Position numbers and translations under genes: made by a program
Assembly (NCBI GenBank): GCA_005879815.1
Contig: VBKA01000069.1
Coordinates: forward strand, 1-32,435
DNA from: Chloroflexota bacterium
GTDB lineage: Bacteria; Chloroflexota; Limnocylindria; QHBO01
DNA: 32,435 nucleotides
Reading direction: 5' to 3'
Shown here: positions 1 through 32,435 of the stretch, in pieces
Position numbering within the stretch: position 1 is the first letter of the stretch
Layout: every line of letters begins with the position of its first letter
The notes under the pieces: model-generated
What the model saw: the letters and a program-made list of their open reading frames with translations, nothing else
The model's database searches: none
Told to the model about the DNA's origin: nothing

Positions 1-1
1 C

Positions 2-814
2 CAGATGAAGATCTGGTGCCCGTTCCATGAGGAGGTCATCCCGCGCTCGGAGACTGTGCGCGGCTACGAGTGGAGCAAGGACAAGTACGTGGTGGTCACC
101 GACGAGGACCTGGAGTCGGTGCCGCTCAAGACGGTGCGGGCAATCGAGATCGAGAAGTTCGTGGACGAGGAGCAGGCCGAAGAGACCGCCTCGCGCTTCG
201 TCAAGCAGGCTTACTACCTGGAGCCAGATGAGATCGGCCGTAAGGCGTTCTACCTGTTGAAATCGGTGCTCGCCGACGCCGGCAAGACCGCGATCTGCAA
301 GATCGTGCTGAGGGACCGCGAGCAGCTGGCAGCCCTCAACCCCTTCTCGGAGACGATGCTGCTGACCACGCTGCATTGGCCCGATGAGATCCGCTCCCTG
401 GAGGAGCTGAACCTCCCTGAGCAGGAGATCGAGATCAAGCCCACCGAGCGCAAGATGGCCGAGCAGCTGGTGGATTCGATGACCGGGGAGTTCGATGCCA
501 CCGAGTACAAGGACGACTACCGCGAGGCGCTGATGGGCGTCATCGAGGCCAAGGTGGCGGGTGAAGAGCCGACGCGGGCGGCCAAGGCGGAGCCGACCAA
601 GATCGGCGACCTGATGGCCGCCCTTGAGGCGTCGGTCGCCGCCGCTCGCGAGGGACGTCGCGCTGGTGGCGAGGAGACCAAGGCCCCAGCCGCCGAAGGC
701 GGTGGACGCTCCAGGCGCTCCGCGAAGGAGCCTGCGAAGAGCAGGGGCGGTGAGCGGGCCGGCGCGCGCCGAGCCCAGGAGGAGAAGCCGGCTCGGCGCC
801 GCAAGACGGCGTAG
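2..814 (+). CDS. ku: Ku protein (NHEJ DNA end-binding), 5'-partial
   Basis: Ku core motifs are present: VRGYEWSKDKYVVVTDEDL, IEIEKFVD, YYLEPD, LHWPDEIR, YKDDYREAL, DLMAALEASV. It ends in a basic, low-complexity C-terminal tail. The frame is open at the window edge and the usual N-terminal ~45 aa are missing, so the real start lies upstream. Confidence 0.95.
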   Translation, partial: QMKIWCPFHEEVIPRSETVRGYEWSKDKYVVVTDEDLESVPLKTVRAIEIEKFVDEEQAEETASRFVKQAYYLEPDEIGRKAFYLLKSVLADAGKTAICKIVLRDREQLAALNPFSETMLLTTLHWPDEIRSLEELNLPEQEIEIKPTERKMAEQLVDSMTGEFDATEYKDDYREALMGVIEAKVAGEEPTRAAKAEPTKIGDLMAALEASVAAAREGRRAGGEETKAPAAEGGGRSRRSAKEPAKSRGGERAGARRAQEEKPARRRKTA

Positions 815-823
815 CCTCGCGCC

Positions 824-1519
824 GTGCTCGGCGACCAGCTCAAGCTCCCGCTCCCCGAGGAGCAGGCCGCACCGCGCCTTCCAGAACGGATCAACCCGAT
901 GCAGGCGGTCGGCGTCGACCAGCCCTTCGACGACCCTGGGTACTTCTTCGAGCCGTGGTGGCCGGGCGCCCGAGCGCTCGCCTTCGTCGAGTCGGGACGG
1001 CTGCGGATGCAGGTGAGCGGACTGTCAGATCCCCTCGCGGCTTTCCCGGAGCTGCGCGATCTGCCCCGGCAGGTGGTCGGGGAGGGCGTGGTGCTGGACG
1101 GCACCCTGCTTGTCCTCGACGACGAAGGGCGTCCTGATTCGGAGCTCCTGCGGGCGCGGCTGACCGGTGCCCCCTCCGGCGCGACCGGTCCCGGGAGACC
1201 GGCGTACGTGGCTGCGGACCTGCTCTGGAGCGAGGGGGCGTCCTGGACCCGACGGCCGTTCAGCGCTCGGCGCGATCGTCTGACGGCCGTGTTGCCGGCC
1301 GGGGACCGGGTGATCGTCGGCCGCGGCTACGTTCAGGAGGGGACGTTGGTGGCCGAGGCACTTGCCGCGCTGGGCCTGGACGGTCTCTCCGCGCGGCGCC
1401 TCGCCGCTCGCTACCGGGCGGGGTCGGGCCACGACGCCTGGTTGCGTGCGCCCATCACCCCGCCGGAACCCCGGCCCCGCCCCACGCTGGCGCTCATCCT
1501 TCGCCTGCCGCTGACCTGA
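824..1519 (+). CDS. ATP-dependent DNA ligase adenylation-domain homolog (LigD/LigC-like), catalytically degenerate, no OB domain
   Basis: Collinear ligase-like segments: INPMQA, PFDDPGYFFEPWWPGARA, FPEL, VVLDGTLLV, YVAADLLW, RPFSARRDRL, GLDGLSARR, RYRAG..WLR. It starts 9 bp after ku. The motif I KxDG lysine is absent. Confidence 0.8.
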   Translation: MLGDQLKLPLPEEQAAPRLPERINPMQAVGVDQPFDDPGYFFEPWWPGARALAFVESGRLRMQVSGLSDPLAAFPELRDLPRQVVGEGVVLDGTLLVLDDEGRPDSELLRARLTGAPSGATGPGRPAYVAADLLWSEGASWTRRPFSARRDRLTAVLPAGDRVIVGRGYVQEGTLVAEALAALGLDGLSARRLAARYRAGSGHDAWLRAPITPPEPRPRPTLALILRLPLT

Positions 1520-1522
1520 CCC

Positions 1523-3787
1523 TTATCCGTCCGGGGGCAGGAAGCGCTCGAGCGCCCACGGCCACGGAGGTGCCGGCGTCAGCCGCTCGGCGGCCTGCAC
1601 GAGCTCGTCCCGGGGAGCGATGTGCAGCGAGCTGATCTCGTAGGTTACCGGTGGCGGAGGCTGGGCGACGAACGCCAGCGCCCCACCACGCAGGAAAGCG
1701 GCGACCGCGATCACCTGGGTCGGGTCCTCACTCCAGTGCGCCTTGAGCACCGACGCGACTTCCCAGGTGAGCGGTTCGAACGGCTGGCGGCGCTCGGCGT
1801 CCACCAGTGCATCGGCAGCATAGGCGTGGTCGCCGCGGATCGCCGCTGCGACGGCGGTGACGACCGGATCGCTCCCGGCCGGTGCGATCACGGGCTCGCC
1901 CTCCGCTGCCAGTGCCAGGACGAGCGCCAGCTGGCTGGTTACCGTCGCCGGCGACGGCAGGCTCGCCGGGTCGATGAGGACGCGACGCGGCCAGGAGACG
2001 CTCAACGCCGTGGAACGGTTGTCGAGCAGCGAGCGCCCATACAGGTCGTCTGCCTGTTGCGGGCGGCCTAAGCGGTCCTCGACGAGCGCCGCGTTGATCA
2101 GCTCGCGGTGCGTCACCGGGCTCCAGCGAGCCGATGCATCGGCCGCTACCAGGGCGCATGGGCGATCGCCGCCCGCCGCGCAGAGCAGCGCCAGATTCGT
2201 CCATGACGGGCCGTCGCCGGGGTTCAGCCGCGTCGCCTCCCGAGCCGCCGCGATGGCCGTCTCGCGATCTCCGACCATGTCGGCAGCCACGGCCAGGGCC
2301 TTGGGTCCGCTCGGCTGCCATGGATCGAGCGCAGTCGATGCCCGATACCAGCCCTCGGCAGAGCTCCATCGGCCGGCCCAGACGTCCTCCGTTGCGAGCC
2401 GGTAGGTGACGCTCGCGGCGTCACCCAGCAGCACGGGAATGAGCAGAGCTGCCGCCGCGATGGCGGCCACCACGACTGCGCGAGTCGGGAGGCGAGGGCG
2501 CGTCCAGGACACGGCGCCAGCATCGACCACCGCGACTGCCGCCAGCAGCAGGACGATCAGGTCGAAGCTGGGCAGGAAGGTCAGGTCCTCGACGACACCG
2601 GCGACCAGGAAGCCGGCCAGGACCGAGGCCGCGGCCCGCCCGCGCGTGGTTCGCGATCGCTGTGGCCCGGCGATCCAGAAGAAGAGGACGACGATCGACA
2701 GGCCGGCGGCCAGGCCGAGCAGCCCGGCATCGCCCAGCACGCCCAGCGCCAGGTCGTGGGAATGGGGCTGGCGAATCGGCCCGATGCCTGGCGCGGCAGC
2801 TGCCTGGCGGGCGTAGGGCATGGTTCCCGGCCCGATACCGGTGATCGGGCTCACCGACCAGGCCGTGAGCGTGTCCATCCACAGGCGCTCGCGATAGACC
2901 AGCGAGGTGATGGCCGTGAATCGCGGAGCCACGAATGCGACTCCGATCGCCAGCACCACGACGAGCAGGGCGGCGGCGACCAGTCCTCCGCGGCTCGGAC
3001 GAGGAAGACGGAACCGTGGCAGGCGGCCGACGGCGGGTGCGACGAACACAAGTGCGGCCACGCCGAGCGCCAACCAGGCCGAACGCGACCCTGACAGGGC
3101 CGCCAGCGGCGCGATCAGCACGACCGTTGTCCCCAGCAGCAGCAGCCGCAGCCAGCGAGGCCGGACGAGCAGGCAGAGCGGAAGCAGGCCGAGGAGGATG
3201 AATGGTGGCACGGCAACCGAACCAAACGCGGTCGATTCGCCCACGACACGCACCGGCGGGAGACCTCCGACACCCAGCGAGAACCAGCCGATCCGCCGCG
3301 AAACGAGCTGCCACAGGATCGAGGCCGCCAGCATCAGGGTGGGAACCATCGCCACCAGCGCGGCCAGGACCGGTCGGCGGGTGATCGCCAGGATTGCGAG
3401 CGGCAGCAGGCCGGCGAACGCGAGGGTCGCCGCCAAGGCGCGGGCCGCGAGCCCGTGATTTTGACCGAGCACACTGGCCAGCCCGAGCGCCACCAGGAAG
3501 ACGAGGATCGGGATCTCGAGGCGCGATCGGGGAAACGGCGCTCCTCGCAGAAGCGCCACCACGCCTGTTGCCAGTGCAGCACCGCCGAGAAGATGCAGCA
3601 TGAGCTGGAGGCGGCCGTCCCAGAGCGCGCTGTCCCAGCCCAGGTTGCCGAAGACGGCCAGGCCTCCGAGGGAGGCGCACAGCTCGACGGGTGTCAGCCG
3701 TGCGTGCCCGATCCAGATCGTCCGCGGGAAGCGCCGCCGGTCGCCGTCCAGGCTGGTTGCCGGCGGATCGGCCTCAGGCCGAGACAC
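1523..3787 (-). CDS. O-antigen ligase (Wzy_C)-family polytopic membrane protein with C-terminal TPR-like repeats
   Basis: About 12 hydrophobic segments, with SGSRSAWLA, R..LW..TL...PITGIGPG and HSHDLAL motifs. The helical TPR-like tail includes ATRLNPGDGPSWTNLAL. The start overlaps the CYTH stop region. Confidence 0.85.
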   Translation of the reverse strand: MSRPEADPPATSLDGDRRRFPRTIWIGHARLTPVELCASLGGLAVFGNLGWDSALWDGRLQLMLHLLGGAALATGVVALLRGAPFPRSRLEIPILVFLVALGLASVLGQNHGLAARALAATLAFAGLLPLAILAITRRPVLAALVAMVPTLMLAASILWQLVSRRIGWFSLGVGGLPPVRVVGESTAFGSVAVPPFILLGLLPLCLLVRPRWLRLLLLGTTVVLIAPLAALSGSRSAWLALGVAALVFVAPAVGRLPRFRLPRPSRGGLVAAALLVVVLAIGVAFVAPRFTAITSLVYRERLWMDTLTAWSVSPITGIGPGTMPYARQAAAAPGIGPIRQPHSHDLALGVLGDAGLLGLAAGLSIVVLFFWIAGPQRSRTTRGRAAASVLAGFLVAGVVEDLTFLPSFDLIVLLLAAVAVVDAGAVSWTRPRLPTRAVVVAAIAAAALLIPVLLGDAASVTYRLATEDVWAGRWSSAEGWYRASTALDPWQPSGPKALAVAADMVGDRETAIAAAREATRLNPGDGPSWTNLALLCAAGGDRPCALVAADASARWSPVTHRELINAALVEDRLGRPQQADDLYGRSLLDNRSTALSVSWPRRVLIDPASLPSPATVTSQLALVLALAAEGEPVIAPAGSDPVVTAVAAAIRGDHAYAADALVDAERRQPFEPLTWEVASVLKAHWSEDPTQVIAVAAFLRGGALAFVAQPPPPVTYEISSLHIAPRDELVQAAERLTPAPPWPWALERFLPPDG

Positions 3788-4487
3788 GGTCGATGAGCGC
3801 CACGGCCCGCTCGAGCTTGGTCATCGGCTCAATGGCGAGACCTCCGACAGCGAGCAGGTCGGCCAGCAGGCGGCGGATCGGGCCCTCTCGCGGTGCTGCG
3901 GTCGTCCGTTCGATCTCGAGCTCGACGCACCAGAGCCGGCCGATGGGCGCTCCGTGCTGGACAACGCTGATTCGATCCAGGCTCAGGATCCCGACGCGAA
4001 CGAGCCCGTCGCGTACCGAGCGCTCGGTCCTGCGCTGCCGCAGCACGAATCGTTCCTGCAGCTCCCGCCCGCCGGTGAGCTCCAGGAGGCGATCGCGCGC
4101 GGCGGAGGCCGGCCAGTCCCTGGGATCCAGGCGGGCGCTCGCGGGTCCCTCGATCTCCGGTCGCCGATGCAGCGCGCCGCCCAGTGTCTCCTCCTGTGCG
4201 CCATCCGGCCCGTCAGTCGCGGCTGCCGGAGGTCCCTTGAGCGAGATCAGGTGCCGCCTCGCTCGTCTCCGATGCCGGCATGCCCAGCCGGCGGCGGCCA
4301 GGCGGCCTTCGCCGGTATCCAGGTAGCGATCGACCTCGAGAAACGTATCTGGCGTACCGAGCGGCATCGAGCCGAGCTGCCGCATGCCGGCAAGCCGCTG
4401 CAGCGGACCCTCGCCCGTCGCTGAGAGCTTGAGCTCGGTTTCGACCAGGCCCGGGTCGAGCCGTCCTGCAAACGAGCCCTCAGCCAC
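3774..4487 (-). CDS. CYTH-domain (triphosphate tunnel metalloenzyme) protein
   Basis: ExExK motif (ETELKL) plus DRYLDT, ISLKG, RPEIE, LSLDRI, VELEIE and TKLER. The start was re-called at GTG 4487, which overlaps the WYL gene stop; the ORF-track start at 4625 lies inside the WYL gene. Confidence 0.85.
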   Translation of the reverse strand: MAEGSFAGRLDPGLVETELKLSATGEGPLQRLAGMRQLGSMPLGTPDTFLEVDRYLDTGEGRLAAAGWACRHRRRARRHLISLKGPPAAATDGPDGAQEETLGGALHRRPEIEGPASARLDPRDWPASAARDRLLELTGGRELQERFVLRQRRTERSVRDGLVRVGILSLDRISVVQHGAPIGRLWCVELEIERTTAAPREGPIRRLLADLLAVGGLAIEPMTKLERAVALIDRVSA

Positions 4488-5541
4488 CAGGACGCGCCGC
4501 CGCCACCGGTCCATAGCGCATGGCGGTCCTGCCCACGACCTGGGCAACGGACTCGCGCAGGCTGGCGGGGGCCAGGACCTCAACCGCATCGCCCCACGAC
4601 AGGATCCACGGCCGGATCTCGACAATACCGGCGACGGTGAAGGTCAGCTCGACGCCCCCGTCAGGCAGCTTGACCAAGCGCTGCGAGCGGTGCCACACCG
4701 CCTCCTGCACGCGACGCGCGATCGAGGCGTCGAACCGCAGACGGACCTCCTCGGTGGGCGTGCCTTCCGAGGACCAGATCCCCCACGAGTGTGCGAGGTA
4801 GCGGTCAGGATCGAAATCATCGGGAATCTCGTAGCGCTTGGTGGTCAGCGTGGCGGATCGAGTGCGCTCGATCTTGAACGTGCGCAGGGCGCCGGCGGAC
4901 TCGTCGAAGCCGATGAGATACACGGTGCGCAGCGCGGCATCCGGCTCCAGGAAGTACGGGTGGACCCGCGTTGACCGGCGGGGCCCCTCGCTTGGCTCGT
5001 AGTCGATCTCCACCACCAGCCCCTCGGACCATCCTCGCGCGACGGTCGCGAAGGTCCGCGTGAAGGGCTCGTTCGGCGAGTGCTCCCCGACCGCCAGCAT
5101 CGTGGCCGCCACGTGCCTGGCGATCGGCTGAGGGAGAAGGTCGGCGAGCTTGGTGAACGCGCTCACGACGGCCTGGTCGTATTCATCGCTCCAGCGTGCG
5201 ATAAGCCGGGCCGCCAGGAAGAGCACGATCGCCTCAGGCACGGACAGGTGCAGGGGCGGCAGGAAGTACTTGCGCTCGATCCCGTATCGGCCCCTCCCAG
5301 CCTGGAAGATGGGGACCGCGAGCTCCTCCTCGAGCGCGTTGAGGTCGCGGTAGACCGTCCGGGTGGTCATGCCAGTGAGCCTCGCGATCTCCGCGACGGG
5401 GACGCCCTGCTCGCCGCTTCCCACGCTGTACAGGATCGACGCGACCCGCAGCAGACGCGCGAGGCGATCACGCTTGCGTCCGGCGCGATCGTCGGCGAGC
5501 CCGTCCTCGCCCCACTCGTCGGCTGCTGGATCAGCCCTCAT
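4480..5541 (-). CDS. HTH-WYL-WCX transcriptional regulator (YafY/PafB/PafC-like)
   Basis: N-terminal wHTH (VAEIARLTGMTTRTVYRDLNAL), WYL domain (RVHPYFL...VYLIGFD...LRTFKIERTR), and WCX domain (WILSWGDAVEVLAPASLR). Confidence 0.93.
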   Translation of the reverse strand: MRADPAADEWGEDGLADDRAGRKRDRLARLLRVASILYSVGSGEQGVPVAEIARLTGMTTRTVYRDLNALEEELAVPIFQAGRGRYGIERKYFLPPLHLSVPEAIVLFLAARLIARWSDEYDQAVVSAFTKLADLLPQPIARHVAATMLAVGEHSPNEPFTRTFATVARGWSEGLVVEIDYEPSEGPRRSTRVHPYFLEPDAALRTVYLIGFDESAGALRTFKIERTRSATLTTKRYEIPDDFDPDRYLAHSWGIWSSEGTPTEEVRLRFDASIARRVQEAVWHRSQRLVKLPDGGVELTFTVAGIVEIRPWILSWGDAVEVLAPASLRESVAQVVGRTAMRYGPVAAARPGG

Positions 5542-5548
5542 CGGCCGG

Positions 5549-5554
5549 ATGGTA
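5549..5554 (-). promoter_or_regulatory. -10 element (TACCAT) of a probable leaderless WYL transcript
   Basis: TAnnnT hexamer 7 nt upstream of the ATG at 5541, with no Shine-Dalgarno in between. Confidence 0.55.
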
Positions 5555-5583
5555 CGCCGCGCCGGGGGATGAGGGTCCGACGG

Positions 5584-6369
5584 CTAGCTCGCGGCTGGTG
5601 GGGAACTGGTCGCCGGCGTGGAGGCGCCGGCACCACTCGGATTCGCGCTGGCCCGCGGGGTCGGGCTTGGACGTGGCGTGGGGGTCGGCGCCGGCTGTCC
5701 CGGCAATGCCTTCAGCATGGCGCGATTGGCCGCGTCGCTCGACCCGGTCAAGAGAAAGACGTATTGCCCGGCGCTCCAGCAATAGAGGGTCGTGCCGGGG
5801 AGGGTCGCGGCATCGTCGCCGCGTCTCCAGACGCGCTTGCCGGCGACGATCGTTGCCCGCCACGCTTCGAGGTGCAGTCCGTGGATGCCCACGTACTGGC
5901 CGGCAGCCGCGAGATACGGACGAAGCGTCGCGGTATCGACAGGTGCGCCGCCAACCCGGACGGCGAAGAGCGAGAGACGCGGCTTCTCGACGAAGGCGAC
6001 CGCCAGAGACTCGAAGCGGAGGCCCAGCTCGCCGAACGTCAGGCCGATGTCGCCCGGGGTGATGCCGAACTCGCTGGGTGCCGGCTTCTCCACGTGAGCA
6101 CCGACGATCCTGGCGGGGATCAGCGCCTCCAGCTGGGGATCCGGCTGATTTGTGAAGCGCGGCGTGGGCGCGGGGGTCGGGGACGGCCGGACGCTTGGCG
6201 TCGGCGTCGCGGGCATGGTGCTGCCCGACACCGAGGGGCTGGGTGTCGTGCTGCCCGGTCCCGGCTCAGCGGTCGAGCACGCTGCCAGCACGACCACCGC
6301 CAGCACGAGGCATGGGCCGAGCGTACGCCACGGAGACGGGCGTGCGGCAGCAAGGAGATGCGTCGGCAT
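5584..6369 (-). CDS. Hypothetical lipoprotein with Pro/Thr/Ser-rich linkers
   Basis: Hydrophobic stretch ending in the lipobox VLAAC. PT/PS-rich segments flank a globular core. An extended -10 (TGcTATCCT) lies 10 nt upstream of the start. Confidence 0.75.
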   Translation of the reverse strand: MPTHLLAAARPSPWRTLGPCLVLAVVVLAACSTAEPGPGSTTPSPSVSGSTMPATPTPSVRPSPTPAPTPRFTNQPDPQLEALIPARIVGAHVEKPAPSEFGITPGDIGLTFGELGLRFESLAVAFVEKPRLSLFAVRVGGAPVDTATLRPYLAAAGQYVGIHGLHLEAWRATIVAGKRVWRRGDDAATLPGTTLYCWSAGQYVFLLTGSSDAANRAMLKALPGQPAPTPTPRPSPTPRASANPSGAGASTPATSSPPAAS

Positions 6370-6390
6370 GGGCGCCGACAGGATAGCAGC

Positions 6391-6429
6391 CGACCGCCCA
6401 GCCAGACGGACCGGCCAACCGGGCGGTCG
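6391..6429. terminator. GC-rich inverted repeat downstream of the GGDEF gene (possible terminator)
   Basis: CGACCGCCC (6391-6399) pairs with GGGCGGTCG (6421-6429). There is no U-tract. Confidence 0.35.
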
Positions 6430-6442
6430 CGCTGATGGCGGG

Positions 6443-9400
6443 TCAGGCGGCTCCAGCGACGGCGGGTCGGTCCGTGCGTCGCCGTCGCGCTCGGATCGGC
6501 TCGGGGTCCGGCACGACGACGGCCTGAAGCGCGTCCAGCACCTCGCCTCGCAGGCGGGGATGCGCGGCCTTCATCGCGGCCACCGCTTCCCCAAACTGCC
6601 GTCGCCGGGCAGACGGAGCGTGGGCCATCTCGTCGTAGGCATTGGCGGCGGCGACGACTTCGGTGGCCAGCGAGGTGGAGGCGCGCAGTCGCCGCCGCGG
6701 ACGGCCCTCTGCGAGCTGACGGACACCCGCGATCACCTCGCCCACTTCGCGCAACGAGCGGATGGCTCCGAGCTCAGTACGTCCGAGGCTCGTCACCTCA
6801 TGCAGGCGCGCCGCCAGCTCGATGACCTCGATCTCCTCCTGCGTACAACCGAGACGCTCGGCCATCGCGGAGGCCAATCGTCCAACACGGTCCGCGTGCT
6901 GGCTCATGGCCTTCCCAGGATCGAGCGAGCGAGACACCGTCAGGAGCACGGAGCGGGTTGCATCCTCGGATTGGACGTCCGCGCCGCCCAGGCGCGCGGC
7001 CTTCTCGACCAGGTGCTCGACCGCGCCCGCCTCTTCCGGGTGCATGAGGGCCGCGCGGGCCAGCTGGTCGAGCGTTCCGCGCAGGTCGCGCATCTCGCTC
7101 GGCACGTCGGCGAAGCGCACGACCCGGTTCTCCCCGGACCGCTTGCCGTGATAGAGCGCCGTGTCCGCGGCGGTGATGAGGGAGTTCTTGTCTCGCGCAT
7201 CGGCCGGGAAGGCCGCGGCGCCCACGGTGATGGTCACCGGGGTCGCCTCCGAGGCGCTCAGGCGGGCGACGGCCCGGCGGATCCGGTCGCCGACAACGGC
7301 GGCGTCGGCAGCGTCCACGTCGCTCAGCACGAGCGCCAGCTCGTCGCCTCCGTAGCGGTAGACGCGGTCACCGGTGCGCGCCGCGGTGGTGATTGCGCTG
7401 CCGATGGCCTGCAGCAGGGTGTCGCCGGCCGGGTGGCCCAGCCGATCGTTGTAGTCCTTGAAGCGATCGAGGTCCATCATCAGCAGGCCGATGCGCGGTG
7501 TGTCGGCCGTATCCGGGTCGGCCTCCTCGAGCAGCTCCGACAGGTAGCGCTGGAACGAGCCGTGATTGCCCAGGCCGGTGAGCGCATCGGTCTCGGCGCG
7601 GATGCTGACGGCCTGGTGCGCCTCGGCCGGTCTCCGAGAAGTACGCCTCCTCGCCTCCGATGCGCCCGATGTTCATGGAGCCGATCGCCTCGCCGTCGTT
7701 GATGAGCGGCACGACGCAGAGCGCCTCCGGATCGGGTGGCGTCCCCGGAATCTGCAGCGCGCGGGGATCGTTGAGGGCGTCGTTGGCGAGGACCGGCTCG
7801 CCGTTATCGAGGGCCCAGCCCATCAGGCCGCGACCGAAGGGGATGATGTAGCGCGCCACCTCGGCGGCGTGCCGTTCGCGGGTGAGGACCGGGACGAAGA
7901 TTCGCTTGAGGTGGTCCGCGCGGTAGATCGAGAGGTTGTCGTAGGTCACCACCGAGCGCAGCCCGTCGGCGATCAGCTCAAGGACGCTGGCCTGGTCGAA
8001 GGTCGAGAGCAGCTTCTCGTTGATCTCCAGCAGACGGCGTTGCGACTGCAGCTGTCGCGCGAGCTCGCCTGACTGGATCTCGAGGCGCTCGAACGAGCGC
8101 GCGTTGGCGATGGCCTGCGCCGCGTAGCCGGCGAAGATCGACATCGTCGCCAGGTCATCGGTGCTGAACTGGTTGGTGCCCAGCTTGGAGAGTGCCACCA
8201 CGCCGACCGCTCGACCCTCGTACAGCATCGGCACCACCAGCATCGACTCGTCGATGTCATCGGTCCCGTCGATGGTGTGGCCTCGGTCATCGGCGAGCGC
8301 GTCGTTGATGAGCATCGGCTCGCCGGTCTGCGCCACCATGCCGGTGAACGAGCCTTCGCCGACGGTCACCCGCAGCCGGTCGCGGAAGTCGCCCTCGCCC
8401 AGCAGGCGGTCCGTGAACGCGACCGGCTCGCAGATTCCATGCTCCCAATCAACGGTATAGATGCGGATGTCGTGGTACTCGGCGAGGGTGCTCGCCTCGG
8501 CGACGATTGCCTCGGCGATGGCCTGCACGTCGGTCAGCCGGTTGAGCCGCGACGAGAGGTCCTGGATCGAACGCATGCGGGCTGCCTGGTCGGCGACCGA
8601 CCGATACAGCCGCGCGTTGCTGATTGCCACCGCCGCCTGGTTCGCGAACGACTGGACCAGCGTGAGCTCCTCCTCCGGCCATTCCCGGTCGCGCGTGTGG
8701 TAGAGACCGATGACGCCCACCGCCCGCTCGTGGCTGACCAGCGGGACGAGGCAGGCTGTCTCAATGCTCTCCGCGGCGTAGGTGGCTCGCATCTCACCGG
8801 CGGTCGTGTCGGTGCCGGCCCGGTGCACCACAAACGTGCGCCGCTCCCGCACGGCCCGGACGCCAACCGAGACGCTCTGCAGGTTGAGCGCGCGCACTCG
8901 AGCCTGGAACGCGTCACCGATGCCGCGTGAGGCGGCGAGCTGGAATGGGTGATTGCCCTCGACCACCAACCACAGCCCGGCCTTGTCCGCTTCGAAGAGG
9001 GCGCGGGTCCGATCGACGACGTCGTCGAGCACTGCGGCGAGATCGAGTTGACCGGTAAGCTCCTGGGTGACCGCCCGCAGCGCACGGGAACGCGTCACCT
9101 CGCGACGAGCGCGCGACAGGAGGCGGGCATTGTGGACGGCGACCCCCAGCGCTCCGGCGACGGTGCGCAGGAAGGGCAGCTGGGCGCGGCTGAGGGTCGT
9201 CCCGGTCGGGTCTGCGATGACCAGCAGGCCCAGTGGGTCGCCCGCTGCCCTCAAGACGAGCCGGGCCTCGGTCATCGGCTCGCCGTCCTGCCCCATCCTC
9301 GCCTCGACCTGGGCCAATGCCGACTCCTCGATCAACGATGGGGGAGCGACGTGATAGCCCGCATGCGTTTCGAGGCGGAGGGCTCCCCGGCTGGCCAGGT

Positions 9401-9767
9401 AGATGGCGACCTGCGCATAGCCATACTGCGTCCGGAGCGCGTCGATCGCCACGCGGCACACGGAGACCGGGTTCGGCCCGCTGGCTCCCTGCGCGAGACG
9501 GCCAAGGACGGCAAGCTCGTGGTCCCGCTGCGACGGATCGTGGCTCGCGACGGCCCCCTCGGTGAGGGCACCCTCGGCGAGCAGGCGCTCAACGTCTCCA
9601 CGTCGGAAGCGCCGGTCGCCGCGCGCGTTGATTCGATACGCGGGAAGACGGCCTGAGTCGGTCCAGGTGCGGACCGTGTTGGGGTGGACGCCGAGCAGCG
9701 CCGCCGCCTGGGCGACGCTGATGAGTGCCTGATCGTCCCCGTCACGGGTCCGCGCGTGAATCGGCAC
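6443..9767 (-). pseudogene. HTH(excisionase/BldC-like)-4xGAF-GGDEF-degenerate HD-GYP protein, frameshifted at 7627/7628
   Basis: Frame A (9767-7629) gives the HTH (ISVAQAAALLGVHPNTVRTWTDSGRLPAYR..RGDRRFRRGDV) and four GAF repeats. After one extra base, frame B (7627-6443) continues AEAHQAVSIRAETDALTGLGNH...MMDLDRFKDYNDRLGHPAGD...RTGDRVYRYGGDEL, then HADRV...AARLHEV. The ORF track reports these as two overlapping ORFs. Confidence 0.88.
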
Positions 9768-9867
9768 GTCTTCGGCCCCCTGGCCGTTCGATCGGTCCTT
9801 TCGACCCCGAAATGGAGCTTCTGTGAGGAACCGTGCAACGGATGGTAGAAGTGGGAACAGGCGAGCT

Positions 9868-9899
9868 CGATGGTCCCTTGGTACCGATGGCCCCCGTAC
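9868..9899. promoter_or_regulatory. Imperfect tandem direct repeat upstream of the HTH-GAF-GGDEF gene promoter
   Basis: CGATGGTCCCTTGGTAC (9868-9884) is followed by CGATGGCCCCCGTAC (9885-9899). A minus-strand -10 TACCAT lies at 9842-9847. Confidence 0.4.
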
Positions 9900-9914
9900 C
9901 CGGATTTCCTGCGC

Positions 9915-10670
9915 TCAGCCGGCGGCGAGAACGCTCGCCAGGCTGGCCACGACGCCCCCGACCAGGAGCAGACCGCCGACGGCGAGGACGGCGATCGCCA
10001 CGGCAAGCTGCCGACGATGCGGCCCTCCCAGCAGCCGCATGGCCGCGTCGAGCTCGAGTGCGGAGATGACGAAGCCGCCGGCGGGAGGCTCGAGGCGTGC
10101 GGCGCCCCCGCCAGCCACCCGAACCTGGGCGAGGACGAGGAGACGGTCCACCTCCGCGATCGTGCGGGTCACCGCGCGCGCGGCGACGGGTGGTCCCTCT
10201 TCGGCCCCGACCCGCGCGAGGCCCGACGCCAGCTCACCACCAAGCTCGTCGGGTCGACCCTCCCAGACTAGGGGAATCGTGACGAGTGGCTCGGCGGCCA
10301 GCGCTGGATCGACCACCATCGATCCGGCATGGTCCCAGAGCTCGAATGAGCGCGTTTCCCGAAGCCGCTCGATGGTGCGCCATGCGCCCTTTGGCGACCT
10401 GACATCGACGTCGCGGTGATAGGCCACCAGGCGCTCGCCATCGGGTGCGACGAGGGGGTCCGGGCAACGAATGCGGCCCGTGACGCGGAGGGGCCGAGAC
10501 GGCGCCTGGGTCAGGCCTGCCGCGTCGCCCACCGTGATCTCTCTCGCACCCGCGAGTCGCCTGCCGAGCCCCATCTGTGCGCCGATCGCACGCAACCACA
10601 GCGCGCCTGAGGCGAGGAGGACCGCTCCCAGCAGCGCGCAGCCGAAGAGGATGACGGGCAGCGGGGGCAT
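9915..10670 (-). CDS. Membrane protein with GIDE-like domain between N- and C-terminal TM helices
   Basis: TM helix, then RVTGRIRCPDPLVAP...WRTIE...SFELWDHAGSMVVDP, then a second TM helix; this resembles bacterial GIDE-domain proteins. The start was re-called at ATG 10670, with a -10 TAGACT 8 nt upstream. Confidence 0.6.
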   Translation of the reverse strand: MPPLPVILFGCALLGAVLLASGALWLRAIGAQMGLGRRLAGAREITVGDAAGLTQAPSRPLRVTGRIRCPDPLVAPDGERLVAYHRDVDVRSPKGAWRTIERLRETRSFELWDHAGSMVVDPALAAEPLVTIPLVWEGRPDELGGELASGLARVGAEEGPPVAARAVTRTIAEVDRLLVLAQVRVAGGGAARLEPPAGGFVISALELDAAMRLLGGPHRRQLAVAIAVLAVGGLLLVGGVVASLASVLAAG

Positions 10671-10726
10671 CGCGGGTGAGTCTATCCCGGTAATCCGGCG
10701 GTAAGCAGGCCCCGATATCGTGGCAT

Positions 10727-10836
10727 CTGCGAGCACGGACCGCCGGTCCGGTCGCCGCGGCAGGGAGGTTCCCGACGCCAACGAGAGTTCCGTCATCGGT
10801 CGCAGTCAATACGCATCCGAACGGAGGTCTCCGATG
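10727..10836 (+). ncRNA. Candidate structured cis-regulatory 5' leader (riboswitch-like, unassigned)
   Basis: A -10 TATCGT lies at 10716-10721. The leader has a closing stem CTGCGA/TCGCAG, internal hairpins, and a mutually exclusive anti-SD hairpin AGAGTTCCGT/ACGGAGGTCT. Confidence 0.45.
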
Positions 10837-11892
10837 TCCGTCAGGCATCGATCAATCCGGGGCGGCCGCGCACGCCTTCGCTCCGCCGTGCCGATTCTCA
10901 TCATCATCACCGTCGCCTCCCTGAGTGGCGCGCAGATCGCGAGCGCCGATCCGCCACCCACTGCCACCGTCAAGACCGCCGACCAGGCACGTGCCTCGGG
11001 GTCTGCCGTCGGGGTCGTCCGCCATGTCGAGCAGGGCGGCGAGCTCCTCGAGCTCCAGCTGCCCGCCACCAGGATCGATTCGTCGGCGCTGCCCGCGTCC
11101 GAGCGGGCGCGTCGCGCCTATGGGCGCTTCCTGGATAGCGCCCCCACTGGAGCGCTCGTGGTCGCGGACGGCGTGGGCGACCCGGAGGGCGGCCTGGTTA
11201 TCGGCTTTCCCGACGGCTCGCAGGTGCACACCGGCCTGGCCGGCGTGGCCGGCGCTGCATTCGCGCCCGACGGCTCGTGGCTGGCGGCGGTCGACGCTTC
11301 CGGTCGGCTGTGGCGCATCGAGGCGAGGACAGGAGTTGCCTCATCCCTTGCGGCCGGCCCGTACACGGGCTCGGTCCGCTTCACGCGCTCCGGCCAGCTG
11401 CTCCTGGTTGAGGCCGCTTCACTGGAGAAGCCGTTCGCATCGACGGTCGTCCGCCTGGCCCCGGACACGCGGCGTGCGGTCCTGGTTGACAGCGAGGACG
11501 GCTTCGTCTTCTCGGCCGCCGAGCTGGCGGACGCCTCGATTGCCGTGACGACGCACGTCTTCGGCGGGGGCGTTGAAGTGCACCGCGTGAAGGATGGGGC
11601 GTCGGGAAGGCTGGCCAGCCTCGACCCGAGCGCGATCGATGCCTCGCTGGCCGATGACGGAACGCGCATCGCCTACACGGTTGAAGGCGAGGTCTACCTG
11701 CATGACGTGCCCCACGGCACGGTGCAACGCATCGGGCCGGGCGAGCTCCCTCGCCTTGCGCGCGACGGAAGCTCGCTGCTGGTCCTGCGCGACGGGCAAA
11801 CCCTGCTGCTGGCTTCCGACGGCACCGAGCTCGACCGCTTCGGAACCGCCACAGTGGGCTGGGCGAACTGTGCGGGGAGGTGCCAGCCATGA
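10834..11892 (+). CDS. Secreted beta-propeller (TolB/WD40-like) protein
   Basis: GGAGG SD precedes ATG 10834. The signal peptide ends ...AQIASA. Blade-like repeats are AAFAPDGSWLA, VRFTRSGQLL, ASLADDGTRIAY and PRLARDGSSLL. Confidence 0.75.
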   Translation: MSVRHRSIRGGRARLRSAVPILIIITVASLSGAQIASADPPPTATVKTADQARASGSAVGVVRHVEQGGELLELQLPATRIDSSALPASERARRAYGRFLDSAPTGALVVADGVGDPEGGLVIGFPDGSQVHTGLAGVAGAAFAPDGSWLAAVDASGRLWRIEARTGVASSLAAGPYTGSVRFTRSGQLLLVEAASLEKPFASTVVRLAPDTRRAVLVDSEDGFVFSAAELADASIAVTTHVFGGGVEVHRVKDGASGRLASLDPSAIDASLADDGTRIAYTVEGEVYLHDVPHGTVQRIGPGELPRLARDGSSLLVLRDGQTLLLASDGTELDRFGTATVGWANCAGRCQP

Positions 11893-12887
11893 TTGGCCGC
11901 GTCTCCATCGGTCTGTCATTCGCCATGGCTGTCTCGCTGGCGAGCGCCAGCCGCGCGCTGGCCACCGACGACTACACCCTTCCCTTCTACGACCCCTCCA
12001 TCTCGCTCTCCTACGGTGTCGATCGTGATCCCAGGGTCTGCTACCAGCGCGACTGGGCGAATGTCCTGTGGACCGACTGCAACCTCCACTACGGCCGCGT
12101 CTATGACGGCCACACGGGCATGGACTACCCGATGCCGGTGCTCAGCCCCATCGCCGCCTCACGTGACGGAACAGTGATCGACCTGTTCGAGGGTTTCGGC
12201 ACCGAGCAGTTCGGCACCAACGGGAACTACGTGCTCGTTTCGCACGCCGATGGGCGACGGACGCTCTACTACCACCTGGGCCACGACGGCGCGCGCGTGT
12301 CGGTGGGCCAGACGGTGGCTGCAGGCCAGTGGATCGCGGATTCCGGCTGCAGCGGGCAGTGCTACGGGGCACACCTCCACTTCGAGATGCGCGCCGTGAT
12401 CAACGGACGCTGGACATCGGTGGATCCCATCTTCGAGAAGCGGTTCACCACGAATCCCGGGCGAGTTCCTTTCCTGGCCACGTACCTTCGCGAGTCGAAC
12501 AGCGGCACCGAGGTGATCAAGCGCTACACGACCGTCACGCATTGGGTGGAGTTCGTGAACGCCGGCGGTCGAACGTGGCGGAACAACATCGGGATTGGTC
12601 GAGTGCTGCTGGGCACTTGGAACCCTGCGACGCGCGACAGCAAGTTCAGCGCGCTTGACTGGCCGTCGAGCTGGGTTGCGACCAACGTCGACCAGAGCGC
12701 CGTGCCGCCCGGCGGCGTGGGTCGATTCACCTTCGGGTTGCACGCGGAGAGCCCGCCGGGAACCTATGACGAGCCATTCAACCTGCTGGCGAACAGCCTG
12801 CGCTGGTTCGACTGGCCTCGGCTCGGGTCGTTCCACGTGCCGATCCAGGTGATCCTCAATACCAGGTTTGGCGCGCCCCAGAAATGA
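11889..12887 (+). CDS. Secreted M23 family metallopeptidase with C-terminal Ig-like (NBR1-like) domain
   Basis: HxxxD (HTGMD), GNYVLVSH, TLYYHL and HxH (GAHLHFE). C-terminal VEFVNAGGRTW...VPPGGVGRFTF...PGTYDEPFNL. ATGA overlap with the upstream gene. Confidence 0.92.
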   Translation: MIGRVSIGLSFAMAVSLASASRALATDDYTLPFYDPSISLSYGVDRDPRVCYQRDWANVLWTDCNLHYGRVYDGHTGMDYPMPVLSPIAASRDGTVIDLFEGFGTEQFGTNGNYVLVSHADGRRTLYYHLGHDGARVSVGQTVAAGQWIADSGCSGQCYGAHLHFEMRAVINGRWTSVDPIFEKRFTTNPGRVPFLATYLRESNSGTEVIKRYTTVTHWVEFVNAGGRTWRNNIGIGRVLLGTWNPATRDSKFSALDWPSSWVATNVDQSAVPPGGVGRFTFGLHAESPPGTYDEPFNLLANSLRWFDWPRLGSFHVPIQVILNTRFGAPQK

Positions 12888-13327
12888 GGTTCATCGGCCG
12901 CGGCGCGGTGGTTCTGCTACTGGCCGCGGCCGCCTCCGGCTGCATGGCACGGGAAGAGGCCGGCACGTCGCCCGTCGCTGCGTCGAGCGTGGGCGGCGGC
13001 CTTTCTTCCCCGACCGCGGAGGGATCACCGCCTTCTGAGAGGCCGGCCGCCCCGTCCGGATTTCCGATCATGCCCGGCGCAAGAACTGCTCCGCTGCCCG
13101 ACGATGCCACGCTGATCGCCCGATGGAGCGTGCCGGTTGTCGGCAGCGCCGCCTATGACTTCTACACTCGCGCGCTGCCCAAGGCGGGCTTCGCCATCGT
13201 GGGAGCCTATCCGACGGAGCGCGCCGCTCTGATCCGGTTCCGCGATCGGACGGGGACGATCTGGCAGCTGCTGGCGGAGCTCGTCGGCGATCGGACCCAA
13301 GTCACGATCCAGACGGATCGGCCCTAG
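12884..13327 (+). CDS. Hypothetical lipoprotein
   Basis: Signal sequence LLLAAAASGC, an S/P-rich linker, and FPIMPGA...YDFYTRALPKAGF. ATGA overlap with the M23 gene. Confidence 0.75.
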   Translation: MRFIGRGAVVLLLAAAASGCMAREEAGTSPVAASSVGGGLSSPTAEGSPPSERPAAPSGFPIMPGARTAPLPDDATLIARWSVPVVGSAAYDFYTRALPKAGFAIVGAYPTERAALIRFRDRTGTIWQLLAELVGDRTQVTIQTDRP

Positions 13328-13817
13328 CGATGGCCACCACCCGGGCTCGCGCGGCGCGCGCGAGATCGTCGGGAGCGACCGCAAAGACGGCGTCCGGGAG
13401 CCCTGCGGCAGCCCACACGACCTCGTGACGCAAAAGGCCCTCGTCGATCAGGACCGGTAGCGCTCGCGCGTGGCCGATCGGCGGGATCCCGCCGATCGCA
13501 AAGCCCGTCGCGTCGCGCGCCTCGTCTGCCGTGGCGCGCCGAATCGGCGAGCTCGGGCTGGATTCGGCGATGCCCAGCACCGCCGACAGCAGGTCAAGGT
13601 CGGCGCGGTCGGCTCCGGAGACCAACACCAGGATCGGCTGCTCATCAGCGACGAATACGAGCGACTTCACGATCTGTCCCACGCTGCAGCCCACCGCTCG
13701 TGCCGCATCGGCGGCTGTTCGCGTGCCCTCTGGGAAGCGCCCGATCTCGATACGCAGGCCCTGCTCCTTCGCTGCATCGAGCACCCTCTGTACGCTCGGA
13801 TGGCCGGCATCGGTCAT
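13302..13817 (-). CDS. YbaK/EbsC-family aminoacyl-tRNA deacylase (trans-editing)
   Basis: TRTAADAARAVGC, QIVKSLVF, ATGFAIGGIPPIGH and VWAAAG. Confidence 0.92.
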   Translation of the reverse strand: MTDAGHPSVQRVLDAAKEQGLRIEIGRFPEGTRTAADAARAVGCSVGQIVKSLVFVADEQPILVLVSGADRADLDLLSAVLGIAESSPSSPIRRATADEARDATGFAIGGIPPIGHARALPVLIDEGLLRHEVVWAAAGLPDAVFAVAPDDLARAARARVVAIARADPSGS

Positions 13818-13836
13818 CGCTCGATCATCCCACGCG

Positions 13837-13845
13837 TGCTAGGCT
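13837..13845 (+). promoter_or_regulatory. Extended -10 promoter (TGcTAGGCT) for the TPP-riboswitch operon
   Basis: TGn + TAGGCT, about 20 nt upstream of the aptamer P1. Confidence 0.55.
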
Positions 13846-13864
13846 GGCCGGCACAGCTCAAGAG

Positions 13865-13948
13865 CGACAGGGGAGCGCGAGAGCGCTGAGAGTGCGGGCG
13901 ACCGCAGACCCTCCAACCTGATCTGGGTCATGCCAGCGAAGGGAGTCG
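13865..13948 (+). ncRNA. TPP riboswitch (THI element)
   Basis: AGGGGAGC...GCTGAGAG...GACCCT..AACCTGATCTGGGTCATGCCAGCGAAGGGA matches the canonical THI-box. P1 is CGAC/GTCG. It precedes thiamine salvage and transport genes. Confidence 0.97.
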
Positions 13949-14054
13949 GTGACCACCTTCGCGGCGCACTCATGTGAGTGCGCCGTTCGTCGTTCTCATG
14001 AGCCGATGGGGCGCCGGACGCGGTGCCTCGGCGCCGGAAGGGAGCGACGCGAGC

Positions 14055-14711
14055 GTGCTGGCTGTGGTCGTAGCCGATGGCGAGCCTGCGTCCGAGGACG
14101 CAGGCGTGGCACGGCGTGCGGACCTCCTCGTCGCGGCCGATGGCGGCGCTCGATGGCTGGCTGCGCAGGGCCTGCGGCCCAATCTCGTGGTGGGCGACCT
14201 CGACTCGCTCGATCGCCGCGAGATAGAAAGGCTGCAGGAGTCTGGGGCGCGAGTCGTCCCTCAGCCAGCCGAGAAGGATGCGTCGGACACGGAGCTCGCG
14301 GTGGAGGCGGCCATCACGGCGGGCGCCGATCGGATCGTGCTGGTTGGCGCCTTCGGCGGCAGCCGGGTCGACCATGAGCTGGCGAACCTGATGCTCCTGG
14401 TGGAGCCGGGCTTCTCCCAGGTCGACCTCCGACTGCAGCGCAGCTCGACGCTCGTGCGTGGCATCAGCGGCAATCGCAGCCTTGTGATCGAGGCCGAAGT
14501 GGGGGAGACGGTGACGCTGCTCCCGCTCGGGAGCGACGCGATCGGAGTCTCCACCCGGGGTCTGCGGTATGCACTCGACCAGGAGACCCTCCTGATGGGT
14601 CGCTCGCGCGGCCTCTCGAACGTGGTTATCGGGCAGCCGGCATCGGTATCGATCCGGGCCGGCTCGCTCCTCGTCATCGAAATCGGCAAAAGCATGGAAG
14701 GTGAGTCATGA
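14055..14711 (+). CDS. thiN: Thiamine diphosphokinase
   Basis: VAADGGA, VVGDLDS, EKDASDTELA, GGSRVDHELAN, GLRYAL and RGLSN. The start was re-called at GTG 14055 behind GGGAG. Confidence 0.95.
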   Translation: MLAVVVADGEPASEDAGVARRADLLVAADGGARWLAAQGLRPNLVVGDLDSLDRREIERLQESGARVVPQPAEKDASDTELAVEAAITAGADRIVLVGAFGGSRVDHELANLMLLVEPGFSQVDLRLQRSSTLVRGISGNRSLVIEAEVGETVTLLPLGSDAIGVSTRGLRYALDQETLLMGRSRGLSNVVIGQPASVSIRAGSLLVIEIGKSMEGES

Positions 14712-15292
14712 CAGAGATGGGCCAGCCAGCTGGCTGGCGAACGGTTGACATCGTGGTGGCCGCGGTCATCGCGGTGGCCTTCGGTGTGGTCTTCTGGGCC
14801 TGGAACGTGGTGACGCTGCCCCTCTTCTCGGGGCAGGTCAACCCGTTCGCCTACCTTGTTTCGGGAGTCTGGCTGGTGCCCGGGGTGCTCGCCATGCTCG
14901 TGATCCGCAAGCCGGGCACTGCGCTCTTCGCGGAAGTCCTGGCAGCCATCGTATCGGCGCTGCTTGGCTCGCAGTGGGGCCTGGACACGATTCTCTCTGG
15001 CGCCGTGCAGGGAGCGGGGGCCGAGCTCGTCTTTGCAGTCCTGTTGTATCGGGCCTTCGGGTTGCCGATGGCCGTGCTTGCAGCTGGCGGAGCGGCTCTG
15101 GGCGAATGGCTGCACGACATGCCCGTGTACTACGCCAAGACCGCATTTGGGGTGCAGCTGGGTTATGGCTTCTTCATGCTGATCAGCGCCGTGCTGATCG
15201 CCGGGCTCGGCTCCTGGCTGCTAGTGCGCGCGCTCGCGCAGACCGGCGTCCTGGCGCCCTTCCCGTCCGGGCAGTCGCAGCGACCCATCTGA
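14708..15292 (+). CDS. ykoE: ECF transporter S component, YkoE family (thiamine/HMP)
   Basis: WRTVDIVVAAVIAVAFGVVFWAW, IRKPGTALFAE and QGAGAELVFA. Six TM-like segments. Lies in the TPP-regulated operon. Confidence 0.92.
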   Translation: MTEMGQPAGWRTVDIVVAAVIAVAFGVVFWAWNVVTLPLFSGQVNPFAYLVSGVWLVPGVLAMLVIRKPGTALFAEVLAAIVSALLGSQWGLDTILSGAVQGAGAELVFAVLLYRAFGLPMAVLAAGGAALGEWLHDMPVYYAKTAFGVQLGYGFFMLISAVLIAGLGSWLLVRALAQTGVLAPFPSGQSQRPI

Positions 15293-15308
15293 CGCTACCC
15301 TCAGCCGC

Positions 15309-16802
15309 GTGACACCCGCCGCGGCCGCTGCCCCGCGCCCCGCTGGAATCGAGGCGCGCGGCTGGGGCTGGCGGCACGCCGGACGCAGCGGGTGGGCCTT
15401 GCGCGGCATCGACCTGCGCGTCGACCCGGGCGAGCGAATCCTGCTCCTCGGCCCATCCGGTGCCGGCAAGTCCACGCTGCTGCTGGGGCTGGCCGGGCTG
15501 CTGACGGCCACCGGCGGCGCCGAGTCACAGGGGAGCCTCGTGCTTGACGGTCGTCCCCCGGCGGATGCACGCGAGCGGGTGGCGATCGTCTTCCAGGATC
15601 CGGACACGCAGCTGGTGATGGGGCGCGCGGGAGACGACATCGCCTTCGGGCTCGAGAACCGCTGCGTTCCGACCGAGGCCATCTGGCCGCGCGTCGACGC
15701 GGCGCTGGACGCGGTGGGCTTCCCCTACGGACGCGATCGGCCGACGACCCAGCTCTCGGGTGGCGAGCAGCAGTGCCTGGCGATCGCCGGGATGCTGGCC
15801 CTACGACCGGGGCTCATCCTGCTCGACGAGCCGACGGCCAACCTGGATCCCGACGGATCCGCCCTCGTCATCGACCTGCTGCGCCGGATCGTCGATCGCA
15901 ACGCGCCGACGATCGTGCTCGTCGAGCATCGCCTCGACGAGATCCTTCCGCTCGTCACCAGGGTGGTGGCGTTGAGCGCGAACGGCGAGCTGATGGCGGA
16001 CGGCGACCCGAACTGGGTCTTCAGCCGGTACGCGGGGCAGCTCGAGGCTTCGGGCGTCTGGCTGCCGGGCCATCGCGCGTCGTCCACTCTCAGCCGCCCG
16101 CGGCCCCCGACCAACACCATGGTCTTCGGCGAGCGGGTTGGCTTCACCTACCCGAGCGCGAGGCTCCCGGCGCTCGCCTCGGTGGAGGTGCAGGTGCGTT
16201 CCAGCGAGGCGCTGGCGGTCGTCGGTCCCAACGGCGCCGGCAAGTCGACGCTTGCCCTGATGCTCGCGGGGCTCCTGCGACCGACCAATGGCGACGTCCT
16301 CTCCGGGGAAGCGCTCGCCGCGGGACGCGGTCACGAACCGATCTGGCGCTGGCGCGCGCGCGATCTTGCCGGACGAATCGGGATGGTCTTCCAGGAGCCT
16401 GAGCACCAGTTCGTGACCGCGCGAGTGCGCGATGAGCTGGCGCTGGGACCGAAGGTCCTCGGGCTGCCCGACCTCGAGATCCGGCGCAGGGTGACCGAGC
16501 TCCTGGAGCGGCTTCGCCTGACACACCTAGCTTCGGCGAATCCGTTCACCCTCTCAGGCGGCGAGAAGCGGCGGCTTTCGGTGGCGACCGCCCTGGCAGC
16601 GGCGCCATCGGTCCTTATCCTCGACGAGCCCACCTTCGGGCAGGATGCGCGTACCTGGGGCGAGCTGCTTTCGCTCCTCGCGGCCCTACGCGACGCGGGA
16701 CGCGCCATCTGCTTCGTGACTCATGATCGCGACTTCGCGAGGGCGCTCTCCGATCGCACGCTTCACCTTCACGTGCCACAGGGCGAGCTGGTGCCGAGGT
16801 GA
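15309..16802 (+). CDS. ykoD: ECF transporter duplicated ATPase (YkoD-like)
   Basis: Two ABC cassettes: GPSGAGKS/LSGGE/LLDEPTANLD and GPNGAGKS/LSGGEKRRL/ILDEPTFGQD. Confidence 0.93.
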   Translation: MTPAAAAAPRPAGIEARGWGWRHAGRSGWALRGIDLRVDPGERILLLGPSGAGKSTLLLGLAGLLTATGGAESQGSLVLDGRPPADARERVAIVFQDPDTQLVMGRAGDDIAFGLENRCVPTEAIWPRVDAALDAVGFPYGRDRPTTQLSGGEQQCLAIAGMLALRPGLILLDEPTANLDPDGSALVIDLLRRIVDRNAPTIVLVEHRLDEILPLVTRVVALSANGELMADGDPNWVFSRYAGQLEASGVWLPGHRASSTLSRPRPPTNTMVFGERVGFTYPSARLPALASVEVQVRSSEALAVVGPNGAGKSTLALMLAGLLRPTNGDVLSGEALAAGRGHEPIWRWRARDLAGRIGMVFQEPEHQFVTARVRDELALGPKVLGLPDLEIRRRVTELLERLRLTHLASANPFTLSGGEKRRLSVATALAAAPSVLILDEPTFGQDARTWGELLSLLAALRDAGRAICFVTHDRDFARALSDRTLHLHVPQGELVPR

Positions 16803-17599
16803 GGATCGAGATCGCGCTGTTCGGCGACCCGCGCGCGCCGTTGGCTCGCCGACACCCACTCGCCAAGCTGGGGGCCGCCGCGCTGCTGATGCTGGCGCTC
16901 TTCGTCGCCGTCGACATCGTCACACCAGTGATCCTGCTTGCCGCGCTGGTCGCCGCATTGCCGCTGAGCGGCCTGAGGCCGATCACTCTCTTGCGACGCG
17001 CCTGGCCCCTTCTCGTGGCGGGCCTGGCGATCGCGATCTTGAACACGGTCTTCGCGCCGCATCAGGCCGGCGCAGCCGTGCGAATCGGGCCCCTCCTGCT
17101 TGGCCTCACCACGATCGTCGAGGGTGCGGCCGTGGGCCTGCGCATCGTGGGGATCGCCCTCGCCGGCGTGCTGGCGCTGGCGACCATCGAGCCCACGGAT
17201 CTGGCCGATGCGCTGGTGCAGCACCTGCACGCCCCGCCGCGCTTCGCGCTGGCCGCACTGGCCGCGGTCCGCATGCTACCGGTTCTGGCCGATGAGTGGC
17301 GGTTCATCGGCCTGGCGCGCCGAGCACGGGGCATCGAGGCCGGGCTCAACCCGGTGATTGGCCTGCGCCTGGCGGCCGGCCGGCTCTTCGCGCTGCTCGT
17401 GGCCGCCATCAGGCGCGGAACCCGCCTGGCCCTGGCCATGGACGCTCGGGGATTTGGCGAACGCCCGTGTCGAACGGTCGCCCGTCCCCGGTCGGTGAAC
17501 CGCGCCGACTGGCTCCTGGTCGGGGGAGCGCTGCTGGTCGGCGTGACCGCGACGGCCGTCAGCCTGGCGCTCGGCAGCTATCGACTCCTGTTCGGATGA
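16799..17599 (+). CDS. ykoC: ECF transporter T component (YkoC/EcfT)
   Basis: HPLAKL and the two Arg motifs ARRARG and AMDARGF. GTGA overlap with the ATPase gene. Confidence 0.92.
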   Translation: MRIEIALFGDPRAPLARRHPLAKLGAAALLMLALFVAVDIVTPVILLAALVAALPLSGLRPITLLRRAWPLLVAGLAIAILNTVFAPHQAGAAVRIGPLLLGLTTIVEGAAVGLRIVGIALAGVLALATIEPTDLADALVQHLHAPPRFALAALAAVRMLPVLADEWRFIGLARRARGIEAGLNPVIGLRLAAGRLFALLVAAIRRGTRLALAMDARGFGERPCRTVARPRSVNRADWLLVGGALLVGVTATAVSLALGSYRLLFG

Positions 17600-17629
17600 T
17601 GGTGGGCAACCCGGAGCCAGCGGATCGAG

Positions 17630-18946
17630 TCAGCCGAGCCCGCCCTCGAAGGGGCTGAGCCATGTCGGTTCGTGCGCAGTGCCCACGTAGCGCTGCGGAT
17701 CGAACGGATTCAGCGGGAGCGTCCGCGACGCGCCGGTGGTGATGAGCTCCGACACGAGTAGCGCCAGGATCGACGAATAGGGGAGGCCGTGTCCGGTGAG
17801 GCCGCAGACGAGGTACCCGCCCGGCAGCGGAGTGCCGTCCGAGGCGGGAAGCGCGCCTGCCATGGGGATCTCCAGCGACGCGAAGTCCAGGAGGCCGGCC
17901 CATGCGCGGACCACGCGCGCGTCACGCAGCGCTGGGTGGAAGCGACCGAGGAGGCGTGCCAGCTGCGGGACGATCTCGCGGCGCGTGGCCATCGAATAGG
18001 TCCCGATCCCCATCGCTTCGTCGGTCGCGGCGTGACCGCCGATCAGCAGCTCGCCAGTCGGCTCCTGGCGCCAGTACTCGTTGCAGTGGTTCGTCTCGAA
18101 GCCCTGGGTGAGCAGGCGCGGCAGGCGCTCGGTGACCATCACGTGCTCGCGGATGGGCGTCAGGTTGGCCGCGATCGATGGCACCAGCCACGGGGTCCAC
18201 GCGTTCGTGGCCAGCAGGACCGCGCCGGCCTGCACTGTGCCGTGCGACGTCTCGACACCCCACACTCGCCCGCCCCTGGCGACGACGCTCTCCACCCGTA
18301 CTCCGCGCACGGTCCGCGCGCCCAGGCGATGCGCCGCCTCGAGCAGGCCGTACACCAGCTTGAACGGGTTGAGCTGGCCGTCGCCGGGCGTCCACTTCGC
18401 ACTTCGCGCCTGGTTAAGGTCGAGGGCCGGCGCCATATCCCTCAGGTCGTCCGGCTCGAGGATCTCGACGGGCAAGCCCTCGGCGCGCTGCAGTTCGGCC
18501 ATGCTTCGACCATCGGCCGCCTGTCGTTCGTCGGTCAAGAGGTCGAGCGAACCACAGCGCTCCCACTCGATCCCGCCGGGTAGCCGGGCGTCGATGTCCT
18601 CCAGGAGGTCGAGCGAGCGGCACGTGTAATCCGCGATCGACCGACCAGAGCTCGCACGGACGAGTGCGTTCACGCGTTCGAAGTGGCCCCCCACACCTGC
18701 CAGCGCCAGCCCGCACAGCCGCCCCGAGGCGCCGGAGGCGGGCGCGTTGGCCTCGATGACGAGGGGACGCATCCCGGCGCCGGCCAGGTGGTACGCCGCC
18801 CAGGCGCCCACGAAACCGGCTCCGACGACGATCACCTCGGCGCTGCGCGGCAGGTCGGCTCCGGGATCTGGCTGGAAGCTGACCCTCTCCGGCACGGGGA
18901 AGAATCGGCTCCCGCCCGCGCCGAACGCAGCCGACGTCACGGGCAT
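17630..18946 (-). CDS. FAD-dependent oxidoreductase, DadA/SoxB (D-amino acid oxidase) family
   Basis: VIVVGAGFVG, ASGASGRLCG, DGQLNP, VLLATNAW, RAWAG and CGLTGHG. The start was re-called at ATG 18946 (GTG 18895 is an alternative). Substrate unknown. Confidence 0.88.
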   Translation of the reverse strand: MPVTSAAFGAGGSRFFPVPERVSFQPDPGADLPRSAEVIVVGAGFVGAWAAYHLAGAGMRPLVIEANAPASGASGRLCGLALAGVGGHFERVNALVRASSGRSIADYTCRSLDLLEDIDARLPGGIEWERCGSLDLLTDERQAADGRSMAELQRAEGLPVEILEPDDLRDMAPALDLNQARSAKWTPGDGQLNPFKLVYGLLEAAHRLGARTVRGVRVESVVARGGRVWGVETSHGTVQAGAVLLATNAWTPWLVPSIAANLTPIREHVMVTERLPRLLTQGFETNHCNEYWRQEPTGELLIGGHAATDEAMGIGTYSMATRREIVPQLARLLGRFHPALRDARVVRAWAGLLDFASLEIPMAGALPASDGTPLPGGYLVCGLTGHGLPYSSILALLVSELITTGASRTLPLNPFDPQRYVGTAHEPTWLSPFEGGLG

Positions 18947-18991
18947 GCGGAGCGCACGGCGTGCATGGGAGGCCGAGTGTACCCTCGTGGC

Positions 18992-19975
18992 GTGTCCGAT
19001 CCGGAGCCGATCCGCTTTCGCGCCGGCGACCTGACGCTGGCCGGCGAGCTGGTCCTCCCGGATCGTGCGCCGACGGATTCCCGCCGCCAGATCCCATGGG
19101 TGCTCCTGTTGCCTTCGTGGCTGCCTCGGGATCGCGACGGCGCCTTCGACGATGGTGCGCATCCGGAGTGGTTCGGCGTCGGACCGATGGCGCCGCATCG
19201 GCCGGCCCTCCTGCGCCGCCTGGCCGGGGCGCTGGCGGAGACCGGGGTGGCGTCCTTCCGCTACGACCCACGCGGCTGCGGGGAGTCGGAGGGCGATTGG
19301 CCGGCGGGCGACCTTTTCACGCGTATCGACGACGCGCGCGATGCGCTCGGTGCGATGCGGTCGCGCCGCGAGCTGGACCTTGCGCGGACGGGGATCATCG
19401 GCCACGGCGAGGGCGCAGTGATCGCCTTATCGGTGGCGATCGCCGATCCGGCGGTCGGCGCCCTGACGCTGATCGGCGCACCGGCCCGCAGCCTGCGCGA
19501 CCTGTTGCGTCGAGGCGCGGCCGCTCGCGCGCGGAGCGGAACGGACCGGGAGCATCCATTGGTTGCCGCCCTGGATCGTTGGTCAGAGGAGCTGATCGAG
19601 CGCGCCGAACGCCGCGAGCTGGAGCTCATCCTGCGCCTGCCCGGAGCGGGTCGGGAACGGGTGACGCTCAACCTGGCCGCCTGGGAGCAGGGATTTCACA
19701 CGCCGGCGATCGCCCTGGCCACAATGCTGCATCGGTCGGTCAATCTGGTGCACGGCGCCGCTGACGCATGGAGCCACCCCGACGAGTCGCGCCTTCTGGA
19801 GTTCGTCCTCGCCGGCGCGGGAAACCGCGCCGAGCTGCGCCCCATCGCCGAGGCCGGACATGACCTGACAGAGGCGCCTGAACGGGTCATTGCAGAGATT
19901 GCCGAGGACCTCGCCGGCCGCCTCGTGACACGGCCGCTGCCCGCGGTCCTGCTGGCGATCCAGGAGATGGGCTGA
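18992..19975 (+). CDS. Alpha/beta hydrolase-fold protein lacking the nucleophile Ser (GHGEG)
   Basis: LAGELVLP, DRDG, SFRYDPRGCGESEG, IIGHGEGA, LVHGAAD and EAGHDL. GTG 18992 lies 6 nt after the -10 TACCCT. Confidence 0.85.
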   Translation: MSDPEPIRFRAGDLTLAGELVLPDRAPTDSRRQIPWVLLLPSWLPRDRDGAFDDGAHPEWFGVGPMAPHRPALLRRLAGALAETGVASFRYDPRGCGESEGDWPAGDLFTRIDDARDALGAMRSRRELDLARTGIIGHGEGAVIALSVAIADPAVGALTLIGAPARSLRDLLRRGAAARARSGTDREHPLVAALDRWSEELIERAERRELELILRLPGAGRERVTLNLAAWEQGFHTPAIALATMLHRSVNLVHGAADAWSHPDESRLLEFVLAGAGNRAELRPIAEAGHDLTEAPERVIAEIAEDLAGRLVTRPLPAVLLAIQEMG

Positions 19976-19994
19976 GGTGACGTACGATTCGCCG

Positions 19995-20471
19995 GTGACT
20001 CGGCCGCAAACCGGGGAGGTTGCCCCGCGCTTCAGCCTGACCGCCGACGATGGCGCGGTTGTGAGCAGCGACCTCCTGGCTGGCCGGCGTTACGTGCTCT
20101 ATTTCTACCCGAAGGACGACACCCCTGGCTGCATGACGCAGGCCTGCTCACTGCGCGACAGCTGGAGCCGCGTCACGGACACAGGCATTCAGCTCTTCGG
20201 CGTCTCGCCCGATTCGGTGAAGAGCCACGTCAGGTTCCGGGACAAGTATCGGCTGCCGTACCGGCTCCTCTCCGACGAGGGCCATTCCGTGGCAGAGGCG
20301 TTCGGCGTCTGGATCGAGAAGACCCTCGCCGGTCGGACCTATCACGGCAACGAGCGCACCACCTTCGTGATCGGTCCTGACGGTCGGGTCGAGGCGGTCC
20401 TTCCGCGCGTCAAGCCCGACGAGCACGTGGATCTCCTCCTCGGCGCTCTCGCGGGGGGCGTGCCCGGATGA
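19995..20471 (+). CDS. bcp: Peroxiredoxin Bcp/PrxQ
   Basis: VLYFYPKDDTPGCMTQAC (CxxxxC), GVSPD, LLSD and RTTFVIGPDG. Start is GTG 19995 (6 nt after TACGAT) or GTG 19977. Confidence 0.95.
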   Translation: MTRPQTGEVAPRFSLTADDGAVVSSDLLAGRRYVLYFYPKDDTPGCMTQACSLRDSWSRVTDTGIQLFGVSPDSVKSHVRFRDKYRLPYRLLSDEGHSVAEAFGVWIEKTLAGRTYHGNERTTFVIGPDGRVEAVLPRVKPDEHVDLLLGALAGGVPG

Positions 20472-20614
20472 TCTGGGTCGCCATCGCCGTTGCACTGGTG
20501 CTCTGGCTGGCCGGCCTGTTGGCGAACCTTGGCCCGCTCGTCAACCTCCTCCTGGTGGCGGCGGCAATCCTGTTGGTGGCGCAGGTGGTCAACGAGCGCG
20601 ACCGGCGCGTCTGA
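20468..20614 (+). CDS. 48-aa two-TM small membrane protein (lmo0937/DUF5670-like), missed by the ORF track
   Basis: Translated by hand: MIWVAIAVALVLWLAGLLANLGPLVNLLLVAAAILLVAQVVNERDRRV. ATGA overlap with the bcp stop. It aligns with the next ORF. Confidence 0.75.
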   Translation: MIWVAIAVALVLWLAGLLANLGPLVNLLLVAAAILLVAQVVNERDRRV

Positions 20615-20696
20615 GCCCTTCGCGTCGGCTGGCACGGCTCGTGCATCTCATCACCTCGACGGCACTCGGGGTGTGCCGATGGAAAGGAGGAACGCG

Positions 20697-20843
20697 ATGC
20701 TCTGGACGATCATCGTCGTCCTGCTCGTCCTCTGGCTGCTTGGCCTGATCGGCGGTATCGGGGCGGGTTTCATTCACCTGCTGCTCGTGCTTGCCCTGAT
20801 CGTGCTGGTCTTCCAATTGCTGAGTGGACGGAGCGTTGCCTGA
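20697..20843 (+). CDS. lmo0937-family (DUF5670) small membrane protein, 48 aa
   Basis: AAGGAGG SD (20684-20690) precedes MLWTIIVVLLVLWLLGLIGGIGAGFIHLLLVLALIVLVFQLLSGRSVA, the typical MLWTI..LWLLG..IHLLLV pattern. Confidence 0.9.
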   Translation: MLWTIIVVLLVLWLLGLIGGIGAGFIHLLLVLALIVLVFQLLSGRSVA

Positions 20844-20869
20844 CGCAGCTTCAGCCTCATGACTGAATA

Positions 20870-20893
20870 GAAGCCGCCCGGATGGGCGGCTTC
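20870..20893. terminator. Perfect 10-bp hairpin, probable terminator
   Basis: GAAGCCGCCC-GGAT-GGGCGGCTTC, 26 nt after the stop. The U-tract is weak. Confidence 0.65.
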
Positions 20894-20904
20894 GCTGCGT
20901 CGTG

Positions 20905-20938
20905 TGACAGTCAACCTGTCATGTCGATCGGCTACCCT
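20905..20938 (+). promoter_or_regulatory. Palindromic operator TGACAG-N5-CTGTCA plus -10 TACCCT (PafBC/RecA-NDp-like spacing)
   Basis: TGACAG 20905-20910 and CTGTCA 20916-20921. The same DNA reads TGTCAT-N10-TA-CCC-T ending at 20938. It lies directly upstream of the Mre11-like gene. Confidence 0.6.
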
Positions 20939-20952
20939 TCCGGCCGATCGGT

Positions 20953-22044
20953 ATGAAGCTGCTGCACTTCGCGGACCTCCACCTTGACGCGCCATTCGCG
21001 TGGGCGTCACTGGAAGGGGCACGGCTGCGGCGACGCAATCGACGCCAGGCGCTGACCCGCATCCTGGAGCTCGCCTCCATCGAAGGGTGCGACGCGATCC
21101 TGGCGGCCGGCGACCTCTTCGAGCTGGATCGCGTTCGGCCCGATACCCTCGAGTTCCTGCGGTCTGCCTTTGCCGAGGTCGGGATCCCGGTCTATGTGGC
21201 GCCCGGGAACCACGACTGGCTCTCGCCGCGCAGTCCGTATCGCACCGTCCGATGGTCCCCGAACGTCCACATCTTCGCCAATGACCAGCTCGAACCCGTG
21301 ACCCTCCAGGATGGACTGACGCTGTGGGGTGCGGCCCATCGTGCGCCTGCCAACACGGCGAGCTTCTTCGCCGGCTTCCGCCCGGGACGTGGCGGGACGC
21401 ACATTGCCGTCGCGCACGCGTCGGAGCGCACGGCCCTCCCGTGGCAGGAGCCCGGCAAGCAGCCCCACGCGCCATTCGAGGCCGCCGAGCTCGTGGAGGC
21501 GGGACTGAATCACGCCTTCCTCGGGCACTATCACGTCCCGCGCGACGCGGAGCGGTATACCTACCCAGGCAACCCGGACCCGCTCGAGTTCGGCGAGACG
21601 GGACAGCGCGGCGCCGTTCTCGTGACGCTGTCGGCGGATGGCACCATCGGTCGCGAGCGACGATCCGTGGCCGTCTCCGAAATCCACGACCTGACGGTCA
21701 CCCTGCATGGGGCCTCCCATGGAGGTGAGGTCGCGCAGGCTGTCGCGCGGGCGCTTTCGGGACTGAATGGCTTCGTCCGGTTGACGCTTGCCGGGGAGGT
21801 TGCGGCCAGTCTCGAGCTTGACCTGACCGATCTGCGCCGGCTCGGAGCTCACCTGGATGGGCTGGCGCTGCGCATTGGCGAGCTCAGGACTGGCTACGAC
21901 CTGGGGGAGATCGAACGAGAGACCACCGTCCGCGGTCACTTTGCCCGCTCCGCATCCGGAATCGAGGATCCCGACCTTCGGCGTCGCGTGCTGTTGACTG
22001 GCCTGCGCGCGCTCGAGGGGCGCGGAGACCTGGAGGTCGCCTGA
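20953..22044 (+). CDS. Mre11/SbcD-like (YhaO) metallophosphoesterase nuclease
   Basis: ADLHLD, AGDLFE, PGNHD, AH, LGHYH and YPGNP motifs. Confidence 0.93.
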   Translation: MKLLHFADLHLDAPFAWASLEGARLRRRNRRQALTRILELASIEGCDAILAAGDLFELDRVRPDTLEFLRSAFAEVGIPVYVAPGNHDWLSPRSPYRTVRWSPNVHIFANDQLEPVTLQDGLTLWGAAHRAPANTASFFAGFRPGRGGTHIAVAHASERTALPWQEPGKQPHAPFEAAELVEAGLNHAFLGHYHVPRDAERYTYPGNPDPLEFGETGQRGAVLVTLSADGTIGRERRSVAVSEIHDLTVTLHGASHGGEVAQAVARALSGLNGFVRLTLAGEVAASLELDLTDLRRLGAHLDGLALRIGELRTGYDLGEIERETTVRGHFARSASGIEDPDLRRRVLLTGLRALEGRGDLEVA

Positions 22045-22045
22045 C

Positions 22046-24604
22046 ATGCGCGTCACGCACGTGGTTGCGCGCGCCTTCGGCCCCTTTCACGGTGAACGGC
22101 TCGAACTGGCCCCGGGCATGACGGTGGTGACCGGTCCTAACGAATCGGGAAAGTCGAGCTGGCACGCGGCCTTGCGGCTGGCGCTCACCGGGCTGCGACG
22201 CGGTCGCGGACGTGCGACCGCTGCAGACGCGGCCCTCTCCGCGCAGCACCGTCCCTGGGACACGCCCGACGAATGGGAGGTCGAAGCCGGGCTCGTCCTG
22301 AATGATGGTCGTGCCATCGAGCTGCGCCAGGATCTCGAAGGAAAGGTGGCCTGCAGCGCCCTCGACGTCGGGCTGGGCCGGGACGTCTCGAACGAGATTC
22401 TCGACGGAACGCCGGATGCGTCTCGGTGGCTTGGGCTGGATCGGGAAGCCTTCGCCGCCACGGTCTCCGTCAGCCAGGCGCAGATCATGGGCGTCACCGA
22501 CGCGGCGGGTGGGCTCCAGGAGCAGATGCAGCGGGCTGCGGCGACGCGGGGCACGGATGCGACGGCCGCTGAGGCTATCGAACGTCTGGCCGACTTCCGG
22601 CGAGATGCCGTCGGCGCGGACAGTGCCAACGCCAAGGGTCCATTGCGCCTCGCGAGGGTCAGGCTCGCCACCGCCCTCGAGCACCGCGACGCGGCGCAGG
22701 CCAGGCACGCCGAGCATCTTGCGGAGCGAGCCCGCGTCGAGGAGTCAGCGCGAACGGTGAAAGAGGCCAACCTGCAGCTCGATCTTGCCCTCGCCGCTCA
22801 AGCTCGGTATCTTGCTGCGGAGAGCGATCGACGAGCCACCCGCGCTTCGGGATTGGCCAGTCGATACCCACAACGGCCAACCCTCCTCTCACGCGAAGGA
22901 GGCGCTGACCTCGTGGTGGCGGCGATCACCGCCTGGGAGCGACGTCCCGCCTCCCCGGAGCTGGTCGGCCCACCGAGCGCAGTGCTCGCGGCCGACCTGC
23001 AGGCGCTGCCGCCTCCGCCGGACGGCGACGTCGCGCCCCATCCACACGTCACCGATGCGCTGCGCGACCTCGACCTTGCCCAAGAGGCGAACCGGCTCAT
23101 GGGCCAGTCCCCAACACCGGATACGCAGGTCCAAACCGACGACCGCCGCGCCGCCCACTCGCTGGTCGTGCCTTCCGCCCTCATTGCTGGCGGTCTGCTG
23201 CTGGCGTGGATGGGACAGCCCTTGCCGGCCGTGGCATGCGTGGCCTCGGGCCTGGTCGCCGCGACGTGGGGCGTCGCCCGTATGCTTGGCGGCCGTGCCC
23301 AGGTCGCGGCGCGCGACAGGCAGGACGCGGCATTCTGGGAAGCGCGACGGCGCGAGCTCGACGAGCGTCTGATCGCCGCGCGCGAGCTCCTCCTGGGCAT
23401 GCTGGCCGAGCGCGGTGCCGTCAGCGGGGGCGACGCGTGGTCTGCCTGGCTGGACTATCGTTCCAGCTGCGAGAGGCGTGCCGAGCAGGCGGCGGCCTCG
23501 GCCACCCGTGAGTCGCTCGGCGCGCAGCTGGCCGCTCGGAGGCTCGCCGAGGCGTCGTTGGCCGCGAGCAGGCAGGCCGTTGACGAAGCCATGCGCGCGC
23601 TACGCGAGGCGGCCGACGCGGTTGGAGTTCCACATGTCGGGGCGGATCCCCCGCAGATTTGCGAAGCGCTGCGGCGCTGGCAGCAGGAGCAGGCATCGGC
23701 GCTGCGGGCAAGCCGGACGGCGGTCGAGGAATGGCACGAGCTGGAAACGCTGCTCGGCGGGGGGACCCTATCTGACCTCTTGAACGATGCGGTGCGGCGC
23801 GCGGAGATCGCCACGCGGCTGGAGGCCGCAGTGGCGCCCGCATCGGCGAGCCTTCCACCAGGTCCCGACCTCGAGGGAGTCATCGACGAGCGGCGTCGTA
23901 GCCTGGCCGCGGCCGAGGCGGAAGCGGCTGAGTTTCGGGGAGCATTGGATTCGAGCGCTCGATCCCTCCCCGACGTCGCCGAGGCAGAGGAGGCAGTGAC
24001 GGCTGCCGCGGAGGAGCTGGCCGGCGTGGAATCCACGGCGCGGACGATCGACGAGACCCTTCGACTCCTGCGACTCGCGCAGGAGCGTGTGCATCGCGAC
24101 CTGGCGCCGATCCTCGCGGATGCCGTGCGCCGGTGGCTCCCCACCGTCAGCGGCGGAGCCTACCTGGACGTCAGCGTCGATCCCGCCGACCTGGCGATCC
24201 AGGTCAAGGAGACGCGGACGGGCATCTGGCGAGAAGCCAGGCTGCTCTCCGAAGGCACGCGTGAGCAGGTCTACCTGCTGCTGCGGGTGGCCATGGCTCA
24301 GCACCTGGTCACCACCGACGAGACCGCGCCTCTCATCCTCGACGAGGTCACAGCCCAGGCGGACGGCGAGCGACGTTCGGCGCTCCTCTCGGTCCTGCAC
24401 GCATTGAGTGCCGAGCGACAGGTCATCCTCTTCAGTCACGACGCCGAAGTCGCCGCGTGGGCAGAGCGTTCCCTCGCCGGACCTCAGGACCGGCTCGTTC
24501 GGCTTCCCTCGATGACGCGGCCGTCGATGGCCTCCGTTGAGGGGGAGCGCACGAGCATTGCGATCGCGAACGGCCTCGCGGCGGAGCCCGCACGGCTGGT
24601 CTGA
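22046..24604 (+). CDS. Rad50/SbcC-like (YhaN) coiled-coil ATPase with central hydrophobic hairpin
   Basis: Walker A GPNESGKS, Q-loop VSQ, signature LSEGTREQ, Walker B LILDE and H-loop FSHD. Two TM-like segments lie mid-protein. Confidence 0.92.
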   Translation: MRVTHVVARAFGPFHGERLELAPGMTVVTGPNESGKSSWHAALRLALTGLRRGRGRATAADAALSAQHRPWDTPDEWEVEAGLVLNDGRAIELRQDLEGKVACSALDVGLGRDVSNEILDGTPDASRWLGLDREAFAATVSVSQAQIMGVTDAAGGLQEQMQRAAATRGTDATAAEAIERLADFRRDAVGADSANAKGPLRLARVRLATALEHRDAAQARHAEHLAERARVEESARTVKEANLQLDLALAAQARYLAAESDRRATRASGLASRYPQRPTLLSREGGADLVVAAITAWERRPASPELVGPPSAVLAADLQALPPPPDGDVAPHPHVTDALRDLDLAQEANRLMGQSPTPDTQVQTDDRRAAHSLVVPSALIAGGLLLAWMGQPLPAVACVASGLVAATWGVARMLGGRAQVAARDRQDAAFWEARRRELDERLIAARELLLGMLAERGAVSGGDAWSAWLDYRSSCERRAEQAAASATRESLGAQLAARRLAEASLAASRQAVDEAMRALREAADAVGVPHVGADPPQICEALRRWQQEQASALRASRTAVEEWHELETLLGGGTLSDLLNDAVRRAEIATRLEAAVAPASASLPPGPDLEGVIDERRRSLAAAEAEAAEFRGALDSSARSLPDVAEAEEAVTAAAEELAGVESTARTIDETLRLLRLAQERVHRDLAPILADAVRRWLPTVSGGAYLDVSVDPADLAIQVKETRTGIWREARLLSEGTREQVYLLLRVAMAQHLVTTDETAPLILDEVTAQADGERRSALLSVLHALSAERQVILFSHDAEVAAWAERSLAGPQDRLVRLPSMTRPSMASVEGERTSIAIANGLAAEPARLV

Positions 24605-24634
24605 TACAGGGTCGGAGAGAGGGCAGCGATCCGC

Positions 24635-24643
24635 TGCTACGAT
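24635..24643 (+). promoter_or_regulatory. Extended -10 (TGcTACGAT) for the PIG-L/PBP operon
   Basis: TGn-TACGAT overlapping the hairpin GCAGCG-ATC-CGCTGC (24623-24637). Confidence 0.45.
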
Positions 24644-24710
24644 GGCTCGGCCCAAAGTCGCTCCGCTCCATCAGCGCATGCCTTCATCAACGACCCGGCT
24701 CACCTGACCG

Positions 24711-25430
24711 ATGGCGATCGACCGATTGCCCGCTCCCGAGCGGGTGCTCGTCGTCGCCGCCCACCCGGATGACATCGAGTTCGGGGCCGCGGGAACGGTG
24801 GCGCGTTGGGTCGATGGCGGCGCCCAGGTTCGGTATCTCCTCGTGACACGCGGCGACAAGGGCAGCGACGACCCATCTGTCGATCCACGAGAGCTTGGCG
24901 AACGGCGCACGGGGGAGCAGCGCGCGGCGGCCGCTGAGATTGGCGTGTCAGGCGTCGATTTCCTGGATGAGCCAGACGGCCAGGTAGAGCCCAGCCTGCC
25001 GCTCCGGGAACGAATCACGTACGCGATCCGCCGGTTCCAACCCGAAATCGTGATGGGCCACGATCCCACCGTGCTCTTCGTCAACAACGAATGGGTGAAC
25101 CATCCCGATCATCGCGCGGTGGGCATGGTCACCGTGGACGCCGTCTTTCCCACCGCTCGCGATCCACTCAACTTCCGGGAGCACATCGACGCCGGACTCC
25201 AGCCCTGGAAGGTGGCAGAGATGTTCCTGTGGAGCACGAACGAGGCGAACCAGCTGGTCGACATCGGGGGCACGCTCGACCGCAAGATCGCCGCGCTGCG
25301 CTGCCACGAGAGCCAGTTCACGAGCTTCACCGAAACCGAGCGATGGCTTCGTCGCACGGCAGAGGAGCTCGGCGAGCGAGCCGGCTATCGAGCGGCCGAG
25401 GGGTTCCGGCGGGTAATGCTGGCGAGATGA
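24711..25430 (+). CDS. PIG-L/LmbE-family Zn-dependent deacetylase
   Basis: VVAAHPDDIE, TRGDKG, NHPDHR, KIAALRCHESQ and AEGF. Confidence 0.93.
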   Translation: MAIDRLPAPERVLVVAAHPDDIEFGAAGTVARWVDGGAQVRYLLVTRGDKGSDDPSVDPRELGERRTGEQRAAAAEIGVSGVDFLDEPDGQVEPSLPLRERITYAIRRFQPEIVMGHDPTVLFVNNEWVNHPDHRAVGMVTVDAVFPTARDPLNFREHIDAGLQPWKVAEMFLWSTNEANQLVDIGGTLDRKIAALRCHESQFTSFTETERWLRRTAEELGERAGYRAAEGFRRVMLAR

Positions 25431-27523
25431 CGAGCCGTTGGGGGAGCCTCTTGGAAGGCCGCGCGCCAGGCACCGGAAAGCTCGCGATCCTGGCGCTCGC
25501 TGGATTCGTGACGCTCAGCGCCTGCTCCTCTGGACCGGCACCGACTCCGTACCCGACACCGGTTCCCACGCCGCCAGCCGCGGCCGCAAAGCTCACAGCC
25601 CAGCAATACCTGGCGGCCTGGGCGGCCGGCAACTTCGAGGCGATGTGGGACCTGCTCGCGCCCATCGACCAGGCTAGGGTCGGGCACGCTCGCTTCGTCG
25701 CACTCCATCGTCAGTTCGCCACACTCGTGCACGAGACCGGCCTGGTGGCGACCCCTGGCGACCCGCAGCCTGCCGCGCTGCCACCCGAGGCGCGCCTCCC
25801 CGCAGCTGTCGCCAGGGGTTCGCAGCAGCCCGGGGCCTCCAGTACGCCCGGCCTCTCCGGCGCGCCGAGCGCCTCTGAGACGCCCAGCGCCTCCGCCACG
25901 CCTGGCGTTTCGCCATCGGGCTCGGAGGAGTCGCTTGCCGCCGGCCCAGTGCCGGGAATGGCGGTGCCGGTCAGCCTCGCCTTCTCCACCGACCTGCTGG
26001 GCGAGATAAGCCTGCAACGCACGATGATGCTGGGTCAGGGCGCCTCCACGTGGCAGGTGCGCTGGAACCCGGAGCTGCTCTTCCCCGAACTGGGCAGCGA
26101 CGGCACTCTCGCATTGACCAGGCAGACCTCGCCTCGTGGCAGGATCGTGTCCCGCAATGGGACCGTGTTCGCCATGACCCGGCGCGATGGCATGCGCGTG
26201 TATCCGCAGGAGTCGCTGGCAGGCCAGGCCATCGGCTACGTCAGCAAGGTGACCGCGGAGGACCTCAAGACGCTCTCGGCCAAGGGTTACCTGCCAGGTG
26301 ACTGGGTCGGTCGCAGCGGGCTTGAGCACGGCGCTGAGGCGCTGCTTCGCGGGACGCCAGGCTTCAAGCTCCTCGCCGAACGACCCGGCATGGACCCCGT
26401 CACGGTCTTCCACACGCCTGTGATTCCCGGCGCAACGCTCACCATCAGCCTGCACCCGGACCTGCAGCGAGCCGCCGAGGCAGCCATGAGCCGCTATCCA
26501 CGGGTCGGCAACGCCGCGGTGGACCCGCGCACTGGCGAGGTCTGGGTGCTCGCCTCACTCCCGGCGTTCGACCCGAACGCGATGACCCTGGGCACGACCC
26601 TGCGCGGCTTCCCCCTCGCCAGGCCCGGCCAGGAGCAGATCATGGACAAGGCGGTCCTCGGCGCATATCCGACCGGTTCCTCGTTCAAGCCATTCACCCT
26701 TGGCGCCGCGCTGCAGACGAGGACCGTCACAACGGCGACGCGCATGCTCTGCCCCGGCACCTGGACGTACTCGGGATTCACCTTCAAGAACTGGATGCGC
26801 GAGTCCCTCGCCGGCTTCCGACCGTGGGTCGACACGATGGCGCTTAGCTGCAACACGACCTACATGCCGCTCAGCATCCTTGTGTACGAGCGAAACAGGA
26901 CCGCCCTGACCGATCTGCAGGCGAGCTTCGGCTACGGCCAGCCGACCGGGATCGCGTTCCTGGCTGAGAGCCCTGGCGTCCTCCCGGACGCCGCCTACTT
27001 CAAGACGCACAAGCGATGGACTGGGAAGTACTCCCCGTACGGGCCCTTCGACCAGATCCAGCTGGCGATCGGGCAGGGGTCATTCCTGGGTACGCCGCTC
27101 CAGCAGGCAATGGCCTACGCCGCATGGGGCAATCGAGGCACGCTCTGGCGCCCACGCATCGTCCTGAAGGCGACGCTGCCGAACGGGCAGGTCGTGTACC
27201 AGGGCAAGCCAACGGTGCATCGCAAGATCCCGCTCACGCGGCCGGTGATGGACTTCGTGGTCACCACGCTGCGCGCCGTGGTCACCTCGCCGCTCGGAAC
27301 GGCCACCAACGCCTTCGCCGGTTTTCCCATCGCCGCTGCCGGGAAGAGCGGCACGGCGGAGACGGGCGGGCCCGACCCCGACGCCTGGTTCCCGGCCTTC
27401 GCGCCCATGAACGGCCCGAGCATCGCGGTCGCCACCGTGGTGGTGACCGTGCCCCTGGGGACCGGGGGAGACTTTGCCGCGCCCATCACCCGGCGCGTGA
27501 TGGAGGCCTACTTCTTCCGTTGA
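25427..27523 (+). CDS. Class B penicillin-binding protein (lipoprotein; NTF2-like N-domain, dimerisation and transpeptidase domains)
   Basis: Lipobox LSAC, PRGRIV, RVYP, GRSGLE, SxxK (GSSFK), SxN (SCN) and KSG (AGKSGTAE). ATG 25427 overlaps the PIG-L stop. Confidence 0.93.
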   Translation: MTSRWGSLLEGRAPGTGKLAILALAGFVTLSACSSGPAPTPYPTPVPTPPAAAAKLTAQQYLAAWAAGNFEAMWDLLAPIDQARVGHARFVALHRQFATLVHETGLVATPGDPQPAALPPEARLPAAVARGSQQPGASSTPGLSGAPSASETPSASATPGVSPSGSEESLAAGPVPGMAVPVSLAFSTDLLGEISLQRTMMLGQGASTWQVRWNPELLFPELGSDGTLALTRQTSPRGRIVSRNGTVFAMTRRDGMRVYPQESLAGQAIGYVSKVTAEDLKTLSAKGYLPGDWVGRSGLEHGAEALLRGTPGFKLLAERPGMDPVTVFHTPVIPGATLTISLHPDLQRAAEAAMSRYPRVGNAAVDPRTGEVWVLASLPAFDPNAMTLGTTLRGFPLARPGQEQIMDKAVLGAYPTGSSFKPFTLGAALQTRTVTTATRMLCPGTWTYSGFTFKNWMRESLAGFRPWVDTMALSCNTTYMPLSILVYERNRTALTDLQASFGYGQPTGIAFLAESPGVLPDAAYFKTHKRWTGKYSPYGPFDQIQLAIGQGSFLGTPLQQAMAYAAWGNRGTLWRPRIVLKATLPNGQVVYQGKPTVHRKIPLTRPVMDFVVTTLRAVVTSPLGTATNAFAGFPIAAAGKSGTAETGGPDPDAWFPAFAPMNGPSIAVATVVVTVPLGTGGDFAAPITRRVMEAYFFR

Positions 27524-27539
27524 CGCGGCGCGCCCTTCT

Positions 27540-27569
27540 TTGACACGCCGAAGCGGCGAACGGTAGCAT
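27540..27569 (+). promoter_or_regulatory. Sigma70-type promoter of the respiratory operon
   Basis: Perfect -35 TTGACA (27540-27545), 18-nt spacer, -10 TAGCAT (27564-27569). The spacer contains the inverted repeat CGCCG-AAG-CGGCG. Confidence 0.7.
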
Positions 27570-27705
27570 CGGCTCGCGGTGGCTCCTTGCGCGGCTCCTC
27601 GTCCGGCTCTCCAGGAAGCGCACCCCAACGTTCCCCTGGCACCCCGCCCAAACCTTGCTGGCGACCTCCTCCAGCCTCCAAATCGGACCCGATGAGCGAA
27701 CGCTA

Positions 27706-29679
27706 GTGATCTCAGAGAACGCAATTCCGCTTCGGTTCCAGACAGCCGAAGTTGGCGTCGACTGGTTGCAGTGCAACATCGAGTGCCAGGAAGGCTGCCC
27801 GGTGAACACGAACTGCCGAGGCTACCTGATGCTTGCCGCGGAGGGTCGCTTCGAGGAGGGATACATCCTCGCCCGCGACCCGAACCCGGTCGCCGCCATC
27901 TGCGGCTACGTGTGCAGCGCGCCGTGCGAGAAGGCCTGCCGTCGGGCCGACATCGACAAGCCGCTCGCCATCCGGGCCATGAAGCGCTTCCTCGTCGACT
28001 GGCACTACGGCAACAACATGCCCGACAACGTCCAGGTGGCGCCCCAGACCGGAAGGAGCGTGGGGGTGGTGGGGGCCGGACCCGCGGGCCTCACTGTCGC
28101 CAAGGAGCTGGCCAGCTACGGCCACGAGGTCCACATCTACGAGGCGCTCCCCTCCGGTGGCGGGACGTGCCTGATCGGCGTGCCGGCCTTCCGCCTGCCG
28201 CGAGACGTCATCGAGCTCGACGTGGCGTGGGTCGCGAAGCATGGCGTCGAGTTCCACTACGACGTCGAGATCGGCCGCGACATCACGCTCGACCAGCTTC
28301 GCGAGCGTCACGATGCCGTCGTGGTCGCCGCCGGCTGCATGTATCCGGTGGCGATGAACGTGCCCGGCGAGGAGCTCGACGGCGTGATCTACGGCGTCGA
28401 CTTCCTCAAGCGCGCCAACCTGGGCGAGGAGCAGTGGGTCGGCAATCACGTGGTGGTGGTCGGTGGCGGCTACACCGCCATGGACTCTTCCCGCACGGCG
28501 CTCCGGCTGGGCGCCAAGACGAGCACGATCCTCTACCGGCGAGGACCGGAGGAGATGGTCGTCGACGAGGAGGAGCAGCACGAGACACGCTTCGAAGGCG
28601 TCAAGTTCGAGTTCTTCGCCTCGCCGGTCGAGGTGATCACCGACGACCACGGCAAGGTCACCGGCATGACCTTCCAGCGCACCCGCCTGGGGCCGCCGGA
28701 CGCCACCGGCCGTCGGTCCGCGGAACCGATTCCCGGCAGCGAGTTCACCATCACCTGCGACATGGTCATCCCGTGCACGAGCCAGGCGGCCGATAACAAC
28801 GTGCTCGGCGAGTTCGGCTCCAAGCTGAATCGACACCTGGGCGTGACCGATACGCGCTCGGTCCTGGACGGCGGCTCGGTCTCCTCCTGGCGCACCAATC
28901 CCTTGAATGGAACCACTCCCCGGCACGCCGACGGCACGCCCTATAACGCCATGAAGTTCGACTTCAGCCGCGGGTACGTCGGCACCAACGCCGACTCCTT
29001 CGTCACCAACGTGGACGGCGTCTTCGCCTGCGGCGACTTCGTGACCGGTCCCGCCACCATCATCGAGGCCGCCGGCCGCGGACGGCGGGCCGCGAGAGCC
29101 GTGGACCGATGGCTGACAGGGGCACGCGACGTGGAGCTCGAGGAGCTTCCCGTCATCAACCGTGCGGTGATCACCCAGACCCTCGAGCACGACATGCCCA
29201 AGGACTACGAGTCGTTCGAGCGCCACCACATCCCCATGGCGCCCCCGGAGCTGCGGCGTGACTTCACGAGCCTGGTCGAGGTGGGCTACGACACCCGCAG
29301 CGCGATCGAGGAGGGCGCGCGCTGCCTCCAGTGCAACCACAACATCAACATCGATGGGCCCCGCTGTATCCTGTGCGGGCTCTGCGCAGACGTGTGCCCC
29401 GAGGGCGTGATCTACATGGTCGACAAGGCGCAGGTGGGCGGCGACGACCCGGAGGTCGACCTCTTCCAGTCGTGGCCACGCGGGATCGCCATGATCATCG
29501 ACGAGGAGCGCTGCATCCGCTGCAACCTCTGCGTCGAGCGCTGTCCGACCAACTGCATCACCATGGACCGGCTCGAGCTCGAGCGCTTCACGCCTGACGG
29601 GAAGGTTCTGTTGGAGAGCTACAAGGACAACGTCCTGGGTCAGATCGGGCAGGTAGCCGGCATGCCGGTGCAGCGATGA
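27706..29679 (+). CDS. NfnB/GltD/DsrL-like FAD/NAD(P)-dependent oxidoreductase with N-terminal Fe-S and C-terminal 2x[4Fe-4S] domain
   Basis: [59 protein letters not shown] and [12 protein letters not shown]. The start is uncertain (GTG 27706 or TTG 27655). Confidence 0.9.
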
Positions 29680-30410
29680 GCTTCCCGGGGCCGGGCGACC
29701 TTTACAAGTCCGTCAAGGAATCGCAGATCTGGCGATCCTTCTTCCGCCAGCCGTACCCGACCACCAGCCGCACGCGCGCGCTGGCGGTCATGAACAACGT
29801 CTTCCTCCACCTCCACCCGGTGCGCGTCAAGCGTCACGCCGTGCGCTACACGTACACCTTCTGCCTTGGCGGAATCAGCTTCTTCCTGTTCCTGGCGCTG
29901 ACCGTGACCGGGCTCTACCTGATGTTCTTCTACGTCCCGTCGGTGAGCCGCGCCTACCAGGACATCCTGTCGATCGAGAATTCGGTCGCCTTTGGCTCGC
30001 TCGTCCGCAACATGCACCGATGGGCCGCGCACCTCATGGTGCTGACCGTCTTCCTGCACATGATCCGGGTCTTCTACCACGGTGCCTACAAGCCGCCGCG
30101 CGAGTTCAACTGGGTGGTCGGCGTGGTCCTCCTGCTGCTCACCCTGCTGCTGAGCTTCACCGGCTACCTGCTGCCGTGGGACCAGATCGCCTTCTGGGCC
30201 ATCACGGTGGGCAGCCAGATGGCGACCTACGCACCACTCATCCCCGGCGAGTCGTCGATCTTCATCCTGGGCGGCATCGAGGTGGGCCAGAACACGCTCA
30301 TCCGCTTCTACGTCTTCCACGTGATCGCGTTCCCGCTCATCGCCGCCATCTTCATGATCGTCCACTTCTGGCGGATCCGGAAGGATGGCGGCATCAGCGG
30401 ACCCGTGTGA
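29676..30410 (+). CDS. petB: Cytochrome b6-like N-terminal subunit of a Rieske/cytochrome b complex
   Basis: TFCLGG (heme ci Cys), RNMHRW...[17 protein letters not shown]-x14-H in helix D, and C-terminal GISGPV. Confidence 0.93.
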
Positions 30411-30438
30411 GCGTCGCTAGCATGGAGCTCGTAGAGCC

Positions 30439-31056
30439 ATGACCATCGAGAAGCGCCCCAACGCGATCGCCGACAAGACGGCTCCCAGCCAGGCGCCGCG
30501 GGTGCCGGCCGTCGAACGGCCCGGCGGTGGCCCAAAGCTGCCTGGCCCGCCCGGCGGCCCGGGAACCGAGCGCTTCCGGCTGCTCGCCTACGTCAAGCAG
30601 GAATCGATGGTCCGCGTCGACAAGCGGCCGGACGAGACCGTCCTCACCTGGCCGCACCTGCTCCGCGCCGAGTTCCTGATGGCGGGGCTCATCAGCGGTC
30701 TGCTGGTGGTCACCTCGTTCCTGATCCAGGCCCCGCTCGAGGAGATGGCCAACGCATCGGTCACCCCGCACGTGGCCAAGGCGCCGTGGTACTTCCTTGG
30801 TCTGCAAGAGATCCTCAGCTACTTCAACGCCACCGTGGCCGGTGTCCTCGTCCCAACCCTCTACCTGGTAGGACTGGCCATCATCCCGTACATCGACCGC
30901 TCGCCGTTCAAGGCGGCGCGCGATCGGAAGCTGATCTGGATCTTCTTCCTGTGCCTGATGGTGGGCGGCCTGATCGTGACCTTCATCGGCTCATTCTTCC
31001 GCGGCCCCGGCTGGAACTGGCGCTGGCCGTGGGAGGGGATCTTCTTCAACCTGTGA
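30439..31056 (+). CDS. petD: Subunit IV-like (cytochrome b C-terminal) protein
   Basis: TWPHLL, APLEEMANASVTP, KAPWYFLGLQE (PEWY-equivalent) and IPYIDRSP. Three TM segments. Confidence 0.88.
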   Translation: MTIEKRPNAIADKTAPSQAPRVPAVERPGGGPKLPGPPGGPGTERFRLLAYVKQESMVRVDKRPDETVLTWPHLLRAEFLMAGLISGLLVVTSFLIQAPLEEMANASVTPHVAKAPWYFLGLQEILSYFNATVAGVLVPTLYLVGLAIIPYIDRSPFKAARDRKLIWIFFLCLMVGGLIVTFIGSFFRGPGWNWRWPWEGIFFNL

Positions 31057-31066
31057 GCAGCGCGAC

Positions 31067-31681
31067 ATGAGCACGAACCTCTCCTACGGGCCGGTCACCG
31101 AGCAGCCGGCCGGCGAGATCAGCCGGCGCACCTTCATGCGCCGCATGATTGGGGTGGGGGTGGGCGTGCTCTCGCTCGAGTTTCTTGGCGGCACGCTCGC
31201 GTTCCTCTATCCGAACCTGAGCGGTGGCCTCGGGGGCGAGATCGCGATCGGCAGCGCCAGCGACATCACCTCGCTCTTCCCCGACTGGGCCAAGGGCCAG
31301 CCCTTCAGCTACCCCAAGGCACGCCTCTTCCTGGTGAACGTCCCAGCCGGCAAGGCGCTGGTCGACGGTAAGGAAACCAGCGTGCCGGACCCCAAGGACC
31401 AGGTCCTGGCGCTGTACCGCAAGTGCCCGCACCTCGGCTGCCAGATCCCGCCGCTTTGCGAGAAGAGCCACTGGTTCGAATGCCTCTGCCACGGAAGCAA
31501 ATACACCATCCTCGGCGAGAAGCGGGCGGGTCCCGCTCCGCGTGGCATGGACCGCTTCCCGACCAGCATCACTGGCGGCCAGTACGTGGTGAACACCGGC
31601 AAGAAGGAGACCGGCCCGCCCATCGGCACCGCAACGTTCGACAACCGGGACGCCGACAAGATCCCGCATTGCACCGGCTGA
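31067..31681 (+). CDS. petC: Rieske [2Fe-2S] protein, Tat-exported
   Basis: SRRTFM twin-Arg followed by a TM helix. CPHLGC and CLCHGSKY boxes, plus GPAPR. Confidence 0.95.
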   Translation: MSTNLSYGPVTEQPAGEISRRTFMRRMIGVGVGVLSLEFLGGTLAFLYPNLSGGLGGEIAIGSASDITSLFPDWAKGQPFSYPKARLFLVNVPAGKALVDGKETSVPDPKDQVLALYRKCPHLGCQIPPLCEKSHWFECLCHGSKYTILGEKRAGPAPRGMDRFPTSITGGQYVVNTGKKETGPPIGTATFDNRDADKIPHCTG

Positions 31682-31714
31682 GCCGATGCGCGACATCCTC
31701 CTGAGCCGATGCGC
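31678..31714 (+). repeat. 14-bp exact direct repeat at the Rieske stop / cytochrome c start junction
   Basis: CTGAGCCGATGCGC at 31678-31691 and 31701-31714. Confidence 0.8.
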
Positions 31715-32435
31715 CTGAAGACGCTGGGCGTCATTGTCGTCACGGCGCTGGCGCTCTTCACCGTCTTCTACTGGGTCACCGATCCGTCCCGCCTGACGGG
31801 CCGCCAGGCCCAGGCCAGCAAGGACGAGCTCGCGTATGGCGAACGCGTCTTCGCCAACAACAAGACCGACGCCTCCGCGGCCCAGTGCGCCCGATGCCAC
31901 GGCGATGACGGCAAGGGCGGCCAGGTGCCCGGGACCAAGAACATGGCTCCGAACCTCCACAGCCCCAGCATTGCCAAGAAGCTCAAGGTCAACCCGGATT
32001 ACGTGAACCTGGTGATCCGGTATGGCGGCGTCGTGGTGTCGGGCAACGTCAACTCCGACATGCCGGCCTGGAGCACGGAGGTGGGCGGATCGCTGACGGT
32101 GGAGCAGATCGATGCGGTGACCGCGCTGGTCACTGGATGGGCGGAGGAGGCGGCCTCACAGTCGCAGGCCCCTGTCGCCAACACGCCGGAGGGCGGCAAG
32201 CAGGTCTACAACTCCGCCGGCTGCGTCAGCTGCCACCAGCCCGATCTTGGCGGCGTGCCGGGAACCTACCCAAGCCTGCAGAACGTCGGCAACGAGATCG
32301 GCACCGGCCTGCCCACCCCGCCAAGCGGATTGGCCAAGATGAAGGCCGACTACGCCAAGGATCCCAAGACCTTCTTCACCAACTGGATCCGCGACTCGAC
32401 CAACAACTACAACGGCGGCACCGCGACCGGCATGC
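31709..32435 (+). CDS. Membrane-anchored c-type cytochrome with at least 2 hemes, 3'-partial (absent from ORF track)
   Basis: Translated by hand: MRLKTLGVIVVTALALFTVFYW (TM)...YGERVF...CARCHGDDGKGG...APNL...MPAW...GKQVYNSAGCVSCH. The frame is open to the window end. Confidence 0.92.
   Translation, partial: MRLKTLGVIVVTALALFTVFYWVTDPSRLTGRQAQASKDELAYGERVFANNKTDASAAQCARCHGDDGKGGQVPGTKNMAPNLHSPSIAKKLKVNPDYVNLVIRYGGVVVSGNVNSDMPAWSTEVGGSLTVEQIDAVTALVTGWAEEAASQSQAPVANTPEGGKQVYNSAGCVSCHQPDLGGVPGTYPSLQNVGNEIGTGLPTPPSGLAKMKADYAKDPKTFFTNWIRDSTNNYNGGTATGM

What the first reader, a model, noticed from the sequence alone, without database searches (positions are those of the whole stretch)
10727..10836. 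Unannotated riboswitch-like leader controlling a secreted beta-propeller / M23 peptidase / lipoprotein operon
Seen: a -10 (TATCGT, 10716-10721) puts the transcript start at about 10727-10728, where CTGCGA (10727-10732) can pair with TCGCAG (10800-10805) to close a multi-stem domain. That domain contains the inverted repeat CGGACCG-C-CGGTCCG (10736-10750) and GGC-A-GGGA-ggt-TCCC-GAC-GCC-AA (10759-10781). An alternative hairpin pairs AGAGTTCCGT (10784-10793) with ACGGAGGTCT (10821-10830) at 9 of 10 positions including a G-U, burying the GGAGG SD. CATCGG (10794-10799) can alternatively pair with CCGATG (10831-10836), which includes the start codon. The closed domain and the SD-blocking fold are mutually exclusive, the geometry expected of a translational ON switch. 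Established: cell-wall hydrolase genes (M23, NlpC/P60, Rpf) are frequent targets of cyclic-dinucleotide riboswitches. The GGCA...GACGC.AA segment echoes the c-di-GMP-I P2 core, but the GNRA tetraloop and receptor are not visible. Inference: this is a new or variant riboswitch. A diguanylate cyclase gene lies two genes away on the opposite strand.
Basis: partly seen in the sequence, partly recalled or inferred. Interest (0 to 1): 0.75.

Follow-up and report, generated by a model that had tools for sequence, protein, structure and literature searches.

The report
Conserved ribosome-site-hiding mRNA leader
The stretch is the start of a messenger RNA for a cell-envelope operon in uncultured soil Chloroflexota, and its conserved part is one long hairpin that hides the ribosome binding site, not a recognisable small-molecule-sensing riboswitch.

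Summary
Comparison of orthologous leaders from one family of Chloroflexota (relatives' record titles: Candidatus Limnocylindria) changes the interpretation.

Supported:
- The -10 box, and so the start near 10727. It belongs to a lineage-wide promoter pattern.
- The hairpin that buries the Shine-Dalgarno (SD) sequence. 10783-10793 pairs with 10821-10831 at 10 of 11 positions, with compensatory changes across genera.

Not supported:
- The closing stem CTGCGA/TCGCAG and the multi-stem domain. They are absent beyond the closest relative, and the 5' hairpin is optional.
- Any likeness to c-di-GMP-I. Rfam finds nothing even at E<=10, yet a canonical c-di-GMP-I riboswitch scores 70.6 bits elsewhere in this genome.

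Unexplained: two conserved unpaired boxes 5' of the hairpin. One is a strong SD-like GGGAGG (10763-10768) with no start codon; the other is CGCCA (10776-10780).

The motif occurs once per genome, always before this operon.

Verdict: a real, undescribed, lineage-specific translational leader whose trigger is unknown. A ligand riboswitch is possible but unlikely.

The parts
9915..10670 (-). Divergent neighbour gene: membrane protein with a weak GIDE-like match. Its start codon is at 10670-10668.
   Evidence: PF12483 E 0.0011, below the curated cut-off. It sits next to the operon in 37 of 37 loci.
10679..10684 (-). Candidate -10 (TAGACT on the minus strand) for the divergent gene, 8 nt from its ATG. 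This implies a leaderless or near-leaderless mRNA. Inferred.
   Evidence: Read. An equivalent A/T-rich block sits beside the start codon in the other leaders.
10689..10706 (+). Tandem promoter repeats GGTAATC (10689-10695) and GGTAAGC (10700-10706), 11 nt apart.
   Evidence: D1. Conserved in 36 of 37 leaders. The pattern has 78 matches in 31 of 41 family genomes, against 0 for the backwards control.
10716..10721 (+). -10 box TATCGT (TANNNT).
   Evidence: It lies 16-17 nt after the start of the second repeat in 36 of 37 leaders.
10727..10833 (+). 5' leader of the operon, about 107 nt. The start is inferred from the -10, not mapped.
   Evidence: No RNA data were available.
10736..10750 (+). 5' hairpin CGGACCG-C-CGGTCCG. 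Kept within the genus, optional across the family.
   Evidence: I5.
10763..10768 (+). Box A: GGGAGG, a strong SD-like box with no start codon after it.
   Evidence: Conserved in alignments A1 and A2. Predicted to bind the 16S 3' tail at least as well as the true SD.
10776..10780 (+). Box B: CGCCA, a conserved unpaired box (GCC nearly invariant).
   Evidence: Its possible pairing with the start-codon region is not above the controls.
10783..10793 (+). Anti-SD strand GAGAGTTCCGT, the 5' strand of the hairpin.
10794..10820 (+). Variable loop of the hairpin. In the window CGG 10797-10799 pairs with CCG 10817-10819.
   Evidence: The sequence is not conserved.
10821..10831 (+). SD strand ACGGAGGTCTC, the 3' strand of the hairpin. 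The SD GGAGG is at 10823-10827, with a G x G mismatch at 10787/10827.
10834..11892 (+). Gene 1: secreted TolB-like protein (N-domain plus beta-propeller), ATG at 10834.
11880..12887 (+). Gene 2: secreted M23 peptidase. It overlaps gene 1 by 13 nt.
   Evidence: PF01551, 3.4e-20.
12884..13327 (+). Gene 3: putative lipoprotein. Its ATG overlaps the stop of gene 2.
   Evidence: Found in 36 of 37 loci.

Best explanation
10727-10836 is the 5' leader of a tolB-like / M23 peptidase / lipoprotein operon. It is transcribed from a promoter type common in this family: two GRTAAGC repeats, then TANNNT.

The conserved core of the leader is a single imperfect hairpin. 10783-10793 pairs with 10821-10831, so the Shine-Dalgarno sequence and the spacer up to the start codon are double-stranded. 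One G x G mismatch is kept opposite the SD. The leader therefore acts as a translational gate that is closed by default.

Directly 5' of the hairpin lie a strong SD-like box with no start codon (10763-10768) and a CGCCA box (10776-10780).

My most likely reading of the trigger is an inference and was not tested. The upstream SD-like box is a docking (standby or decoy) site for the 30S subunit. It sets how often the weak point of the hairpin is exploited. Temperature or a trans-acting factor may modulate this.

What is shown: conservation, single-copy association with this operon, and covariation in the helix. What is inferred: the transcript start, the closed default state and the trigger.
For: - Orthologues of gene 1 occur in 79 of 176 family genomes. 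The four-gene arrangement holds in 37 of 37 loci.
- A covariance model built from 35 leaders hits exactly once per genome in 55 of 151 genomes, each time at the orthologous locus. It also hits 19 of 24 metagenome loci that were found through the neighbour gene.
- 11-pair helix on the MAFFT-only alignment A1: 76.7% of cells paired against 72.3+-0.8 in shuffles (0/500); 18 cells changed on both sides against 7.5+-2.2 (0/500); partners slid by 1-3 columns give 35-55%.
- Same helix on A2: 77.6% against 73.9 (0/500); 17 against 7.0 (0/500).
- Same helix on A4, 55 distinct rows: 78.6% against 74.1 (0/500); 34 against 14.1 (0/500).
- Compensatory changes arise in separate genera: G-C to A-U in g1, g14 and g21; A-U to G-C in g1, g21 and g4; A-U to U-A in g14.
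- In the most diverged genus, g12, the anti-SD word is replaced by CCTCC, which still complements the SD (read by eye).
- The window's own MFE and centroid folds contain the helix.
- Freeing the SD costs 12.6 kcal/mol on average.
- Box A complements the family's 16S 3' tail over up to 12 nt. Its mean predicted duplex is -12.6 kcal/mol, against -10.4 for the true SD.
Against: - Thermodynamics is not distinctive in this GC-rich genome. The SD is predicted 0.21 unpaired natively and 0.25 with shuffled upstream sequence. The duplex energy between ribosome site and upstream sequence ranks 135th of 266 genes, which is the median.
- The helix is in the hairpin-only MFE for only 23 of 42 leaders, and in the 96-nt MFE for 18 of 42.
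- Independent compensatory events are few, about six, and related sequences inflate the shuffle statistics.
- Both strands are also strongly conserved in sequence, so a DNA-level or protein-binding reason is not excluded.
- The transcript start is not mapped.
- Boxes A and B have no demonstrated role, and the standby idea rests only on complementarity to 16S rRNA.
Confidence: 0.65

Rival explanations
1. A new, small ligand-binding riboswitch. Boxes A and B together with the hairpin form an aptamer for an unknown metabolite or second messenger, and ligand binding shifts the SD helix.
For: - Boxes A and B are conserved unpaired nucleotides directly next to an SD-sequestering helix. This is the layout of small translational riboswitches.
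- No Rfam family explains them.
- Cell-wall peptidase genes are known riboswitch targets. For example, a c-di-AMP riboswitch controls a peptidase gene in Corynebacterium glutamicum (PMC9960051; title and abstract seen in the listing).
Against: - No second helix, pseudoknot partner or covarying pair involves box A or B.
- The motif is single-copy and tied to one operon.
- The segment between the promoter and box A varies from about 7 to 50 nt with no conserved fold.
- Box A reads as a plain SD sequence.
Confidence: 0.12
2. A variant c-di-GMP-I riboswitch.
For: - A GGDEF gene lies two genes away.
- The lineage does use c-di-GMP-I riboswitches.
Against: - The Rfam c-di-GMP-I model does not match 10600-10950 even at E<=10.
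- The same model scores 70.6 bits at another locus of this genome and matches in 10 of 26 relatives.
- The proposed P1 stem and the P2-like segment are not conserved.
Confidence: 0.02
3. A trans-acting protein or small RNA binds boxes A and B and opens or locks the hairpin. One version is autoregulation by an operon product.
For: - Sequence-conserved, structure-free boxes are typical of sites recognised in trans.
- Single-copy, operon-specific motifs are typical of autoregulatory leaders.
Against: - No candidate binder was identified.
- CsrA, the obvious reader of GGA motifs, was not found in any of the 21 genomes searched, while the control genomes matched.
- The operon products are secreted proteins, which argues against direct autoregulation.
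Confidence: 0.15
4. The conservation acts on DNA, for example as an operator downstream of the start site, or on mRNA stability. The SD pairing is then incidental.
For: - SD-pairing potential is ubiquitous in this genome.
- The ACGGA/TCCGT words recur as inverted repeats.
Against: - G.U-preserving and compensatory changes fit RNA pairing, not a DNA palindrome.
- The local palindrome reading (ACGGA-N3-TCCGT) is not above the controls.
- The spacings of the repeated words differ.
Confidence: 0.08
5. Box A is the ribosome site of a short upstream open reading frame, that is, a leader peptide.
For: - A strong SD-like box is present.
- In a few leaders TTG or CTG follows box A.
- In two leaders the differences fall on third codon positions (read by eye).
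Against: - Most leaders, including the window, have no ATG, GTG or TTG at a usable distance.
- Where NTG occurs it lies only 2-3 nt from GGAGG.
- The reading frame relative to the conserved blocks is not constant, and stop codons interrupt it in some leaders.
Confidence: 0.03

Closest known systems
SD-masking RNA thermometers (ROSE, fourU). Recalled, not tested.
   Same: One imperfect hairpin pairs the SD with an upstream strand, and a non-canonical G x G position is kept opposite the SD. The mismatch is retained across genera, although it moves by one position in g1 and g14.
   Different: - No Rfam ROSE or fourU match.
- The gene class differs: a cell-envelope operon, not heat shock or virulence genes.
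- The helix is longer and more stable (mean -15.4 kcal/mol).
- There is an extra upstream SD-like box.
- A temperature response has not been tested.
Ribosome standby-site leaders such as E. coli tisB. Recalled, not tested.
   Same: A structured, closed ribosome binding site is preceded by an upstream region where a 30S subunit could wait.
   Different: Here the upstream element is a conserved SD-like box complementary to 16S rRNA, not an unstructured, S1-dependent stretch. No functional data exist.
Expression platforms of translational riboswitches, and the c-di-GMP-I (RF01051) and c-di-AMP/ydaO (RF00379) classes.
   Same: An anti-SD:SD helix precedes envelope genes. The ydaO class controls cell-wall peptidases in Actinobacteria (PMC9960051; listing only).
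   Different: No aptamer is present. Neither model matches here. c-di-GMP-I is found elsewhere in the same genome. c-di-AMP was found in 0 of 16 genomes of this family, counting the window's own.

Membership tests
c-di-GMP-I riboswitch (RF01051) | Match to the Rfam covariance model at or above the gathering score of 35 bits. | tested here: not met
   No match at gathering in the whole window. No match at E<=10 in 10600-10950. The same model scores 70.6 bits at G000:C274:65-144.
c-di-GMP-I riboswitch (RF01051) | A conserved P1-closed two-stem aptamer with a tetraloop and its receptor. | tested here: not met
The proposed P1 (10727-10732 / 10800-10805) is absent outside the nearest relative. RNAalifold predicts only the SD helix.
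c-di-AMP / ydaO riboswitch (RF00379) | Match to the Rfam covariance model. | tested here: not met
   In addition, 0 of 16 genomes of this family (15 relatives plus the window's own) hold the family anywhere.
Riboswitch (generic) | A conserved ligand-binding fold: covarying stems that enclose conserved unpaired nucleotides. | tested here: inconclusive
   One covarying helix sits beside two conserved unpaired boxes. No second helix or pseudoknot was found.
Riboswitch (generic) | Direct binding of a small molecule. | not testable with these tools
   Needs in-line probing, SHAPE or ITC.
SD-sequestering translational leader | An upstream strand complementary to the SD and conserved across orthologues. 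| tested here: met
   8.5 of 11 possible pairs on average over 42 leaders. 10 of 11 pairs in the window.
SD-sequestering translational leader | Covariation that preserves the pairing. | tested here: met
   About six independent compensatory events, above both the shuffled and the slid controls.
SD-sequestering translational leader | The pairing lowers translation. | not testable with these tools
   Needs reporter fusions or toeprinting.
ROSE / fourU RNA thermometers | Match to the Rfam models, and temperature-dependent melting. | tested here: not met
   No Rfam match. Melting cannot be tested here.
CsrA-regulated leader | A CsrA protein encoded in the genome. | tested here: not met
   PF02599 was not found in 0 of 21 genomes searched. 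The control genomes matched.

The most novel reading that the evidence does not exclude
Boxes A and B together with the mismatched SD hairpin form a compact sensor of a previously undescribed class, specific to Limnocylindria. It would sense a ligand, a protein or the pool of free 30S subunits, and gate translation of a TolB-like / M23 envelope module. That module is transcribed from a promoter class shared with DNA-uptake, repair and replication genes (comEA, comM-like, recJ-like, uvrD, ssb, dnaB). The arrangement would tie cell-wall remodelling to a competence-like or DNA-damage-like regulon in an uncultured class.
Probability: 0.15. Interest if true: 0.65.

Novelty: new member of a known kind. 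Interest (0 to 1): 0.4.

Why it matters
Limnocylindria are abundant soil and freshwater bacteria. All 51 relatives found are metagenome-assembled genomes, and I know of no cultured representative (recalled). Only 17 papers in the searched library mention the class, and none of the 15 listed titles concerns gene regulation.

A conserved leader with covariation support, together with the promoter class it hangs on, gives concrete cis-elements. These can be tested in heterologous reporters and used to annotate these genomes.

For the scan, the result is a caution. In GC-rich DNA, riboswitch-like stems can be drawn almost anywhere. Here only the SD-masking helix survived comparison with relatives.

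Tried and rejected
- Rfam at gathering and at E<=10: nothing on the leader.
- Consensus sigma-70 and terminator scan: 0 sites. It was uninformative, because the lineage's promoters lack a TTGACA-type -35.
- Local hairpin ACGGA-N3-TCCGT as an anti-anti-SD: 62.7% paired, below the shuffled mean.
- SD pairing with TCCG just after the ATG: 78.3%, reached by 63/500 shuffles.
- Box B pairing with the start-codon region: 70.7%, reached by 29/500 shuffles, no covariation.
- Mutual-information scan of all column pairs: no stacked covarying pairs.
- 5' hairpin as a conserved feature: mean z = -0.61, and z < -1 in 10 of 28 leaders.
- CsrA hypothesis: rejected.
- Upstream ORF and minus-strand small ORF: no consistent start codon or frame (by eye).
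- ECF-type promoter and LexA-box readings of the GGAAC..GTC words: inconsistent spacing across leaders (by eye).
- SD accessibility against shuffled upstream sequence, and genome-wide duplex energies: this leader is not distinctive.
- RNA evidence for the transcript start: no RNA holder was listed.
A single protein was used instead.
- Genes downstream of the canonical c-di-GMP-I riboswitches in relatives: ORF calls were uncertain and nothing informative emerged.
- One literature query failed on term format and was not repeated.
- Searches for a published description of such a leader found none: 'Limnocylindria' and 'riboswitch' + 'M23' + 'peptidoglycan hydrolase'. Only listings were read. Supplements are closed.

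Full report
WHAT IS IN THE WINDOW

Two genes diverge from the 163-nt intergenic region 10671-10833. On the minus strand lies a membrane protein (9915-10670) with a weak GIDE-like match. On the plus strand lies an operon of three overlapping genes:
- 10834-11892, a secreted protein with no Pfam hit;
- 11880-12887, an M23 peptidase (PF01551, 3.4e-20);
- 12884-13327, a putative lipoprotein.

The first protein was modelled from an 18-sequence alignment (pLDDT 86, pTM 0.81). Its best structural matches are TolB proteins over their full length (E 9e-13). So "secreted beta-propeller" is right and can be sharpened to TolB-like.

On its own the window gives no statistical support for structure:
- The 114-nt fold has z = -1.18.
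- The consensus sigma-70 scan finds nothing.
- Rfam matches nothing on the leader at gathering or at E<=10.
- The only Rfam match in the window is a TPP riboswitch at 13859-13961.

RELATIVES

Gene 1 has orthologues in 79 of 176 genomes of the same family (16 of 24 genera). Record titles of relatives found in genome contigs name them Chloroflexota, mostly Candidatus Limnocylindria, and all are metagenome-assembled genomes.

The arrangement of neighbour gene, TolB-like gene and M23 gene is the same in 37 of 37 loci. The lipoprotein gene was found in 36 of 37.

Some counts include unpublished genomes. These are, and the genomes are G002, G051, G052, G101 and G189. All alignments, the RNA model and every covariation statistic exclude them.

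THE PROMOTER

In 36 of 37 leaders two GRTAAGC repeats 11 nt apart are followed by TANNNT, which begins 16-17 nt after the start of the second repeat. In the window these are 10689-10695, 10700-10706 and TATCGT 10716-10721.

The pattern GRTAAK-N5-GRTAAK-N10/11-TANNNT has 78 matches in 31 of 41 family genomes. The same pattern read backwards has none in any of the 41. It is therefore a genuine promoter class of the lineage. The start itself is not mapped.

THE LEADER

Between the -10 and the conserved core, the leaders differ in length (about 7 to 50 nt) and in sequence.
- Strong GC hairpins such as the window's 10736-10750 occur in the longer leaders but not in the short ones (mean z = -0.61).
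- The proposed closing stem CTGCGA/TCGCAG is found only in the window and its 94%-identical relative.
- That stem is not part of the window's own MFE fold.

The blocks conserved across the whole family are, in window coordinates:
- a purine-rich SD-like box A (GGGAGG, 10763-10768);
- box B (CGCCA, 10776-10780);
- an anti-SD strand (10783-10793);
- a variable loop of about 25-30 nt;
- the SD strand with the spacer (10821-10831);
- ATG followed by TCCG.

A covariance model of 35 leaders finds exactly one match per genome in 55 of 151 genomes, always at the orthologous locus. It also finds 19 of 24 metagenome loci that were reached through the neighbour gene. The motif is therefore single-copy and specific to this operon.

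STRUCTURE TESTS

RNAalifold predicted only four pairs, between TCCGT and ACGGA. My first partial models were not above their controls.

Folding the individual leaders showed that the two upstream words form one strand. That strand pairs with the SD, and with the spacer 3' of it, as an 11-pair helix holding one G x G mismatch.

The helix was tested on three alignments.

| Alignment | Cells paired | Shuffled | Cells changed on both sides | Shuffled | Covariation score | Shuffled |
|---|---|---|---|---|---|---|
| A1 (MAFFT only) | 76.7% | 72.3+-0.8 (0/500) | 18 | 7.5+-2.2 (0/500) | 0.233 | 0.168 (0/500) |
| A2 (42 rows; the model knew only the inner five pairs) | 77.6% | 73.9+-0.6 (0/500) | 17 | 7.0+-2.1 (0/500) | 0.207 | 0.158 (0/500) |
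| A4 (55 distinct rows, metagenome leaders added) | 78.6% | 74.1+-0.6 (0/500) | 34 | 14.1+-3.3 (0/500) | 0.227 | 0.161 (0/500) |

With the 3' partners slid by 1-3 columns, 31-55% of cells pair in the three alignments.

The compensatory changes are spread over genera:
- G-C to A-U in g1, g14 and g21;
- A-U to G-C in g1, g21 and g4;
- A-U to U-A in g14.

That is roughly six independent events. It is modest but real. The tool's warning that relatedness inflates the shuffle control applies here.

In the most diverged genus, g12, the model fails (0 of 18). By eye those leaders keep an SD-like box, a GCC-rich box and a CCTCC word that complements the SD directly.

In the window, 10 of 11 positions pair: 10783-10793 with 10831-10821, G x G at 10787/10827 and G.U at 10788/10826.

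WHAT THERMODYNAMICS DOES NOT SHOW

- Freeing the SD costs 12.6 kcal/mol on average, and the hairpin alone averages -15.4 kcal/mol.
- Such values are normal here. The SD is predicted 0.21 unpaired natively and 0.25 with shuffled upstream sequence.
- Among 266 genes of this genome with a GGAGG site, this leader's duplex energy between ribosome site and upstream sequence is at the median (135 of 266).
- The helix appears in the MFE of the isolated hairpin in 23 of 42 leaders, and in that of the 96-nt stretch in 18 of 42.

The case for function therefore rests on conservation and covariation, not on energy.

BOXES A AND B

No pairing partner was found for either box.

Box A is not followed by a usable start codon in most leaders. 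It is complementary to the 16S rRNA 3' tail read in six relatives. The match reaches 12 contiguous bases in genus g14. The mean predicted duplex is -12.6 kcal/mol, against -10.4 for the true SD.

I read box A as a 30S docking site, acting as a standby or a decoy, placed about 15 nt 5' of a closed ribosome site. This is an inference.

CsrA, the usual reader of GGA motifs, was not found in any of the 21 genomes searched.

THE CYCLIC-DINUCLEOTIDE IDEA

- The GGDEF gene is there. A GGDEF domain lies at 6446-7480 on the minus strand. It continues an HTH plus three-GAF open frame, with a frame break near 7480.
- The Rfam c-di-GMP-I model finds a canonical copy elsewhere in this genome (C274:65-144, 70.6 bits) and in 10 of 26 relatives. 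It finds nothing in the leader at E<=10.
- The c-di-AMP class was found in 0 of 16 genomes of this family, counting the window's own.
- The general premise holds for c-di-AMP in Actinobacteria: cell-wall hydrolase genes can be riboswitch targets (PMC9960051; title and abstract in the listing).
- It does not carry over to this locus.

VERDICT

This is a real, conserved cis-regulatory leader that is not in Rfam. Its supported element is an SD-masking hairpin with a retained mismatch. Its unexplained elements are an upstream SD-like box and a CGCCA box.

It is a new member of a known kind, the translational leader. It is not a demonstrated riboswitch, and it is not related to c-di-GMP-I. The signal that opens the hairpin is unknown.

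Searches of the paper library for the lineage and for riboswitch plus M23 listed nothing that describes such a leader. Only listings were read, and supplements could not be seen.

Noticed in passing
window 10689-10721; G000:C223:4879-4911 (-); loci L139-L185: The tandem-repeat promoter class (78 matches in 31 of 41 genomes, against 0 for the backwards control) also precedes other genes. These are ComEA-like (SLBB+HHH), DnaB, SSB, ParA-like, DHH/RecJ-like, ComM/YifB-like Mg-chelatase and UvrD genes. Of 20 downstream proteins scanned, 8 had Pfam hits, all of these kinds, and 12 had none. The set looks like a DNA uptake, repair and replication regulon, with an activator site in place of a -35.
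   Followed up: partly
G000:C223 about 4760-4880 (-); L141, L144, L146, L147, L166, L173, L176, L180: The comEA-like genes share their own conserved leader across genera. It has a GC-rich hairpin followed by a CCTCC-type word facing the SD. This may be a second lineage-specific leader motif.
   Followed up: no
window 13859-13961 (+): A canonical TPP riboswitch (66.1 bits) precedes a thiamin pyrophosphokinase gene, a permease gene with a PF09819 (ABC-type cobalt transport) match, and an ABC ATPase gene.
   Followed up: no
window 6443-9767 (-): An HTH(MerR-like) plus three-GAF open frame continues into a GGDEF domain in another frame. This is either an apparent frameshift or an assembly error near 7480.
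   Followed up: partly
G000:C274:65-144 (-): A canonical c-di-GMP-I riboswitch (70.6 bits) lies at a contig end of the same genome, and 10 of 26 relatives hold one. The downstream genes were not resolved.
   Followed up: partly
window 10668-10686 (-): The divergent membrane-protein gene seems to be leaderless or nearly so. A -10-like TAGACT lies 8 nt from its ATG. Several other promoters of the class also start their gene 4-10 nt after the -10.
   Followed up: no
L157 (G170, genus g11); L073-L084 (genus g12): Diverged versions of the leader exist where the covariance model, or the protein search at 1e-10, found nothing. The true spread of the motif is therefore wider than 55 of 151 genomes.
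   Followed up: partly
window 10834-13327 (+): A TolB-like protein, an M23 peptidase and a lipoprotein are encoded together, with a conserved divergent membrane protein beside them. This recalls a Tol-Pal-type envelope module in a Chloroflexota class.
   Followed up: no
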